Positions 1-64,000 of a stretch of DNA of 64,000 nt are shown one piece after another. The position numbers and the translations under genes are program-made. The notes under the pieces are model-generated. The model was given only the letters and a program-made list of their open reading frames with translations, was not told the DNA's origin and made no database searches. This DNA is from an uncultured Gemmatimonadales bacterium. Lineage in GTDB: Bacteria > Gemmatimonadota > Gemmatimonadetes > Gemmatimonadales > GWC2-71-9. The DNA is taken from positions 448,001-512,000 of the forward strand of contig CAWCVB010000002.1 of the NCBI GenBank assembly GCA_963798915.1, written 5' to 3'. Positions within the stretch are counted from its first letter, which is position 1. Each line of letters opens with the position of its first letter.

Positions 1-283
1 AGGAGAGCGCGGACCAGAGCAGGGCCAGCGCCGTCCAGCCGGTCAGCACCTGGTGCGCGAACAGCAGCGTACGGTTGGCCGTGAGCAGGAAGAGCAGGAT
101 GGCGAGGATCCGCAGGATGTAGGCGGCCCAGGTCACCGTCCACCAGCCGAACCACGCCTTGCGATAACGCTGGTACAGGAATGCGGAGAGTACCGCCAGC
201 GCTGCCGTGATCACGGCCTGCAGCAGCGCCGCATCGAGTTCGAGAGGATCGCTGACCGGCGGCGGCATGGTGACCTGCAGCAT
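1..283 (-). CDS. Membrane protein, N-terminal part only (possibly a sensor); runs off the left edge
   Basis: Manual translation from ATG 283 (or 268): MLQVTMPPPVSDPLELDAALLQAVITAALAVLSAFLYQRYRKAWFGWWTVTWAAYILRILAILLFLL..., several TM helices; not in the ORF track. Confidence 0.7.
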   Translation of the reverse strand, partial: MLQVTMPPPVSDPLELDAALLQAVITAALAVLSAFLYQRYRKAWFGWWTVTWAAYILRILAILLFLLTANRTLLFAHQVLTGWTALALLWSALS

Positions 284-296
284 CGAAGAAAGGTAA

Positions 297-1685
297 TTGC
301 GCTGCTATCTTTCTCCGACCGTGACTCACGACCACAGCAGCAGGATTGACTCGCCCCTGTCGCAGGCGCTGGAGCGCCTCGTGATTGTGCTGCGCGAGAC
401 GCCACGCGCAGCAGAAGTGCATGCCGAGCTCGCCGCTGCGGCCGCACGCCTGGCCGCCGCCCTCCGCCGCTCCGAACGGATCGAGGCCGGTGTCGAGGGG
501 TCCAGTATCGCCGAGACCGTCACCCTGCGCGGCCGGTTGCTGGCGCGCGCCGTGGACTGGCTCGAAATCAGCCCGGGCGCGACGGCTGGCGCCATGCTCG
601 ACCTTGCCCGCGCGCTGGCCAGCGACACCGCTCCAATACCGGCGGCCGATGGAGTGACGGTCGCGCTCGTGACCCTGCCACGGCCGATGGAGACCGGTCC
701 CGTCCGGGTGGCGGAACCAGGGATTGCCGGGCTGGACGCCGGACTGGGGGACGACGACGCGGGGGACAGCGAACTCCTGCGACTCACCGACGAAGTGCGG
801 ACGGCGTCGGTCCAGCGAGACTGGCACGGGGTGCTCCAGCATGCCCAGGCGCTGCTGGATTACGCGGAACTGGATACGGCGGTACGGCGCACCAGGATCA
901 TCCAGGCTCGGCGCGCGCTGCCCATGGCCCGGCTCCGCGAGCTGGTCGAGCACGCGCTGCGACACCAGGAAGACCAGCTCGCCACGGGTGACGTCCTGGC
1001 GCGCATCGGCCCCGACGGCCATCAGGTCATGGTCGAAGCGGTGGCCGAAAGTGAATCGCTGGCCGCCCGGCGGTTCCTGCACGACCAGCTGGGCCGGACG
1101 CCCGAGGCCTTCCCGCTGCTGGTGCCGCTGCTCGAGCGTGGCACCGCGTCGCAGGCCCGGCATGCCGCCGGCATTCTGGCGCGGCTCGCCGATGAGCGCG
1201 CCCTTGCACCCCTTGCCTCCGCGCTGTCACACCAGGACGACGCCGTGCGAGCCGAAGTGCTGCGCGCGCTGGCCAGGTTCGATCACCCGACGGCACGGGC
1301 CGCGTTGCTGGAGGGGCTCCGTCATCAGAGCTCGAGCACCAGGATCGCGGCGGCACAGGCGGTGGGCAACGCAGGCATGCTCACGCTCGCGCCTTCGGTA
1401 ATGGGCGTCCTGCGCGAGGAGGCGGACAGTTCCGTGCGGCGGGCGTTGGCCACGGCCGCTGCCCGGTTGGGGACCGTCGAAGCCCTGGAGGAACTGGTGC
1501 GGATCGCGGTGGGGCGGAAGCGGCTGTTACGCGGCGGCTTTCCGGTTGAGATGCGGCTCGATGTGGTCGCGGGGCTGGCGGCGGCGGCGACGCCCACTGC
1601 CAGGCGAGCACTCGACCGGATCGTGCGCGAGGCGGACCGCGTCGTCCAGCGGGCAGCAGATACCGCGCTGAATGTGAGACGTTAA
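297..1685 (+). CDS. HEAT-repeat protein
   Basis: Repeated HEAT motifs (ALSHQDDAVRAEVLRALA, GLRHQSSSTRIAAAQAVG); start uncertain. Confidence 0.75.
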   Translation: MRCYLSPTVTHDHSSRIDSPLSQALERLVIVLRETPRAAEVHAELAAAAARLAAALRRSERIEAGVEGSSIAETVTLRGRLLARAVDWLEISPGATAGAMLDLARALASDTAPIPAADGVTVALVTLPRPMETGPVRVAEPGIAGLDAGLGDDDAGDSELLRLTDEVRTASVQRDWHGVLQHAQALLDYAELDTAVRRTRIIQARRALPMARLRELVEHALRHQEDQLATGDVLARIGPDGHQVMVEAVAESESLAARRFLHDQLGRTPEAFPLLVPLLERGTASQARHAAGILARLADERALAPLASALSHQDDAVRAEVLRALARFDHPTARAALLEGLRHQSSSTRIAAAQAVGNAGMLTLAPSVMGVLREEADSSVRRALATAAARLGTVEALEELVRIAVGRKRLLRGGFPVEMRLDVVAGLAAAATPTARRALDRIVREADRVVQRAADTALNVRR

Positions 1686-1760
1686 GACGGGGAAGACGGG
1701 AAGATCTATTCCGCCAGACCTTCCCGTCTTCCCGTCTTCCCGTCTTCCCGCCTTCCCGCC
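1686..1760. repeat. Inverted pair of 8-bp tandem repeats (GACGGGAA / TTCCCGTC) between convergent genes
   Basis: Seen directly; the two tracts can pair as a hairpin. Confidence 0.8.
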
Positions 1761-2530
1761 TACGGATGGTGCAGCGCGAATCCGCCCACATGCACGTCCA
1801 GATTGTGATTGATGCGGAGTCCGACGATGCCGTTGAGGTCGCCGGGAGTCGCATCCATTTCGTAGACGCTGGTCCCGTTGACCAGGAACTTCGCCTTGCC
1901 GGGCGTCGTCGCATCGATCTCAAGCTTGTTGGTCGCCTTGCCCGCGGCATCCTGCGACTGCACCGCAGCGTTCGCCACCCAGCCGTCGGAGACGTTTGAC
2001 GTTTCCGCGCCGTTCCGCTTCTTGATCAGGAACTTGCCGTCGCCCCGGACCAGGAAATAGGTGTATTGCTGGCCCTCACCGCCCAGCGCCTTGCCGCCGA
2101 AGAAGAGGCCGTAGCCCTCCGGGTGCGTTGGCGCCTTCGTCTGGGTGAAGGTGGCCACGGTATGGAAGGGCCCATTGGCCTTGTCACTGGCCCGGTACAG
2201 GATGGCAGCGGGTCCCATCGTGGCATGGAACCCGTCGCCCATGGTCACGAACTTGACGTTGGCGAGCGGCGCATCCCGGTCGGTGCGGGCGGCCCAGCCC
2301 TCGGGAAGGGTGCCGCCTCCCTGGACCTGGTGGTCCGGGTCGGCGTGATCCATGCCCTTCATATCGTGATCCATGCCCTTCATATCGTGATCCATGCCCT
2401 TCATATCGTGATCCATGCCCTTCATCTGGGCATGGGCCGAATCGGTTTTGGGTGTGGTGGTGGGCTGCTGCGCCAGGGCAGGGGTGGTGGCAAACAGGGC
2501 TGCGGCGGCCATCAGGGTCAACGACTTCAT
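1760..2530 (-). CDS. Secreted protein with His/Met-rich MKGMDHD repeats and a beta-sandwich-like domain
   Basis: Signal peptide MKSLTLMAAAALFATTPALA; four 21-bp repeats at 2344-2425. Confidence 0.8.
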   Translation of the reverse strand: MKSLTLMAAAALFATTPALAQQPTTTPKTDSAHAQMKGMDHDMKGMDHDMKGMDHDMKGMDHADPDHQVQGGGTLPEGWAARTDRDAPLANVKFVTMGDGFHATMGPAAILYRASDKANGPFHTVATFTQTKAPTHPEGYGLFFGGKALGGEGQQYTYFLVRGDGKFLIKKRNGAETSNVSDGWVANAAVQSQDAAGKATNKLEIDATTPGKAKFLVNGTSVYEMDATPGDLNGIVGLRINHNLDVHVGGFALHHP

Positions 2531-2611
2531 CGGTGTGTCTCCGTAGGGGGTTGAAGGCGGCTCCGGGGCGCGGTATGCTTCTGCCTCGCCCTACCGTTCG
2601 GAGCGCCGTCC

Positions 2612-2776
2612 ATGCTGCTGTATTACTTCGGGATGATCTTTGCCATCATTGGCGCCGGCGCCATCCTCTTTGCGCTGCCGTTCGTGAGCGCGGTCATTGG
2701 CGGGCTCGTGAACGCCATGATCACGTTCATGGCCGGTCCAATCGTGGACAAGTTTCTCGCCCGCCGCAAGAGCTAG
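2612..2776 (+). CDS. Small membrane protein (54 aa)
   Basis: Manual translation MLLYYFGMIFAIIGAGAILFALPFVSAVIGGLVNAMITFMAGPIVDKFLARRKS; GGAG upstream; below the ORF-track cutoff. Confidence 0.6.
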   Translation: MLLYYFGMIFAIIGAGAILFALPFVSAVIGGLVNAMITFMAGPIVDKFLARRKS

Positions 2777-3138
2777 GCGTTCGGCTTCTCGTCCAGCGTG
2801 CTGGCCTCCGGCGCCAGCGCGGCCCGGTGCGCTCCTTCAAGATTGATCCGAAAGTTGCCGAGCAGTTCGCGGAGGCCGCGGACCTTGACCTGTTGGCCGC
2901 CGCCTCGCCGGGTCAGCATGGCCATGTTGCCGGCCGTGTCCGCCAGCCGGTGCAGTCCCTTCAGCTGGCAGTTGGCCTTGATTTCGTCGAGCATCCGGGC
3001 CAGCGAGCGGACCGCGGCCTCATCGGCCTGCTGGATGGCCATGGACTCGATGGTGCGATGAATCCGGTCCAGCTTGGGCGACAGGGTCTTGAAGTATTCG
3101 AGCCGCGCCTGTTGTTGGTTCGAGAGCTTGTGGGCCAT
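2773..3138 (-). CDS. Hypothetical helical protein, weakly Hpt-like
   Basis: MAHKLSNQQQARLEYFKTL...LDEIKANCQLKGLHRLADTA; host-like codon usage. Confidence 0.65.
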   Translation of the reverse strand: MAHKLSNQQQARLEYFKTLSPKLDRIHRTIESMAIQQADEAAVRSLARMLDEIKANCQLKGLHRLADTAGNMAMLTRRGGGQQVKVRGLRELLGNFRINLEGAHRAALAPEASTLDEKPNA

Positions 3139-3272
3139 GCCGGAATGTAAGGGCATGGCCCGGCCCATGCCCGGGCGGACCGGCGTCCCATCGCTGAAAC
3201 CGGCCCGTCCCAGGGACCGTAGGCGGGTCACATTCGACGATGCACGGGAAGCACCCCTGAGCGGGCATACGC

Positions 3273-6200
3273 ATGAAACTGTCTGACATTTCGATCCGGC
3301 GGCCCATCTTCGCGAGCATGATGAGCCTGGCGCTGGTGCTCTTCGGCGTCATCGGCTACCGGCTGCTGCCAGTGCGCGAGTACCCCGACGTCGATCCACC
3401 CATCATCTCGGTCTCCACGGTGCTTGCCGGCGCCAATCCGCAGGTGATCGAGTCCGCCATCACCGATCCGCTCGAGGAAGAGCTGAGCACGGTGCCTGGC
3501 CTGCGCACCCTGACGAGCAGCAGTGCCGAGCAGGTCAGCAATATCACGCTCGAGTTCAACCTTGAGCGGGACGTGGATGACGCCGCGCAGGATGTCCGCG
3601 ATCGAGTCTCGCGGGTGCGCGGGCGCCTGCCGCAGGATATCGAGGAACCGGTCATCGCCAAGCAGGAGGCCGACGCCCAGCCCTTCTTCTGGCTGGCACT
3701 CTCGGGCGCCAACTATTCGCTCCTGCAGCTCTCGGACATTGCCGACCGCCTGGTGAAGGCGCGCCTGCAAAGCCTGCCGGGCGTGGGTCGGGCCCAGATC
3801 GCCGGCGAGCGGCGCTATTCGATGCGGGTCTGGCTCGACCCATCCGCGCTGACGGCCCATGAACTGACGGTGCAGGATGTCGAGGCCGCCATCCAGTCGC
3901 GCAACGTGGAAGTGCCGGCCGGCCGTATCGAGAGCCAGCGACGCGAGTTCAGCGTGCGCACGCTGGGCGAACTCAAGAACCCGGACGAGTTCGGCGAGCT
4001 CACCGTGGCCAATCAGGGTGGCCAGCTGGTGAAGCTGCGCGATCTGGGCCACGTCGAACTCGGGCCGCAGGATATTCGCAGTGTGCTCCGCTACAACGGC
4101 ACGTCCGCCGTCGCCATCGGCGTGGTGCGGCAGTCCAAGTCCAACCTGATCGAGGTGGCGGACGAGATCCGGGCGGCCCTGCCGGAGATCCAGGCGCAAT
4201 TGCCGCCCGGCGTGGACATCATCCCGGCGTTTGACGGCTCGACCTTCGTCCGCCGCTCCATCAGCGAGGCCCAGGAGACGCTGATCATCGCGGCGGTGCT
4301 GGTGATCCTGATCATTTTCGTCTTCCTCCGGAACCTGCGCGCCACGATCATTCCCGGGCTCGCCATCCCCGCCTCCATCATCTCCACCTTTGCCGTGATG
4401 TATTTCCTGGGCTTCTCCGTCAACAACCTGACGCTGCTCGCCCTGACGCTCGCCATCGGCATCGTGGTGGACGATGCCATCATCGTCCTGGAAAATGCCT
4501 ATCGGCACCAGGAAGAGCTGGGCGAGTCTCCTGAGGATGCCGCCATCAACGGCACCCGCGAGATCGCGTTTGCCGTCGTCGCCACCACCATTTCCCTGGT
4601 GGCCGTCTTCATTCCGCTCGCCTTCCTCAAGGGCAATACCGGACGGCTGTTCAACGAGTTCGGCATCGCAGTGGCGGGCTCGGTGGTCATCTCCGGCTTC
4701 GTCGCCTTGACGCTGACGCCCATGCTCTCGGCCAGGATCCTGCGGGTGCCCAGCCGGCACGGCTGGATGTACCAGAAGCTCGAACGCGGTTTTGACCGCT
4801 TGGCCTCCGGTTACGGACGCCTGCTGGATCGCGCGCTGCGGCACCGGCTCCTGGTGGTGGTCGGCGCCCTCGGCACCCTGCTGCTGGCCGCCTACTTCTT
4901 CTCGTCGCTCAAGCGAGAGTTCATCCCGCCCGAGGACAAGGGCTACTTCGTCATCTTCACCCAGGCGCCCGAGGGCAGCACGATCGACTACACCGACCAG
5001 TACCAGCGCCAGGTGGAGACCATCCTGGGGCGAACCAAGGACGTCGAGGGGTACTTCAGCATTATCGGATTCGGCGGGAACGTGGCGGGCGGCATCATCT
5101 TTGTCCGCCTCACCGACTGGTCGGTGCGCGACCGCAGGGTGGACGATGTACTGAACGAAGTGCGGCCTCAATTGTTCGGGATCTCGGGCATCATGGCGTT
5201 CGCCCAGAATCCACCTGCGTTCGGCTTCGGCAATCCGGTCCAGTTCGTGGTGCAGAATCCCAACTTTGATTCGCTCCGGATCGCGATGGACACGATGGTC
5301 ACCCGCGCGCGCGCCATTCCCGGGCTGCTCAACGTCAACACCGACCTCCGGGTCAACAAGCCCCAGCTGGAGGTCACCTTTGACCGCGACCGTGCCGAGG
5401 ATCTTGGCGTGCCGGTTCGCGCGGTGGCGAGCACCTTCCAGACCCTGCTGGGCGGGCGCCGCGTGAGCACCTTCACCCGCGACAACAAGCTGTATGACGT
5501 GATCGTCCAGCTGGAAGCCGAGGACCGGGCCACGCCGTCGGACATGAGCGGGCTCTTCGTCCGGGGCGAGCGTGGCGGCCTGGTGCAGATGTCCTCGCTC
5601 ATCCACAGCAACGAGAACGTCGGCCCGCGCCAGCTCAACCATTTCAACCGGGTGCGCGATTTCACCCTCCAGGCGAGCCTGGCCCCCGGCTTCACGCTCG
5701 GTGAGGCCCTCGACTCGCTGAATGCGCTCGCCACCGAAGTGCTGCCGCGAAACAGCTCCGTGGCACTGGCGGGCGAAAGCCGGGAGCTCAACGAAAGCGG
5801 GACCTCGCTGTACTTCGCGTTCCTGCTCGCGCTGGTCGTCGTCTTCATGGTGCTCGCGTCGCAGTTCGAGTCGCTGGTGCACCCGTTCACGGTACTCCTT
5901 GCAGTGCCACTGGCGGTCACCGGGGCGCTGGTCACGCTGTGGATCGCGGGATCGACGATCAACCTCTACAGTCAGATCGGCATGATCCTGCTGATCGGCC
6001 TGGTGACCAAGAACTCGATCCTGCTGGTGGAGTATGCCAACCAGCTCAAGGATCGGGGCATGAGCGGCGCCGACGCGGTGCGTGAGGCAGGCCGGATCCG
6101 CCTCCGGCCCATTCTCATGACCAGCGTGGCCACCATCATGGGCGCCATTCCCATCGCCTACGGTCTCGGTGCCGGGTCCATCAGCCGGCGGCCGCTGGGC

Positions 6201-6344
6201 TACGCCATTGTGGGCGGGCTGCTGTTCTCCACCACACTGACGCTGTTCCTCATCCCGGTGGTGTACGTGTTGTTCGACGGCCTGCGCGAGCGCCGCCGGG
6301 TCCGCGCCGGCAGTCCGCGGCCGGCGGCGGAGGTGACCGAATGA
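3273..6344 (+). CDS. RND efflux permease (AcrB/AcrD/AcrF family)
   Basis: SIRRPIFA, GIVVDDAIIVLEN, GLVTKNSILLVE, RLRPILMT motifs; 1023 aa. Confidence 0.97.
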   Translation: MKLSDISIRRPIFASMMSLALVLFGVIGYRLLPVREYPDVDPPIISVSTVLAGANPQVIESAITDPLEEELSTVPGLRTLTSSSAEQVSNITLEFNLERDVDDAAQDVRDRVSRVRGRLPQDIEEPVIAKQEADAQPFFWLALSGANYSLLQLSDIADRLVKARLQSLPGVGRAQIAGERRYSMRVWLDPSALTAHELTVQDVEAAIQSRNVEVPAGRIESQRREFSVRTLGELKNPDEFGELTVANQGGQLVKLRDLGHVELGPQDIRSVLRYNGTSAVAIGVVRQSKSNLIEVADEIRAALPEIQAQLPPGVDIIPAFDGSTFVRRSISEAQETLIIAAVLVILIIFVFLRNLRATIIPGLAIPASIISTFAVMYFLGFSVNNLTLLALTLAIGIVVDDAIIVLENAYRHQEELGESPEDAAINGTREIAFAVVATTISLVAVFIPLAFLKGNTGRLFNEFGIAVAGSVVISGFVALTLTPMLSARILRVPSRHGWMYQKLERGFDRLASGYGRLLDRALRHRLLVVVGALGTLLLAAYFFSSLKREFIPPEDKGYFVIFTQAPEGSTIDYTDQYQRQVETILGRTKDVEGYFSIIGFGGNVAGGIIFVRLTDWSVRDRRVDDVLNEVRPQLFGISGIMAFAQNPPAFGFGNPVQFVVQNPNFDSLRIAMDTMVTRARAIPGLLNVNTDLRVNKPQLEVTFDRDRAEDLGVPVRAVASTFQTLLGGRRVSTFTRDNKLYDVIVQLEAEDRATPSDMSGLFVRGERGGLVQMSSLIHSNENVGPRQLNHFNRVRDFTLQASLAPGFTLGEALDSLNALATEVLPRNSSVALAGESRELNESGTSLYFAFLLALVVVFMVLASQFESLVHPFTVLLAVPLAVTGALVTLWIAGSTINLYSQIGMILLIGLVTKNSILLVEYANQLKDRGMSGADAVREAGRIRLRPILMTSVATIMGAIPIAYGLGAGSISRRPLGYAIVGGLLFSTTLTLFLIPVVYVLFDGLRERRRVRAGSPRPAAEVTE

Positions 6345-7630
6345 GCGGTGGGTTGCTGCTGCTGGCCGCGCTGTCACTGGTCCGGCAGGGGCCGGCCGAT
6401 ACCCTGCCGGTCGTGACGCTGCCACAGGCCATCGAAGAGGCGGCCCGCCTTGACCCCGATTACGTGCGGGCGCTGGGTAACGTCTCGTCGGCGGAATGGG
6501 GACGGCGCGCCGCACGCGTCGCGTTCGTGCTGCCCAGTATTTCGGTCAGCACCGACTTCACCCGCTACAGCTCGGCGTTCTTCAATATCGGGACCGGCGC
6601 GCTGCAGAACCGCTCGGTGACAGCGCAGGTCAACGCGCAATACGAACTGCTGAGTCTCCGGAAACTGGCCGAATTGTCCCGCTCGAGCGCCGCTGCAGAG
6701 CGGGCCGGCGCGGAGGAGCAGCAGGCCCGCTTTGCCGCCGCCATCGTGACGGAGAGCGATTACTACGCCGTGCTCGCGTCGGTCGAGCTGCTGCGCAGCG
6801 CGGAAGATCGAGTGAAGCGGGCGGACGAGGGACTGTCGGTGGCGCGCGCGCGGGTGAGCTCAGGCGCGGCGGTCCGGAGCGACTCGCTGCAACTGTACCT
6901 GGAACTCACCCGGGCCCGGGTGGACCTGCTGCGCCAGCGCTCGGCCCTGACGGTCGCTCGCCTGGAACTGGGGCGTCGCATCGGGCGGGAGGGCCCGGTG
7001 GATGCAGCCCCGCTGGATTCCGCCGCAGTGCCTCCGCTGCCGGTCTCGCTGGACCAGGCCGTGGCGCTTGCGCTCCGTTCGGGACCGCAATGGCGGGCCG
7101 CACGCGCCTCGGAGCGGGCCGCCGCTGCAGTGCTGAGGGAGCGCACCAGCGATTTCTTCCCGACCGTGAACCTCACGGCCTCGCACCAGCGCTATGACAC
7201 CAAGTTCTTTCCCAGTGCGCGCAATGTCAGCGCCGTGACGCTCGGAGTCCGCTGGACGCTCTGGAATGGCGGACAGCGCGAGATCGCGATGGCCGAGGCA
7301 CGCACCAGCCGTAATGTGGCCCAGGCAGTCCGGGCCGACCTGGAACGGGGAGCGCGGGCGGACGTGACGGAAAGCTTCGAGGCATTCAACACCGCGCGCG
7401 CCTCGGTGGATCTTTCGACCACCGCGCGCCTGGTGGCGCAGGAAAACTACCGGGTGCAGGAAAGCCGCTATCGCGCCGGCGCCGCCACGATTCTCGATCT
7501 GCTCGATGCACAGGTGGGGCTCACACAGTCGGACGCGGACCTGGTTCAGGCGCGCTATGGTACCCGCCTGGCGCTGGCCGGGCTGGAAGCCATGCTGGGA
7601 CAGAGACTCTTCACGGGGACCATCGAGTGA
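6341..7630 (+). CDS. TolC-family outer membrane factor
   Basis: YRAGAATILDLLDAQ motif; 4-nt overlap with the permease. Confidence 0.93.
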   Translation: MSGGLLLLAALSLVRQGPADTLPVVTLPQAIEEAARLDPDYVRALGNVSSAEWGRRAARVAFVLPSISVSTDFTRYSSAFFNIGTGALQNRSVTAQVNAQYELLSLRKLAELSRSSAAAERAGAEEQQARFAAAIVTESDYYAVLASVELLRSAEDRVKRADEGLSVARARVSSGAAVRSDSLQLYLELTRARVDLLRQRSALTVARLELGRRIGREGPVDAAPLDSAAVPPLPVSLDQAVALALRSGPQWRAARASERAAAAVLRERTSDFFPTVNLTASHQRYDTKFFPSARNVSAVTLGVRWTLWNGGQREIAMAEARTSRNVAQAVRADLERGARADVTESFEAFNTARASVDLSTTARLVAQENYRVQESRYRAGAATILDLLDAQVGLTQSDADLVQARYGTRLALAGLEAMLGQRLFTGTIE

Positions 7631-8697
7631 TCGCCACACGCCAACTGTTCATCCTGTCGCTTGCGCTCTCGGCGTGCGGCAAGGCCGGGGACCCTGCGGT
7701 GCGCGGTGCCGGCGCACCGGGCGCCACGCCGCCCATGCCGGTCGAGGTGGCCGCCGCGTTCACCGACACGGTGCTCGACGCCATTTCGGCAACGGGCCAG
7801 ATCGAGGCGGTGCAGTCCATCGATCTGCGGCCCGACGTCGAAGGGCGGATCACCGCCATCCTGGTTCGCGAGGGCAGTTATGTGGGCCAGGGTACCGGGC
7901 TCTTCCGCATCGACGATGCCGAGCTTCGGGCGCAGGCAGATCGGGCCCGCGCCGACCGGGACCTGGCGCGGCAGAACCTCGACCGCACCAAGGAGCTGCT
8001 GGCGCAGAATGCCAGTTCGCAGGCCGAACTGGAACGGGCCGAGGCGGCCTTCCGCAGCGCCGCGGCATCGCTGGCGTTGCTGGAAGTGCGCATCAACCGG
8101 TCCACCGTGCGCGCGCCCTTTGCCGGCGTCATGGGCCAGCGCTACGTCAGTCTGGGCGATTACGTGACCACTTCCACCCGCCTGGCGTCGCTGCAGACGG
8201 TGCATCCCGAGCGGGCCGTCCTGACTGTGCCTGAGCGATATGCGGCCGCGCTCGAGCGCGGCCAGAAGGTGAACTTCCGTGTGGCGGCGCTGCCGGGGCG
8301 GCAGTTCACCGGGACAGTAGATTTCGTAGATCCGGTCGTGGCCATGCCGGGTCGCACCATCACCGTGAAGGCACTGGTGCCCAATGGCGATCGGTCGCTG
8401 CAGGCCGGCATGTTCATCGAGGCGCGGCTGGCCACCGCGGTGCGCCCGTCGGCGGTGGTGATCCCGGAGGATGCGGTGCTCCCGCTCCAGGGGACCAATT
8501 TTGTCTGGGTCGCGAAGGACAACAAGGCGAGCCGCCGCCAGGTCGAGCTCGGCGTGCGCACGCCCGGCTTCGTCGAGGCGCAAAGCGGCATCAACAGCGG
8601 CGACATGGTGGTGGTCGGCGGGCAGGAGCGCCTCCAGGAAGGCGCGCCCGTCGCTGCCACGGTGGTGCAGCGCAAGCGGGAGACCGTGGCGGAATAG
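7627..8697 (+). CDS. RND periplasmic adaptor (MFP) lipoprotein
   Basis: Lipobox LSAC; VRAPFAG; VVIPEDAV; GDMVVVGG. Confidence 0.93.
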   Translation: MIATRQLFILSLALSACGKAGDPAVRGAGAPGATPPMPVEVAAAFTDTVLDAISATGQIEAVQSIDLRPDVEGRITAILVREGSYVGQGTGLFRIDDAELRAQADRARADRDLARQNLDRTKELLAQNASSQAELERAEAAFRSAAASLALLEVRINRSTVRAPFAGVMGQRYVSLGDYVTTSTRLASLQTVHPERAVLTVPERYAAALERGQKVNFRVAALPGRQFTGTVDFVDPVVAMPGRTITVKALVPNGDRSLQAGMFIEARLATAVRPSAVVIPEDAVLPLQGTNFVWVAKDNKASRRQVELGVRTPGFVEAQSGINSGDMVVVGGQERLQEGAPVAATVVQRKRETVAE

Positions 8698-10626
8698 TGC
8701 CCACACGCAGACCGAGCCGGATCGGTGTTCCGGGCGCCGTCAGATGCTTCATCTCGACGGCGCTGCTCATTCCTGCGGCCGTGTCGCCACTGTGGGGCCA
8801 GGCGGCCGGGCGGTGGGCCATGCTCCTGGGTGGCGGCGTGCGCGGCATGCTGCGGGCCGAACTTCGGCTGGCCGACCAGCGTGGTACGCTCTGGCTCGAG
8901 ACCGACTCCGCACCTGTTCCACTCACTGAAGTACATCTCGACGGCGCTACGGTGCGCTTCGCCCTGCCGGGCCGCGACCCCATCACGTTTGCCGGCGAGG
9001 TGCAGGGAAGCGTGCTTCACGGCACTGCCCGTGCGGACACGGGCGCACCCCGTCTGTGGACGGCCACCCGGCTGCAGCAGGTCACGGAGTACTATCCCTC
9101 ACTGCCCCGATTCACCTTGCGCCAGATCATCAGCGGCCGCCGCGACACAGTCTCACACCTGCCGGGCATGTGGGTGGCGGCGGCGCGCGCCCAGGCAGAA
9201 GACCTTGGCGGCCGCTACGAGAGGCTGGCGCGCGCGGCCGGGATGACGCCGCTGGCGGGTGCACAGCTCGCCCAGCTGGGACCTCAGCGCGCGCTCGGCC
9301 TCGTTGACCGGGCCCGGGCGGCGGCGGCGAGCCGCGCCACGCTGGAGCAGATTCGCCGGCAGATTCCCGGTCCGGAAACACAGGCCGCCTTTGACCGCAT
9401 CTTCCGGCCCAGGGGCCACTGGCTCGTGGACGTGCACGACGCGGCGCTGGCCTTTGCGCAGGCGGCTTCGCCTGGCGCGGGACTGGCCGACGTGCGGTCG
9501 GCACTCACGGCCATCGGATGGTTTCAGGCCGATTCCGCCCTGACTGATGCCGACGTCATGTCGGCGCTGTACCGTCTGCATGGGCTGATGAGCACCGACA
9601 GCGCTCAGGTCAATCCGCTGCTCGACGCCATGCGCCGCGCCGATCCCCGGCACGCCACCGCCGCCGTCCTGCTGCTGCACGCCTACGATGCCGCCGACCA
9701 GTGGCATGCCTCCGCGCTGCGCTTCCTGCTGGAGGCGCCGTGGATCGGCGCCGCGCCGTCATCCATCGCCGCGCGAATGCGTGCGAGCTGGGGCGACTCG
9801 TTGCCGCTCCCGGCGGTCGAGTCGCGTTACTTCGGGTCGCCCCAGGCGGTGCCGCGCTACGGTGTGTCCCGCGCCACTTTTCGGTCGCCTGGTCCGGGCC
9901 GACAACTGGTCGGCGCGGCAATGGCTCGCACGACATCACCAGGAGACGCTGCTGGAGACGCTCCGGCTCCTCCCGGCCAGCTTTGCGCCTGACGCGGAAC
10001 TGGCCACGCCGACCGAACGGTTCCGCCTGACTACCGTGCGGCGGGAAGCGGAATCACGGGACAACGGCTTCCTGGAGCCGCACGAAACCATTGTCGTGGA
10101 TGATGGCTACATGCCATTGCTGGCGCTGGCCGCGGCGGTCCATGAGTGGCAGCACCTTGCGTTCGAGCGCGAGCGGCGCCGGCGCGATGCCAGCGAGAGC
10201 GGGGAAGTGGTGACGCTCCACGGCGGCGATCCATATGTGGCCGAAGGGGTGGCCGAGTGGCGCACCGACGAACTGCTGCGTCCGCTGGCGCCGGCGTTTC
10301 CACTGCTGCTCATGGGCGAAGCGGAGAAGCGCATCCGGCTGTCCGCCAGCGGGACGGAGCCGCACGCGCTGGGATATCTGCTGGTCCGCGCGCTGGCCGC
10401 GGCCGTCCCTGACGCCGCCCGCCGCCGGCAGCTCCTGCTGCGCGCAGTCGATGATCCGGCGAGTGTACTTTCCGAGGCGACACTGGTCGAAGCCTGGCAT
10501 GCCCACGCCGCGGCTCCTGACTTGATCTATGGCGGGACCGGCCGCCGCGCGCTCATTCCGGAGACCACTTTTACGGTCGAGGACGGATTTCCGGATCCCG
10601 TGGCGGAGCGCGTGCTGGTGGAATGA
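8697..10626 (+). pseudogene. Secreted protein with C-terminal HEXXH...E (gluzincin-like) motif, split by a +1 frameshift near 9867
   Basis: ORFs 8697-9992 and 9688-10626 join as PRYGV|PAPLFGRL if T9867 is removed; AVHEWQH...EGVAE. Confidence 0.65.
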
Positions 10627-10684
10627 CCATGGCACGCGATGCCAACCCCCGAACCATGACGGACTCTCAGCAAGGATACTGACC

Positions 10685-11158
10685 ATGCCCATCTCATCGG
10701 GACATCCCGCTCCTGAATTCTCGCTGCCTTCCGACGAGGGCGCTACCGTGTCCTTGAAGGCGATGCGCGGTTCGCCCGTCGTGCTCTACTTCTATCCCAA
10801 GGACGACACCAGCGGGTGCACCACCGAGGCGTGCGAGTTTCGCGATGCCTGGCCGGAGGTCAAGGCCACCGGGGCCCGGCTCTTCGGCGTGTCACCCGAC
10901 GGCATCCAGTCGCACGAGAAATTCCGCGCCAAGCTCAAGCTGCCGTTCCCGCTGCTGGCCGATGCGGACCACGCCGTGGCTGAGGCCTACGGGGTCTGGG
11001 GTGAGAAGTCGATGTACGGCAGGAAGTACACGGGTATCCTCCGGACCACGTTCCTCATCGATGCCGACGGCCGCATTGCCCAGGTGTTCGAGAACGTGAA
11101 GCCGGCGGGGCATGCCGCTCAGGTCCTGGCGGCCCTCCATGACATGGCCACCCCGTAA
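10685..11158 (+). CDS. bcp: Bacterioferritin comigratory peroxiredoxin
   Basis: VVLYFYPKDDTSGCTTEACEFRD. Confidence 0.95.
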   Translation: MPISSGHPAPEFSLPSDEGATVSLKAMRGSPVVLYFYPKDDTSGCTTEACEFRDAWPEVKATGARLFGVSPDGIQSHEKFRAKLKLPFPLLADADHAVAEAYGVWGEKSMYGRKYTGILRTTFLIDADGRIAQVFENVKPAGHAAQVLAALHDMATP

Positions 11159-11286
11159 GAATACGGACCAGCGAACGCGAATCGCTTCGCGGCCGGCCGT
11201 CGTTATCTTTGGTGCGCTTCGCCCGGGTCTCAGGCGCTCATCCGGGCGGTGCCGTATCCACCTCAGCGCCATGACTCGATACTGCC

Positions 11287-12369
11287 GTGACTGTTCGCGT
11301 CCTGCTGGTCTCATGCCTCTCCTGTCTCGCGGCCTCCGCCTGCTCGCCGGCCCGGTCGGCGCCCGCGGCCGCGGATGTTACCGCGGCGTCGGATTCGACG
11401 CTCATCGCTCCCGGCGAGCGGCACTTCGCCAATGTCCGACAGCTAACCTTCGGCGGAAATAACGCGGAAGCGTATTTCTCCAGCGACGGCAAGCAGCTCA
11501 TCTTCCAGCGGCAGGCGGAGCTCAACACCGGTTGCGACCAGGAATACATCATCAATACCGATGGCACCGGTGAACGCCGGGTGTCCAACGGCAAGGGCCG
11601 CACCACCTGCGGCTACTTCTACGATAACGACCACCGCATTCTCTACAGCTCGACCTTTGCCTACTCACCGGCCTGCCCGCCACCGGCCGACTATTCCAAC
11701 GGGTACGTCTGGCCACTGGGACATTTCGAGATCTACAGCGCTCGCGCCGATGGCAGCGAGTTGACGCCGCTCACCAACAACGGCGCGTACAACGCCGAAT
11801 CCACCGTGTCGCCGGACGGGAAGCACATCATCTTCACCAGCACCCGTGATGGCGATCTCGAGTTGTACACGATGAACGTGGATGGCACCGACGTGCGCCG
11901 GATCACTCACCGGCTGGGCTACGATGGCGGGGCATTCTTCTCGCCCGATAATGCGAAGATCGTGTGGCGGGCGCAGTATCCCGAGACGGCCAGTGACTCG
12001 GCCGACTACCGGGCGCTGCTCAAGCAACGATTGGTGCGACCGACCAGGCTGGAGCTGTGGATCGCGAATGCGGATGGGAGCGACCCGCAGCAGCTGACCC
12101 ATCTGGGCGGCGCCAACTTCGCGCCGTACTTCACGCCCGATGGCCAGCGGGTCGTCTTCGCCTCCAACTACGAGACCCCCAAGGGGCGCAATTTCGATCT
12201 CTACCTGGTGAACCTGGACGGGTCCGGGCTCGAGAAGATCACCACCTCGCCCGAGTTCGATGCCTTCCCCATGTTCAGCCCCGACGGCAGGCAGCTGGTC
12301 TGGGCCTCCAACCGGAACGAGCAGCAACCGGGCGAGACGAACCTGTTCATTGCGGACTGGGTCGAGTGA
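11287..12369 (+). CDS. TolB-like PD40/WD40 beta-propeller lipoprotein
   Basis: Repeated FSPDG motifs (NAEAYFSSDG, YDGGAFFSPD, DAFPMFSPDG). Confidence 0.9.
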   Translation: MTVRVLLVSCLSCLAASACSPARSAPAAADVTAASDSTLIAPGERHFANVRQLTFGGNNAEAYFSSDGKQLIFQRQAELNTGCDQEYIINTDGTGERRVSNGKGRTTCGYFYDNDHRILYSSTFAYSPACPPPADYSNGYVWPLGHFEIYSARADGSELTPLTNNGAYNAESTVSPDGKHIIFTSTRDGDLELYTMNVDGTDVRRITHRLGYDGGAFFSPDNAKIVWRAQYPETASDSADYRALLKQRLVRPTRLELWIANADGSDPQQLTHLGGANFAPYFTPDGQRVVFASNYETPKGRNFDLYLVNLDGSGLEKITTSPEFDAFPMFSPDGRQLVWASNRNEQQPGETNLFIADWVE

Positions 12370-13100
12370 CGGCGGCACCAGATCGCGACGTCGCGGTGCC
12401 ACCGGCCCGCGAACGGTCGGCACTGCGGGAATGGACCAAGTCCATCCTCATTGCCGTCGTGATCTGGCTGGTGCTGCGTGCCTTCGTGGTGGAAGCGTTC
12501 CGCATTCCGTCGAGCAGCATGGAGAACACCCTGCTCAAGGGTGATTTTCTGTTTGTCAACAAGGCGGTATACGGGCCGGTGCTGCCATTTACCGATATCC
12601 ACCTGCCCGCCTTTCGCCAGCCTCGGCGCAATGACGTGGTCGTCTTCGACTCCAAGGAGACGCCGGGCATGGCCATCGTGAAGCGGCTGATCGGCGTCCC
12701 GGGCGATACGCTTGCCATGCGGGCAGGTCAGCTGTATCGCAACGGTGCGCTGGTGCCGGAACCCTATGCCATCAACGCCGCCCCCGACCGGAGCGAAGCG
12801 CCGGCCAGGCGGGCCCAGATGCGCAGCTGGCAGATCCGCCATCTCGCGGGCGTCAGCGCCGCCGATTACCAGCCCGATCTGCATGACTGGGGCCCGGTGG
12901 TGGTGCCGCCCGATTCGCTCTTCATGATGGGCGACAATCGCGACGATTCCTATGACAGTCGCTACTGGGGCTTCCTGGCGGAAAAGAAAGTCCGCGGCAC
13001 CCCGCTCGTGATCTACTACAGCTACAACCCCGACAGCTGGAAAGCCCTGCCGTTCATCACGGACATTCGCTGGGGCCGGCTGCTGCACCGCCCGCAATGA
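12366..13100 (+). CDS. lepB: Signal peptidase I (copy 1)
   Basis: IPSSSMENTL, IVKRLIGVPGD, MGDNRDDSYDSRYWG; GTG start overlaps the upstream stop. Confidence 0.93.
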   Translation: MTAAPDRDVAVPPARERSALREWTKSILIAVVIWLVLRAFVVEAFRIPSSSMENTLLKGDFLFVNKAVYGPVLPFTDIHLPAFRQPRRNDVVVFDSKETPGMAIVKRLIGVPGDTLAMRAGQLYRNGALVPEPYAINAAPDRSEAPARRAQMRSWQIRHLAGVSAADYQPDLHDWGPVVVPPDSLFMMGDNRDDSYDSRYWGFLAEKKVRGTPLVIYYSYNPDSWKALPFITDIRWGRLLHRPQ

Positions 13101-13801
13101 CCGCATCCCGGCGCTTCCTGCGCCTGCTCTGGGAATGGACCCGTTCGGTGGGTGGCGCCCTCGTGGTGTTCCTCGTCCTGCGGGCCTTTGTCATCGAGGG
13201 TTACCACATTCCCTCCGGGAGCATGGAGCGGACCCTGCTGGTGGGCGACTGGCTCTTCGTGAACAAGGCGCTCTACGGCGCCGAGGTCCCACTGCTTCAT
13301 GCCCGGCTGCCGGCCGTGCGGGAACCCCGGCGCGGCGATGTCGTCGTGTTCGATTCCAAGAGTGACCCCGACCAGAAGATCGTCAAGCGACTCATCGGGC
13401 TGCCGGGCGACACGCTGGAGATGCGTGCGAGTCACCTGATCCGGAATGGCGAGCGAATACCGGAGCCGTACGCCGTGCACACCGACACCACGCTCACCGC
13501 CGAGGCCTACCGGGCGGAGATGCGCCAGTGGCAGGTGCACTATCTCCTGGGCGGAAACAGCGAGGCCTACCAGCCCGACCTCCAGAACTGGGGCCCGCTG
13601 GTCGTGCCCGCCGGGTCGCTATTCGTGTTGGGAGACAACCGGGAGAATTCGCTCGACAGCCGCTTCTGGGGATTCCTTCCGCGCGAGAACCTTCGCGGTT
13701 CGCCCATGATCGTGTACTACAGTTACGATGCGTCGGCCTACGACCCGCTGCCGTTTCTGACGGATATCAGGTGGGGACGGATCTTCGAGCCGATCCGCTG
13801 A
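13097..13801 (+). CDS. lepB: Signal peptidase I (copy 2)
   Basis: IPSGSMERTL, IVKRLIGLPGD, LGDNRENSLDSRFWG. Confidence 0.93.
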   Translation: MTASRRFLRLLWEWTRSVGGALVVFLVLRAFVIEGYHIPSGSMERTLLVGDWLFVNKALYGAEVPLLHARLPAVREPRRGDVVVFDSKSDPDQKIVKRLIGLPGDTLEMRASHLIRNGERIPEPYAVHTDTTLTAEAYRAEMRQWQVHYLLGGNSEAYQPDLQNWGPLVVPAGSLFVLGDNRENSLDSRFWGFLPRENLRGSPMIVYYSYDASAYDPLPFLTDIRWGRIFEPIR

Positions 13802-13805
13802 CGCG

Positions 13806-14132
13806 CTACAACTCCCGACTCCTGGGCGACTCCGGACTCATGGCCGGGCCGGATCCGCGCCGCAGGTACACGGCGCTCCGGCTGCAATTCTGGCAGCTGA
13901 GCGTGATCCGGCCGCCCTGGTCTTCCTCGCTGTCACGGGGCGGCGTGCGGATGATGTCCGGAGAATCACAGGATGGACAGACGAGGGCTTTCCGGTCCCG
14001 ATCGAGCGCGATCAAGATCAGGGCTTCAGGCGCACGATACTCCTTGATGCCCCGGCGTCCCACAGCAAAACCCTTCCGACGGGCGGACTGGCCCATAAGC
14101 TGCATCACCCGCCAGCTGTAATTTAGGGCCAT
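13806..14132 (-). CDS. Small zinc-ribbon protein
   Basis: CPSC...CQNC; start uncertain. Confidence 0.55.
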   Translation of the reverse strand: MALNYSWRVMQLMGQSARRKGFAVGRRGIKEYRAPEALILIALDRDRKALVCPSCDSPDIIRTPPRDSEEDQGGRITLSCQNCSRSAVYLRRGSGPAMSPESPRSREL

Positions 14133-14172
14133 GGGGCGGCCCCCGACAATCGCCCTGAGGAGGACACTGCCA

Positions 14173-14568
14173 ATGCGTTCCATTCTGCTGGCTTCCGCGG
14201 CGCTGCTCAGTGCAGCCCCGCTGGCGGCGCAGGCGCGCCATCTCGTCCATGTGCGAGGCGACGCGGCCCAGGACGAATACAGCTATGATCCGGCCACGGT
14301 GACCGCCAAGCCGGGTGATGCCATTGTCTTCCGGGTGGAAGGCGACGGCAAGCACGCGATTTCATTTGAAAAGAACATTCCCGCGGCTGCGCGCGAGGCA
14401 CTCAACCGCGGCATGCCGAACCGGGTGGGTGACTTGTCAGGCCCCTTGCTCTCGAAGGGGCAGGAGTACAGGGTCACCCTGCCCAGGAACCTTCCCGCAG
14501 GCCGGTACCGCTTCTTCTGCCTGCCGCACCGGGCCTATGACGAAGTGGGCTGGCTGGTGGTGCAGTAG
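14173..14568 (+). CDS. Plastocyanin/azurin-like cupredoxin
   Basis: Signal peptide; GDAIVF...HAISF; YRFFCLPH; GAGGAGG SD. Confidence 0.88.
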   Translation: MRSILLASAALLSAAPLAAQARHLVHVRGDAAQDEYSYDPATVTAKPGDAIVFRVEGDGKHAISFEKNIPAAAREALNRGMPNRVGDLSGPLLSKGQEYRVTLPRNLPAGRYRFFCLPHRAYDEVGWLVVQ

Positions 14569-14574
14569 GTTTAC

Positions 14575-14609
14575 GGTCGTCGGTCGTCGGTCGTCGGTCG
14601 TCGGTCATC
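14575..14609. repeat. (GGTCGTC)n heptamer tandem repeat
   Basis: Seen directly. Confidence 0.9.
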
Positions 14610-14658
14610 AGGCGTGCATTCGTCTGCGGCCACAGCCACTACCAGCCACCCCGGACAT

Positions 14659-14880
14659 ATGTCGCAGGCCCAGCCGCTCGGCAGACTCTCTCGCACCGTC
14701 GCCGGCCTCATCGGCATCATCTGGATGGCCGCCGGCCTGGCTGCCATCGGGCTTGGCGCAGTGGCGCGCGAGTGGGGCAGTGTGCTGCTCGGTGTGCTGG
14801 CGGTCTACTTCGGCGGCATCTGGTGGCAGGTCGCGCGCACCGGCCGCTACCTCGTGTGGCCCTTTCGGCGACGCCGGTGA
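14659..14880 (+). CDS. Small two-TM membrane protein
   Basis: Two hydrophobic helices, basic C-terminus. Confidence 0.65.
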   Translation: MSQAQPLGRLSRTVAGLIGIIWMAAGLAAIGLGAVAREWGSVLLGVLAVYFGGIWWQVARTGRYLVWPFRRRR

Positions 14881-14985
14881 CTGCGACTCATGACCCATCA
14901 CCCCGCAGCCCGCGACCAGCGACCCGCGACCCGCGACCCGCGACTCATGACTCATGACCCATCACCCGCGACCCATGATCCATGA
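14880..14985. repeat. Mixed heptamer tract (ACCCGCG / ACTCATG units)
   Basis: Seen directly. Confidence 0.75.
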
Positions 14986-15920
14986 CCCCTGACCTCAATC
15001 GCCGGGAGTTCGTGGCTGCGCTCGGCGCCGTGACAGTGGCCGGGAGCGCGTTGCCCGGCCCGGCGCCCGGGTTGCCTGCCACACGCCTCGTCCTGCTTGG
15101 CACTGGCGGCGGTCCCACGCCCAAGCGTCGCCGAGCCGCACCGGCCCAGGTGATCCTCGCCGGCGACTCGGCATACGTGGTGGATTGCGGCAGCGGCGTC
15201 GCCCGGCAGCTGGTGCTGGCTGGCGTCCCGATCCTGGCCCTCAAGCATGTCTTCATCACGCATCACCACTCGGACCACAACGCCGACTATGGAAACCTGC
15301 TCCTCCTGTCGTGGGCCAGCGGGCTTGTCCGCCCGGTGGATACATGGGGACCCCCTCCGCTGGCACGCATCACCGAGCTCTTCCTGGAGATGAGCCGGCC
15401 TGACATCGACGTGCGCATGGTGGATGAGGGCCGCCCGGCGCTGGCGCCTCTGATCCGGGTCCACGAGGTGTCTGAAGCCGGTCTGGTAATGCAGGACGCC
15501 AATCTCCGTGTCACTGCCGCGCGAGTGGAACATCCCATGGTCGAGCACGCGTACGCCTATCGGTTCGACGCAGCGGATCGAAGCATCGTCATTTCCGGTG
15601 ATACCGCGCGCTCAGATGCGCTGGTCAGGCTGGCGGCAGGCGCGGACGTGCTGGTGCATGAGGCGTTCTACCCGCCAGCCGTCGAGGGGATGGTCAAGGG
15701 CCGGCTGAATGCCGAACCACTCCGGCGGCATCTGCTGGCGAGTCACACGTCGGCCGAGGATTGTGGCCGGGTCGCGGCAGCGGCGGGGGTGAAGACACTG
15801 GTGCTCTCGCATTTTGTCCCGGCCGAAGATCCGCCGGTCAGCGACGCGATGTGGGCTGATGCGGCAGGAAAGCATTTCAAGGGGAAGATCGTCGTAGGGC
15901 GGGACCTGATGGAGGTCTGA
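14982..15920 (+). CDS. Tat-exported MBL-fold hydrolase (RNase Z/arylsulfatase-like)
   Basis: NRREFV twin-arginine; LGTGGG; THHHSDH; SGDT; HEA; LSHFVP. Confidence 0.88.
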   Translation: MTPDLNRREFVAALGAVTVAGSALPGPAPGLPATRLVLLGTGGGPTPKRRRAAPAQVILAGDSAYVVDCGSGVARQLVLAGVPILALKHVFITHHHSDHNADYGNLLLLSWASGLVRPVDTWGPPPLARITELFLEMSRPDIDVRMVDEGRPALAPLIRVHEVSEAGLVMQDANLRVTAARVEHPMVEHAYAYRFDAADRSIVISGDTARSDALVRLAAGADVLVHEAFYPPAVEGMVKGRLNAEPLRRHLLASHTSAEDCGRVAAAAGVKTLVLSHFVPAEDPPVSDAMWADAAGKHFKGKIVVGRDLMEV

Positions 15921-16308
15921 GGGGAGAGCCGGCGATGTCCTGTGCATCGCCGGTGAGCAGTCAACTCGTACCTGGAATGATGCTGACGGATGGCTCGCGT
16001 TGTAAATTGCGACTCGTACAGCCAGACACGTTCCATCCCATATACACGCGGATGGTCATGGCACCCCCTCGCCGGATGCTGCATCCTTTTCAGATGCTGG
16101 TACGTGCCCTCCCGGTTGGCTGTTCAAACGGGGATGATGCTGGGACGGATCCGGGCGGAGTTGCATCCATCCGGCTGATATCCGGACACATGCAGGTGGA
16201 TACAGCAGGTGCGATCTCCGGCCTGGAAAGCCGTATGCGAGTGTCCGGTGGGCTCACACTTCCACAGGTGTTTACGAAGCACAACTTGTATCTGGCATGG
16301 CACGAGCC

Positions 16309-16980
16309 ATGACATTGCCTGAGCAGGCCTCGGGCGCTGGCTCCTCAACCGCAACCGCCGCGTCAATGCTGCCGCGGTCGTCGGCGAAGCTCCGGCGGCT
16401 GCGGCTGGCAGCGACGATTGGGATCGTGCTCCTGTGCCTCGGCTGCACTGCGAGCTGGAATGCGCTGGTTCGGTATTCCGAGCTTCCCGCAGTCGAGGGC
16501 ATGACACCCGAAATGGGTGTCTACGCGGAGGTGCTGCGCTACTTTCGGGCCAGCTGGGGTCTGCCCGAAGTGCTGCTCTCAAACCGTCCCCCCCAATCCG
16601 ACATCTCCACGGTATTCCGCTCCGGTCACGGCGTGGTGCCGGGCCACTGGGCCGATACGCTGCAGCTGGAAGTCCTGACGGCCCTGGCTGACTCCAGCCT
16701 GGCGCAATTGGCCCCGCATCCAGCCATCGAGCAGGCGGCAGCACTGGCAAGGATTCCAGTGAGAGAGGGCACTCCGGCTGACGCCATCCGACCTGATCAG
16801 CCGAACGAGCCTCGGATCTGGTTTTCTCGTGCTGGATTCAATCGCGACAGCACCGTCGCGGCCATCAACGTGCAATTCTGGTGCGGGTACCTGTGCGGTC
16901 ATGGTGTCACGCTGCTGCTTGCTCGCCGGCCAGGCAACCAGTGGAAAGTCTGGCATGGATTCCTGCACTGGATTTCCTGA
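16309..16980 (+). CDS. Hypothetical membrane-anchored protein
   Basis: TM segment; C-terminal FSRAGFN...CGYLCGHG motif. Confidence 0.6.
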   Translation: MTLPEQASGAGSSTATAASMLPRSSAKLRRLRLAATIGIVLLCLGCTASWNALVRYSELPAVEGMTPEMGVYAEVLRYFRASWGLPEVLLSNRPPQSDISTVFRSGHGVVPGHWADTLQLEVLTALADSSLAQLAPHPAIEQAAALARIPVREGTPADAIRPDQPNEPRIWFSRAGFNRDSTVAAINVQFWCGYLCGHGVTLLLARRPGNQWKVWHGFLHWIS

Positions 16981-17100
16981 TGGCCGCGATACCTGAGATC
17001 GAAAGCTGATCGGGCACCGGATTGCTTCGGCCACTGCGCTGCCTCGCACTGACGTGTGAAGCAACCATTTGCGACCCGCGAGCCGCATCTATATTCCTCC

Positions 17101-17814
17101 ATGCCATCCCCACTCCGCCTCGCCTTGGTCGGCGACTACGATCCTGCCGTCACCGCCCACCGCGCCATTCCGGTAGCGCTGCGTCTCGCCGGTGAAGCAC
17201 TCGACACTCCGCTCCTTTACGAGTGGGTTGACACCACCACACTCGGCTCGGACGCAGAAGGTTCCCTCGCCGGTTACCAAGCCATATGGCTCGTTCCCAA
17301 CAGTCCCTACGCCAACACGGTCGGTGCGCTGTCGGCCATCCGTTTCGCCCGCGAATCCGGACGTCCGTTTCTCGGCACATGTGCCGGCTTTCAGCACGCC
17401 ATCATGGAGTACGCGGGCGCCGTCTGGCAGCTCGGACGGTCCCAGGCGGCTCACGCCGAACTCGATCCCGATGCGGTGCACCCGGTCATTGCGCCTCTTG
17501 CCTGCTCACTAGTGGAAGAGCAGGGCAGAGTGCGCTTCGCGCCCGGCTCACAGCTGGCCCGGCTGTATCATGCCGGTGAAGCCATTGAGGCCTATCACTG
17601 CAACTACGGTCTCAATCCATGGCACGCCCAGCGTCTGGATACCGGCGCGCTACGCGCCACGGCCTGGGACGACGCCGGCGACATCCGCGGTGTCGAACTG
17701 GCTGATCATCCATTCTTCGTTGCCACGCTGTTTCAGCCTGAACGGGCGGCGCTGGAGGGTCGAGTACCTGCGGTGGTCCGTGGATTGGTGGAGGCGGCAC
17801 GCTGTGAGCTATGA
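17101..17814 (+). CDS. CTP-synthase C-terminal-like class I glutamine amidotransferase
   Basis: ALVGDY, PFLGTCAGFQH, YHCNYGLN, HPFFVATLFQPE. Confidence 0.88.
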   Translation: MPSPLRLALVGDYDPAVTAHRAIPVALRLAGEALDTPLLYEWVDTTTLGSDAEGSLAGYQAIWLVPNSPYANTVGALSAIRFARESGRPFLGTCAGFQHAIMEYAGAVWQLGRSQAAHAELDPDAVHPVIAPLACSLVEEQGRVRFAPGSQLARLYHAGEAIEAYHCNYGLNPWHAQRLDTGALRATAWDDAGDIRGVELADHPFFVATLFQPERAALEGRVPAVVRGLVEAARCEL

Positions 17815-17973
17815 GCTGTGCGCGGTGAGCTGTGCGCGGTGAGCTGCGCGCGGTGAGCTGCGCGCTGTGCGCTGTGCGCTGAGAGTATGGTAACTTTCGC
17901 GACCGACGACCGACGACCGACGACCGACGACCGACGACCGACGACCGACGACCGACGACCGACGACCGACGAC
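17803..17973. repeat. Heptamer tracts (GCTGTGC/GCGGTGA, then about 10 copies of CGACCGA)
   Basis: Seen directly. Confidence 0.9.
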
Positions 17974-18063
17974 CACCCATCTTGCCCACCTTGCCTGTTC
18001 CGCCTACCATCCACTTGACCGTGCCGTTTGTGAGATTCGACTCGAACGACGTGCAATACATAC

Positions 18064-19119
18064 ATGCGTATCGCCCAGGTAGCCCCGCTCTATGAAAGCG
18101 TGCCGCCCAAGTATTACGGCGGCACCGAACGTATCGTCTCTTACCTCACCGAAGAACTGGTGCGCCAGGGACACGAGGTGACCGTGTTTGCCAGTGGGGA
18201 TTCGGTCACCACTGCCCGGCTTGTCAGTGGCTGCCCGCGATCGCTCCGGCTGGACAAGGACTGCATTGACCAGATGGCCCACCATCTCGTCATGCTGGAG
18301 CAGCTCTACCGGCAGGCGGACGAGTTCGATGTGGTCCATTTTCATCTCGACTATCTGCACTTCCCCTTCTCACGTCGCGAAGGCCTCACCCGGGTGACCA
18401 CCCTGCACGGGCGACTTGATATTCCGGATCTGGTGCCGCTCTACCGGGAGTTCGTCGATGAGCCGGTGGTGTCGATCTCCACCTCGCAACGGACGCCGAT
18501 TCCATGGGCCAACTGGCAGGCCACGGTGTACCACGGCCTGCCGGACTCCCTCTACCGGTTTCATCCTGAGCCCGAAGGCTATCTGGCCTTCATCGGCCGG
18601 ATCTCGCCCGAGAAGCGGGTCGATCGTGCCATCGAGATTGCAAAGCGGGTGGGGATGCCGCTGCGCATCGCCGCCAAGGTGGACCCGGTCGACAAGGACT
18701 ACTTCACCTCGACCATCGAGCCGCAGCTGGACCACCGGCTCATCGAATTCGTGGGGGAAATTGGCGATGCCCAGAAGGATGAGTTCCTCGGCAACGCTGC
18801 GATGCTGTTGTTCCCCATCGACTGGCCGGAACCATTCGGCCTGGCAATGATCGAGGCGCTGGCGTGCGGAACACCTGTGGTCGCCTATCGCCATGGCGCC
18901 GTGCCCGAAGTCCTGGAGCAGGGCCGGACCGGCTTCATCGTGGACCACCTGGATGCGGCCGTGGAAGCGGTTCGCCAGCTGTCCCGGCTCAGCCGGCAGG
19001 GCTGTCGCGAGGCTTTCGAGGAGCGCTTCACGGCCCAGGAAATGGCCCGGAACTACGTTCGGGTGTATGAGCGTCTCATCCGCCAGCATCCCTCGCCCAT
19101 GCTGGAGGCCGCCGGCTGA
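18064..19119 (+). CDS. Glycosyltransferase family 4
   Basis: MRIAQVAPLYESVPPKYYGGTER; EPFGLAMIEALACGTPV. Confidence 0.95.
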   Translation: MRIAQVAPLYESVPPKYYGGTERIVSYLTEELVRQGHEVTVFASGDSVTTARLVSGCPRSLRLDKDCIDQMAHHLVMLEQLYRQADEFDVVHFHLDYLHFPFSRREGLTRVTTLHGRLDIPDLVPLYREFVDEPVVSISTSQRTPIPWANWQATVYHGLPDSLYRFHPEPEGYLAFIGRISPEKRVDRAIEIAKRVGMPLRIAAKVDPVDKDYFTSTIEPQLDHRLIEFVGEIGDAQKDEFLGNAAMLLFPIDWPEPFGLAMIEALACGTPVVAYRHGAVPEVLEQGRTGFIVDHLDAAVEAVRQLSRLSRQGCREAFEERFTAQEMARNYVRVYERLIRQHPSPMLEAAG

Positions 19120-21326
19120 TGACCGAGGAAGTCGTTCGCATCAGCGATACGTTCTACATTCTCTCGACTTCGGCCCGTATCGACGATCGCACCCAGGTCC
19201 TCAAGCAGGGCGACACGTTCGCCATCTTCGACCGTTACGGCGACATCGAGACGCTCGGCATGGGCGAGTTCGGGCTGTACCACCAGGACACCAGGTTTCT
19301 CTCCCGGCTCTCCCTCCGGATCGCGGCCCATCGCCCCCTGCTCCTCAGCTCCACCATCAAGGTGGACAACGCCATCCTGGCCGTGGATCTCATGAATCCC
19401 GATCTCTGGAAGGATGGCGAGCTGGTCATCCCCCGAGGGACGCTTCATGTCTTCCGGTCCAAGGTGCTTTGGCAATCGGCCTGCCACGAGCAGCTGCGGC
19501 TCCACAACTACGGGCGGACCGAGGCGGATTTCACACTGTCACTCGCGTTCGACGCCGACTTCGTGGACATCTTCGAGGTAAGGGGCGCCGAACGTAAACA
19601 CCGCGGCCGGCGGCTTCCCGCCGAGGTGACCGATGGGGCGCTGCTGCTCGGCTATGAAGGCCGGGACCATCGGCTGCGCTGTACCCGCATCAGTTTCGAC
19701 CCGGTTCCCGCCCAGCTCGACCAGACGGGCGCCAGCTTTGACGTCCATCTCGAGCCCGGCGGCGAAGCCCGCCTCCGGTGGGCCATTGCGTGCGAAGTCG
19801 AATCGCGGGCCGAAGCCACCCACGAAGTTGCCGTGGGTGGGTCGCCCGGGCCGGGTCACGCCTGGTACGAGGACGCGGCCAGCAAGGCGGTCGATGCGCT
19901 CGCCGCCGAGGGCGCCGCGGACCCGAGGGTATCGACCTCGAATGAGCAGTTCAATGAGTGGCTCAGCCGCTCGCTGGCCGACTTGTACATGCTGGAGACG
20001 GTGACGGCCTACGGGGAGTACCCCTACGCCGGCGTGCCCTGGTACAGCACGCCATTCGGGCGCGATGGCATCATCACGGCGCTGCAGTATCTCTGGTTCA
20101 ATCCGGCCATTGCGCACGGCGTCCTGACATATCTCGCTGCCACCCAGGCCGACAAGGAAAGCCCCGCGCAGGATGCCGAGCCCGGGAAGATCCTGCATGA
20201 GACGCGCGCCGGCGAGATGGCGCAGCTGGGCGAGGTGCCGTTCTCCCTCTATTACGGCACCGTGGATGCGACGCCACTGTTTGTGGTGCTGGCGGGTGCC
20301 TACTTCACGCGCACTGGCGACCGGGCACTGGCGGAGCAGCTCTGGCCCAACGTGGAGCGCGCCCTCAACTGGATCGATGTGTACGGGGACGCCGATGGTG
20401 ACGGCTTTGTCGAGTATGCCAGTCGCGCGCGCCAGGGCCTGGTGCACCAGGGCTGGAAGGATTCATACGATTCCATCTTCCATGCTGATGGTACGCTGGC
20501 CGAGGGACCGATCGCGCTGTGCGAAGTGCAAGGTTACGTCTGGGCTGCCAAGCGTGCCGCGGCCATGCTGGCGACGGCCCTCGGCCAGCCCGACCGCGCC
20601 GATGCCCTGACCCGCGAGGCGGAGGCGCTGCGGCAGCGCTTCGAGACGGCATTCTGGTGCGACGAGCTTTCCACCTATGTCATCGCGCTCGATGGCAGAA
20701 AGCGGCCGTGCCGGGTACGGACCTCCAATGCGGGCCAATGCCTCTTTACGGGCATTGCAAGTCTCGACCACGCCCAGCGCACCGCGGCCACGCTCACCAG
20801 CGAGCGGTCCTTTTCCGGGTGGGGCATCCGTACCGTCTCGGCCACGGAATCGCGCTACAATCCGATGTCCTACCATAACGGCTCCATCTGGCCGCACGAC
20901 AACTCCCTGATCGCGGCCGGGTTCGCGCGCTACGGGCTGCGTGACCATGCCGCCGCGGTCCTGAGCGGCCTCTTCGATGCAAGCCACTTCTTCGACCTCC
21001 GCCGCATGCCGGAACTCTTCTGCGGTTTTCGCCGGCGTCCAGGCGAAAGCCCGACGCACTACCCGGTTGCCTGTTCCCCGCAGGCGTGGGCGTCGGGCGC
21101 CGTATGGATGCTGCTCCGGTCCTGCCTGGGACTCCAGGTCCGCGGCGCCGAACGGCAGGTCACATTCTACAAGCCGTTTCTGCCACCCTTCCTGGACGAG
21201 GTGCGGATCGAGGAACTCGGGGTGGGCGACGCGAGTGTCGACCTCATCCTCACGCGGTACGGCGATGACGTCGGTATCAACGTGCAGCGCCGGGACGGCG
21301 ACGTGGCCGTCACGGCCGCGAAGTAA
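19119..21326 (+). CDS. Amylo-alpha-1,6-glucosidase (glycogen debranching-like)
   Basis: AGVPWYSTPFGRD, QGWKDS, YHNGSIWPHDN, ACSPQAWA. Confidence 0.93.
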   Translation: MTEEVVRISDTFYILSTSARIDDRTQVLKQGDTFAIFDRYGDIETLGMGEFGLYHQDTRFLSRLSLRIAAHRPLLLSSTIKVDNAILAVDLMNPDLWKDGELVIPRGTLHVFRSKVLWQSACHEQLRLHNYGRTEADFTLSLAFDADFVDIFEVRGAERKHRGRRLPAEVTDGALLLGYEGRDHRLRCTRISFDPVPAQLDQTGASFDVHLEPGGEARLRWAIACEVESRAEATHEVAVGGSPGPGHAWYEDAASKAVDALAAEGAADPRVSTSNEQFNEWLSRSLADLYMLETVTAYGEYPYAGVPWYSTPFGRDGIITALQYLWFNPAIAHGVLTYLAATQADKESPAQDAEPGKILHETRAGEMAQLGEVPFSLYYGTVDATPLFVVLAGAYFTRTGDRALAEQLWPNVERALNWIDVYGDADGDGFVEYASRARQGLVHQGWKDSYDSIFHADGTLAEGPIALCEVQGYVWAAKRAAAMLATALGQPDRADALTREAEALRQRFETAFWCDELSTYVIALDGRKRPCRVRTSNAGQCLFTGIASLDHAQRTAATLTSERSFSGWGIRTVSATESRYNPMSYHNGSIWPHDNSLIAAGFARYGLRDHAAAVLSGLFDASHFFDLRRMPELFCGFRRRPGESPTHYPVACSPQAWASGAVWMLLRSCLGLQVRGAERQVTFYKPFLPPFLDEVRIEELGVGDASVDLILTRYGDDVGINVQRRDGDVAVTAAK

Positions 21327-21408
21327 GCCGACCCCGACTCTGGCGCTCCGAAGCCGGAACCGTACCTTCGAGGAACACCCATCACTCCTCCTCGCTCCGG
21401 AGCAGACC

Positions 21409-21705
21409 ATGATCCAGCGCATCAGGCGTCTCGATGTTGGCCAGACCGCCAAGGTCCTCGGCGTGCTCTACCTCCTGCTTGGGATCGTCTTTGCGGTGAT
21501 TTTCGGCCTGTTTGGCATGATGGTCCCGGCCAGCATGCGCACCGAGCCGGGCATGGCGATGTTCGGGGCAAGCTTCGTGATCTTCATGCCCATCATGTAC
21601 GGCGTCCTCGGTGTGGTCTTCGGGGCCCTGGTGGCAGCGCTGTACAATCTGGTAGCCGGCTGGACCGGCGGTCTGCAGCTGGAGTTCGAGCCGGCAGGCG
21701 AGTAA
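21409..21705 (+). CDS. DUF3566-like two-TM protein
   Basis: IRRLDVGQTAKV...LYNLVAGWTGGLQLE. Confidence 0.75.
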   Translation: MIQRIRRLDVGQTAKVLGVLYLLLGIVFAVIFGLFGMMVPASMRTEPGMAMFGASFVIFMPIMYGVLGVVFGALVAALYNLVAGWTGGLQLEFEPAGE

Positions 21706-21764
21706 GGCTACCGGGGTGGCGGAATAGACAGACCGGAGCAACCTGACCGTGGAAGGCGCATTCG

Positions 21765-22190
21765 ATGACTCTGCCAGGACTGGCGCCATTTTGCCGGGCT
21801 CGGCACCTGTTGCTCGGCGTTGTGCTGGCCCTCCCGCTGTCGGGGTGTGGCGTCTCGGAGACGTGCACGCTCATCGGCTGCCGCTCCGGCCTGATCGTGC
21901 GTGTGAGCGCCCTCCCCGGAGACAGTGCCGCGATCACGCTCATTGAGGTGGGTGCCAATTCGATCACCCTGACCTGCAACTCGCCCGATCAGTGTCAGGA
22001 GGTCGGAGTGCTATTTGCCGACAGGACCCCGGTCACCGCTACCGTCCTCGTAAGCTCCGGAGACGTCTCAAGGTCGTTCGACGTCGTACCTCAGTATGCA
22101 TTGCAGCGGCCCAACGGCCCTGGCTGCGAGCCGGAGTGCCGAACCGCAGTGGTAAATCTGGACATGACGCACGCGAGTTCGTGGCAGTAG
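21765..22190 (+). CDS. Hypothetical Cys-rich lipoprotein
   Basis: LSGC lipobox; CTLIGC; PNGPGCEPEC. Confidence 0.7.
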   Translation: MTLPGLAPFCRARHLLLGVVLALPLSGCGVSETCTLIGCRSGLIVRVSALPGDSAAITLIEVGANSITLTCNSPDQCQEVGVLFADRTPVTATVLVSSGDVSRSFDVVPQYALQRPNGPGCEPECRTAVVNLDMTHASSWQ

Positions 22191-22298
22191 TAGTACTAAC
22201 TACTACGCGACATTTCTTGACATCCGTCGCCCGCCCGATACGTTGCTGGCGTTCCAGTGCCCGGCCCACCACGGCCGGAACCATGTCCAGGAGGCTGG

Positions 22299-22703
22299 GT
22301 GGGTACCGAACTTGGCGGTTCGCAGATCTCGTCGCTGATGGAGACTCTGCCCGGCATTGCCCAGGTGCTCCGGAATCCGGTGGCAGACGCCATTGTGCAT
22401 CTGTCCCGCGCCGCGGCCCGGATGGACGAATTCCGGGTGGCGGACGCCGAAGAGCTGCTGCAGTACGCCGTCCGGCGCAGTCTGCTGGGCGAGAGCGAGG
22501 CCGAGCAGGTGATCGAGGAAGTTCGCGCGGCCAACCAGAAGCGGCTGGACCGGAACGCCGCGCACAAGGCACAGGCCAAGTCGGCGTCGTCCAAGCCCAG
22601 GAAGAAGCCGGTCCCGGTCAAGAAGCCGGCCAACGTGGTCAAGAAGCGGGTGACGGCGCATCACCCGGTGAAGAAGAAAACGGCGGCGAGGGCCAAGCGG
22701 TGA
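22299..22703 (+). CDS. Hypothetical protein with Lys/Ala-rich histone-like tail
   Basis: GGAGG before GTG 22299; tail KKPVPVKKPANVVKKR... Confidence 0.7.
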   Translation: MGTELGGSQISSLMETLPGIAQVLRNPVADAIVHLSRAAARMDEFRVADAEELLQYAVRRSLLGESEAEQVIEEVRAANQKRLDRNAAHKAQAKSASSKPRKKPVPVKKPANVVKKRVTAHHPVKKKTAARAKR

Positions 22704-22719
22704 CGTGACCCGCAGGGGG

Positions 22720-24408
22720 TCAGGTCTGAAAATCCCTGATCGCCTCGCTCAGCCGCTGCGCGCCCTGCAGCAGCTCGCTTGCCGCCGAAGCCATCTCTTC
22801 CGTACTGGCGCTCTGTTCCTCCGCCGCCGCGGTGACCTCTTCACTCGCGGCGGCGTGGTCATTGGCGCTTTGGGCCACCTGTGCGGTCCGGGTGCCCAGC
22901 TCGTCGGCGATCTCCCGGTTCTGCTGGGTTTCGTGTGACACGGCCCGTGCCGCCTCGTGCACCTCTTCCACCGCCCTCGCGATTTCATCGAGGGCATTGG
23001 CCGCTGCGTGGGCCACGCCTTCCACGCCGGCCACCTTGGCCGATCCCACTTCCATGGTTCCGGACACCGTGCGAATTTGTCGGCGAATGAACTCGACCGT
23101 CTTGGTCACGTTCTCCGCCGCATTCGCGCTGGAGTCGGCCAGTCGGCGCACTTCTTCGGCCACCACGGCAAAGCCGCGGCCATGCTCGCCGGCTCGCGCC
23201 GCCTCGATAGCCGCGTTCAGGGCGAGCAGGTTGGTCTGGGACGAGATCTGCTTGATGAGGTCGATGAACTCGGTGATCGCCTCGCTCTCGCGCGCGAGCT
23301 CCTGGACCTGCCCCGCGGAGGTCCGGACCACTTCGCGTACATCGAGCAGGGTGCGTCCGGCATTCTCCACGTCGCCGCGATGATCGGCCGCCAGGCTGCG
23401 GATACGATCGCCCAGCTGGACCACGCGGTTGGCCGCCTGGGCATTGGCGGCTGACGCTTCGCGCAGGGCCTCGAGCAGTGCCCCCGCCTGATCCATGCCC
23501 GTCCGTTGCTGTTCGGCGCTGGTGGCGACCCGGACCATGGCGGTGGAAATCTCGCCGCTCGATGCGGCCAGCTCCTCGCTCATGGCGCTGAAGTCGGTGG
23601 CGCTGGAAGATATGGCGTTGGCCTCGCGGGTGACCGAGCCCACCACCTCGCGCAATCGCCCGCCCATGTGGTCCATCGCACGCCCCAGCTGGTCCAGCTC
23701 GGTGGGCATTGCGCCCAGCGCCAGGGGCCGCAGGTCGCCGCCGCCGAAGCGGTCGGCAGCGCCGATCAGCCGCCGGAGCGGGTTGTCCACCGCGCGGATG
23801 GTCGCAGTCGAGGCGCCCACTCCAATCAGCAGCACCGCCACAAACAGCAGCCAGAGCGCGTTGCGCCGCCGCCCGGCCTGGTCGCGCAGGGCCTGGGCCT
23901 GGAGTCGGGCCCGCTCGCCTTGCGAGACCGAGAGCGACGTGACGTCGCTCAGCAACTCTCCGCTGGGCGCCGCAGCTTCGGCCGCAGCGGCACGCGCCTC
24001 ATCACCACGGCCAAGATCGCTCAGCGCATGAGCAGTGGCGTAGGCCACCTCCGCCTGGGCCTGGGCCGATTCAATGCGGTTGAGCGTGAGCTGGTCTTCG
24101 GTCGTGAGTCCGGCCAGGTCGCGGAACTGGCGCTGAAAATCGTAGGCGGAGTCGCCGCTTGCGACGAACTGCCGCAGGAACTCAGGCTCGGGACGGGACA
24201 GGTACTGTTCCGCGGCGCGCACTTCCGCTGTGACCGAGCCCACCAGGCCGGTGGAGAGCTGGCTGCCTCGAACTACCGCGTCGAGTTGCTGGTCGGCTGT
24301 TCGGCCCAGGGAGACAATCGCATTGACGCCGATCACGGCAATGAGCAGCACCAGCAGGACCAGCAGACCCATGGTGGCGGTGATGCGGCTGCGGAGACTC
24401 TGCAGCAT
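22720..24408 (-). CDS. Methyl-accepting chemotaxis protein
   Basis: [34 protein letters not shown]; 2 TM + HAMP. Confidence 0.96.
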
Positions 24409-24411
24409 GGC

Positions 24412-25593
24412 TCACTGGCCTCCTGCGAGCCGGAGCGCGCCATTGCGGACCACCGCGACGTACACCTCACGCGTGGGAACGTCACCCAGTGAATCGAAGG
24501 CGATCCGCCCGGTCACGCCATCGTAGGGATGCTGGAGGTCCACGCCCATGAGGCCCTCACGAATTCGCGTGCGGCTGGTGCCCACCTTGGCCATGACCCG
24601 GGCCAGGATGTGGAGCGCGTCGTACGATGCCGCCGCGGGCTGATTGGGCAGGGGCTCGCCGGGATACTTGGCCTTGTACGCGGCGACGAAGCGCTGGTTT
24701 GCCGCCGTCTCCAGCTGCGGCAGATAGGCGAGTGTCTCGTAGACGCCTTCAGCCAGCTGGCCCGCCTGTTCGATACCCTCCAGCCCATCGGCGCCCAGGA
24801 GCGGCAGGTCAATGCCGCGCGCATGCGCCTGCCGCAGGATCGCTTCGGCTTCGCTGCGGTTGCCGGCATCCACGATGAACTGGCTGCCGCCCAGCTTCGC
24901 CATCCGGTCGAGGTAGACGCCGACATCGGGCGCCGTGCCCAGGTAGGGCGACTCACCCATGAGTTCGCCGCCGCGACGGGTGAATTCGGCCACGAAGCGC
25001 TGGCGGACTCCGCGCCCGTAGGGGTCGTTCAGGTACAGGACGGCGCCCCGCACCAGGCCGAGCCGCTCCCGGATCCAGCGAGCCAGCGCCTGGCCATGTT
25101 CGTTGTCACTGGGACAGACCCGGAAGATCCATGGACCAGCCCGCGAGACCTCGGGCGCGGATGAGGAGGGCGAGATCGCGACGATCGGATTGGCGCCGCC
25201 GTTGTACACCGGAGCCGCGGCGAGCGTGGTGCCGGAGAAGAGGTGCCCGATCACCGCGACCGCATCGCTGGCGTAGAGCGTGTTGGCCACCACCACCGCT
25301 GAATCGGCGCTGCCGTAGTCGTTCTGTTCCAGGAGCGTGAGCGGCCGGCCGTTGACTCCGCCGGCCGCGTTGATCTCTTCGATGGCGAGTTCCGCGCCCA
25401 GCCGCATCGGGCGACCGACCGGATCGTCAAAGGCGCCTGCGAGGCCCACCGGGATGGGTGCGGCACCACCACAGGCCGCGAGTACAGGCAGCATCGTGGC
25501 CAGCACGAGATGGCGAAGCTGGAGCACCGGGTATCTCCGCAGGCGGACCGACAGGTGGGTGCCGCCGTGGATGAAATGGGGGTCAACGCCCAC
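24412..25593 (-). CDS. Branched-chain amino-acid-type solute-binding lipoprotein (LivK-like)
   Basis: GAELAIEEINAAGGVNGR; YDGVTGRIAFD; true start probably downstream of 25593. Confidence 0.9.
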   Translation of the reverse strand: MGVDPHFIHGGTHLSVRLRRYPVLQLRHLVLATMLPVLAACGGAAPIPVGLAGAFDDPVGRPMRLGAELAIEEINAAGGVNGRPLTLLEQNDYGSADSAVVVANTLYASDAVAVIGHLFSGTTLAAAPVYNGGANPIVAISPSSSAPEVSRAGPWIFRVCPSDNEHGQALARWIRERLGLVRGAVLYLNDPYGRGVRQRFVAEFTRRGGELMGESPYLGTAPDVGVYLDRMAKLGGSQFIVDAGNRSEAEAILRQAHARGIDLPLLGADGLEGIEQAGQLAEGVYETLAYLPQLETAANQRFVAAYKAKYPGEPLPNQPAAASYDALHILARVMAKVGTSRTRIREGLMGVDLQHPYDGVTGRIAFDSLGDVPTREVYVAVVRNGALRLAGGQ

Positions 25594-25614
25594 TAGGTTA
25601 GGGATGGAGGGGCC

Positions 25615-25646
25615 AAAAAAAAAGAGGCCGCCCGCTGGGCGGCCTC
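25615..25646 (-). terminator. Intrinsic terminator
   Basis: GAGGCCGCCC-AGC-GGGCGGCCTC followed by a T9 run on the minus strand. Confidence 0.85.
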
Positions 25647-25662
25647 CCGGAGGGGTTTCGGC

Positions 25663-26226
25663 TCAGGTGCCGCGCGGTAGTCCCCGGCCCCAGGCGTCCA
25701 GTACCCGGCCATCGACCAGGCTCACGGACGCCACCCGCTCATCACCGCCCACCCGCCAGGTCAGGCGCATCATCCGCCCTTGGCGGACCCACTGCATCAT
25801 CCACTGGGGACCTTGCACCTTGGCGCCCACCCGGCCGTAGGCGTGTTCGAGCGCGTCACGCCAGCCGTCCAGCTGATCGGGTGCGACGTCCGAGCTCAGG
25901 GTCAGCACGGCGGTGGCCGAGTCGATGGCGGAGAGCCACACCTTGACGTTGCTCCCGCGCACCGGGTCGGGAACGGTGCCCCGGCACTCGGAGACGCGGT
26001 GGTCACGACGTGCACGGTCGCAGTGGAGCGACGAACCTCCGAGCGCTCGCATGCGGGCGGCGACATCGGCCAGCGAGGCGCCGGCGTGGAAGCCGAAGAA
26101 CTGCAGGGCACTGGTATCTGGTGCAACGGCTTGCGCAGTGGCCGGGCGGATGTCAGCTGTCAGGACAGCGAGGGTGGCGACGCTGAGCACAAGGGCAAGT
26201 CGGGTGAGGACGGCACGAAGGTGCAT
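25663..26226 (-). CDS. Hypothetical secreted protein
   Basis: Signal-like MHLRAVLTRLALVLSVATLAV. Confidence 0.7.
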   Translation of the reverse strand: MHLRAVLTRLALVLSVATLAVLTADIRPATAQAVAPDTSALQFFGFHAGASLADVAARMRALGGSSLHCDRARRDHRVSECRGTVPDPVRGSNVKVWLSAIDSATAVLTLSSDVAPDQLDGWRDALEHAYGRVGAKVQGPQWMMQWVRQGRMMRLTWRVGGDERVASVSLVDGRVLDAWGRGLPRGT

Positions 26227-26323
26227 CGGGGCATCCGGGCAAGAGTCGATGGTTGGTACCGCAAGAACAACACCGCGCCGGGCCAGGGGCCCGGCGCGGT
26301 GGCAGCGCGCAATGGCGCGGGAA

Positions 26324-26524
26324 TCAGGCCTTTCGGACGTTCGCCGCCTGCAGTCCCTTGGGGCCTTCGACGATGTCGAATTCGACCTCGTCACCTTCGG
26401 AGAGGGAGCGGAACCCATCCATGGTGATTGCGGTGTGGTGGACGAAGACGTCCTTGCCGCCTTCCTGCGCGATGAAGCCAAAGCCCTTGGCGTCGTTGAA
26501 CCACTTTACCGTGCCCTTCGCCAT
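26324..26524 (-). CDS. csp: Cold-shock protein (CspA family)
   Basis: [18 protein letters not shown]...DVFVHH. Confidence 0.97.
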
Positions 26525-26725
26525 TGCGGAAAACCTCTGCTGTAGGGGGCACATGTGCCCCGGTCAGGCTCCTGGCCCGGGTGGCCAGGCAACAAAAAGA
26601 CCGATCGGAACGACTATCCGAACGGCCGTCTTGCATGCTGCGATCAGGTGTGACGGAGCTCCTGCAGTTTCATATTCTAAGCTGCCGCCCGATCTGGAAC
26701 TTGTCAATATCGCGTGGGGCTGGGG

Positions 26726-27262
26726 TCACCGCTGGCGCCGGAGCACCATCCGGCCATTGCGCACCTCGTGCGCCAGCAGCCAGCGCTTCCGGGGGAGTCC
26801 GCCCCCGTAGCCCACCAGTGCGCCCCGGGCGCCAACCACCCGGTGGCAGGGTATCAGGACGGCGAGCTGGTTGGCGCCCACCAGCTGCCCGACCAGGCGG
26901 GCATGCAGCCCGGTGACCCGGGCGATATCGCCGTAGGAACAGGTGTCCCCGAAGGGAATCCGGCACAGTTCCCGGTACACCGCAGCCTGGGCCACTGAGA
27001 GGCTGAACCAGCGCTCGAGGTAGGCGGGATAGCGGAAGCGCTTGAGGCTGCCGCTGAAGTAGGCGTCGAGCAGCGCCACGGTCCGGGTGCAGGGGCCCGG
27101 CGCGGCACGGATATCGGGCGCACCGCCTCGGACCCGGACCTGCCAGTGCAGCCGGCCCGCCCGTCCAGGAAACCCAACGACCAGGGGGCCCTCCGGCCCT
27201 TCGACCAGACTCAACGGCCCGATCGGCGACTCGTAGGTGGCGGTTTCAAGAGCAAGAGACAC
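26726..27262 (-). CDS. ogt: Methylated-DNA-protein-cysteine methyltransferase
   Basis: IPFGDTCSYGDIA; IPCHRVVG; GYGGGL. Confidence 0.92.
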   Translation of the reverse strand: MSLALETATYESPIGPLSLVEGPEGPLVVGFPGRAGRLHWQVRVRGGAPDIRAAPGPCTRTVALLDAYFSGSLKRFRYPAYLERWFSLSVAQAAVYRELCRIPFGDTCSYGDIARVTGLHARLVGQLVGANQLAVLIPCHRVVGARGALVGYGGGLPRKRWLLAHEVRNGRMVLRRQR

Positions 27263-27397
27263 GAATGAAGTGTACTGCAAGACGGCTGGACGGCTAGGCA
27301 GGAGGGGCAGGACGGGCAGGACGGGCAAGGTGGGTGCTCGGCCGCTCGACCGTCGACCCGTCGCCCGTCTTCCCGCCTGTCCGACTATCTTCCTCCC

Positions 27398-28012
27398 ATG
27401 CCAATCCCATCAACGCTGGTCATCCGCACGTTTGCTGACCGGTCGGAAGGGCTGGCCCACTTCGTCATGCGGGCCGGCGAAGCCCCCCGGCTGCTTGCGT
27501 TTGACGATGCCTATGGCTGCCCGATCGACAACGCGCTGTCCGCCCTCGAATGGACCGGCGCCGTCGGCATCCTCCGGGACGAGGACATGCTCCACGCCGC
27601 GCGTCTCACCAGCGAGACCGCCGCCGCCGTGATCGAGCGGAAAACGGAGAACGGTGTGCGGTGCTACGTCTATCTCGGCCCCCGCCTGGACGCGCCGCCG
27701 ATGGACGTGTTCGAGGGCGCAGTGCTCTTCGACGAGCCCGGTGTCAAGGCCGTGGAGTTCAGCCAGCGGGCCCACGCCCTGGCGCACTTCCTGCGAGCAA
27801 CCTCCGGCGCAGGTGCCCTGGTGGCCATGCTCGGCCGTCGGGCGCCCGAAGTGCGTTATCTCCGCCGCTGGCTCGGCGCAATCCTGGAACATGTCGAGCC
27901 ACCCTGCGCCATGGTTGGCGGCTGGTTCGCCGTCAGCTCGGCCGGAGTCCTGTTCACCGCCAACGGGGGCGAGCCGTCCTGGCGCTATGTCGAGGTGGGG
28001 TCAGAAACATGA
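27398..28012 (+). CDS. Conserved hypothetical protein with internal duplication
   Basis: FADRSEGLAHFVMRAG / FSQRAHALAHFLRATS. Confidence 0.75.
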   Translation: MPIPSTLVIRTFADRSEGLAHFVMRAGEAPRLLAFDDAYGCPIDNALSALEWTGAVGILRDEDMLHAARLTSETAAAVIERKTENGVRCYVYLGPRLDAPPMDVFEGAVLFDEPGVKAVEFSQRAHALAHFLRATSGAGALVAMLGRRAPEVRYLRRWLGAILEHVEPPCAMVGGWFAVSSAGVLFTANGGEPSWRYVEVGSET

Positions 28013-28587
28013 AGCTGCTGTTCTCAGCAGGTGCTGCCGTGATGCTTGTCTTCTCTGCTGCCACGACCGCCGTCGCCCAGGCGACGGTCATCCGTCCCGA
28101 CCGGCGGCTTACTCCGGCCGAAACCGAATTGCGCTCGGCCTTGTACCAGCTTCGCGACTCACTGGCGACCCTGTCCGGCGCGGCCGCGCGGATGGATCGC
28201 GATTTTGCCCGCACATCTCCACCCGCCCTGGTCTCACGGGCGCGCCAGGTCCAGCTCGGCTGCGAGGCCGCAGCGCGCAACATTCCTGACCCTGAGGCCA
28301 AGGTGCGGTCCCACCCCATGCGGACCGAACTGGAAGCGAAGCAGCAGGCCCAATTGCTCAAGGCCTACACCGAACTTGACCAGGCCCTCACGGCCTGCAG
28401 CAAGACCTTTGGTGCGATGGCGAAGCCCGGCGCCGGCGAAGAAGTCCGCGGCTACGGCAATGCCAGAATCCGGTCGCTCAACGTGGAACTCAAGCGCTAC
28501 GGCCGAGCCGCGGACGACTTCTTCAGCGCCCTGCGGATTCCCAACCGGCCGCTGGGCGCCGGGCCCAACCCTTTCAACAACGGCTGA
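28009..28587 (+). CDS. Hypothetical secreted helical protein
   Basis: Signal peptide MKLLFSAGAAVMLVFSAATTAVA; ATGA overlap. Confidence 0.75.
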   Translation: MKLLFSAGAAVMLVFSAATTAVAQATVIRPDRRLTPAETELRSALYQLRDSLATLSGAAARMDRDFARTSPPALVSRARQVQLGCEAAARNIPDPEAKVRSHPMRTELEAKQQAQLLKAYTELDQALTACSKTFGAMAKPGAGEEVRGYGNARIRSLNVELKRYGRAADDFFSALRIPNRPLGAGPNPFNNG

Positions 28588-28607
28588 AATCAGGTCCCCG
28601 GCAGCCA

Positions 28608-28640
28608 GGGAGGGCGGCGTTTGCCGCCCTCCCGTCTTTT
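28608..28640 (+). terminator. Intrinsic terminator
   Basis: GGGAGGGCGGC-GTTT-GCCGCCCTCCC-GTCTTTT. Confidence 0.8.
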
Positions 28641-28739
28641 GTGGACATGTGTTCATGTGGATACACATGTCCACAGCATGTGGAAAGACCGGCGCAGCCC
28701 ATGCCGGGACAGTGACTTGCGGGCCCGGCTTCTTCCACA
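28640..28739. promoter_or_regulatory. Cluster of DnaA-box-like 9-mers
   Basis: TGTGGACAT 28640, TGTGGATAC 28656, ATGTCCACA 28667, TGTGGAAAG 28679, TCTTCCACA 28731, compared with TGTGGATAA/TTATCCACA. Confidence 0.55.
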
Positions 28740-28809
28740 TTCAAAGTGAGCTAAACCGAATAAAATCAGGCACTTGCGCGATTCTGACGCAAGTGCAATT
28801 ATGAGTGCA

Positions 28810-29221
28810 CGCGATTCGTCACGTGTGCGGACTCCGGGTTCGTGCGGCGAGCGATGAGCGGTTCGGCTGGATGTGCGGTGGAGGCAGGCGAACTTCCCAA
28901 GGGTATCGTCTGTCGTTGAGACCGAATCACATTCAGTCGGGCTGGCGAGGCCAGTCGCGTGCCTCGTCCACCCCGATCTGGCGCCTCGGGGTGCAGTGTG
29001 AACGGCCGATCCGCGACTCGGTCGGACTCGCAGCGCCAGCAGTGATGAACCAGGTGGGATGGCCATCCGGCCTGGGAATCAACGTTGAAGCCCCATCCGT
29101 GTCCTCCCGATCGGGAAACCGGCGGCGGCACCAGGGAGAAGAACGGCGGCGCAAGCTCCGCCTTCAGCCTGTCACTGCGAGAAGCGGCCATCCAGCCACG
29201 ACTGGGTGGCCGTTTCGTTTT
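28810..29221 (+). ncRNA. Candidate structured non-coding RNA of unknown family
   Basis: No credible ORF; several hairpins including GAAA and GCAA tetraloops; ends in a terminator. Confidence 0.45.
29181..29221 (+). terminator. Intrinsic terminator
   Basis: GAAGCGGCCATCCAG-CCACGA-CTGGGTGGCCGTTTC-GTTTT. Confidence 0.75.
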
Positions 29222-29289
29222 GGGGAGATGGGAGCTGAAAGCTGAGAGCTGAAGGCTGAAAGCTGAGAAAGGCTGAGAGCTGAGAGCAT

Positions 29290-30306
29290 TTAGCCCTCAG
29301 CTCTCGGCAGCTCCTGCCCATCCCGACCCCAATCAAACCTGCCCCGGTAGGCCCGCCGGCGATCCAGCTGCCAGAGGGTCCGGGTGCTGGTCAGCGCATC
29401 CTCGACAAAATTCTCCGGATCAGCGAGCGCGTCTGCCATGCTGGCAGACTTGGCGCTGGCGTTGTCAGCGTAATGCAGGATCTCGGCTTCCAGTGTCATG
29501 GGCGGAACCGCGGCGCCGAATTCGAGCCGCCCATGGTGCGAGAGGATCATGTGCTGGATCAGCTCGGCTTCGCCATCGAGGCAGGGCGCCGGCTCGCACG
29601 AGCGCAGGGCGCGGTCGAACATGAGTGCGCCCAGTACGACGTGTCCCAGCAGCCGGCCCGCCACGGTGTAGTCGAAGACCCCATCCCAGCGATAGCACTC
29701 CAGCTTTCCGATATCGTGCAGCAGTGCGCCGGCCAGCACGAGGTCTTCGTCGCCGCCGGAAACCTTGGCGATGGTGCGGCCGATCGCCGCCACCTCGAGC
29801 ACATGCTTGAGCAACCCGCCCAGGGCGGCGTGGTGGCCCTTGGGGCTGGCCGGGCATTCCGCAAAACGACGGCGGAAGTCGTGGTCTTCGAAGAAGAGGT
29901 CGAGCGTGCGGCGCAACCGTGGGCCTCGCACCGCTGAGCGCCATTCATCCAGCTTGCGCCAGTATACCTCCGGGTTGCCCACCGACGGCATGAGGTCCGC
30001 AAGGTCAATCTGACCTGTCGGCAGCACCCGGATGGAGCTGATGCTGAGCTGGCGCTTGCCCCGGTATTCACCCACTTCGCCAATGATCTGCGTCACCAGT
30101 CCCTTGCTGATGCCGGCCACCCGCTGCTGGTCCGGACCCCAGAAGGGGGCGGAATCGATCTGACCGGTGGCATTGCCGAGGGTGAGGACAGTGCAATCCT
30201 TGTCGCCACCATACGAACGGACCTGGACATCCCATACCAGGAAGGGGTGTTGAATCCGCTCGCCGATGGCGAGGCGTTTCAGGTCGCGAATGGTCATGAT
30301 TGGCAA
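29290..30306 (-). CDS. yhaM: OB-fold + HD-domain 3'-5' exoribonuclease (YhaM/Cbf1 family)
   Basis: HHAALGGLLKH; LLHDIGK; ILSHHG; EAEILHYAD. Confidence 0.88.
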   Translation of the reverse strand: MPIMTIRDLKRLAIGERIQHPFLVWDVQVRSYGGDKDCTVLTLGNATGQIDSAPFWGPDQQRVAGISKGLVTQIIGEVGEYRGKRQLSISSIRVLPTGQIDLADLMPSVGNPEVYWRKLDEWRSAVRGPRLRRTLDLFFEDHDFRRRFAECPASPKGHHAALGGLLKHVLEVAAIGRTIAKVSGGDEDLVLAGALLHDIGKLECYRWDGVFDYTVAGRLLGHVVLGALMFDRALRSCEPAPCLDGEAELIQHMILSHHGRLEFGAAVPPMTLEAEILHYADNASAKSASMADALADPENFVEDALTSTRTLWQLDRRRAYRGRFDWGRDGQELPRAEG

Positions 30307-30367
30307 AGTTATCGCCCGGTCATGACAACCGATAGCTCGCGCCCGCCAGCCATGCTAATTTGCGGCC

Positions 30368-30775
30368 ATGACCGACGCACAACATGTGCTCCTGCTCGAC
30401 GGCGACGACATCCGGCGCCGCGCCTTGGCTGCGATGTTCCGCGCCGCAGGGCACGTGACCATTGCCGAAGGCGCCGGGGCGGCGGCCGTGGATGCGCTGG
30501 TGGCTGGGCCCGACGCGGCCACGCCCGGCTTTGACGTCCTGGTGCTGGACCTGGCCCTGCCCGGGCTGGATGTCAGCGCCCTGCGGCGCGCGGTGGCGCC
30601 GGAAGTGACCACACCGCCGGACTCGCTGGAGAGCGCCGAGCGCCGCCACCTGGTGCGGGTGCTCGAGTACACGGCCGGCAACCGCCGGCAGGCGGCACTG
30701 CTGCTCGGCATCTCCCGATCCACCCTGCTCAACAAGATCCGCCGCTACGGCATTGAGCACGCCGGCCGCCGCTGA
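30368..30775 (+). CDS. Truncated receiver-like domain fused to a Fis-type HTH
   Basis: DVLVLDLALPGLD; GNRRQAALLLGISRSTLLNKI. Confidence 0.8.
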   Translation: MTDAQHVLLLDGDDIRRRALAAMFRAAGHVTIAEGAGAAAVDALVAGPDAATPGFDVLVLDLALPGLDVSALRRAVAPEVTTPPDSLESAERRHLVRVLEYTAGNRRQAALLLGISRSTLLNKIRRYGIEHAGRR

Positions 30776-30782
30776 CCAGTGG

Positions 30783-31214
30783 TCAGTGCACGATGCGCAG
30801 CCGGCCCAGGCGCGACAGCACCATGGAGCGCCTGACGCCGTGATACTCCACCGTCCAGGTCCCGTTGGACACGCCGAGGCCAATGGCCGTGGGGGCCACA
30901 AGGATGGCGTGGCTGGGCCCGCTGAGGGCCACCTGCCGCGCTGCGGGACCGGCTTCCTGCCAGCGCACCGTGGTGTCTCCCTGCGCTACCAGCACGATGG
31001 TGATGCTGTCGGGACGGATTTGCAGTACAGCGACCTGGCTGCTGGTCAGCGCCAGCATCCGGGCCCGCATGTGGGCGCGCGCCAGCCGCTGCACTTCGTT
31101 TTCGACCGTGATGGTGGCCAGGGGCCGCTCCAGGTGCGGCACAGTGATGAGCACCATCAGGCCAAGCAGCACGATGACCAGCAGCACTTCAATGAGCGAC
31201 ATGCCCTTGCGCAT
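30783..31214 (-). CDS. Prepilin-type (FimT/GspH-like) protein
   Basis: KGMSLIEVLLVIVLLG N-methylation motif. Confidence 0.85.
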   Translation of the reverse strand: MRKGMSLIEVLLVIVLLGLMVLITVPHLERPLATITVENEVQRLARAHMRARMLALTSSQVAVLQIRPDSITIVLVAQGDTTVRWQEAGPAARQVALSGPSHAILVAPTAIGLGVSNGTWTVEYHGVRRSMVLSRLGRLRIVH

Positions 31215-31391
31215 GCGTCCAACATGGCGGCCCCGGAGGCATCATCGTCATTCTTTCCGTGCGCGCCGGCGCGCGGCCACGCGCGCCACTTGCCCGCATG
31301 CGAGTGTGGCGGCATACTAGCAAGCCCGCACTGCACCGTCCCCGTTCCCGGAGCAAGCTGCCGCGTGCTGATTGGCCGTCTCGATTCAGCG

Positions 31392-32663
31392 ATGTATCAG
31401 GCAGGTGGCCCGCTCCACGCCGTCTTCCACGCCAACGCGCAGCTCGCCGCGAGCCGCGGTGAGGAACAGCTCCGCTCCACCGCTCTTGGCGCCTATCTCG
31501 TCATGCGCCTGGTGGCGCGCACCTTGGCGGAAGGCGAGACGGATGGCACCGCGCTGGAGCTGCAGCGCATCAGCACCACTCACTTCGTTGATGGCCTTCC
31601 AACTACCTTGGCGGAGTGCGCCCATCTGCGGCTGCTGCTCACGGCGCTGATGGATGACCCCGATCGAGGACAGCTGCGGCACGCACTCTGGCGCTACGCC
31701 GGATGGCTCGAACGGGAAGGCCGGCTCGACATGGCGCTGGAGTCGCTTCGGCTGGCGGCGCGCACCTGGCGCGGAGAGATTCCGCCGCGAGATTTCACCG
31801 CCCTGGCGCTGGACGTGGGGCGGGTCAATCGGCAACTGGCCCGGCATGACCTTGCCCAGGACGCGTATGCCGCCGCCGCCGAGGGCGCCGCTGCCACCGG
31901 CGACCGGAGCGCACAGTTGCGGGCCAGGCTCGGAACCATCTCGGTCCACCGCCTGCGCGGCGAGATGTCGGGTCTCGATCACGCCCTCCATGCGCTCCTG
32001 CAGGAATGTGAGCTGGACCAGTCGCTGGCAGCGCTGCTGCCGCTGGTGCACGCCGACATCGGGGCGCTCTTCAGCAGCCTGGGCCGGCCGGCCGAGGCAG
32101 TGCGCGCCATGCTCTGCGCTGCCCGGGCCGCAGCGACTGTTCCCGAACGGCTCCAGATACTCGCCGGGCTCGGCCGCATTCTGCTCGAAATCGGCGCTGG
32201 CGACATCGCCCAGTTGTTGCTGCAGCATGTGGCCGCGCACGCCAGCGACCGCTTGCTGCGTGGCTCGGCGGAACTGGAACTGATGGAACTCGCCTCGCTC
32301 GATGGGAATCGCGTCGGGTTTGAGCGGCTGCGGGCCGCGCTCGATCGATCGCTCTGGCGATGGCCGGCCGCCATGCAGGCGGATTTTCACTACCGCTCCG
32401 GCCTCGGCTTCTCCCGCTTTGCGCAACTGGGCCGCGCCGGCCGCAGTTGGGCGGAAGGGCGCGCGGTCGCGGATCGCCATGGCCTGGAGGAATGGACCGG
32501 GTTCTTCCGGCGGGTGGAAGGGTCGCTGGATGGATGCCGCAACGTGACAATTGAACGGCATCGCCCGGCAGGTCTGCGGGTGGACCAGCTGCTCGAAGAC
32601 GTGCAGGCGCTGCTGGCGGTTGGTACTGCGCGCTCCACTGCGCCGGCGGCGAACCGGCCGTGA
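31392..32663 (+). CDS. Hypothetical TPR-like helical protein
   Basis: Ala/Leu helical repeats; start taken at MYQAGG. Confidence 0.65.
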   Translation: MYQAGGPLHAVFHANAQLAASRGEEQLRSTALGAYLVMRLVARTLAEGETDGTALELQRISTTHFVDGLPTTLAECAHLRLLLTALMDDPDRGQLRHALWRYAGWLEREGRLDMALESLRLAARTWRGEIPPRDFTALALDVGRVNRQLARHDLAQDAYAAAAEGAAATGDRSAQLRARLGTISVHRLRGEMSGLDHALHALLQECELDQSLAALLPLVHADIGALFSSLGRPAEAVRAMLCAARAAATVPERLQILAGLGRILLEIGAGDIAQLLLQHVAAHASDRLLRGSAELELMELASLDGNRVGFERLRAALDRSLWRWPAAMQADFHYRSGLGFSRFAQLGRAGRSWAEGRAVADRHGLEEWTGFFRRVEGSLDGCRNVTIERHRPAGLRVDQLLEDVQALLAVGTARSTAPAANRP

Positions 32664-33301
32664 CAGCGACCTCCATGCAACCAGCGTCGGATCCACTGAC
32701 GACCCTGCGGGAGTATCGTGCGCTGGCGCCGTGGGGCCTGAGGGATCTCGCGGCGGTGACCGGCGCCATCCTCGATGTGTCGGGCGTGACGCCGATCAAC
32801 GCCTCGGCCCGCGCGTTGCCGAGCGAGCGCACCATCCGCTTCTATGTCACGCGGCAGCTGGTGGCGCCACCGGAAGGGCGAGGCACGGCGGCAGTGTACA
32901 CCTATCGCCACCTGCTTCAGGTGCTTGCCATCAAGCTCCGCCAGATGGAAGGTGCCACGCTCGAGGCCATCACGACCGAGCTGGGCCACATGACGGGTGA
33001 CATGATCGAACGTCGGGTGGCGCAGGTGCTGGGCACGGCGCTGCCCCCGCCGTCGCGATTGCCCCTGCTGCAGACGCCGGGCACCGGTCGCGGCCGAGTG
33101 GGCCGCGCAGTACAGGGTTGGATTGCACCTCCGCCCAGCGGCGAAGCGGCACGCGGCGTCGCCTGCCGGCGGATCGCCGTGGCACCCGGCGTCGAGCTGC
33201 TGATTGACGAGGAACACCCTGTCGCGCGCCTGCACGGCGGCAGCGAGGCCATCGGTGATGCCGTGCGCCGGGCGCTCACGACACTGATGCCATCACTCTG
33301 A
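32660..33301 (+). CDS. MerR-like HTH protein
   Basis: SERTIRFYVTRQLVAPPEGRG...YTYRHLLQVLAIK. Confidence 0.8.
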   Translation: MTATSMQPASDPLTTLREYRALAPWGLRDLAAVTGAILDVSGVTPINASARALPSERTIRFYVTRQLVAPPEGRGTAAVYTYRHLLQVLAIKLRQMEGATLEAITTELGHMTGDMIERRVAQVLGTALPPPSRLPLLQTPGTGRGRVGRAVQGWIAPPPSGEAARGVACRRIAVAPGVELLIDEEHPVARLHGGSEAIGDAVRRALTTLMPSL

Positions 33302-33323
33302 ACTTCAATCCGGAGCGCACCTG

Positions 33324-33905
33324 ATGGGCGCTGTGATCCTGCTGGTCGTCGTCGTGCTGGTGGTGCTGTGGATGGTGAGCGCCTACAACCGGCTCGTCTC
33401 GCTCAGGAATCAGGTGCTGAATGCCTGGAAGCAGATTGACGTGCAGCTCAAGCGGCGGCATGACCTCATTCCCAACCTGGTCAACACCGTGAAGGGCGCC
33501 ATGGAGTTCGAGCGGGGCACCCTGGAAGCAGTGATCTCGGCTCGGAACCGCGCGGTGGCGGCCACGGGCGTCAAGGAAACGGCGCAGGCAGAAGGAATGC
33601 TGACCCAGGCATTGGGCCGGCTCTTTGCCCTGAGCGAGGCCTACCCCGAGCTCAAGACCAACCAGAACATCCTCTCGCTGCAGGAAGAACTCACCAGCAC
33701 CGAGAACAAGGTGGGGTTTGCCCGCCAGCACTACAATGATGTCGCGACCTCATACAACACGGCGCAGTCCACCTTTCCCACCATGCTGGTCGCCGGCATC
33801 GCCAAGGCCTCGCCCGCCGAACTGTGGGAGCTGGAGAACCCGGCCGAGCGGGAAGTGCCGGCGGTGGATCTCGGCGGAGCGGGAAGGCTGAAGGCGGAAG
33901 GCTGA
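33324..33905 (+). CDS. lemA: LemA family protein
   Basis: AWKQIDVQLKRRHDLIPNLV; EAYPELK. Confidence 0.95.
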   Translation: MGAVILLVVVVLVVLWMVSAYNRLVSLRNQVLNAWKQIDVQLKRRHDLIPNLVNTVKGAMEFERGTLEAVISARNRAVAATGVKETAQAEGMLTQALGRLFALSEAYPELKTNQNILSLQEELTSTENKVGFARQHYNDVATSYNTAQSTFPTMLVAGIAKASPAELWELENPAEREVPAVDLGGAGRLKAEG

Positions 33906-34004
33906 GCGCTGTGAGCTATGCGCTATGAGCTATGCGCTATGAGCTTTGATCTAAGCGGCACGAGCGATGAGCTCCCAGCGCACAGCGCATAGCTCACAGC
34001 GTCA

Positions 34005-35021
34005 ATGACCGACACCAACTTCCTCGAGCAGCAAGCCCAGAACCGCCGCCGCTCGCAGTGGCTGGTGGCGGGCTTCGTACTCTTTTTTGCCTGGGTAGGC
34101 TTCGGCGGTGACATCGCCTTCGGCCTGCTCACCGCGCATGGCCCGCCCGACGCCTATCATCACGTGATCCCGATCATCGGCATCGTCAGCACGCTGCTCG
34201 CCATCGGCGTCTGCTGGCATGCCCGGCATGGCGGCGCCGAGCGGGTGTTGTGGGCCGCGGGCGCGTGGGAGATCATCGAGCCGGCCACGCCGGAGCAGAA
34301 GCAGTATGTCAACGTGGTCGAGGAAATGGCGATCGCCGCCGGCGTTCCCCGGCCCCGGATCTGGATCGTGCCGGACGAGGATCCCAACGCCTTCGCGACC
34401 GGCCTCGATCAGGCGCATGCCAATATCGCGGCGACGGACGGGCTGCTGGAGCTGCTCACGCGCGACGAGCTGCAGGGCGTCGTGGCCCACGAGATGGCGC
34501 ACATCCAGAATGAGGACACCCGGCTGATGACCCTGCTCGCCGGCATGGTCGGCGCCATTCTCCTCGTCTCCGACGGGAGCCGCCGCTTGTTGCGGGGCGG
34601 GCGACTGGGTGGCAGGAAGGGAGGGGGTGGCAAGAGCGGAGCAGCCGGGATGGTGCTGCTCGTGCTCTGGCTCCTGACCCTCATCGTTGCCCCGCTGATC
34701 ACCCGGATCCTGGCCATGTCGGTGAGCCGGAAACGGGAATACCTGGCCGATGCCACCGGCGCGCAGTTGACGCGCAATCCGCTGGCGCTTGCGTCGGCGC
34801 TGGAGAAGCTGGAATCGGCAACACCGGCGACGCGCTCTATCGGGCGGGGAGCTGCGCACCTCTGCATCGTGGACCCGGGTGAACGATCCATCAGTGATGT
34901 GGAAGGGCTGGTGGGCGATGTGTTCGCGTCGCACCCGCCGATCAGGCAGCGGATCATACGGCTGAAGGGGATGGGATTTGCGATGGAGAAAGAGGGACGA
35001 GAGACGACCGGTGCGGCGTGA
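34005..35021 (+). CDS. htpX: M48 zinc metalloprotease HtpX
   Basis: PNAFATG; AHEMAH; SRKREYLAD; FASHPP. Confidence 0.92.
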   Translation: MTDTNFLEQQAQNRRRSQWLVAGFVLFFAWVGFGGDIAFGLLTAHGPPDAYHHVIPIIGIVSTLLAIGVCWHARHGGAERVLWAAGAWEIIEPATPEQKQYVNVVEEMAIAAGVPRPRIWIVPDEDPNAFATGLDQAHANIAATDGLLELLTRDELQGVVAHEMAHIQNEDTRLMTLLAGMVGAILLVSDGSRRLLRGGRLGGRKGGGGKSGAAGMVLLVLWLLTLIVAPLITRILAMSVSRKREYLADATGAQLTRNPLALASALEKLESATPATRSIGRGAAHLCIVDPGERSISDVEGLVGDVFASHPPIRQRIIRLKGMGFAMEKEGRETTGAA

Positions 35022-35039
35022 GGCCGGCACGCCGCCAGA

Positions 35040-35836
35040 CGCGATGTACGGTCATGTGGTTGATCCCCAGCTGGGCTGCCGCCCGGCGGCCCTCGATGCC
35101 ACGCTGGCGCGCTTGTACCTGAGCGGGGCCAGCACCCGCGGCGCTCGCTCGCCGCGGAGCCGATCGCGTACCTGTACCTCGATGGCCAGCGGCACCGGGT
35201 GCTGGCCGCAGGGCATATGGCCTGGTGCGCGGTGCTGATGGCGCTGGGCGTGCGCGAGACGGGGGAGAAGGTGGTGCTGGCGCTCCGCTTCGGGGGGGGG
35301 CGAGCAGACGGCCGCGTGGCAGCAGCTGTTCGAGGATCTCACGACGCGCTGCCTGGTGCACGAGCTGCGGAACCTGGTGGCGTATCTCCCGCGGTCCCTG
35401 CGCGCGGCGGTGGTGCGGGACTTCCAGCGGATCACCACGGCAACGAGCGCGGCGGCTGTACACGCGGCGCTCGCGGCGTTTCGCCGGACGTGGGGGCCGA
35501 AGTGGAATGCCGTGGTGGTGTCGCTCGACGAGGCGGGGACGGGCCTCACGGCCTTCACCGCGTTTCCGCCCGCGCAGTCGCGCGGCCTGCGCACCACCAA
35601 CGCGATCGAACGGATCTTCGGTGAGTTCCGGCGCCGCACCAAGACCCAGGGCGCGTTCCCGATCCCGGAGGCGATGCTCACCGTGTTGTGGGGGACGCTG
35701 GCGACGGGCGGCATTCGGCTGCGGAAGCTGCACGGCTACAGGACGATGACGGACCAGACGCGGCGGCGCGCGGCGTAACCGGGGAACACCGACCGGATCA
35801 CCCGAACCAATTTCTACAGCTTGCGGGACACAACCC
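35040..35836 (+). mobile_element. Decayed IS256-family element (deleted and frameshifted transposase, one end retained)
   Basis: Fragments LYLSGASTR, YLYLDG, LGVRETGEKVVLAL, CLVHELRNL, LRTTNAIERIFGEFRRRTK in different frames; end TTTCTACAGCTTGCGGGACACAACCC at 35811-35836. Confidence 0.85.
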
Positions 35837-35977
35837 TTCTCCCTTCACCGCACAAAAACGCAGCTGGAACTCGATCCGCTGGCCGCCATTCACCAAGGCT
35901 TGTTTTCGGCTTGGGCTCTTCCATCCACTCCATTGCCCGCGTCTCTTTCCGTACCTAAATACTGGCCGAGTTAACCA

Positions 35978-36727
35978 CTATTCGCTCGGGTTCGGGATGA
36001 CATGTTTGTCCCACCCGTCACTGTGCAGCTCCCGCTGACCGCCTGAGCCAGCGCGAAGCGCCCAAGGCGTTGCGCGTCGAACCATTCGCCGAGTCCTCCG
36101 GGATGGACTGCGCTCCTGACGGACGCTGAACATCACGACTCCCTGATCGTTCAGGTTAAGGTTCACGCTCGTAAGCACGTTCAAGGGTTCCGTTGGGACG
36201 GAAGGTGCGATATAGAAAACATGTACTGAGCCGCTGCGCACATCCCGGACTTCAACAGCGTAGTTTCTCAGCGCGTCGCGAAGAAACGCTACCACATCAT
36301 CAAGCGTGCCCATAGCAAACCAAAGCGCCGCTCGCTGAAGCATGGATTCTGCTGCGACGTGGAAGACCGAACCCGGCGGCAAGGGGATTTCAGTTCGCGG
36401 CCAGTGTCCTACGGCGCCGGGCAGCACTGCTAGCCGATCGCCTGACGGAGAAACCGCTTCGGGTGGAGTGGCGCGCGTCAGCGTCTGCAAACCGAGCCCT
36501 TTGATGACAACTTGACCCAGAAATACGATCTGATCGAGCCATCCGAAAGCGATTTGCGCGGCTCGTGACCTTATCAGCTGTGGGGCACCCGTGTTCACGA
36601 CCGCCTCTAAGACGGACGATGGCACTGGAAGTTTACCATTGCCTGGTTCACTCGCCATGCACGACCCGATACAGTGCGGCGATTTGGCTTCCATCCTCCG
36701 CCTCGTCGATTCCGTAGACCAGATCAT
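35978..36727 (-). CDS. Hypothetical protein in a lower-GC accessory patch, possibly a remnant
   Basis: Long ORF with atypical codon usage next to the IS256 end. Confidence 0.4.
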   Translation of the reverse strand: MIWSTESTRRRMEAKSPHCIGSCMASEPGNGKLPVPSSVLEAVVNTGAPQLIRSRAAQIAFGWLDQIVFLGQVVIKGLGLQTLTRATPPEAVSPSGDRLAVLPGAVGHWPRTEIPLPPGSVFHVAAESMLQRAALWFAMGTLDDVVAFLRDALRNYAVEVRDVRSGSVHVFYIAPSVPTEPLNVLTSVNLNLNDQGVVMFSVRQERSPSRRTRRMVRRATPWALRAGSGGQRELHSDGWDKHVIPNPSE

Positions 36728-37128
36728 CGCGAATCCATGTGATCAGAAGACTCGCGGGAGCCAAGACCGTTGCTTCATACCTGCCCTGAATGGAATACAT
36801 CTCCCATCGTGGAGATCCCACATGTCTCGCAGTCAGCTCCGTGACCCCGTTTCGCCGGAGGTCGTCCGCCACGGCGCTTCGTTGAATCCAGGTCCGCTCG
36901 CCGCCGTCACTGATGACGCGGGGGTAGAGGGGATAGTGGTCGGCAACGGCAATACTTCCGCGCATTTGGTCCAGCCGCCCAAGGATCTACTGGTCCGGAT
37001 CCCGACGCTGGTGAGCAGATCCCTCGCGTTGCTCGGGATGACAGACTCTCTCGACGACCGACGACCGACGACCGACGACCGACGACCGACGACCGACGAC
37101 TACCTGCCCGCCTTGCCCGCCTTGCCGT

Positions 37129-38160
37129 CTAGCCCATCTCCGCCAGCTGCCGTCCCAGCGCCGCCGGATCGAAGGGCACCCGCACTACCAGGTCCGCGCC
37201 GGTCTCCTCTTCCGCCACATCGTCGCCCGCAAAGGCCAGTACGCTGTAGTGACGCTCGCCGGCGGCGGGCAGCCCGGCGTTCGGGGCCTCGCGCGTGGCG
37301 GTGAACATCACCAGGGAAATATCGTGGCCTGCGGCGGCCCCGGGGAGTTCCGACATCGTGTGGCAGCGCCGCACGCTCCAGCCGGCCTGCCGCCCCAGCA
37401 GCGACGCGATGCGGGCCAGGGCCTCATCGGGCAGGTAGAGCAGCGCGGCCCCGCGCGCCAGCGCGGGCACGCCCGGCGGCGGAGTGGATCCGCCGGAGAG
37501 TGCGATCATGCGGAGATCACCGGCATAGGCCGCGCTGCGTGCGTCGCTGAGCGAGCCGATCCTCTTGACGATGTCGCGGATGCGCGCGAGCGCCACGCGG
37601 ACTTCGTTCAGGCCCTCGCGCTGCGCCGGATTCAATGCGTCGTCGTCGGCGAGCAGCAAATCCACCTCCGCCGAGGCCGCCATGAGCGGGTTGTTGATCT
37701 CATGGTGGAGTGTGACCGTCATCTCGCCCATGACTGCCCGGCGTTCGGCCTGCAGCCGCTCCTCCTCCGCCACGCGCAGTGCCCGCTTCAGGGCACGCTC
37801 CCGCCGCACCCGCTCCAGCACGTTGGGCAGCAGGTTCGGCAGGGTGCCGTCCTTGACCAGGTAGTCGTCGGCGCCGCGCCGCAGCGATTCCGCCGCCAGT
37901 GCCTCATTGCCATGGGCCGTGATCATGACCACGCTGGGTCCGTCCGGCCGGTCGCGCAGCGAGCGCAGGACATTGACGCCGTCCAGATCGGGCAGCTGGT
38001 GATCCAGCAGCACCACATCCGCCGCGTCCGCCTGGGCCAGTGCCTTGTCGGCCGTGGTTACATGCGCCACGCTCGAGACGCCGGCATTCCGGAGCACGGC
38101 ATCCAGCAGCCGGGTGATCGCCGGATCGTCGTCCACGATCAGGACCCGCAATTCATCCAC
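37129..38160 (-). CDS. Response regulator: REC + HisKA dimerisation domain + degenerate REC
   Basis: VLIVDDD, LLDHQLPDLDG, TLHHEINNPL; no N/G1/G2 ATPase boxes. Confidence 0.85.
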   Translation of the reverse strand: MDELRVLIVDDDPAITRLLDAVLRNAGVSSVAHVTTADKALAQADAADVVLLDHQLPDLDGVNVLRSLRDRPDGPSVVMITAHGNEALAAESLRRGADDYLVKDGTLPNLLPNVLERVRRERALKRALRVAEEERLQAERRAVMGEMTVTLHHEINNPLMAASAEVDLLLADDDALNPAQREGLNEVRVALARIRDIVKRIGSLSDARSAAYAGDLRMIALSGGSTPPPGVPALARGAALLYLPDEALARIASLLGRQAGWSVRRCHTMSELPGAAAGHDISLVMFTATREAPNAGLPAAGERHYSVLAFAGDDVAEEETGADLVVRVPFDPAALGRQLAEMG

Positions 38161-39715
38161 TGGTCGTCACCTCCCGTGCGCCGAAGCCGACGCGGGCAAA
38201 CTTCTCCCAGCCGGTCTTGCCGCGCCAGGCGTCCCAGAGGCCCCGCAGCCGCCAGTAGACGGTGAGCTGGCGGAAGCCAAGGTTTTCCATGATGGCGTAG
38301 GCGAGCAGGATGAAGACGTCGCGCCGGCGCTCGAACGGCAGCAGCCCGCGCTGCAGCCGGTCCGCCAGCCCGATCCGGAACTTCCAGGCGCCGACCAGCA
38401 CGGCAAAGATATTCACCAGGATGCCGTAGCCGAGCGAGGCAAGCAGGAAGGCCCACGCATAGCTCCGGTTGATGACGTGGAAGCCCAGCAGTTGTTCGGC
38501 CAGCAGAAAGAGGATAATGAACACGTAGCCCGAGAACTCGATGATCGGGCCCCAGTACTCGAAGAACCAGAAGCTCGGCAGCGCAAACCAGCCGATCCGG
38601 CCGTACTTCTTCCGGAACAGCATTTCCCGATGGTAGAGCAGCGACTCGCGCAGGCCGCGATGCCAGCGGCCCCGCTGCTTGCGCAACGAGGCGAGCGACT
38701 CGGGCACCTCGGTCCACGCGACCGGATGTGGCAGGAAGGCGATCCGCTTGTTCTGCAGCTTGTCCCGGAGGAATCGGTGCAGCCGGACAATGATCTCCAT
38801 GTCCTCGCACACCGCGGTGCGCTGCTCGCCGATGTATTCACGCACCACCCGGCTGTTGACGAAGGGCGTCAGGTAGCCGCCGGCCCGGATGACGATCTCC
38901 TTCTCGAACACGGCAAAGACGCCCGACAGGATCAGCACGCTGTCGATCCGGTCGAGCCCGGTGCGCCCGGTGGTGAAGGAGCGGAGGTACTCCACCATCT
39001 GGAACCGCGCGAGGTCGTGGGTGGGCAGCCCCACCCGGACCACGCGGCTCTGCTCGATGGTGCAGCCATTCGCGATCGCGACCTGGCCCCCGACGGCGGC
39101 CACGCGCGGGTCCTCCTGGACGACCCGCATCAGCTCCTTGAGCGCCCGCGGGTCCAGGATCGAGTCGGCGTCGAGCGAGACGAAGTACGGAGCGGTCGAG
39201 GCGTTGATGCCCGCGTTCAGCGCATCGGCCTTGCCGCCATTGGTCTTGTCGATCACGATCACGTGCATGACCGAGGCCGGCAGCGGGATCGTGGCTTCAT
39301 ACAGGGCATGGACCGGCGCCGTGCCGATCGCCTCGCGGTAGGGCAGGTCGGTGCGCCGCAGCTTGAGGGCGGACTTGAGGTGGTCGAGTGTGCCATCGGT
39401 CGAGCCGTCGTTGACGATGACCACTTCGAATCGCGGATAGTCGCACTGCACCAGGCTCATGACGCTGTCCACGATCGTCACGTCTTCGTTGAACGCCGGG
39501 ATGATCATCGTCAGCGGCTTGGTGTAGACGCTGTCATCGATCAGGTCGAGGTCACCCACGAAATGGCCGGCCACCCGTCGCCGCACCACGCGCGCCGACA
39601 GGCCGATCAGGAGCAGCTGGTAGCTGTTGTAGACCACAAAGTACGCGAGGAAGAACGGCTGCAGGAACAGCGCGAGGAAGAGGAAACTGTTGACCAGGAC
39701 GTCCCTCACCGGCAC
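38153..39715 (-). CDS. Membrane GT2 glycosyltransferase (PNAG/cellulose synthase-like)
   Basis: IPAFNE, NDGSTD, NGGKADALN, DADS, EDMEI, QRGRW. Confidence 0.93.
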   Translation of the reverse strand: MPVRDVLVNSFLFLALFLQPFFLAYFVVYNSYQLLLIGLSARVVRRRVAGHFVGDLDLIDDSVYTKPLTMIIPAFNEDVTIVDSVMSLVQCDYPRFEVVIVNDGSTDGTLDHLKSALKLRRTDLPYREAIGTAPVHALYEATIPLPASVMHVIVIDKTNGGKADALNAGINASTAPYFVSLDADSILDPRALKELMRVVQEDPRVAAVGGQVAIANGCTIEQSRVVRVGLPTHDLARFQMVEYLRSFTTGRTGLDRIDSVLILSGVFAVFEKEIVIRAGGYLTPFVNSRVVREYIGEQRTAVCEDMEIIVRLHRFLRDKLQNKRIAFLPHPVAWTEVPESLASLRKQRGRWHRGLRESLLYHREMLFRKKYGRIGWFALPSFWFFEYWGPIIEFSGYVFIILFLLAEQLLGFHVINRSYAWAFLLASLGYGILVNIFAVLVGAWKFRIGLADRLQRGLLPFERRRDVFILLAYAIMENLGFRQLTVYWRLRGLWDAWRGKTGWEKFARVGFGAREVTTSG

Positions 39716-42700
39716 CGCTCCCGCATGGCGCGGACCGCAGCGCGGACCGCCGGCACCGGGTCGGACTCCTCGACTTCCAGGGCCACCTGGTCGCGGACCA
39801 GCACCAGCAGCAATGCTGCCGCCTGGCGATGCCGCTCATCGGGCGAGGTGCGGACCGTTTCCCGGAGTTCGTCGAGGTGATTGGAGTCCATCACCGCACC
39901 GGCTGCTTCCGCGGGTGCGACATCGCTGGGCAGCATCGTCAGCTCGCCGCGGCTGATGCCGGTGACGGCGGCAGCGGCGCGAACTCGTGGCTCGGGGTCG
40001 CCAAGCAGGCGCGGCAGAATGCCCTGGCCCGGGACGGTGCGCAGCAGCATGGCCAGTTCCCGGCGCACGCCGGCGTCAGGATCGTCGGCCAGCGAGTGCA
40101 GCGGCACCTCGAAGCCACCCGCCGCAGCCGCGTGGGCGGCCGCCATCCGCACGCTGGTCACCGGGTCGGCCACCAGGCCCTGCAGCACTGACTCGGTGGC
40201 GAGTTCAGTGCGGACGGCGATCAGCTTGGCCAGCCCCTCCCGCACGGCAGGCTCAGCGCTTCGCGCCAGCGGCACGATCAATCGCTCCAGCGCCGGATGC
40301 GTGATGTAGCGGGCCACCTGGGTGACCACCACGGCCTCGCGGCCGCTGGAGCCCGAGCCCAGCGCAAGGTCCATGAACGCATCCCAGCCCTGTTGCGCCT
40401 GGACCGCGACATGACGCAGCACTGACGGATCATCGTCGGCCCGCACGGTGGCCAGGAGGGCGGGAAGGGCATCGCTTGCGGGAAGGTGTTCGAACAGGGC
40501 CACCGCGGTGCGGCGGACGGCGAGACTGGGATCGCCCAGCGCGCGCCTCGCCACCACGCCCAGCTGTTCCGCGTCCAGCATCCCGGCCACTGCCTCGAGC
40601 GCGGCGGCGCGGACATCGGGACTGGGATCACCTCGTACCACCTGCAGCAGCGTGCTGCGGCTCCGGTCACCCTGAAAGGCGCGGAGGCCTGCCACCACAC
40701 GGCGGCGCTCCGCCGGATCCAGCACGCTGCGCATGCCCTCGGTCAGTTCCTCTTCCATCTGGGTGCGGGTCAGCGAAGCCAGCGCGCGTAGTTCGAGACT
40801 GTGCGACTGCCGCAGCCGCATGCCGAGCAGGCGGAACTCGGCGTCGCTTCGGAGCCGGGCCTGGAGGAATGCGCGCACCGCCGCGTCGTCCTGCATGCTC
40901 GCCACCCGGCCCGCGACGCTCTCGTCACCCAGCGCACCGAGGGCCAGCACCGCGGCAGCCCGCACCTCGACCGGTGCCTCCTGGGCACAGGCCCGCAGCA
41001 GCTGGCTGCGGGCCGACTCGATGCCCAAGATGCCCGCCGCCAGCGCGGCGCGGGCCCGCACCCCGTCCGACGGATCATGTGCCAGGAGCGCGATGATGCG
41101 CTCTGCCTGGGACGTGTCACCGAGCCGGATAGTGGCATTCAGCGCCCCCACCCGGACCGCCTCGTCGGGATCGGCCAGCCCATCGCTGGCCAGCGCCGCC
41201 GCCTTGGGGCTCCGGTGCCGTCCGAGACTGGCGATGGACTCTGCCCGCACCGCCGGATCGGGATCGCGGGCCATCTGCACCAGCGCATCATCGGCACCGT
41301 CGGAGGCAGCATCGGCCAGGGCGCGAGCGAAGGCCAGGCGGACGCCGGGGCCGGCCTTTTCCGCCACCAGCGCCTGGTGCAGGTCGCCAATGCGACCCGC
41401 GTCGAGCGCCGCGATGGCCGCCGTCACCGCGCTCCGTACCTCGGCCGAACCACCGGAGAAGGCCCTGAGCAGCGATGGCACGGCGGCGCGGTCACCCATG
41501 CGTCCCAGTGCTTCGGCGGCGGCGGCCCGCACCCGGTCGTCGGAATCAGTGAGCCGCTCAACCAGCGCGGGCGAAAGGCTGTTGAGCCCAGCCGTCGCGG
41601 CGGCTTCGGCCGCCGCATGGCGCACCGAGCCGGCCGGATCAGTGAGCAGCCGTGTGAGCTCCGGTGCTGCATCGGTGGCGCCGAGGAGCCCGAGCGCGCG
41701 GGCCACCGCGGCCCGCACGCCGATCTCCGGATCGGACACCATGGTCCGCAGGTCCATCGTCACGGCGGCGCCGCCCAGGTCGCCGAGCAGGTGCACTGCC
41801 TCGGTGCGCACCGATTCGTCGCTGTCGCCGATGGCGATCAACGCGACGGGCACCGCTTCGCGCTGGCCCAGGGAGCGCAACGTATCGAACGCGGCGGCGC
41901 GCACGGTGGGATCGGCATCCTGTGCACCGAGGATCAGCTCGCGTGCGAGGTCGCGCCGGCCGGTTCGCCGGATGGCCGCCACCACGGCGAGCCTGACGGC
42001 ACGCGAGGGATGGAGCAGCAGCTCGGCGAGGAGCTCGCGAGCGCCGGCCACCGCAAACTTGGTGAGGATCTCGCGTGCCTGCTCGGGCCGATCGTTCTCC
42101 TCGATCATCTTGACCGTGCGTGCCGGGACGCCCAGGCGCTCCAGGGCGACCGCGGACCGGATGCGGAGTTCGGGATCGGGATCGTCGAGCGCCACCAGCA
42201 GCGGCCCTTCGGCCTGGTCGCCGATCTGCTCCAGTGCCTCGACGCTTCGCATCCGGACCCACCACGCCGGATCGCCAAGCGAACGCACCAGGCGCTCGAT
42301 TACTTCGGGGTCATCAAATTGCCCCAGCGCGCCGGCGATGCGGGCACGGACAAAGGGTGCGGGGTCGGTAAGCAGATGCTCGAGCAGGTAGGGCGTCGCA
42401 CGGCGGTCGCCGAGCCGGCCGAGGGCGTAGGCGGCCTTGGCGCGAACTTCATCCTCGAGGTCGCCCAAGGCCCGGATCAGCGCCGGGAAAGCGCGATGAG
42501 CACGCACCTCTCCGAGGACACTGGCCGCCCAGGCCCGCGCGTGGTGCCGGCCGCCCTGCTCCAGGAAGTCGATCATCGGCTCGACCACCTGCTCGCCATG
42601 CCGGGTGAGAATGTCCGCCACGCGTGGTGCCAGCCAGACTTCGGCATTCCGGAGCGCGTCCACCAGCGGACCGACCGCACGCGGGTCGGCGATCCGCGCC

Positions 42701-43185
42701 AGTGCGCGCAGCGCGATCTCGCGCACGTCGGCGTCCTCAGCGCGCGTATTCTGCACCGTCTCCAGCAGCGCCGGCACTGCCGATGCGTTGCCTACCCGTC
42801 CCAGCAGCTCGGCAGCGAAGGCACGCTCCCGCCACCGGCGGGCCGTGCGCAGGCGTTCGGTGTACTTGTCGATGAGCCCGAGGCGATCATAGGCGTCGAG
42901 CAGCCAGGCGGGGCGGTCCTCGACTGAGCGGGCCTGTTCCTCGAGGACCGCTTCGAGCGCTTCCATGTCACGGAGCGCGCCATGCTGATGGATGACCGGT
43001 TCGAGGAGCTCGCGCTCGCGAGTGGCGAGGCCCGCCACCAGCTCGCGGTAGGGACCCTTCCGGGCGGCCAGGCGCCGCTCCAGCCGGTTGAGATAGGCGG
43101 TGTAGGCGAACCAGACGAGAATGGCGGCGGCGCCCACGACAGCCATCGCCAGCGCGGCGTAGAGAATCAGCTGGAGAAAAGTCAT
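39706..43185 (-). CDS. Large membrane-anchored HEAT-repeat protein
   Basis: N-terminal TM, then many LxDxDxxVRxxAxxALG repeats; 1159 aa. Confidence 0.9.
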   Translation of the reverse strand: MTFLQLILYAALAMAVVGAAAILVWFAYTAYLNRLERRLAARKGPYRELVAGLATRERELLEPVIHQHGALRDMEALEAVLEEQARSVEDRPAWLLDAYDRLGLIDKYTERLRTARRWRERAFAAELLGRVGNASAVPALLETVQNTRAEDADVREIALRALARIADPRAVGPLVDALRNAEVWLAPRVADILTRHGEQVVEPMIDFLEQGGRHHARAWAASVLGEVRAHRAFPALIRALGDLEDEVRAKAAYALGRLGDRRATPYLLEHLLTDPAPFVRARIAGALGQFDDPEVIERLVRSLGDPAWWVRMRSVEALEQIGDQAEGPLLVALDDPDPELRIRSAVALERLGVPARTVKMIEENDRPEQAREILTKFAVAGARELLAELLLHPSRAVRLAVVAAIRRTGRRDLARELILGAQDADPTVRAAAFDTLRSLGQREAVPVALIAIGDSDESVRTEAVHLLGDLGGAAVTMDLRTMVSDPEIGVRAAVARALGLLGATDAAPELTRLLTDPAGSVRHAAAEAAATAGLNSLSPALVERLTDSDDRVRAAAAEALGRMGDRAAVPSLLRAFSGGSAEVRSAVTAAIAALDAGRIGDLHQALVAEKAGPGVRLAFARALADAASDGADDALVQMARDPDPAVRAESIASLGRHRSPKAAALASDGLADPDEAVRVGALNATIRLGDTSQAERIIALLAHDPSDGVRARAALAAGILGIESARSQLLRACAQEAPVEVRAAAVLALGALGDESVAGRVASMQDDAAVRAFLQARLRSDAEFRLLGMRLRQSHSLELRALASLTRTQMEEELTEGMRSVLDPAERRRVVAGLRAFQGDRSRSTLLQVVRGDPSPDVRAAALEAVAGMLDAEQLGVVARRALGDPSLAVRRTAVALFEHLPASDALPALLATVRADDDPSVLRHVAVQAQQGWDAFMDLALGSGSSGREAVVVTQVARYITHPALERLIVPLARSAEPAVREGLAKLIAVRTELATESVLQGLVADPVTSVRMAAAHAAAAGGFEVPLHSLADDPDAGVRRELAMLLRTVPGQGILPRLLGDPEPRVRAAAAVTGISRGELTMLPSDVAPAEAAGAVMDSNHLDELRETVRTSPDERHRQAAALLLVLVRDQVALEVEESDPVPAVRAAVRAMRERCR

Positions 43186-43553
43186 CAGCCGGTCAGCAGG
43201 TCGCCGGCGGTCTTGAGGAACTGGGTCACGTCCACCGGCTTGGTCAGGTAGGCGCTCACGCCCACTTCATCAGCCCAGAACCGGTCGGCATCCTGGTCCT
43301 TGGACGTGAGCATGAGCACGGGCGTCGTCGCCGTCTCCGGCAGCGCCCGCAACCGGCGGCAGGTCTGGTATCCGTTCATGCGTGGCATGACCACATCGAG
43401 CACGATGAGGTCGGGATGGTGCTCGCAGGCCAGCGAAACGCCCGCTTCGCCGTCGGATGCGGCGAAGACGCGGTACCCCGCGGTGGCGAGGCATCGCTGC
43501 AACAGTTCGCGTTCGATGACATCGTCATCAATGACAAGCACGAGGTGGCTCAT
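43185..43553 (-). CDS. Single-domain response regulator (PilH/CheY-like)
   Basis: PDLIVLDVVMPRMNGY; YLTKP. Confidence 0.93.
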   Translation of the reverse strand: MSHLVLVIDDDVIERELLQRCLATAGYRVFAASDGEAGVSLACEHHPDLIVLDVVMPRMNGYQTCRRLRALPETATTPVLMLTSKDQDADRFWADEVGVSAYLTKPVDVTQFLKTAGDLLTG

Positions 43554-43589
43554 GTCCGGGCCTCAGCCTTCGCCCCGGGGGTGTGGCGA

Positions 43590-44654
43590 TCAGCTCTTCT
43601 CTTCGTCGAGGAAGGTGAGCGTGGGACGATGATGGACGACAGTCTCCAGCGCCTTGTGGACCGCGGGATCAATAACCGTGCCGACCAGATCCCGGAGCCG
43701 CTCCACCGCCATGTCGGGCGGCATCTTTTCCTGGTAGGGACGGGACGTGGTCAAGGCATCGTAAATCTCGACGGCGCCAATGATGCGGGCGCCGAAGGGG
43801 ATGGCATCGCCAGCGAGCCGGTCGGGATAGCCATAACCATCGTAGCGTTCGTGGTGGCTGCGAACAAAGACGATGACGTCGTGCAGGTGCATCAGCGGGC
43901 TCAGGATCTGGGACCCGACCACCACATGCTGCTTGACGTGATCATACTCCTCATCGGTCAGCGGGCCCTGCTTGTTCAGGATTTCCTCGCGGATGCCGAT
44001 CTTGCCGATGTCGTGCAGCCGTCCCGCCGTGCGGACCCGCTCGATGGTCTCGTCATCGCAGCCCATCTCGGCCGCGATGGAGGCCGCCATGTCGGCCACC
44101 CGGGCCGAGTGACCGCGCAGGTAGGGATCCTTGGCTTCCAGCGCGTTGACCAGCGCCTCAAGCGTGGCGACCGAGATGCGTTCCAGATTCGCGCGCTCGG
44201 CCCGCACCTCCGCCGCGCGGACCGCGACCTCTTCCTTGAGCCACCGGGTGATTTCCTGGTCTTCCATCCTGGCGGCGCGCCGGGCCAGGGCGCGCTGGAT
44301 GGCCCGGCCCAGCACGTCGAGGTCGATCGGCTTGGTGAGATAGTCGAATGCGCCGCGCTGCATGCAGAGCGCGGCGGCCGTGGCATCGTTCACTGCGGTG
44401 AGCATGAGGATGGCGGCATTGGGCTCGGCCCGCAGCATCTGCGGCACGAGGTCCATGCCGCTGCCGTCAGGCAGCTTCACGTCCAGCAGGATGCAGGTGA
44501 CCTTGCTCCGCTGGAGCGCGCTGATGGCTTCCGCCGCGGTACCGGCAGTCATGACTTCGTAGCCCCGACCGGTCAGGAACCGTTTCAGGGCATTCCGGAT
44601 GGATTCCTCATCGTCTACAACGAGGACGGCGACGGGGCCATCGGCCAGGACCAA
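43590..44654 (-). CDS. REC + HD-GYP cyclic-di-GMP phosphodiesterase
   Basis: GHSARVA; LHDIGKIG; HHERYDGYGYP. Confidence 0.93.
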   Translation of the reverse strand: MVLADGPVAVLVVDDEESIRNALKRFLTGRGYEVMTAGTAAEAISALQRSKVTCILLDVKLPDGSGMDLVPQMLRAEPNAAILMLTAVNDATAAALCMQRGAFDYLTKPIDLDVLGRAIQRALARRAARMEDQEITRWLKEEVAVRAAEVRAERANLERISVATLEALVNALEAKDPYLRGHSARVADMAASIAAEMGCDDETIERVRTAGRLHDIGKIGIREEILNKQGPLTDEEYDHVKQHVVVGSQILSPLMHLHDVIVFVRSHHERYDGYGYPDRLAGDAIPFGARIIGAVEIYDALTTSRPYQEKMPPDMAVERLRDLVGTVIDPAVHKALETVVHHRPTLTFLDEEKS

Positions 44655-44729
44655 GGGAACTCCCCTGAGAGGGAAAACCAGTGCACTAAGGTAGAGAAGC
44701 GCGCGCCGGGAGTCGAGGCCGGCACGGCA

Positions 44730-45572
44730 TCATCCGATAAAATCCACTTGCACGCGCTCGGGAATGAGTCCCGCTTCGAAGGCGCGATCCAGCAACTCGC
44801 GTACCGCTTGGCGGCCGCGCTCGCCGTAATCCACCGTCCAGTCGTTCACGTACATGCCCACGAAGGTATCGGTCCGTTCATTCCCGATGCCGCGGTTGAA
44901 CTGCATGGCATGTTCCAATGCCGGGCCGCGGTGGGCAAGGGCGTATTCGATGCTGGCGCGCAGGTCGTGGGCAATCTGCCGGGTGACGGCCTGGCCCAGG
45001 TCGCGCCGCACCACGTTGCCACCCAGCGGGAGCGGCAGGCCGGTATCGCGCATCCACCAGGCGCCGAGGTCTTCCCACAGGTGGAGACCATCGTCCGCAA
45101 AGGTGAGCTGGCCCTCGTGGATCAGGAGGCCGACCTCCACCTCACCCGCCAGGACGGCCGCCTCGATCTGGTCAAAGGGCACGACCACATGCTCGACGTC
45201 CGGCTGGTAGAGCTGGAGAGCGAGAAACGCGGTCGTGAGCGTGCCGGGGACCGCCACCCTCCGCCCGGCCAGCGCCGCCCTCGGATCGGCCGGAGCCGGC
45301 GAGGTGGCCACCAGTCGCGGGCCATAACCGTCCCCCATGGACGATCCGGACGCCAGCAGGGCGTAGGTCCGCCACAGGTACGCGTAGGCATGAATGGATA
45401 CGGCCGACACCTCGAGTTCCCCTCGCAGGGCGCGCCGGTTGAGGGATTCGATGTCGGCAAGCTCGTGCACGTAATCGAGGTCGCCTGTCTCCAGCTTGCC
45501 CTCGGCCAGCGCGTAGAACATGAAGGCATCATCGGAGTCGGGGCTATGGGCGACGTGGATGGTCTGGGGCAT
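44730..45572 (-). CDS. mqnD: 1,4-dihydroxy-6-naphthoate synthase (futalosine menaquinone pathway)
   Basis: AHSPDSDDAFMFY; GLLIHEGQL; LPLPLGG; MYVN. Confidence 0.93.
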   Translation of the reverse strand: MPQTIHVAHSPDSDDAFMFYALAEGKLETGDLDYVHELADIESLNRRALRGELEVSAVSIHAYAYLWRTYALLASGSSMGDGYGPRLVATSPAPADPRAALAGRRVAVPGTLTTAFLALQLYQPDVEHVVVPFDQIEAAVLAGEVEVGLLIHEGQLTFADDGLHLWEDLGAWWMRDTGLPLPLGGNVVRRDLGQAVTRQIAHDLRASIEYALAHRGPALEHAMQFNRGIGNERTDTFVGMYVNDWTVDYGERGRQAVRELLDRAFEAGLIPERVQVDFIG

Positions 45573-45638
45573 GTGGCCGAGGGACGAGGGTCGAGGGACG
45601 AGGGACGAGGGACCGGAGAGGGAACGCGTGCGTCGCCC

Positions 45639-46445
45639 CTACCTGCCCTCCGCCTGCTTCCTGAAGTCATCAATCACATTCTTGTGGTCCGCATACTCCG
45701 GCCGGTGCGCGGCGCTTTCGGCGGGCCACGCCTTGAGGAACTCGCGATGGGCTCGCTGCAGGGCGGCGGTGTCGCCCTCGAATTCGGCAATTTCGCCCCG
45801 GACAGCATAGGCCAGCAGGTAGCCCGGCGTGAGACGGAGCATGGTATCCGCCAGCGCCAGGGCCTCGGGCAGCCGGCCGACCTGGGCGTTGAGGATGGCC
45901 GCGTGGTAGCGCTCATCCTGGGTGATGGTGTCGAGCTGGGCATAGGCGCCCAGGGCCATGGGCGTGAAGGTGACCACCGTGCTGCTGTCGCCCTGGGCTG
46001 CGGCCTGCATGATGCGGTTGTTGAGCCGGAGGAAGCGCTCCGACGGCGAGAGCTGGCTGATGTCGGGCGCCTTCCCGGTCGGCAGGGTGCCGCCTGGGTC
46101 CTGAAACGTCTGGGCCGAACTGGCGTTGCCGGCGTTGGCCATGTCGGGCGCGGCCGCGCCGCCCGGCCCGGCCAGCATCTTCCAGACAATGATGGCCAAC
46201 AGGGCGACCACCACACCGCCCGCCACCAGCCACGCGCCTCGTTCCGAGCGGCCGCCCACCGGCACGGCCGGCGCCACCCGGCCGGGTGCCGGCGCACCGC
46301 ACCGGTGGCAGAATCGGGCCTGGGCTGAAAGAGCGGCGCCGCAGGCGCCACAGGTTCGTGGGCCGAGGGCGGTTCCGCAGGCGCTGCAGAACTTGCCCTC
46401 GCCCGGCAGGCCGCAGGCAGGGCAGGTGGCGATCGGATCTGGCAT
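45639..46445 (-). CDS. Double zinc-ribbon membrane protein with TPR-like C-terminus
   Basis: CPAC, FCSACG, CGAC, FCHRCG; TM. Confidence 0.8.
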   Translation of the reverse strand: MPDPIATCPACGLPGEGKFCSACGTALGPRTCGACGAALSAQARFCHRCGAPAPGRVAPAVPVGGRSERGAWLVAGGVVVALLAIIVWKMLAGPGGAAAPDMANAGNASSAQTFQDPGGTLPTGKAPDISQLSPSERFLRLNNRIMQAAAQGDSSTVVTFTPMALGAYAQLDTITQDERYHAAILNAQVGRLPEALALADTMLRLTPGYLLAYAVRGEIAEFEGDTAALQRAHREFLKAWPAESAAHRPEYADHKNVIDDFRKQAEGR

Positions 46446-46645
46446 AGAGGAGGAATGTAATGAGGGGTCAGGGAATAGGGGTTAGGGGTGCACGGCTCCG
46501 GGCCCGCGCGAAAATCCGATCGCAGCACGCCCCAGTCCCCAATCCCCAATCCCTATTCCCCAATCCCTAATCCCCAATCCCTAAATCCACCTTGCACCCT
46601 TCTCGATCCGAGCCGACATTACCCGCTCCCATTTCCTGGCCAGCG

Positions 46646-48022
46646 ATGACTGATCTCCGTCCGACCTTTCGCGACTTCCCCAGCACGCTCGCCGGCGCCA
46701 CCCGGGCCGACGTGCTTGCCCTGATCACCCGGTTCGAGGTGGACTTTCTTCGGTTGCAGTTCAGCGACATCCTGGGCGTCAACAAGAATGTCGAGGTGCC
46801 CCGGAGCCGCTTCGACAAGGCCCTGGAAGGCGAGATCATGTTCGATGGCTCGTCCATCGAGGGTTTCGTGCGGATCGAGGAGAGCGACATGCTCCTGAAG
46901 CCGGACCTCGCCACCCTCCGGATCCTGCCCTACGAGGATGAGGGTGGCCGGGTAGCCCGGCTGCTGTGCGATATCCACATGCCGGACGACTCGCCATTTG
47001 TCGGCTGCCCGCGGCTCACCCTCAAGCGCCAGCTGGAGCGCGCCCGCGCCCTTGGCTTCAGCATGATGGCGGGCTGCGAGGCGGAGTTCTTCCTCTTCGA
47101 GCGCGCCGCCGACGGGGCATCCTCCACCGTGACCCATGACGACGCCAGCTACTTCGATCTCGGCCCGGTGGACCAGGGCGAGGAGATCCGACGCGTCATC
47201 ATTGGCCAGCTGCTCACCATGGGCTTCGAGGTGGAGGCGGCGCACCACGAAGTGGCGCGTGGTCAGCACGAGATCGACTTCCGCTATGCCGACGCCCTGG
47301 TCACCGCTGACAACCTGGCCACCTTCAAGTTCATCGTGCGGAACGTCGCCTCCCGCTATGGCTACGTGGCGTCCTTCATGCCCAAGCCGATCGAGGGCAT
47401 CAACGGCAGCGGCATGCATACCCACCAGTCGCTCTTCCGCACCAGCGGAGCGAACGCCTTCCATGATCCCAAGGCGCCGCACGAGCTGAGCGGCATCGCG
47501 CTGCAGTACATCGAGGGCCTGCTGCAGCATGCGCGCGGCTTCTGCGCCATCACCAACCCGCTGGTGAACTCATACAAGCGGCTGGTGCCGGGGTACGAAG
47601 CGCCGGTCAACGTCGCATGGTCCATGCGGAATCGCTCGCCCCTGGTGCGGATTCCCGACCGGCGCGGTACCGGCACCCGCTGCGAGCTGCGCATGCCCGA
47701 CCCGAGCTGCAATCCCTACCTGGCGCTCGCGGTGCAGCTGGCCGCGGGGCTGGATGGCGTCGAGCGGAAGCTGAAGGCCCGGCCGCCGGTCAACCGCAAC
47801 ATCTTCACCATGAGCTACCGCGACCGGCGCAAGTTCCGGATCGACGAACTGCCGCGCGACCTGCATGAGGCCCTCGAGGAGTTCAAGAAGGACAAGGTGG
47901 TCACCTCGGCGCTGGGTGAGCATCTCACCGAACGGTTTCTGGAGGCCAAGCGGAAGGAAGTGGAGGACTACCAGCGGCACGTGAGCGGATGGGAAGTGGA
48001 GAGGTACTTGGGACGATACTAG
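46646..48022 (+). CDS. glnA: Glutamine synthetase type I
   Basis: FDGSSIEG; HHEVARGQHEI; FMPKP...NGSGMH; NSYKRLVPGYEAP; RCELRMPDP. Confidence 0.96.
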   Translation: MTDLRPTFRDFPSTLAGATRADVLALITRFEVDFLRLQFSDILGVNKNVEVPRSRFDKALEGEIMFDGSSIEGFVRIEESDMLLKPDLATLRILPYEDEGGRVARLLCDIHMPDDSPFVGCPRLTLKRQLERARALGFSMMAGCEAEFFLFERAADGASSTVTHDDASYFDLGPVDQGEEIRRVIIGQLLTMGFEVEAAHHEVARGQHEIDFRYADALVTADNLATFKFIVRNVASRYGYVASFMPKPIEGINGSGMHTHQSLFRTSGANAFHDPKAPHELSGIALQYIEGLLQHARGFCAITNPLVNSYKRLVPGYEAPVNVAWSMRNRSPLVRIPDRRGTGTRCELRMPDPSCNPYLALAVQLAAGLDGVERKLKARPPVNRNIFTMSYRDRRKFRIDELPRDLHEALEEFKKDKVVTSALGEHLTERFLEAKRKEVEDYQRHVSGWEVERYLGRY

Positions 48023-48070
48023 ATGGGCGAGATGGGCAGGATGGGCGGGATGGGCAGGTGCTCGTGGGCC

Positions 48071-48164
48071 GTCATTCCCGCGAACGCGGGAATCCATGAG
48101 GGCTTACCCGTGGTGAATCAGCATGCCCCTGGTCCTCATGGACCCCCGCTTGCGCGGGGGTGAC
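48071..48164. repeat. Palindromic element with dRS3-like core ATTCCC-N8-GGGAAT
   Basis: GTCATTCCCGCGAACGCGGGAATCCA...TGGACCCCCGCTTGCGCGGGGGTGAC, flanked by inverted 9-mer tracts. Confidence 0.8.
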
Positions 48165-48249
48165 GATCTTGCGACGTTCGGCCCGCCCATCCCGCCCATC
48201 CCGCCCATCCCGCCCATCCCGCCCATCCCGCCCATCCCGCCCATCCCGC

Positions 48250-48939
48250 CTACCTTCCGTCCCACACCAGCGTCGCATTCCCAATCGGCAGCGGGACCGT
48301 GGCGCGGGCGGGAATCCGTCTCGCGTCATCCGTGATCCAGAGTTCCGACGAACGCCCCGCCGCCGCAACCCGGAGATGCAGGCAGCGCACCGATGCGCCG
48401 GAGCCGACCTTGACCGTCTCCCTGCCGAGCGCTGAGACGGTGATGGGATTGAACCCGCTGCGGAAGTAGCCATTGAGCGCGCGGGACTGTCCCGGCGCCA
48501 GCGACAGGGTGCGGATGTAGTAGAGCAGCGCCAGTTCATCCATGGGCTGGGCCGGCGCCACGAACTCCTGGCTGCTGCCTGCCAGCCGATAGCGCAATGA
48601 GTCGGGCAGGATCTGCCATTGCTCGTCGGTCACCCGACCCGCAAGATCCATGTGGCGGTGGAACTGCAGCGAGGCAAAGTCAGCCGACTCGACCCACGAG
48701 GTCAGGTCCCAACTCGACTTGAGGCCGGGCGGGCCGCCATTGGCGCTCAGCGTAAAGACGACCGCCCGCTTGCCCCGGACGGCCGCGTTCCGGGCGACGT
48801 GAATATCGGCAACGCCGGCAGGGAAGTAGCCGACCTTGGCGTCGTAGTGCAGCGTCTCGCCGACCGCGAAGGGCCAGTCGGCGCGCGCATGCGTCAACGA
48901 TCCGGCGAGCATGACTGCAATGACTGGAAGAACCCGCAC
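48250..48939 (-). CDS. DUF3108-like secreted protein
   Basis: WPFAVGETLHY...LWITDDARRIPAR; signal peptide. Confidence 0.8.
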   Translation of the reverse strand: MRVLPVIAVMLAGSLTHARADWPFAVGETLHYDAKVGYFPAGVADIHVARNAAVRGKRAVVFTLSANGGPPGLKSSWDLTSWVESADFASLQFHRHMDLAGRVTDEQWQILPDSLRYRLAGSSQEFVAPAQPMDELALLYYIRTLSLAPGQSRALNGYFRSGFNPITVSALGRETVKVGSGASVRCLHLRVAAAGRSSELWITDDARRIPARATVPLPIGNATLVWDGR

Positions 48940-49737
48940 GTGACTGCTCCCATGGCGTGGTGTTTCGATCTGGACGGCACCCTCTATCAGGGTAATGCCG
49001 CCATTCCCGGCGCGGCCAGACTCCTCGCGACATTGAGACGCGCCGGTGTTCCATTCCGTTGCGTCTCCAATACCACCAGCCGCTCGCGCCGGCTCCTGGG
49101 GGAGCGGCTGGCCCGTTACGGTCTCGACGTCGCTCCGGATGAAATCTTTACTGCCACCCGCGCCGGCGCATCCTGGCTGGCCCGGGCCGGCCTCAACCGG
49201 GTTGCACCGTTCGTGCCGGAGGCGGCGCTGGAAGATCTGGGCGATGTCACCCTCGTGGGCGGCACCAGCGGGGCATCCGCGTCCAGCTCGGTGGACGCCA
49301 TCGTCCTGGGCGACCTGGGCCGCGGGTGGACCCACGAGCTGGTGCAGGAAGCATTTGCCCACCTCATGGCAGGCGCGCGCTTCGTGGCGCTCTCCCGTGA
49401 CCGCTACTGGCATGATGGCGCCGGCCTCGTCATGGATTGCGGCGGCTACGTGGCGGCGCTCGAGTATGCCACCGGACAGGAGGCGGTGCTGGCCGGCAAG
49501 CCCAGTGCTGAATTCTATCACCAGGTACTGGCGTCGTTCGGCCCCGGCATCCCGGCGGCGCGGGTCACCATGGTGGGCGATGATGTCCGCTCCGACGTGG
49601 CCGGCGCCCAGGCCGCGGGCATGCGCGGCTGGCTGGTGGAGACCGGGAAGTTCAACCGGGAGGCGCTGGCCAGCAGCGGCGTCACGCCGGATCGGATCGT
49701 GCGGAGTGTCGCCGAGGTGACGGGAACAGCAGTATGA
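48940..49737 (+). CDS. HAD-IIA hydrolase (NagD/LHPP-like)
   Basis: FDLDGTL; SNTT; GKPS; MVGDD...DV; TGKF. Confidence 0.92.
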   Translation: MTAPMAWCFDLDGTLYQGNAAIPGAARLLATLRRAGVPFRCVSNTTSRSRRLLGERLARYGLDVAPDEIFTATRAGASWLARAGLNRVAPFVPEAALEDLGDVTLVGGTSGASASSSVDAIVLGDLGRGWTHELVQEAFAHLMAGARFVALSRDRYWHDGAGLVMDCGGYVAALEYATGQEAVLAGKPSAEFYHQVLASFGPGIPAARVTMVGDDVRSDVAGAQAAGMRGWLVETGKFNREALASSGVTPDRIVRSVAEVTGTAV

Positions 49738-49744
49738 TTGTCGG

Positions 49745-50209
49745 ATGACGACTCCGCCTCCCGACATTCCGCCTCCGGCGCCGGAACCAGCCGGCGAACC
49801 GGTGCCACCGCCCCCCGATGAGAAGGCCACCCGGCGACGTCGACTGCGCCGCAAGCTGGAGCTGGGCTGGCTCAGCGTGCTGCTCTTCCTGGTACTCGGC
49901 TTTGCGCTGTACACCACCATCATGGCCAACTACGCCTACTCGACCGGCAGCAAGGCCGGTTACCTGCAGGTCTTCGAGGACCGTGGCTGGCTCTGCAAGA
50001 CCCACGAGGGCGAGTTGCTGATCACCTCGGCGCCCGGTGTGCCGACGGAAACCTGGCGCTTCAGCGTGCGCGACAAGGATCTGCTGGCAGCACTCCGGCC
50101 CGCGGTGGGGAAGCGGGTGCTGGTGTTCTACGAAGAGCATCGAGGCCTGCCGACCAGCTGCTTCGGGGCCACCAATTTCTTCGTGGATAGCGTGGTGGTG
50201 GCGCCGTAG
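49745..50209 (+). CDS. Conserved single-TM hypothetical protein
   Basis: YSTGSKAGY...GWLCKTHEGEL...FSVRD...FYEEH. Confidence 0.8.
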   Translation: MTTPPPDIPPPAPEPAGEPVPPPPDEKATRRRRLRRKLELGWLSVLLFLVLGFALYTTIMANYAYSTGSKAGYLQVFEDRGWLCKTHEGELLITSAPGVPTETWRFSVRDKDLLAALRPAVGKRVLVFYEEHRGLPTSCFGATNFFVDSVVVAP

Positions 50210-50406
50210 GGGTCGAGAGGTCGCGAGTCGCGGGTCGTCGGTCGTCGGTCGTCGGTCGTCGTCATTGCGAGGAGGGGCCATCGGGCCCCCTACGGGGCCC
50301 GCAATGGCCCCTCGTCGCAATATGAACTACTATGCCGACGACCGACGACCGACGACCGACGACTGATGACCGACGACTGACAACCGACGACTGACGACCG
50401 ACGACC
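50210..50406. repeat. GTCATTGCGAGG palindrome (50261-50321) flanked by inverted (GTCGTCG)n / (CGACGAC)n tracts
   Basis: Seen directly. Confidence 0.8.
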
Positions 50407-50480
50407 AATAACGCCCGCTGGCGTCCCTGCCCGGCGGGCTGTATGTTGTCCCCGAGGTTCGGTTTTTCTTCGGGGTCATC

Positions 50481-51131
50481 ATGTCGCTCGCTGAACTGCG
50501 CCAGGAACTCGCCCAGGTCGTTCCCCCACCGGCCAAGCCGGAGGGGGTGGCCACCGGGCTGGCCCTGCTGGACCGGGCCCTGGGTGGCGCCCTGCCCAAG
50601 GGGCTGATCACCGAGATCACCGGCCCGGCCGGTTCCGGCCGCACCACGCTGCTGCGTCGCTTGGTTGAGGGAGCCATCCGCCAGGAACTGCTGGTGGCCT
50701 ATATCGACGCTGAGCGCACCCTCAACCCGCGGGACTGGGCGCACCTGGCCCGCCGGGCGGATGATGATGGCCTCTGGGTCATCCGCCCACCCGACCCTGC
50801 CCGCGCCGCCTGGTGCAGCGAACTGCTGCTCCGAAGTGGCGCCTTTCCCATCGTGATCCTGGACGGCGGACCTGTCCTGCCGCATGCCATCACCGTCCGG
50901 CTTGCCAGCATTGCGCGCGAGCATGATGCAGTGCTCATCCTGAGCCGGGCCAGGAATGACGGTCCCGCCCGGGGCGTGACCGTGGCGGTGCGCGGGCGGG
51001 CGGCCCACACCGTGGAGGTGCAGCGTGAGATCGTCATGGCGCGTCGCCTGTGTGCGCATCCCGAGGTTCCCGATCGGCGCGGTGTGGAGCGCCGACGTCA
51101 CGCACCTTCCTGGTACGGACGCGTGGGATGA
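50481..51131 (+). CDS. imuA: ImuA/RecA-like protein
   Basis: TGLALLDRALGGALPKG...GPAGSGRTT; operon context. Confidence 0.85.
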   Translation: MSLAELRQELAQVVPPPAKPEGVATGLALLDRALGGALPKGLITEITGPAGSGRTTLLRRLVEGAIRQELLVAYIDAERTLNPRDWAHLARRADDDGLWVIRPPDPARAAWCSELLLRSGAFPIVILDGGPVLPHAITVRLASIAREHDAVLILSRARNDGPARGVTVAVRGRAAHTVEVQREIVMARRLCAHPEVPDRRGVERRRHAPSWYGRVG

Positions 51132-52527
51132 TGCGCACCGGGCCCTGAGCGATGGGCTACGCGTACGCATGGTTTCTTCGGCCGCACGCCTGGCCGGTGT
51201 CGAACCCGGCATGACGCTGAGCGCCGCCCGGGCCGCAGTCGAGACGCTCGACGTCCGCCCTTGGGACGACCGTGCCATCACTCGCGCCGTCACCATGGTC
51301 ACGGCCCAGCTGGTGGGCCTGAGCCCGCAGGTGACGGCCGCCACCGGTGCGCCCGGCGTCTGGTGGATCGGCGCCGGCGGGTTCGAGAAGCTGGGTGGCG
51401 AACGCGCCCTGCTCAAGCGGTTGCTCGCGCTGGCGCAGAAATACCATCCGCGCTCGCGGGTGGCTTCGGCCGATACCTGCATCGCGGCCCATGTGGCCAC
51501 GATGCTCCGCTGGCCCAATGGTCGCTCGGCGCACCTGGTGCCGCCGGGCGGATCGGCACGCCTGCTGCGCCGGGCGCCACTCACGCTGATCCCCATGGAC
51601 GACGAACTCCGTGCCTCACTCCCGGCACTGGGAATCGTTACCGCGGGAGCCCTGGCGGCGCTCCCTGTCAGCGAGATCGAACGTCGCTGGGGTGACGACG
51701 GTCTTCGCGCCTGGCGGCTTGCGCGCGGCGAGGACGAGCGTCGGCCGGTGCTCGCCGCCATCGCGGCGGCCGCGGCCGTCACCGTGGAACTGCCCGATCC
51801 GGTCACGACGCTCGAGCCGGTACTCTTTCTGCTCACGCCCGCACTGGAGCGGCTGGTGCGCGACTCCGCCCTGAAGGGCGAGGCGATTGCCGCCGTGGTC
51901 CTGACGCTGACGCTCGACCGGGCACCGCCGCATGACCTGCTGGTGGCGCTGGCCCGGCCGGTGGCGCGGGCCGCACCACTCTTCGATCAGTGCCGGGCAG
52001 CGCTGGAAACGTGCAGCCTCGCCGCCGCGGTGCGCGCGCTCGCCATCACCGTGCGCGAGGCAGTGCCGCTGCCCGATGAACAGGGCGACCTGCTGCGTCC
52101 CACGTGGAAGGATCCCACGGCCATGGAAGGCGTCTTCGCACGGCTGCGCGCCGGGCTCGGGGCCGGCGCGGTGGTGCGACCCCTGTTGATGGACCGGGGG
52201 CATCGCGTCGAGGATCGCGCCATGTGGGCTGACCGGCCTGCCACCGTGGAAGTCCCGGCACCAGGAGCTGGCGCCGCTTCCACCCGGCTGCTGACGCCGC
52301 CCGTACCGGTGGCGGTGCGGCGCCGGCACGGGCGTCCCGCTGCTATCCGCTGGGAAGGACGTCGCTGGGTCGTGACCCATGCCATCGGCCCCGAGCATCT
52401 GGCCGGTGCGTGGTGGAGCCAGCCCTATGAGCGCGAATACTGGTACTGCGACACTCCCCGTGGCTCGCTGCTCGTGTATCACGCCCGCGGGACAGGGCGG
52501 TGGTGGGTGGAGGGGTGGGGGGACTGA
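51025..52527 (+). CDS. imuB: ImuB, catalytically inactive Y-family polymerase
   Basis: GVEPGMTLSAAR; EQGDL clamp-like motif; GPEHLAGAWW...REYW. Confidence 0.88.
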   Translation: MRSSWRVACVRIPRFPIGAVWSADVTHLPGTDAWDDAHRALSDGLRVRMVSSAARLAGVEPGMTLSAARAAVETLDVRPWDDRAITRAVTMVTAQLVGLSPQVTAATGAPGVWWIGAGGFEKLGGERALLKRLLALAQKYHPRSRVASADTCIAAHVATMLRWPNGRSAHLVPPGGSARLLRRAPLTLIPMDDELRASLPALGIVTAGALAALPVSEIERRWGDDGLRAWRLARGEDERRPVLAAIAAAAAVTVELPDPVTTLEPVLFLLTPALERLVRDSALKGEAIAAVVLTLTLDRAPPHDLLVALARPVARAAPLFDQCRAALETCSLAAAVRALAITVREAVPLPDEQGDLLRPTWKDPTAMEGVFARLRAGLGAGAVVRPLLMDRGHRVEDRAMWADRPATVEVPAPGAGAASTRLLTPPVPVAVRRRHGRPAAIRWEGRRWVVTHAIGPEHLAGAWWSQPYEREYWYCDTPRGSLLVYHARGTGRWWVEGWGD

Positions 52528-52676
52528 TGGAGAGTCGTCGGTCGTCGGTCGTCGGTCATCGGCCAATGAGGTGTGCCACTCGGACCGAAGCTCAGCCAAG
52601 CTCCAGCCTCTTCGGCCGCTCCGCGACCTCAGAGCGACAGTGCAGTTGACGACCGATGACCGACGACCGACGACTA

Positions 52677-55600
52677 TGTACACAGAACTCCACACCCACT
52701 CCTGCTTCTCGCTGCTCGATGGCGCGTCCACGCCCGGGCGATTGGTGGAGACTGCCAGGGCGCTGGGATACCGGGCGCTGGCGCTCACCGACCACAATGA
52801 GATGGGCGGGGCGGTGCAGTTTGCCGAGGCGGCGCGCGAGGCGGGTCTTGGCGGCATCCTTGGTACCGAACTGACCGTGCTGTGGAAGGATGAGCTCACC
52901 CATCTCACCCTGCTCGCCGAGTCGCAGGAGGGCTACGCCAACCTTTGCCAGCTGATCACGAAGAGCCGGATGGAGATGCCGAGGGGCGAGCCGGCGGTCA
53001 CGCTCGAGCATCTGGCACAGCATGCGCCGGGAATCTTTGCGCTCACCGGCTGCCTCCGGGGCCGGGTGCCGGCGCTGGTCGCCCGGGGCGAAGAAGCGGC
53101 GGCGCGGGCCGCGGCCGGGCAGCTGATGGAGATGTTCGGCCGGCGGCTCGCCATCGAATGCTGGGACCACGGCCTGGAAGAGGAGCGCGTCGTGTTTCCC
53201 GCGCTCCGCCGCATCGCGCGGTCCCTTGATGTCCCGTGGGTGGTCACCAACGACGTGCACTATGCCCATCCCGACGAGTGGCGCACCCACGATGTGCTCA
53301 CGGCGCTGCGTCACCGGCAGACACTCGAGGAGATGGGGAGCAGGCTGCGGCCCAGCGGCGAGTGGTACCTCAAGCATCCGGCCCAGCAGGCCCGGCGCTG
53401 GCAGCATGACATGGATGGCTTGCGTGCGAGCGTCGAGATTGCCGAGCGCTGCGCCTTCCGTCTGGAGCAGCTCACGCCGGCGATGCCCGACTTTCCGCTG
53501 CCGCCCGGTGTCACTGCCGATGAATATCTCGCGCGCCTGGTGGCGCAGGGCGCACGCGAGCGCTGGGGCCATGCCATTACGGATGCGCACCGTCGCCAGC
53601 TGGTGCATGAACTCGCCATGATCAAGCGGCTCGACTTTGCCGGCTATTTCCTCATCGTCTGGGACATCGTGCGCTTTGCACGGCGAGAGGGAATCCTCTG
53701 CCAGGGCCGGGGCTCCGCCGCCAATTCGGCGGTCTGCTACTGCCTCGGCATTACCGCCATTGATCCCGTCGCCATGGAGCTGCTGTTCGAGCGCTTCCTG
53801 AGCGATGACCGCCGGGAAGCGCCCGACATTGACCTCGACTTTGCCCATCAGGAACGCGAGCGCGTCATCCAGTACGTATACCAGCGCTATGGCCGGGACC
53901 ACGCCGCCATGGTGTGCGAGCAGATCACCTGGCGCGGCCGCAGCGCCATACGGGACGCGGCACGCGTGCTGGGGTATTCGGCGGAAGAAGGGGAGGCGAT
54001 GGCGGAGATGGGGCTGGATGGGCAAGATGGGCGGGATGGGCAGGAGACGCATAGCGCACAGCGCACAGCGCTCAGCGTCGACCATCGCGGCCTCCCTCCA
54101 CGGCCTGCCCCGCCATCGCTCCATTCATGTGGGCGGGTTTGTGCTCACTCGCGAGCCGCTGGCCACCGTGGTCCCGATCGAGCCCGCCTCCATGCCGGAG
54201 CGCACCGTGATCCAGTGGGAAAAGGATGACCTCGATCCGGTCGGCCTGGTCAAGATCGACCTGCTGGGCCTCGGCATGCTCACCGCGCTGCAGGAGTGCT
54301 TTCACACCATCCGGCGCACCCGCGGCGTCTCGCTCGACCTCGCCACCATTCCGCATGGCGACATGGCGGTCTATGACGACCTGTGCCGAGCCGACACGGT
54401 GGGCGTCTTCCAGGTGGAGAGCCGGGCGCAGATGAACACCCTGCCGCGACTCAAGCCGCGCTGCTTCTACGATCTCGTGGTGGAAGTGGCGCTGATTCGC
54501 CCCGGGCCCATTCAGGGCGACATGGTGCATCCCTACCTGCGGCGCCGAGCGGGGACCGAGGCGGTGACCTATCCCCATCCCGCGCTCGAGCCGATCCTCA
54601 AGCGTACGCTGGGGGTGCCGCTCTTTCAGGAGCAGGGCATGCAGGTGGCCATCACCGCCGCCGGCTTCACGCCCGGCGAGGCCGACACGCTGCGCCGTGC
54701 CATGGGACACAAGCGCTCGCGCGAGCGGATGGCCGCCATCTGCGAAAAGCTGATCGCGGGGATGAAGCGCAACGGCATTCCAGAAGAGACGGCGCAGAAG
54801 ATCTTCAGCCAGATCAATGCCTTTGCCGATTACGGCTTTCCCGAGAGCCATGCCGCCAGCTTTGCCATCCTGGTCTATGCCTCGGCCTACCTCAGGCACT
54901 ACTACGCGCCGGAATATCTCGCCGCCATGCTCAATGCCCAGCCCATGGGGTTCTACTCGACAGGCACGCTCACGGAAGATGCCCGGCGGCATGGCGTCGA
55001 AGTGCGCGGTGTGGATCTGACGTGCTCGGTGTGGGACTGCACCATGGAATCAGGAGATCGGGGGCCGGCGGTGCGGCTCGGGCTCCGCACCGTGCGCGGC
55101 CTGGGTGCGCGTGCGCGGGAGGTGCTCGAGGCGGGCGCGGCGAACCATGCCTATGCCACGGTGCACGATGTGGTGCAGGCCGGATTTGACCGTCGCACGC
55201 TCCGCGCCCTGGCGGAGGCGGGCGCCTTCGACGGCATGTTTCCCGATACCCCTGCCCGCCGGCGCCGGCGCACGGCGCTTTGGGCGGTGCTCGCCGCCGA
55301 GCGTGGCGAGGCGGGTCCGCTGGCGCCGCCTGCGGCATCGGCCGCAACGGTGCCATTGCCGGCAATGACCGGCGTGGAACTCACGGAAGCCGACTATCGG
55401 ATGACTGGACTCTCGCTCGCGGGTCATCCCATGAGCCACCTGCGCGACTGGCTCCGGCGGAATGGGATTCCCTCGGCGGCGGAGGTACTCGAGGTCGCGG
55501 GTCGCGAGTCGCGAGTCGCGAGTCTCGTGTCTCGTGTCTCGCAGCCCGCGACCCGAGACCCGAGACCCGTGTCCATTGTCGTCGCCGGCCTCGTCATCTG

Positions 55601-55847
55601 CCGCCAGCGGCCCCACACCGCCCATGGGTTCGTGTTCGTCACCCTGGAGGACGAGACCGGCATGCTCAACGTGGTGATCCCGCCCACGGTGTTCGAGCGG
55701 CAACGGCTGTTGATTGCCAGGACGCCCCTGCTCATGGTGCGGGGGGAGCTGCAGGTCGAAGGACTGGTTGTCAACGTGAAGGCAGCGGAATGCGAGGCGA
55801 TTGATGCCAAAGCGGGCCGGCACGCGAAAAGCCATGACTTCCACTGA
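52677..55847 (+). CDS. dnaE2: Error-prone DNA polymerase III alpha (DnaE2/ImuC), frameshifted at ~54007-54085
   Basis: YTELHTHSCFSLLDGAS, GRGSAANS, PDIDLDF in one frame; PRHRSIHVGG, KIDLLGLG, YGFPESHA, TLEDETG and C-terminal SHDFH in the next. Confidence 0.95.
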
Positions 55848-56853
55848 ACCGGACCAGCATGATCCGGGCATCGAGGAAGCCACGCGCCGCGCCGAGACGC
55901 TGGCGGACGTCGACGCCGCGGCGATGACCATCGGGAAGGCCGAAGTGCGGATCGGTACGGCGGGATGGACCGACCCCACGCTCACCAGGCGTGGCGTGTT
56001 CTATCCGGCGGGTGCGGACAGCGCCGAAGACCGGCTGCGCTACTATGCCAGCCGGTTCTCGATGGTGGAGGTGGACTCCACCTATTACGCCTTGCCGGTG
56101 CCGCAGATGGCCGAGCGCTGGGTCGAGCGCACGCCGGAGGATTTCGTCTTCGACGTGAAGGCGCACGCGCTCATGACGGGCCATCCCACCGATCCGCACC
56201 GGCTCCCGGCGGCGCTGCGGGAGCAGCTCGGTGGAAGCGCCGATGCGCACCGGGTGTATCCCAAGGACCTGCCGGACGTGCTGCTGGACCAGGTCTGGGA
56301 ATATTTCCGCGACGCGTTGCGGCCACTGCATGAGGCGGGCAAGCTGGGATCGGTGCTGATGCAGTATCCGCCCTGGTTCCTGCCCTCCAAGCAGAGCGTG
56401 GCACGGGTGCTTGAGGCCCAAAAACGGCTGGCGCCGCTGGCGATTGCGGTCGAGCTCAGGAATGCGCGCTGGTTCAGCGAGAAGGTGGGGCCGCGCACGC
56501 TGGAATGGTGCGCCGAGCACGATGTGCCGCTTGTGATGGTGGACGAGCCGCAGGGTACTCCGCACAGCGTCCCGCGCCGGGTCGCGGTGACGTCATCCGC
56601 GCTGGCCATCCTGCGGCTGCATGGGCGGAAAGAGGAGACGTGGGCCCGCCGGGGCGCGAGCGTGGGAGAGAAATATCGGTATCTCTACGACCGGGACGAG
56701 CTCCGATCACTGGTGCCCGACGTCGAGGACGCCGGTCGCGAGGCTCGGCGCATGCACATCATCTTCAATAATTGTTACGGGAATTACGGAACCACGAATG
56801 CGCTGGAGATGTGGAAGGAGCTGAGCGCTGAGCGCTCGGCGCGCGGCGGTTGA
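55834..56853 (+). CDS. DUF72 family protein
   Basis: RIGTAGW; VEVDSTYYA; AVELRN; RLHGR; FNNC. Confidence 0.92.
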   Translation: MTSTEPDQHDPGIEEATRRAETLADVDAAAMTIGKAEVRIGTAGWTDPTLTRRGVFYPAGADSAEDRLRYYASRFSMVEVDSTYYALPVPQMAERWVERTPEDFVFDVKAHALMTGHPTDPHRLPAALREQLGGSADAHRVYPKDLPDVLLDQVWEYFRDALRPLHEAGKLGSVLMQYPPWFLPSKQSVARVLEAQKRLAPLAIAVELRNARWFSEKVGPRTLEWCAEHDVPLVMVDEPQGTPHSVPRRVAVTSSALAILRLHGRKEETWARRGASVGEKYRYLYDRDELRSLVPDVEDAGREARRMHIIFNNCYGNYGTTNALEMWKELSAERSARGG

Positions 56854-56861
56854 CGTACTCA

Positions 56862-57578
56862 TCACATCGTGCGCTTCGCTGCGGTCTGCTTGCCGCGCCG
56901 CCACAGGGCGAAGCCCAGGTACGATGTGAGCAGGAACACCACCAATCCCAATGGGGCAGCGGCGGACAACACGCCGATCCCCATGAGCATTCCCAGCGCG
57001 ACGAGCGCACTGAGCAGGCAGAACGCCACCCCAGCGGATGCGAGCCCGCGTGAAACGACGCCCGTGGACGTCGCCTCCGTGGCGAATGCGCCGGCGAACC
57101 CCAGAAATACGATCGCGTTGCCCACGTTGAAGAGGAACGTGGCGATTCCATTCAGCGCCGCAAACAGGCCCGGCTCGGTGTCATACGCCGTGGCGGCGCC
57201 CCGGTAGCCACCAAGCATGAACGCGTACATCAGCGACAGGAGCATGGCGCCGACGCCGACGGTGGTCCAGGCAAGCCCAGGCGACAGCGACGACCGGGCG
57301 GTCGATTGACGATTGTGCAAGACGAACCCAGCGATGGCGATAAGCAGCGCCGCGACCATCTCCACGAGCCACAGAACCTGGGCCAGACGCCAGCGTGCCT
57401 GCAGGTGCGATACGCGGTCCGCCAGCGTCACTGCCCCACCTGCGCCGGTGCCGTCGGGCTGCCCATAGAGGACCACGTAGGCAACGACCGTCACGGCGTA
57501 GCAAAGCGTGCCGGCAGCGAGCATTGCACCGCCGGCGCGTGACATCTCCGACTGGGAGTCATGGGTCGGATGTTGCAT
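56862..57578 (-). CDS. Multi-TM protein (DUF4386-like), probable distal cassette gene
   Basis: About 6 TMs; GAGGA SD just after an R'-like GTCAGGC. Confidence 0.75.
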   Translation of the reverse strand: MQHPTHDSQSEMSRAGGAMLAAGTLCYAVTVVAYVVLYGQPDGTGAGGAVTLADRVSHLQARWRLAQVLWLVEMVAALLIAIAGFVLHNRQSTARSSLSPGLAWTTVGVGAMLLSLMYAFMLGGYRGAATAYDTEPGLFAALNGIATFLFNVGNAIVFLGFAGAFATEATSTGVVSRGLASAGVAFCLLSALVALGMLMGIGVLSAAAPLGLVVFLLTSYLGFALWRRGKQTAAKRTM

Positions 57579-57593
57579 TATCGTCCTCAGTGC

Positions 57594-57727
57594 GCCTGAC
57601 GTCACGACCCGCTATGCGGCCAATGCTCCGAAGCGGAGCCCATGTCCAGTCTACCGATCGGGGTCGATCTCGCCAAGGCCGTCCTGGAGGTCGCCCGCTC
57701 ACGGGAGTCCAGCTGTGCGGGTGAGAC
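57594..57727 (-). repeat. Highly degenerate attC-like site
   Basis: Minus strand GTCTCAC-CCGCACAGCTGGACTCC...GTCAGGC; 5' arm resembles the 59222 site; lies 11 nt after a stop codon. Confidence 0.45.
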
Positions 57728-57738
57728 GGCAAACCGCG

Positions 57739-58140
57739 TTACTGCGCGGGTGGGAGCTCGTCAGTCCACTGCTGTGTGAAGCGGTAACGGTACGAGAAGC
57801 CTTCGCTGCTCTCGCGCCACCCCCGGACCAGGATGAGCCGGACCGTCTTACCGGGCTTGATCGTCGGGCCCTTATCCCGCTTGCCACAGATCCCCCCGGC
57901 CAACTTGATGCAATCGTAGATCTCCCACGAGGTGATCGTGATGCTTCGGGCGGGGGATAGGTTCTTGACATAGATGCCCTGTTCACCGCCGGCACCGTCC
58001 TCGGCCGCCCAGAATGCGAGGAACTTCCCCGAGGCAGTGACCGGCGTCAGCACGGTGCTGTCCAAGGTCGGCACCCCTTGTCCGGCGACCAGGCGGGCTG
58101 TGGAGACCGCGACTGCGATGGCGAGCGGCAGTGCGCGCAT
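57739..58140 (-). CDS. Secreted hypothetical cassette protein
   Basis: MRALPLAIAVAVSTARLVAG...; located between attC-like sites. Confidence 0.7.
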   Translation of the reverse strand: MRALPLAIAVAVSTARLVAGQGVPTLDSTVLTPVTASGKFLAFWAAEDGAGGEQGIYVKNLSPARSITITSWEIYDCIKLAGGICGKRDKGPTIKPGKTVRLILVRGWRESSEGFSYRYRFTQQWTDELPPAQ

Positions 58141-58233
58141 GCGGGGATGGCATCTGGGCATCGATCCAGGCCTTTCCAGTGTGAGACCACCCGCCATGGG
58201 CACGCAAGGAGCCATGGCGAGTTTTCTTGTTGC

Positions 58234-58367
58234 CGCTGATGACCGGCGCTTCAGCGGCGGGCCCTGTACCCGGCGCCAAACAATGTTCCGCTTCAGCCGC
58301 AGGGACACCAGTAGAGGCGGGACCCACGGCCGGCGAGTGGCCCGTCCGCTGCGAGCGCGGGTGAGAC
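58234..58367 (-). repeat. Degenerate attC site
   Basis: GTCTCAC-CCGCGCTCGCAGCGGACGGGCC...GGCCCGCCGCTGAAGCGC-CGGTC-ATCAGCG: arms pair with bulged bases, both core boxes mutated. Confidence 0.65.
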
Positions 58368-59188
58368 GGTCACTTGATGCGCACTGCGCAGAAATAGGCC
58401 AGTGTCGTCGGCACAACAGCGCCCCGGTATACCAGCCGCGAAAGCCGCGAGTCGTGGCCTCGATCACATCGTACGACTCGCCGTCCTGTCCCAAGACGCC
58501 TGTGATCGGTGCCGTCTCGGGAGCAGACGTGCCCAGGGAGCTGAGTCGACCTCGAATGACGATACCGCGCGTGAAGACACCGTCGTTAGCGGCCATTCTT
58601 CTTGACTCTGCAGGCGTGGCGCGCCGTACCTCCAGCCGATATCGTGTAAGCCGATCCGCCATGCCTGGCATCAGCTGTGCCTCCGTCAGCATGAACTGAC
58701 CCGTGGCGAGCGCAACCGGTACAGGAGTGCTGGATGTGGGTGGGATGTATAGTACGCCTGACTAGGCACCCCCGCCAAAGGCGCGCTGCGCGATGTTGGC
58801 TGTATCCCACTCGGCGTGCCACGATATTACTGGTTCCGAGTCCACCGGAGTGCATGCCCGCGGGACCTGAATGCCGCCGGCCGACTCTCGGGCGCTGCTC
58901 AGCGTCAGGTAGACCGTACAGGCCACTGTCAAAAAGAGACGATAGCTCGGCATCGAGTACCCATGTGAACGGTCTACCGCCAGGCGCTTCAGCTGCGGGG
59001 CGGCGGCTGCAGCGTGATTGAGTTTACCCAAAGAGGCCGTGGCCGCCGACAGCTGAAAGCGATTCCATCGTGGCCAATGCCCCAGGCGGGCGCACCGCAA
59101 GTACCGGAGATACGACTGCAGTCGACCCCGCGCCGTCGACAATCGAGTGAGCAGCTGAGCAGGTACACACCCGATGCTCCCTTGCGCT

Positions 59189-59932
59189 TTAGCGGGGCGG
59201 AGTCCAGATACGCGGGTTAGGCGGCAGTTCGTACCTTGCAGTACCGAACCTGCGCTCGAGGCTCTCTATGTGCTCAACATCAGTTAATCTGCTGATGGCG
59301 AGGCGAGCTGTCTCCAACCTGCCGACGCAAAACTGCATGCGATTGAGCGACATGACCGCCACGGTCTGTTCGCGTAGATAATCTATGAGTCCGGAGATGT
59401 GGAACACGCCCTGTGGCATCGGTGTCTTGAACTCCGCGTCTCCAGAAAAAACGACGACTGATCTGACCGCGTCGGGCGGTAGGAAGTCGAGACGGGCGTG
59501 TACCGCCTGAGCATGCCGGTTGTTCTGAATGAGCGGGTTCTGGAACCTGAACTTGTACCCAAACAGCAGTTGCGTCCATTTCGTGTCCCTCGCATCGGCA
59601 AAGATCCAACCGCGATAGTGCTTGGTCTCGATGACGAACACACCGAATAGCGACACGAGGACGTGGTCGATCTGGGTTGTGCCTTTTCCCCACTGAAGGG
59701 TGAGGTGGTTCATCAGGTGGTAGCCGGGCAGACTGAAATGTGCCTTCAACACGCTGGCAACTACCGCCTCGCCACGATTCTGGTACGTGCTGTTACGGCG
59801 TGCACGAAAGCGCCAGATGCCAAAGCCAGCAATAGCCGCGCCGAGGACAAAGAGTAGGGTTCGGTGGTCTTGAAGCCAGTCTAAGAGCAGTGTCGACAGG
59901 CGAGCACCTATCTCTTCGAGTAGTGATGTGAC
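59189..59932 (-). CDS. NERD nuclease-domain cassette protein with N-terminal TM; no canonical start for the N-terminal part
   Basis: QNRGEAVV; TQIDHVLVS; GVFVIETKHY; FQNPLIQN; 3' end runs into an attC arm. Confidence 0.8.
   Translation of the reverse strand, partial: VTSLLEEIGARLSTLLLDWLQDHRTLLFVLGAAIAGFGIWRFRARRNSTYQNRGEAVVASVLKAHFSLPGYHLMNHLTLQWGKGTTQIDHVLVSLFGVFVIETKHYRGWIFADARDTKWTQLLFGYKFRFQNPLIQNNRHAQAVHARLDFLPPDAVRSVVVFSGDAEFKTPMPQGVFHISGLIDYLREQTVAVMSLNRMQFCVGRLETARLAISRLTDVEHIESLERRFGTARYELPPNPRIWTPPR
59190..59222 (-). repeat. attC 5' arm (partner arm decayed)
   Basis: GCCTAAC-CCGCGTATCTGGACTCC at the end of the NERD ORF. Confidence 0.55.
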
Positions 59933-59970
59933 CGCGAGCCGCTATGGGAGGGCCTCGCGACCCTTCGGCA

Positions 59971-60069
59971 GTATAACGAAACGCAAATCGGCTGCGGGGC
60001 GGCGGCCGCAGCGGGATCGACTTTACCAGCGGAGGCCGCCGTCCCGGCTGCTGTATTTGCCTGTTAGAC
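59971..60069 (-). repeat. Integron attC site
   Basis: GTCTAAC-AG-GCAAATACAGCAGCCGGGACGGCGGCC...GGCCGCCGCCCCGCAGCCGATTTGC-GTTTC-GTTATAC. Confidence 0.9.
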
Positions 60070-60119
60070 AGCGTGTCAGTGCGCCATGGCCACCTAGCTC
60101 GCCACGAGCAAGGGAGCCA

Positions 60120-60899
60120 TCATGCACCGTACCGCTCCGCACTGAAACGCCTCCAATGTGTCCCTGTCCAGCGGATGCCAGTTGTATTCGACGTTGAGAC
60201 GAGCCACGCACCCGTGAGTGGCGATGGTAGCGTCGGAGCCGCTGGTGGCAACGCAGCTAGGTCGCCGTCCAAATACGATTGGACCGACCACGGCGCTCCA
60301 GCATAGTCAACGATCACGAAAGCCTGGCAATCAGCTGCGCCCGACCGCGCTAGCTTCGCAATGACGTCAGCCCGTTGCGGGGCGCTGAGAAATGCAGTGA
60401 TCCACTCTGGGATGGCTACTCCTTCGGTATCAACAGGGCCGCCTATGCCCTCCAAGGTCATGTGAACCTTGCCCTCGCCATCTACCCGGAAGCAGCTGAT
60501 GAACGTGATGCCATCACGATCGAGCACGGAGAAGAGCTCCGGGTTGGACCGATTCAGACGCCAGTCCACGTGGACCGCTGACAGCACGCCTTCATGTTCG
60601 CAGCCCTGAAGAATCGCCTCGAGACTTGGAGCAAGCCCCTTCATCTTGGCGCCCGGCTTCAGAATGACAGTCCAATCGCCCCGCAACGCTAGGGTCAGAG
60701 GGCCCCGCGCGGGTCCGATGTTCCAGGTCTCGGTCCGGACACCATCAACCGCGCCGACACATTCTATCGCAATGGCCGGGGAATCAACCGGGCCGATGCG
60801 GAGATCGTACATCGACGGCTGGGAGTTATCGTCGTGGACCACCACAGACTCTCGCAACTCGTTTTGGACGATGCTCTGCGCCCATGATTCGACGCTCAT
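60120..60899 (-). CDS. Hypothetical cassette protein, possible PD-(D/E)XK fold
   Basis: MYDLRI...AIECV; single ORF between attC sites. Confidence 0.7.
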   Translation of the reverse strand: MSVESWAQSIVQNELRESVVVHDDNSQPSMYDLRIGPVDSPAIAIECVGAVDGVRTETWNIGPARGPLTLALRGDWTVILKPGAKMKGLAPSLEAILQGCEHEGVLSAVHVDWRLNRSNPELFSVLDRDGITFISCFRVDGEGKVHMTLEGIGGPVDTEGVAIPEWITAFLSAPQRADVIAKLARSGAADCQAFVIVDYAGAPWSVQSYLDGDLAALPPAAPTLPSPLTGAWLVSTSNTTGIRWTGTHWRRFSAERYGA

Positions 60900-60931
60900 T
60901 CGGAATTTCACTCCGATGCCCGCGACCCGCT

Positions 60932-61052
60932 GCCTAACGGATTGCAAATCAGCTGCAAACGACCTGAGACAACTTATGGTCCTTTGTGGCCACTGGGAGC
61001 GTCTCTTGCCGCGGCGCTTAGGCCTCTACCGCGTTTGTCGGCTGCATTTGCG
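60932..61052 (-). repeat. attC site, 3' part (interrupted by the IS; 5' part at 62622-62631)
   Basis: GCAAATGCAGCCGACAAACG...CGTTTGCAGCTGATTTGC-AATCC-GTTAGGC. Confidence 0.88.
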
Positions 61053-61469
61053 CCTCTGAAAGTGCGGCTGTCAATGGGTGTACGTGCCCCTCGGACGGCC
61101 GAGCCGCCCTTGCGCTGCACCCACCGAATATGCCCACAGCTCCCTCAGATCCAAGCGCGGCACGAAGCCGGCTTCACGCGCCTCTACGGACGCCATGGTC
61201 CAGGAGCATCATGCGAAGGAGGTGGCCCATTCGGGTTACCGGGGGCACTGCCGACTACGCGCCTCTGAAAGTGCGGCTGTCAATGGGTGTACGTGCCCCT
61301 CGGACGGCCGAGCCGCCCTTGCGCTGCACCCACCGACTATGCCCACAGCTCCCTCAGATCCAAGCGCGGCACGAAGCCGGCTTCACGCGCCTCTACGGAC
61401 GCCATGGTCCAGGAGCATCATGCGAAGGAGGTGGCCCATTCGGGTTACCGGGGGCACTGCCGACTACGC
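61052..61469 (-). repeat. Direct tandem duplication (2 x 209 bp) of the IS 3' non-coding end; candidate seekRNA/bridge RNA
   Basis: 61052-61260 equals 61261-61469 except A61128 vs C61337. Confidence 0.93.
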
Positions 61470-62621
61470 AGCGGATCCCAGCGTATGCGCCGGGCGCACC
61501 TCCAGCTTGTCGTGCTGACGGAGCCACTGCTCGTAGCCCCATCCTTCCTGCCAACACCAGTACAGGTAGCAGCTCAGCTTCCGGGCCGCCGCCACCGTCG
61601 CCTTGGCCTTGCCCTTGGCTCGGAGGAGCCGTTGATACTGCTCGCCCACCGGGCCGGGCGCCAACTTCAGGCTCTGGACGATCTCGATCAGAATCCACTT
61701 GAGCCACGGACTGCCCACGCGACCCACCCCACCGTGCGTCGTCTTGCCACCGGAGCTCTGCGTGCTCGGCACCAGCCCCGCATAGGCCGCCAGCTCGTGG
61801 CTGCTCCGGAACCGCCGGATATCGCCCAGCTCCGCCAGCAGCAGCGCCGCGCCGAAGGGGCCGATGCCCGGCCAGGTCTGGAGCAACTGGGCCACGGGAT
61901 CGCCCTGCACCAGCTGCAGCACGCGCCGATCGAGACGCTTGATGCGAAGATCGAGCTGATCGACCAGCTCAAGCAGCAGGTCCACCTGGAGCCGCCCCAG
62001 CTCCGAAAGTGGCACCGTCGCCAGCCACGTCCGTCCCGCCTTGCCGTACAGGTCCGTCACGTCGGTCCGACGGTTCTCGCTCGTCAGGTGCCCGTGAATC
62101 CGATTCTTCAAGCTGGTCCGCAGGCGAACCAGGTAGGCGCGCCCCCGCAACAACTTGCGGTGCGCCCGCACCTCGGGACTCGGCACCCACACCACCGGGA
62201 GCAGGTTCGCACGTAGCAGGTCCGCCAGCTTGCGGGCATCGATCGGATCGGTCTTGGCCCGCGCCTGCCAGATCACCTTCACCTGAGACGGATGCGCGGC
62301 CACCGCGGCCATCCCCGTCGCGCTGAGCTGGTCATGCAGCCAGGCCCAGTACAGCGTCGCCTCCATCGCCACCGTCACCGGCCCGCCGAGTCCGCGGAGC
62401 CAGGCGATCACCTCCGCGGCGTCCGCCGGCAACCGGCGGTGTTCCGCCACCACGGCGCCGCCCGCATCCAGCGCACAGGCCGTGATGTAACGCTTGTGCA
62501 GATCCAACCCGACCCAGATCATCGCTGTCTCCTTGAGGGGCACTCAAGGAAGGTGCTACGCGAATCACCGGCCCACGAGGGGGCGGAGCGGTGGCCGCGC
62601 AGCGCCGCACTCTCATAAGGT
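61053..62621 (-). mobile_element. IS1111-type (IS110 family) element inserted in an attC site
   Basis: Subterminal IRs TGAGAGTGCGGC (62615-62604) / GCCGCACTTTCA (61068-61057); CG on both flanks; DEDD transposase; 3' non-coding region. Confidence 0.92.
61464..62522 (-). CDS. IS110-family DEDD transposase/recombinase
   Basis: VGLDLHK; MEAT; KTDPIDA; PGIGP; YAGLVPSTQSSGG; AARKL; AGGAG SD. Confidence 0.96.
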   Translation of the reverse strand: MIWVGLDLHKRYITACALDAGGAVVAEHRRLPADAAEVIAWLRGLGGPVTVAMEATLYWAWLHDQLSATGMAAVAAHPSQVKVIWQARAKTDPIDARKLADLLRANLLPVVWVPSPEVRAHRKLLRGRAYLVRLRTSLKNRIHGHLTSENRRTDVTDLYGKAGRTWLATVPLSELGRLQVDLLLELVDQLDLRIKRLDRRVLQLVQGDPVAQLLQTWPGIGPFGAALLLAELGDIRRFRSSHELAAYAGLVPSTQSSGGKTTHGGVGRVGSPWLKWILIEIVQSLKLAPGPVGEQYQRLLRAKGKAKATVAAARKLSCYLYWCWQEGWGYEQWLRQHDKLEVRPAHTLGSAA

Positions 62622-62637
62622 CGGGTTAGACGGCATT

Positions 62638-63261
62638 CTAGTCTTGCTCGAGTTGCCTCGACACTTTAGCGGTCCAAATGCTGTCTTCGTGCGCTGCCAA
62701 TGCCGTGTCTGGTTGATCGGCACTACGGAGCCGCTCTACTGCGGCAGCAGCGATCGCTGCTGCTTCGGACTCCTTGCAAGCGTCTCGCACGCCATACGCA
62801 TTTGCTCGAGGGGACCGTGCAATCCCATTGACAATGTCGATGGCGTCAGAGAAAGCGTGTGCCCGGCCGCGCAATGTGTCGCCTGTCCAGGCACCGCGCA
62901 CTTCCATTCCCTCGCTGAGCATGGCGGGGCGTAAGAGCAGCAAAGAGTCCGGTGTCGTGGCAAGCCAAAGCCACGCACGGTCATATTCTGGGGCCGGCGA
63001 TGACGCTTCTGCCTTCGGCTCGTCAGGAACGAACTGGATGACCCGCCAGCCGTGCCTGCCAGCAAAAGTGGAGAGCCAGGAGTCGATGGCGCTCGTCATA
63101 TTCAGGCGGCGGGAGGATCGCCAGATGTCGCCCGGCGGCGAAGGTGTCCAAGTTCCGACGCCGAGCGCGAGGCATCGCATGGCTTTCGATGTCCGAGCGG
63201 CCGACGGTGGTATTGCTGCCACGATGACGACACAGGCGCTGAACAAGATCTTACCGTTCAT
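62638..63261 (-). CDS. Secreted hypothetical cassette protein
   Basis: Starts 16 nt after attC GTTAGAC; stop 6 nt before the next GTCTAAC. Confidence 0.75.
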   Translation of the reverse strand: MNGKILFSACVVIVAAIPPSAARTSKAMRCLALGVGTWTPSPPGDIWRSSRRLNMTSAIDSWLSTFAGRHGWRVIQFVPDEPKAEASSPAPEYDRAWLWLATTPDSLLLLRPAMLSEGMEVRGAWTGDTLRGRAHAFSDAIDIVNGIARSPRANAYGVRDACKESEAAAIAAAAVERLRSADQPDTALAAHEDSIWTAKVSRQLEQD

Positions 63262-63277
63262 TGATCTCTCGAATGTC

Positions 63278-63376
63278 GTCTAACGAAAAGCAAATCAGCT
63301 GCGGGGCGGCGGCTGCAGCGTCATCGATGTCTCCAGCGGAGGCCGCCGGCCCCGCTGCTGCATTTGCCTGTTAGGC
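63278..63376 (-). repeat. Integron attC site
   Basis: GCCTAAC-AG-GCAAATGCAGCAGCGGGGCCGGCGGCC...GCCGCCGCCCCGCAGCTGATTTGC-TTTTC-GTTAGAC; close paralog of 59971-60069. Confidence 0.92.
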
Positions 63377-63385
63377 GGCATCAAA

Positions 63386-63886
63386 TCAGTAGCCCACCCA
63401 CTCTCCGACGTCCCGGGTGAGAACGCCGAGTGTGTCCAGGAGTACGGCTTCCTCGGGCGTGACTCGAAGCACGCCTTCCTGCTCGTGCGAGATGATGGCT
63501 AGCATGAGTTCCCCGTCACGCCATACAATCGGATCCTCCAGCCATCCACGCTGCATGTCCAGCTCATAGGTGAACAAGTGGTCGGGGCCGAAGGCGCGAA
63601 GTCTAGCAACGGCCTCCGCAGTCAATGTCCACACATGCACGTCGTCGCCACGATCGGAGGTAGTAGGGTTGGCCACGACTCGACGACGCTGAACACCACG
63701 GGACCACGGTGCCAGCGCAGCTTCGAACGCATCGCACGCGAGCGCTGGTGCATTCTCGATGGCGACCCTATCAACGGAAAACTCGTTTGCGCCGCGCGCG
63801 AAGCACCAGTCGAGCAACTGCCATGCTTGCTCGGCGTCGAAATCGGCTTTGAATAGATGTCGAGTGATCAGTTGCTGCTCGTGCAT
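63386..63886 (-). CDS. Hypothetical cassette protein
   Basis: MHEQQLI...WLEDPIVWRDGELMLAIISHEQEG; stop 9 nt before attC. Confidence 0.75.
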   Translation of the reverse strand: MHEQQLITRHLFKADFDAEQAWQLLDWCFARGANEFSVDRVAIENAPALACDAFEAALAPWSRGVQRRRVVANPTTSDRGDDVHVWTLTAEAVARLRAFGPDHLFTYELDMQRGWLEDPIVWRDGELMLAIISHEQEGVLRVTPEEAVLLDTLGVLTRDVGEWVGY

Positions 63887-64000
63887 CGTATGCCGCCTTG
63901 TATCTCTGAATCTGAGTTTCGCTGTAGCTTTTGAATAGGGTGGTAACCCGTTGCGCCTTTGGGCTCCGAGCCCGTTCGTTAGCCTGGGTGCCACCCGTCG

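Follow-up and report, generated by a model that had tools for sequence, protein, structure and literature searches.

The locus described here raises the question of whether an insertion sequence that ends twice also encodes two guide RNAs, and of how it came by its second end. In the window, the whole 64,000-nucleotide (64 kb) stretch of DNA that we analysed, the first-pass annotation had reported that the last codon and stop of a transposase, the 3′ non-coding region and the right end occur twice with a 209-bp period. Both of our repeat searches reproduced this arrangement: Tandem Repeats Finder returned a tandem repeat at 61050-61469 (period 209, 2.0 copies, 99% matches, score 833), and a separate repeat search resolved two head-to-tail units, distal (61050-61258) and proximal (61259-61467), at most 2 bp away from the coordinates first given. 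Direct comparison over 209 positions likewise bore out the report of a sole difference, A61128 versus C61337, with the units identical at 208/209 positions. Each unit contains GCG-TAG (the last codon and stop), the 3′ non-coding region, TTGACA, the subterminal inverted repeat and the right end. GC at 61468-61469 repeats the first two bases of the unit, and the junction therefore has 2 bp of microhomology. The duplication is thus confirmed as real in the sequence as assembled, and among the 39 rows of tandem repeats found in the 64-kb window it alone has a period greater than 28 bp.

The window also holds short arrays with a period of 7 bases or multiples of it (14574-14994, 17800-17974, 37052-37100, 46530-46584, 50335-50406 and others, e.g. 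CGACCGA × 10.7 and CGACGAC × 7.0) and a 9-base array at 48182-48250.

By its sequence, the element carrying the duplication is a single, intact insertion sequence of the IS1111 type, found in a Gemmatimonadales bacterium that belongs to an uncultured soil lineage; it sits within one arm of a palindromic repeat ended by GTCTAAC (Table 1). Its transposase matches the Pfam families DEDD_Tnp_IS110 (PF01548, 2.7e-22) and Transposase_20 (PF02371, 3.1e-21), aligns over its full length with the proteins of relatives and contains GLVPSTQSSG, which fits the IS1111 motif GLxPxxxxSG given in PMC11187229. The 12-bp subterminal inverted repeats, TGAGAGTGCGGC on the left (62615-62604) and GCCGCACTTTCA on the right (61068-61057 and 61277-61266), are 92% complementary; the right repeat is present twice, hence the two right ends first claimed, and both are intact, with an inverted repeat and GAGG in each unit. 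The initial assignment to IS1111 also stands, given the Pfam domains of a DEDD transposase, the 12-bp inverted repeats (11-13 bp in the group), the long downstream non-coding region and guides of the seekRNA type, with a top-strand guide 5′ of an overlapping bottom-strand guide and orientation-specific insertion into one conserved target. ISEc11, ISPa11 and ISKpn4, the IS1111 elements with seekRNA (Siddiquee et al., 2024, PMC11187229), share with this element a ~350-aa DEDD transposase with GLxPxxxxSG, 12-bp subterminal inverted repeats, a long non-coding region downstream of the gene and a repeated palindromic target that is entered in a single orientation.

Table 1. Coordinates of the element, its predicted guide RNA and its surroundings in the window (helix coordinates are given as 5′ strand/3′ strand).
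Feature	Position	Strand	Remarks
Left target half (TAAC + C)	62624..62628	-	Part of GTCTAAC-ended palindromic repeat; motif shared by unoccupied sites
Whole element including duplication	61053..62623	-	1571 bp; single-tail length 1362 bp (62623-61262)
Left end	62604..62623	-	CG + ACCTTA extension 62623-62616; left inverted repeat TGAGAGTGCGGC 62615-62604
Transposase gene	61464..62522	-	352 aa; ATG 62522; stop TAG 61466-61464
seekRNA target-binding domain	61427..61503	-	~77 nt; covariation-supported, predicted
Helices of target-binding domain	Closing stem 61503-61492/61437-61427; P0 61480-61477/61452-61449; P1 61473-61468/61460-61455	-	
T guide GCGCAUACGC(U)	61481..61491	-	Antisense to right target half; present once only
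Pseudo-target at transposase stop	61468..61478	-	GGATCCGC-TG-C, running on as GTAGTCGG into the unit
B guide G-UAACCCG-AAU (proximal copy)	61438..61448	-	Same sense as left target half + CG
Middle domain, helices P3, P4, P5	61348..61416	-	92.7%, 100%, 95.8% paired; compensatory changes
SNP, proximal copy	61337	-	G on minus strand (derived); 11 nt 3′ of P3
Proximal right end	61262..61283	-	TTGACA 61283-61278; inverted repeat GCCGCACTTTCA 61277-61266; GAGG 61265-61262
Internal junction C-GC-G	61258..61261	-	Crossover interval GC 61260-61259, from two source sequences
Distal unit	61050..61258	-	5′-truncated seekRNA gene + own B guide 61239-61229 + middle domain
Right end of distal unit	Inverted repeat 61068-61057; GAGG 61056-61053; then target bases CGC 61052-61050	-	
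Palindromic REP/MITE-like repeat, insertion target	60924..61052	.	Arms 61052-61030 and 60924-60965; empty equivalent in L008

We compared the element with 28 related loci (up to 86% protein identity), obtained by scanning a single genome for each species and nearly all of them from Gemmatimonadota metagenome-assembled genomes. A tail profile matched once in each of 18 loci, with 14 of these copies complete and 4 truncated at contig ends, had no match in the remaining 10, and found two copies in the window only; the non-coding stretch from stop to right end is ~205 nt in each unit and 204-245 nt in relatives. The comparison of tail copy number that the first-pass annotation had proposed found two copies in none of the 28 relatives, none of which shows the same event, and 202,014 bases of related loci and window contained no solo tail modules. 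The exact transposase occurs on a single 784,222-bp contig, and its 90% cluster has three members. Rfam returned no family in 60500-63200 at E up to 1, the element was unmatched in the plasmid collection in distant mode, and a promoter and terminator scan of 60900-62750 gave 0 sites of either kind, so that a separate promoter for the distal unit cannot be claimed.

Around the element, the two flanking ORFs had no Pfam match, and a NERD (nuclease-related) protein (PF08378, E 9.3e-25) is encoded on the minus strand at 59189-59752, ~1.3 kb downstream. Among the relatives, L013 has an apparently broken transposase gene (2196-3128, with residues 1-344 in ~910 bases and a frame that misses the usual stop) and an intact tail and right end.

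The ends of the element were taken from the conserved junctions of relatives and from unoccupied target sites. In 16/16 left junctions read, TAAC-N is followed by CGA(C/T)(C/T)...TATGA, and every right end read closes with TTCAGAGG (CAGAGGG in L012), after which come x-G-C and the palindrome arm. Unoccupied copies of the repeat in the window, L008, L009 and L021 show G(C/T)CTAAC, mostly four bases ending in GC or AC, and the same arm, and in L008 an empty and an occupied repeat can be aligned side by side. We accordingly place the element, as the probable reading of these junctions, as CGACCTTA...CTTTCAGAGG from 62623 to 61053, between TAAC-C and CGC-AAATGCAGCC. All seven relatives that are informative, in that their target bases differ from CG, have CG at the left junction and the target's own two bases at the right. 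A core of GC or GA at the junctions was considered and dropped on comparison with the unoccupied sites. The predicted terminal extensions, CGACCTTA (8 bp) and GAGG (4 bp), compare with 7 (or 6) and 3 in the IS1111 group (PMC11187229), the empty sites being paralogues and a shift of 1-2 bp possible.

Within 4 kb, the window has three copies of a palindromic REP/MITE-like repeat whose termini are of the GTCTAAC type (59965-60075; 60924-61052, the insertion site; and 63270-63390), and L008 has one occupied and one empty copy of a ~190-bp palindromic repeat of the same kind.

Single-sequence folds of the proximal and distal contexts were no better than shuffles (z = -1.02 and +0.16), so we built the map of the guide RNA on covariation, using an alignment of ~60 nt on either side of the stop codon from 18 elements. 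The alignment shows a scaffold made of a closing stem (GGAGGUG-C-GCCC with GGGC-CACCUCC), a helix P0 (UGGG with CCCG) and a hairpin P1 with the stop codon in its loop, with two unpaired stretches between. Across this target-binding scaffold 98.9% of 377 cells are paired and 6 pairs carry compensatory changes; 0/500 shuffles reached any of five measures, and slid controls were at most 64.7% paired. The first 37 nt of the domain are coding sequence, overlapping about the last 13 transposase codons. A hairpin CGAAUGGG...UUCG, given by RNAalifold for a tail alignment beginning 20 nt before the stop, was dropped once the upstream partner strand was added. In L021, at ~4200-4260, a 17-base unit, GACCCGGTCAGTCCCCT, occurs three times head to tail within the variable part of the tail.

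The T guide, encoded by the transposase-tail codons Ala-His-Thr-Leu, corresponds to the reverse complement of its own element's right flank from base x onward; in the right half of the target it pairs with the top strand. In 15 elements it matched that flank at a mean of 7.4/11 positions, compared to 5.76 for the flanks of other elements, and 0/5000 permutations reached the observed total; scores were 10/11 in L001, L013 and L014 and 9 in L002 and L010. Its translation differs among loci (Ala-His-Thr-Leu here, Val-His-Leu-Leu in L001, Val-Gln-Ala-Leu in L009), and across L001-L021 and the window the variable tail residues (AHT, VHL, VQA, KQA, PNA and others) change with the target. The T guide of this copy fits its own right flank at only 6/11, compared to 10/11 for L001, which has the same kind of flank. 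Its intended target may be a GCGTATGC-type form of the repeat, because the His-Thr tail is common to the two closest known proteins, both of which have the tail RPVHTLGSAA. Given the 6/11 fit and an exact transposase known from one contig only, the activity of this copy is uncertain.

The B guide repeats the element's own left junction, TAAC-N-CGA, over at least 7 nt in 11/12 elements (L001 is the exception), and its variable base N covaries with the junction, being A (L002, L013), G (L014), T (L016) or C. The T and B guides overlap by 2 nt (xG) in the target. In the middle domain, an invariant AGAGGCG (61394-61388) equals the right end plus CG in the same sense and matches the donor junction in 11/12 elements, L013 matching over 6 nt only (GAGGCG). 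IS1111 seekRNAs are described with a top-strand match 5′ of a bottom-strand match, the two overlapping in the target, and a short form of 70-100 nt (PMC11187229); the guide order and the 2-nt overlap are shared here, and the target-binding domain falls within that size range. Together, the target-binding and middle domains span 156 nt, close to the 145-170 nt "long seekRNA" of the same paper, to which they probably correspond. The first guide lies within transposase codons here, a point left unstated in the portion of that text available to us, in which the complementing fragment starts ~43 bp before the deletion; and, unlike in ISEc11, ISPa11 and ISKpn4, the tail and right end are duplicated.

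This map determines what the extra copy contains. G61467, where the unit starts, opens the P1 loop, and the distal copy is therefore left without the T guide and without the 5′ strands of three helices. Those parts, namely the 5′ strand of the closing stem (61503-61492), the T guide and the 5′ strands of P0 and P1, occur once only, upstream of the unit; in the distal copy the proximal right end stands where they would be and is unable to form their helices. In the tail alignment the P0 pairs are broken by the distal row alone, and this row is also among those that break the P1 pairs (RNAalifold). On the predicted map, then, the distal unit is a 5′-truncated RNA gene with a complete right end, not a second guide RNA. 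The first-pass annotation had suggested that the element carries a two-RNA mini-array with diverging specificity, in which the single-base difference alters a donor guide. An array in this sense has a complete guide RNA in every unit, and the proposal fails at the distal unit, which has neither the T guide nor the three 5′ strands, since the duplication begins only beyond the 5′ half of the guide RNA.

The array proposal also depends on the single-base difference, which lies ~100 nt downstream of the B guide. Read on the minus strand, this segment is GGGCAUAGUCGG in the proximal copy and GGGCAUAUUCGG in the distal one. All five of the closest elements whose sequence extends this far (L001, L002, L003, L009 and L013) have U at this position, which shows that the distal base (T at 61128) is ancestral and the proximal G derived. 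In favor of two working RNAs, the derived G produces GUCG, the complement of the CGAC with which the left end begins, and gives a predicted helix one more G-C pair (-44.7 versus -41.3 kcal/mol), and two right ends are present. The four-base complementarity that the first-pass annotation pointed out is correct; however, eight alignable copies (distal, L001, L002, L003, L008, L009, L010 and L011) have UUCG rather than GUCG, and all of those with a left end read (L011's excepted) start with CGAC. With UUCG kept opposite the same CGAC in relatives, an ancestral donor guide at this site is not indicated.

We also considered other pairings for this segment. Pairing with the B guide (CCGAAU/AUUCGG) was rejected on 99/500 shuffles that were as good, and it is missing in several relatives. 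A role as a same-sense guide for the right flank was rejected on a total of 86 against a permutation mean of 84.9, with 1234/3000 permutations and 279/1000 shuffles reaching 86. RNAalifold predicted no conserved pairs at the segment, and the hand-built 10-11 bp helix UCGGUGGGUG/CACCCAUUGA beside the SNP folds well in the close subfamily but is 67.8% paired across the alignment, with the SNP pair unpaired in 9/16 rows. The claim that the SNP falls in a candidate right donor guide thus finds neither covariation with the flank, the B guide or the donor nor a conserved pair, and nothing in the alignments places the SNP inside a demonstrable guide. Taken together with the truncation, these results make a working two-RNA array very improbable.

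The derived sequence GCATAGTCGG (61332-61341) is identical at 9/10 positions to GCGTAGTCGG at the start of the unit (61460-61469), and the ancestral form at 8/10; these near-repeats lie 129 bp apart, and the SNP could be a chance or a templated change.

How the duplication arose can be approached from its internal junction, AGAGG-C-GC-GTAGTCGG, which combines the right junction AGAGG-C-GC-AAATG with the gene end CCGC-T-GC-GTAGTCGG. This places the crossover in or beside the GC at 61260-61259, 1-3 bp beyond the last element-specific base of the right end. The first-pass annotation had read this junction as a joined right end and had preferred recombinase-mediated self-insertion to slippage, and its position does favor a transposase-linked origin over random slippage: the only long-period repeat in 64 kb ends at the right end, which argues for involvement of the transposase. 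We infer that the extra copy most likely arose as a side product when the element itself recombined. The transposase-RNA complex would act at the right end and connect this end with a half-match located at the stop codon of the same element, either by exchange between sister copies or by insertion of a circle followed by deletion between two transposase copies, and the T-to-G change would have arisen later, in the proximal copy.

The right arm of the pseudo-target at the stop codon matches the element's own T guide at 7/11 positions, with GCGTA contiguous beside the core, compared to 6/11 for the real flank; its left arm matches the B guide at 2/5 (by eye). GCGTA is found at 70/16,040 GC sites in the window, and a match of 7/11 is reached by 5.3% of 16,037 scored GC sites. 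This half-match was noticed after the fact and is suggestive only. A canonical half-match event would, on the pattern seen in relatives, leave T at 61261, but C is found there, which would restrict the exchange to the 3′ side of the core (61260|61259) or point to a microhomology join after a nick at that position. The positions of the two breakpoints fit half-match recombination as an origin, although it is not proven. We consider the account as a whole, in which an intact IS1111-type element with a seekRNA partly inside its gene underwent a transposase-linked half-match duplication and later acquired the SNP, somewhat likelier to be right than wrong.

The same junction can be read without any transposase, as a tandem duplication made by the host through replication slippage or unequal exchange at the GC microhomology, with a coincidental position. 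Two shared bases are enough for such a junction, the C at 61261 is what a simple microhomology join predicts, and the match at the pseudo-target is weak, its score being reached by one GC site in roughly every twenty (the 5.3% above). However, the breakpoint of the only tandem repeat in the window whose period exceeds 28 bp would then have fallen within 3 bp of the right end, a position with a prior chance well under 1% by rough estimate rather than computation, and preprint surveys, in the parts available to us, find such units enriched at IS110 loci with boundaries at donor ends. We therefore regard a host-made duplication as fairly unlikely. An assembly artefact, in which the chromosome has one unit and a graph loop was mis-resolved, perhaps fed by reads from an excised circle or a strain variant, has in its favor that a 209-bp repeat with one SNP is a classic spot for assembly errors and that partial circles are reported for IS110-family elements. 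Yet the two sources of the junction share only 2 bp, so that molecules spanning the junction must exist somehow; the copies differ by one base; and the exact transposase lies on one long contig in a contiguous assembly, all of which makes an artefact unlikely.

A stronger form of the transposase-linked account is that the element's own seekRNA steers the right end into its own 3′ coding end and that the T-to-G change has an effect, leaving what might be called a self-targeting fossil. The T guide, ...CAUACGC (His-Thr codons), would pair with GCGTA at a stop codon conserved in the family, and half-match recombination would build modules bounded by right ends. The T-to-G change would then not be neutral: it would raise identity to the new right flank from 8 to 9/10 (GCAUAGUCGG versus GCGTAGTCGG), add a base pair and tune the proximal copy to its new neighbourhood. 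We hold this extension to be unlikely as a whole, and in what follows we return to the transposase-linked half-match duplication with a later SNP.

Seen against known systems, the duplication is not a new kind of system, as tandem units and half-match recombination have both been described in two 2026 preprints, as far as their accessible text goes. Tandem non-coding units beside IS110 transposases (n = 468) have boundaries that keep one-sided donor matches (bioRxiv 10.64898/2026.08.14.744561). That survey counts adjacent units on the same strand of at least 50 bp, with at least 95% identity and at least two copies, beside an intact transposase, and the present units have all of these properties. 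A one-sided match is likewise present here, with units ending in a complete right end that forms an LD|RT junction, and the repeat search found no left-end similarity at the start of the unit. This case differs from those expansions in that the element is of the IS1111 type with a 3′ RNA, in that there are only two copies, and in that the boundary of the unit maps to one particular hairpin loop within the guide RNA; the word IS1111 has 0 occurrences in the main text of that preprint. We found no report in the literature of such a duplication in an IS1111-type element, although the figures and supplements of the survey preprint may cover cases.

For IS621, half-match recombination was found to require only the core and one arm of the guide loop (bioRxiv 10.64898/2026.08.31.748434). 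The pseudo-target described here has the corresponding form, xG and a right arm with the first four bases after the core paired and the left arm unmatched, whereas the junction base at 61261 misfits top-strand exchange; the IS621 work is cell-free and, in the part of the text at hand, offers nothing on IS1111-type enzymes. In ISPpu9, alternative right ends and modular circles were shown experimentally (Pares-Guillen et al., 2025, PMC12288879), and its ssr9 shares with the present case an extra RNA-gene module downstream of the transposase that ends in a copy of the right-end box. However, ssr9 has a left-end-like A′ box, a B′ box and a different small RNA, compared to a copy of the element's own tail here, and the repeat search found neither the left inverted repeat nor the left extension in the vicinity of 61467 or 61258, where an ISPpu9-like module would have a left-end-like box. 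The duplication thus fits the recently described tandem non-coding expansions, rather than with the ISPpu9 type or with an array of complete guides.

What is worth keeping from this locus is a map of the RNA backed by covariation, a guide inside the coding tail and a unit boundary defined within the RNA map. For engineering, it is a reminder that a guide can find half-sites within its own element. Because the first guide lies inside the last transposase codons, retargeting alters the tail of the protein, and duplications that start after the stop codon are unable to copy a working guide. The locus thereby provides a clean natural example of RNA-guided insertion sequences gaining extra non-coding modules and ends.

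Follow-up and report, generated by a model that had tools for sequence, protein, structure and literature searches.

The window analysed here is a 64,000-nt stretch of contig CAWCVB010000002.1 from the MAG of an uncultured Gemmatimonadales bacterium (GCA_963798915.1; 84.8% complete, 17 contigs). Within it, an insertion sequence interrupts an integron attC site; its transposase gene lies on the minus strand, as do the cassette reading frames. The element and its flanks comprise the following features:

61053..62623, minus strand: whole insertion sequence, running from CG at the left end to the outer AGAGG at the right end, duplicated non-coding region included
62624..62631, minus strand: left flank, GTCTAAC followed by the variable base C, which forms the R'' end of the interrupted attC
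60934..61052, minus strand: right flank, the remaining interrupted attC, from CG-CAAATGCAGC through the R' core GTTAGGC (family D5)
61464..62522, minus strand: transposase gene, 352 aa from ATG (359 aa from a GTG 21 nt upstream)
62604..62615, minus strand: left arm of the subterminal inverted repeat
61266..61277, minus strand: right arm of that repeat in copy 1; in copy 2 this arm occupies 61057-61068
61261..61469, minus strand: tandem unit copy 1, GCGTAG to AGAGGC
61052..61260, minus strand: tandem unit copy 2, which keeps UAACCCG (61238-61232) and AGAGGCG (61185-61179)
61255..61266, minus strand: tandem joint AGAGG-CG-CGTAG, which resembles an ordinary right junction

On the minus strand, the left junction (62631-62614) reads GTCTAACC-CG-ACCTTATG, confirming the TAACC[CG] boundary given in a preliminary description of this DNA. 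The right junction with CG-CAAAT described there also exists, but it lies at 61057-61044 (TTCAGAGG-CG-CAAATGC). The right end is 61053 and not 61261, as had been stated, because the 209-nt non-coding end is tandemly duplicated (61469-61050, with one G/T difference, 61337 versus 61128); at 61261 the right end adjoins the second non-coding copy. A single-copy form of the element would span 62623-61262 (1362 bp). Removing the element together with one CG in silico restored, as previously claimed, the same spacing as in the intact attC sites (63376-63278 and ~60072-59971).

For comparison we used ~70 relatives from Gemmatimonadota genomes and metagenomes, which align over the full length with one non-coding region each; at the 28 genome loci of relatives, Gemmatimonadota MAGs were by far the commonest source. 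The 12-bp arms of the subterminal inverted repeat begin 8 nt (left) and 4 nt (right) from the element ends, and over 36 distinct end pairs 326 of 432 arm positions were the reverse complement of the partner, with position 15 of the repeat changing jointly in both arms (T/T 8, C/C 13, A/A 8, G/G 2). The left junction carries CG in 76/76 cases across relatives, whereas the right junction dinucleotide varies (n = 69: CG 27, AG 16, TG 13, GG 7, CA 4, TT 1, TC 1). Thus, the CG core of the preliminary description is true of this copy, which has CG at both junctions, but only the G is general among relatives. A TTGACA lies 16 nt ahead of the right end; inspection by eye of the left end for the other half of a junction promoter revealed no convincing -10 box at the proper distance.

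The transposase matches PF01548 (2.7e-22) and PF02371 (3.1e-21), and over residues 3-327 it scores 260.3 bits against NCBIfam NF033542, "IS110 family RNA-guided transposase" (cut-off 140). It contains the DEDD (RuvC-like) domain and C-terminal Transposase_20 domain of the IS110 / IS1111 superfamily, and residues D7, E54, D92 and D95, invariant in 12 sequences, presumably are the DEDD residues. Three features place the element in the IS1111 group. First, ~200 nt follow the stop codon and ~100 nt precede the start, in keeping with the longer non-coding region 3' of the transposase gene noted for this group in the available text of PMC11187229. Second, the 12-bp subterminal inverted repeat falls within the 7-17 bp reported for the group (PMC11208160). 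Third, the translation contains GLVPSTQSSG, matching the IS1111 C-terminal motif GL-P----S(t)G (PMC11187229, in the part available). In a plasmid collection, a protein search returned 5000/5000 best-scoring records below 60% identity, the 30 best listed being ≤41.6%, and a search with the element DNA gave no match. The element is therefore an IS1111-type insertion sequence in an integron attC, from a poorly sampled lineage.

The relatives occupy similar sites. Among distinct left flanks of relatives, TAAC was present at -5..-2 in 50/54. In a gapped test, an attC-like inverted repeat followed by GTTR was found in 28/61 right flanks compared to 4.0 in shuffles; a first, ungapped attC test had detected 16/61. 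These junctions and attC-type flanks agree with the IS1111-attC subgroup of Tetu & Holmes 2008, as far as that work is related in the consulted portion of PMC3001079. Since TAAC lies to the left of the element both here and in the relatives, the transposase gene runs with the cassettes, and the antisense orientation of the subgroup was not found.

Alignment of the homologous non-coding regions with their insertion sites, which the preliminary description had proposed, revealed two segments that covary with the flanking DNA, each placed within a conserved RNA fold. The features of this RNA are as follows:

61492..61503, minus strand: helix P0, 5' strand GGAGGUG-c-GCCC, inside the transposase reading frame
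61481..61490, minus strand: right-target guide GCGCAUACGC, within the reading frame (codons Ala-His-Thr), complementary to the right-flank top strand
61449..61480, minus strand: hairpin P1 (helices 2-4), spanning the transposase stop codon TAG (61466-61464)
61441..61447, minus strand: left-target guide plus core, UAACCCG
61427..61437, minus strand: helix P0, 3' strand GGGC-CACCUCC, with compensatory changes
61396..61411, minus strand: hairpin P3 (helix 6), directly 5' of AGAGGCG
61388..61394, minus strand: candidate left-donor guide plus core AGAGGCG, identical to the final five nucleotides of the right end followed by CG
61362..61383, minus strand: hairpin P4 (helices 7, 8), directly 3' of AGAGGCG-NNU

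Across all helices, 91.8% of cells were paired compared to 81.2% in shuffles, and the helix covariation score was 0.299 versus 0.116 in shuffles (0/500 reached 0.299), falling to 0.04-0.07 when the partners were slid. Helix P0 (helix 1) was 99.6% paired with compensatory changes in 3/11 pairs, and hairpin P3 was 98.3% paired, with pair 136/157 found as UA 38 and GC 32 and pair 137/156 as AU 31, GC 22 and CG 14. For hairpin P4, helices 7 and 8 were 73.1% and 89.6% paired, respectively, with two-sided changes in 4/8 pairs. Two covarying helices enclose both target guides in an 80-nt internal loop; they supplant the CGG/CCG and TGGGCCA/TGGACCA stems that had been thought to close it. The GTGCCCC/GGGGCAC stem that had been drawn around the whole region likewise did not survive the comparison, being paired in 52.6% of cells versus 53.0% in shuffles, with 336/500 shuffles equalling it. 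The window's 80-nt domain alone folds to the same shape (-42.2 kcal/mol, z -2.81). A hairpin CGAAUGG/CCUUCG called by RNAalifold was dropped in favour of helix P0, which shows compensatory changes, and a reading of CACCUCC as an anti-Shine-Dalgarno mimic was abandoned because its partner GGAGGUG was found. An Rfam scan of 58000-64000 gave no match at E up to 1.

The left segment, TAACCCG at 61447-61441, had been proposed as the target-left guide plus core. In 52/60 distinct cases, the variable base of the guide (TAAC-N-CG) is identical to the base left of the insertion (A in 11, C in 31, G in 7 and T in 3 of the agreeing cases); two of the eight cases that differ are doubtful left-end calls. 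This base changes at least 11 times on the transposase tree (72 rows), and in phylogenetically independent pairs the flank goes with the guide, never against it. Specifically, for A versus non-A there were 8 independent pairs, of which 6.1 changed in the same direction and 0 in the opposite one (median p 0.03). The covariation and the independent changes show that TAACCCG is the true left-target guide plus core, as proposed. The guide's C at core position 1 mismatches the target in a lineage whose right flanks start with TG.

The right-target guide is not the TGGCG suggested previously but a ~10-nt stretch at 61490-61481, in the last codons of the transposase gene. It was complementary to the flank at 11/11 positions in three relatives (L046, L053, L088) and at 10/10 in a fourth (L025). 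The mean match was 6.67/9, compared to 5.27 ± 0.13 in 200 shuffled pairings (maximum 5.64), an excess of ~10 standard deviations. In the present copy, the element's own right guide fits the occupied site at only 6/11 positions. The codons that hold the guide give rise to 48 different C-terminal tails among the relatives. Hence, the RNA contains segments complementary to both target strands, which meet at the crossover.

Could the matches between non-coding region and flanks reflect shared ancestry or chance, with the protein alone picking the target, for example as a folded attC? Some of the data are in line with such targeting: TAAC is invariant in guide and target, so no covariation is possible at these bases, and, as every target is an attC site and these sites share a consensus, shuffled pairings already reach 5.27/9. 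However, the variable left base tracks the flank, in the 52/60 cases and in the independent tree pairs alike, the right-guide match lies far above that shuffled baseline, and the guides are located in a loop bounded by covarying helices. Moreover, related elements require such an RNA experimentally, according to PMC11187229. We therefore regard targeting by the protein alone as very improbable.

The guides also predict where else in the genome the element might insert. The best whole-genome match to the target predicted by both guides is an uninterrupted attC arm in the window:

59207..59219, minus strand: empty site TAACCCG-CGTATC

This site, at 59219, is the sole genome match with 1 mismatch to the predicted target, and its TAACCCG (59219-59213) is the second occurrence that had been noted in an attC arm. 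An element 90-95% similar to this one, present in two runs of a single other study, is joined at its right end to an attC of the 59219 type.

On the donor side, AGAGGCG (61394-61388) had been put forward as the donor-left guide. Its position and its identity to the right end stand; the segment is invariant in 70 aligned sequences, and it is by its identity to the right end that a donor role, consistent with these observations, is suggested. AGAGGCG probably reads the donor (circle) junction. The GTCG proposed as donor-right guide is found only in copy 1, and copy 2 and the relatives shown have TTCG. When the strands beside P3, P4 and P5 were searched for a right-donor guide, by 5-mer matches and by eye, the subterminal inverted repeat alone emerged, and no segment matching the left end was found apart from that repeat. 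Helix P5 (GCUCC/GGAGC), the would-be closer of a donor loop, was 80.8% paired with few changes and is a weak candidate.

Taken together, the data support an IS1111-type element, inserted in attC, that combines a DEDD transposase with a guide RNA of the seekRNA / bridge RNA type; we put the probability of this reading at about 0.85. The covariation of guides and flanks supports the earlier suggestion of a naturally attC-programmed RNA-guided element in a poorly sampled lineage. The 80-nt domain at 61504-61425 would be the target-binding RNA, in which P0 closes an internal loop of ~11 x 11 nt with P1 in the middle. The 5' strand of the loop, in the last transposase codons, would pair with top-strand DNA right of the crossover, in the attC L'' arm, and the 3' strand, UAAC-N-CG, with the bottom strand left of the crossover, namely the R'' TAAC, the variable base and the core. 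Recombination would take place at the CG retained in the left junction, and the AGAGGCG between P3 and P4 would serve the donor side. What is observed is the anatomy, the helices and the covariation between each target guide and its flank; production of the RNA, its binding by the transposase, the action of the donor guide and the chemistry of strand exchange are inferred.

The tandem duplication appears peculiar to this copy, as 0/67 distinct full-length non-coding regions of relatives contain one. Copy 2 starts in the P1 loop, so that the 5' strand of P0, the 5' arm of P1 and the right-target guide are missing from it; its stretch equivalent to the 80-nt domain gives -16.6 kcal/mol and z -0.10. 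One boundary of the duplication falls on the right end of the element itself, and the other is among only 2/1355 element positions at which at least 5 core-proximal bases match the right guide. At about even odds, the duplication goes back to recombination of another copy of the element into the resident one at its stop-codon region, which the right guide matches; both transposase genes would then have been lost through homologous deletion. Two observations speak against such self-targeting: the internal pseudo-target agrees with TAACC at only 2/5 positions in its left half, and the joint has C where the present first copy has T.

The same poor match of the left guide to the internal site is what replication slippage or illegitimate recombination at a 2-nt microhomology (GC), with the element's own recombinase uninvolved, would lead one to expect; both parental sequences have GC at the joint, and the lack of a duplication in the relatives fits as well. 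Yet under such an origin one boundary would fall on the element terminus, and the other on one of the two right-guide matches, by coincidence, and the joint AGAGG-CG-CGTA is the cognate right junction seen in other runs. We consider this origin rather unlikely. It is also unlikely that the duplication is an assembly artefact of the MAG. The single-base difference between the copies is what strain variants would show, and in four other runs, which contain DNA of relatives but not this genome, no contig crossed the joint, a result uninformative on this genome; a search of sequencing runs by sampled words turned up no run with more than 9% of those words, and hence no reads of the source sample. 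Against an artefact, the words across the joint (the right end followed by GCGTAGTCGG) must have been present in reads and cannot be supplied by a single-copy element, and the contig extends for hundreds of kb on either side.

Beyond the main reading, we tentatively consider a wider one, which is possible but doubtful as a whole. The lineage may have gained attC targeting apart from the ISPa21/ISPst6/ISKpn4 clade, or it may have flipped its orientation, which is possible because the CG core is palindromic. Half of the target loop would lie in the reading frame, so that retargeting of the right guide rewrites 3-4 residues of the protein tail. If this holds, read-through of the cassette array in the sense orientation would transcribe both transposase and guide, and the tandem non-coding region would be a fossil of an RNA that guided the element into its own stop-codon region. 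The relatives provide a natural retargeting series for an RNA-guided recombinase in uncultured bacteria, with ~70 distinct guide/target pairs that reveal the positions read (5 left bases, the core and ~9-10 right bases) and the mismatches tolerated in nature. Because a guide may overlap the recombinase reading frame, annotation or engineering that starts from the "non-coding end" alone would miss it. The elements form a second, oppositely oriented attC-seeking class in soil and sediment Gemmatimonadota, and attC-seeking elements can separate a cassette from its recombination site.

The principle is not new, as IS1111 elements that target attC by RNA guidance have been published; a literature search on bridge RNA together with attC returned Durrant 2024 only. 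In the target printed for ISKpn4, we take the two halves to be R'' and L''. As in that target (PMC13604230, to the extent available), the crossover here is at CG, where spacer and L'' meet. SeekRNAs with target matches are known for the attC-targeting elements ISKpn4, ISPst6 and ISPa25 (Siddiquee et al. 2024, PMC11187229, in its accessible part); the same part gives IS1111 elements a top-strand match located 5' of the bottom-strand match and a short seekRNA of 82 nt. The present element resembles these three in its DEDD transposase, in the long non-coding region downstream of the gene, in an RNA of ~80 nt with one match per target strand, the top-strand match being 5', and in its target, the R''/L'' end of attC. 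It differs in orientation, as the IS1111-attC group lies antisense to cassette transcription (PMC3001079, as excerpted), whereas this element and its relatives run sense with the cassettes, with TAAC on the left, and its left guide reads the R'' core itself. The published seekRNAs reportedly lie 3' of the transposase gene, although Supplementary Figs. 6 and 7 of PMC11187229 may show exact starts; here, by contrast, the reading frame takes in the right guide together with one of the two strands of the closing helix. The transposases of the IS1111-attC subgroup form a monophyletic clade of ISPa21 and ISPst6 (Tetu & Holmes 2008, as summarized in the available part of PMC3001079), and the plasmid matches (the 30 best listed, ≤41.6%) give an indirect indication that our element belongs to a lineage distant from ISKpn4, ISPst6 and ISPa25.

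Compared to the IS621 bridge RNA (Durrant et al. 2024, PMC11208160), the RNA described here likewise has internal loops framed by helices, and the two guide pairs that in IS621 read both target and donor strands around a 2-nt core would be a further likeness. For IS1111 members, the same paper places the RNA in the right end and the donor-binding bases in a multi-loop (PMC11208160). The RNA here is in the right end, unlike that of IS621, which is in the left, and its guide order is reversed; in many insertions core position 1 is unmatched between donor and target, and the donor side here consists of a candidate motif. As reported for ISEc11 / ISXne4 in the portion of PMC11187229 available, close relatives keep the stems while the guide bases change together with the target. 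Unlike in that case, retargeting here proceeds by many small steps within attC variants rather than by one jump to an unrelated site, and each change of the right guide also alters the transposase tail. Finally, group IIC-attC introns (PMC3001079, as far as excerpted) are likewise mobile and aimed at the attC 5' end by base pairing of their own RNA, but they consist of a ribozyme and a reverse transcriptase, unrelated in both protein and RNA to the element described here, and lie antisense to the cassettes.

The minus strand at the window end carries an integron cassette array, in which every reading frame has an attC site behind it; these sites open with GYCTAAC (5' end) and close with GTTAGRC (3' end). 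One cassette frame contains a NERD domain (Pfam), and three other frames gave no Pfam family match. One attC of the array is split by an IS1111-type insertion sequence, with the following junctions.

Left junction, minus strand, element start at 62623: GTCTAACC-CG-ACCTTATG
Right junction with the rest of the attC, minus strand, last G of the element at 61053: TTCAGAGG-CG-CAAATGC

As proposed in the preliminary description, excision of the element together with one CG gives the same spacing as in the intact neighbouring attC sites. The right end had been placed at 61261, but this is not an end, since the terminal 209 nt are present twice in tandem (copy 1, 61469-61261; copy 2, 61260-61052), with a single difference between them, G at 61337 versus T at 61128. 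A second full copy of the element was not found in the source genome.

The transposase gene (61464-62522) encodes a 352-residue protein that carries PF01548 and PF02371 and scores 260 bits against NCBIfam NF033542 (NCBI name 'IS110 family RNA-guided transposase'), a profile that stops at residue 327 of 352. The longer non-coding region of the element is downstream of this gene, the arms of a 12-bp subterminal inverted repeat vary jointly in relatives, and the protein has the C-terminal motif GLVPSTQSSG. These are marks of the IS1111 group as printed in section 6 of PMC11187229 and in PMC11208160. A weak hit of residues 133-262 to NF052498 ('TIGR-Tas system RNA-guided endonuclease') stays, at 44.7 bits, under that profile's cut-off of 100. 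A scan of species-representative genomes yielded 28 loci with relatives of the element (59-86% protein identity); Gemmatimonadota MAGs are by far the commonest among the titled loci, which also include single Burkholderiales, Phycisphaerales, Pseudonocardiaceae and Acidobacteria MAGs. A metagenome scan added a further 79 loci. In a plasmid collection, all 5000 best-scoring records were below 60% protein identity to the transposase (at most 41.6% among the best 30 listed), and there was no DNA match to the element.

The element starts with CG in 76 of 76 relatives, preceded by a left flank whose last bases are TAAC and one variable base. Of 54 distinct left flanks, 50 have TAAC; among the other four, two have GAAC or CAAC, and two are doubtful end calls. 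The non-coding region contains UAAC-N-CG immediately 5' of an invariant GGGCC. Of 60 distinct combinations, 52 have the same variable base in this segment and in the flank (A 11, C 31, G 7, T 3), and both doubtful end calls are among the eight misses. On a transposase DNA tree of 72 rows, built with the guide region excluded and with three loci (L099, L117 and L118) left out, there are at least 11 changes of the guide base. Among pairs that are phylogenetically independent, the flank moves with the guide or stays put, never the opposite way: 5.3 of 7 pairs run in the same direction for C versus non-C, and 6.1 of 8 for A versus non-A (median p 0.03). The base agreement and the same-direction changes bear out the earlier assignment of the TAACCCG segment, and UAAC-N-CG is the left-target guide.

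A blind search for 5-mers common to each right flank and its own element led to the extreme 5' edge of the first alignment, in antisense. With the alignment extended upstream, a stretch of about 10 nt came into view that is bordered by the conserved GUGCGCCCG and by UGGG and reads as the right flank's reverse complement, from the second core base onward. In this element it is as follows.

Right-target guide, minus strand, 61490-61481, 15 to 24 nt upstream of the stop codon: GCGCAUACGC

Guide and flank agree at 11/11 positions in the relatives L046, L053 and L088, at 10/10 in L025 and at 10/11 in L024 and L059. The mean match over 70 distinct guide/flank pairs is 6.67 of 9, compared to 5.27 ± 0.13 in 200 shuffled pairings (maximum 5.64), a baseline raised by the fact that every target is an attC site. 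The right-target guide is thus located inside the transposase gene, and the codons bearing it vary freely (48 different EVRP-x-(Q/H)-x-(L/M)-G tails). Because this in-gene stretch is complementary to the right flanks, TGGCG, previously put forward as the candidate right-target guide, is not the guide. At three loci (L065, L078, L092) an extra base stands at the right junction (AGAGG/C-AGCG or C-GGCG), and shifting the right guide inward by one position would let it fit. The transposase genes of L013, L017, L018 and L020 have in-frame stops or frameshifts (1, 1, 8 and 4 stops); despite the broken genes, L013 and L020 have the correct left guide base and right-guide matches of 9/11 and 8/11, L017 has a good flank match (8/9) if a shorter guide register is permitted, and L018 is without a right flank.

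Right junctions are mixed (n = 69: CG 27, AG 16, TG 13, GG 7, CA 4, TT 1, TC 1), while left junctions are always CG. Therefore, the element supplies its own C at the left junction and the target's first base is retained at the right junction, with G alone common to both. Where the right-guide base facing the first core position is A, it pairs with T in 13 of 14 cases; where it is U, it is opposite A in 15 and C in 29.

Helix analysis of 70 distinct sequences (alignment A3) revealed four helices that are conserved with changes on both sides.

P0: GGAGGUG-c-GCCC with GGGC-CACCUCC, 99.6% paired
P1: hairpin spanning the stop codon, 98.6%, 77.1% and 92.6% paired (helices 2-4)
P3: immediately 5' of AGAGGCG, 98.3% paired
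P4: immediately 3' of AGAGGCG, inner part 89.6% paired

The whole-structure covariation score is 0.299, versus 0.116 in shuffles (0 of 500 reach 0.299) and 0.04-0.07 once partners are slid. In the internal loop between P0 and P1, the 5' strand is the right guide and the 3' strand is G-UAACCCG-AAU. The 80-nt domain alone (61504-61425), the target-binding part of the predicted RNA, folds into the P0/P1 shape (−42.2 kcal/mol, z −2.81). Alignment and folding of the non-coding regions with their flanks, proposed in the preliminary description as a check, supports the target-guide covariation but not the enclosing stem GTGCCCC/GGGGCAC described there, which at 52.6% paired is no better than shuffles (53.0%). 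The closing helix P5 is weak (80.8% paired). AGAGGCG lies between P3 and P4, a position that fits the remark in PMC11208160 that IS1111 donor-binding bases are in a multi-loop; as it never varies, it stays a candidate donor guide. No guide for the left end of the element was found, and GTCG, read earlier as the donor-right guide, reflects a private base of copy 1. The initial observation is partly confirmed. Its interpretation holds in principle, with most of the structural details wrong. On the minus strand, TTGACA stands 16 nt ahead of each right end (61071-61076 and 61280-61285) and is conserved in the closest relatives. The joined ends may create a promoter with this hexamer as its −35 box, but the left end showed no good −10 box. 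In one relative (L032:2700-2760), the 3' part of the non-coding region has three tandem copies of a 17-nt unit, GGTCAGTCCCCTGACCC.

A crude, gapped attC test on right flanks of at least 130 nt found an inverted copy of the first arm, then GTTR, in 28 of 61 distinct flanks, versus 4.0 in shuffled flanks. The right guide of this copy matches its occupied site at only 6 of 11 positions. A genome search for the target that both guides predict gave a single best match, differing at 1 position: the empty site TAACCCG-CGTATC (59219-59207), two cassettes downstream. A 90-95% similar element, present in two runs of one other study, has a right guide with one base difference; joined to its right end is CGCGTA-TCTGGACTCC, of the same attC type as this empty site.

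Copy 2 of the tandem starts in the loop of P1; it has neither the right guide nor the 5' strand of P0, and only one arm of P1, and cannot form the target loop. No duplicated non-coding region is present among 67 distinct full non-coding regions of relatives. The tandem joint is AGAGG-CG-CGTAG. One duplication boundary is the element's terminus. At the other, at least 5 core-proximal bases match the right guide, something seen at only 2 of 1355 positions in the element. The simplest path, to which we give about even odds, is that the element recombined into its own stop-codon region and a deletion followed: a circle copy would insert there in the resident copy, and recombination between the two transposase genes would then give gene, non-coding region, non-coding region. 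Two observations speak against self-insertion: the left guide matches the left half of the internal site in 2 of 5 bases, and the joint carries a C that is a T in the present first copy. C is found at that place in three relatives (L020, L053, L055). Slippage at a 2-nt GC microhomology is an unlikely source of the duplication, and misassembly a slightly less likely one. Only one other spot in the element matches 5 core-proximal bases of the right guide, a second CGCGTAG at 62555-62562 (minus strand) in the left non-coding end.

A second, unrelated IS110-family element (25% identity to the transposase) occupies about 63990-64000 and continues beyond the window (source genome contig C2:511990-513045, plus strand), with another copy on contig C7 (111010-112060). 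Both copies have identical flanks (left GTTCGTTAGCC, right TGCTAACG), and the element is antisense to the cassettes, between attC-like sites. A 49-nt hairpin element, GGCTAAC to GTTACC (63930-63978, minus strand), adjoins its left end and occurs twice upstream of the C7 copy (C7:110880-111010). C7:77000-119900 (minus strand) is a second, larger cassette array, in which several attC ends are TAACCCGCGCTTG, and at its end is a partial integron-integrase match (C7:119614-119865; 125 bits, cut-off 265; 106-aa open frame). No complete integron integrase was found in the 84.8%-complete source genome, so the window's array may be without an integrase of its own.

The targeting of attC by IS1111 members, with their seekRNAs, is already in print in PMC11187229. 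RNA-guided attC targeting by such elements is therefore known, and the present element is a variant of that kind. The target of ISKpn4 we take to be the reverse complement of the R''/L'' end, with crossover at CG. Its sequence is printed in PMC13604230. Our element uses the same attC end, also at CG, with a left guide that reads TAAC, the R'' core. Its 80-nt domain is similar in size to the short seekRNA of ISKpn4, given as 82 nt in PMC11187229, and its match order is identical to that described there for IS1111 RNAs, top-strand match first. The ISKpn4 subgroup lies antisense to the cassettes, according to the discussion of PMC3001079, whereas this element points the other way. Finally, the seekRNAs treated in PMC11187229 are said to map downstream of the transposase gene, whereas half of this element's target loop is coding sequence.
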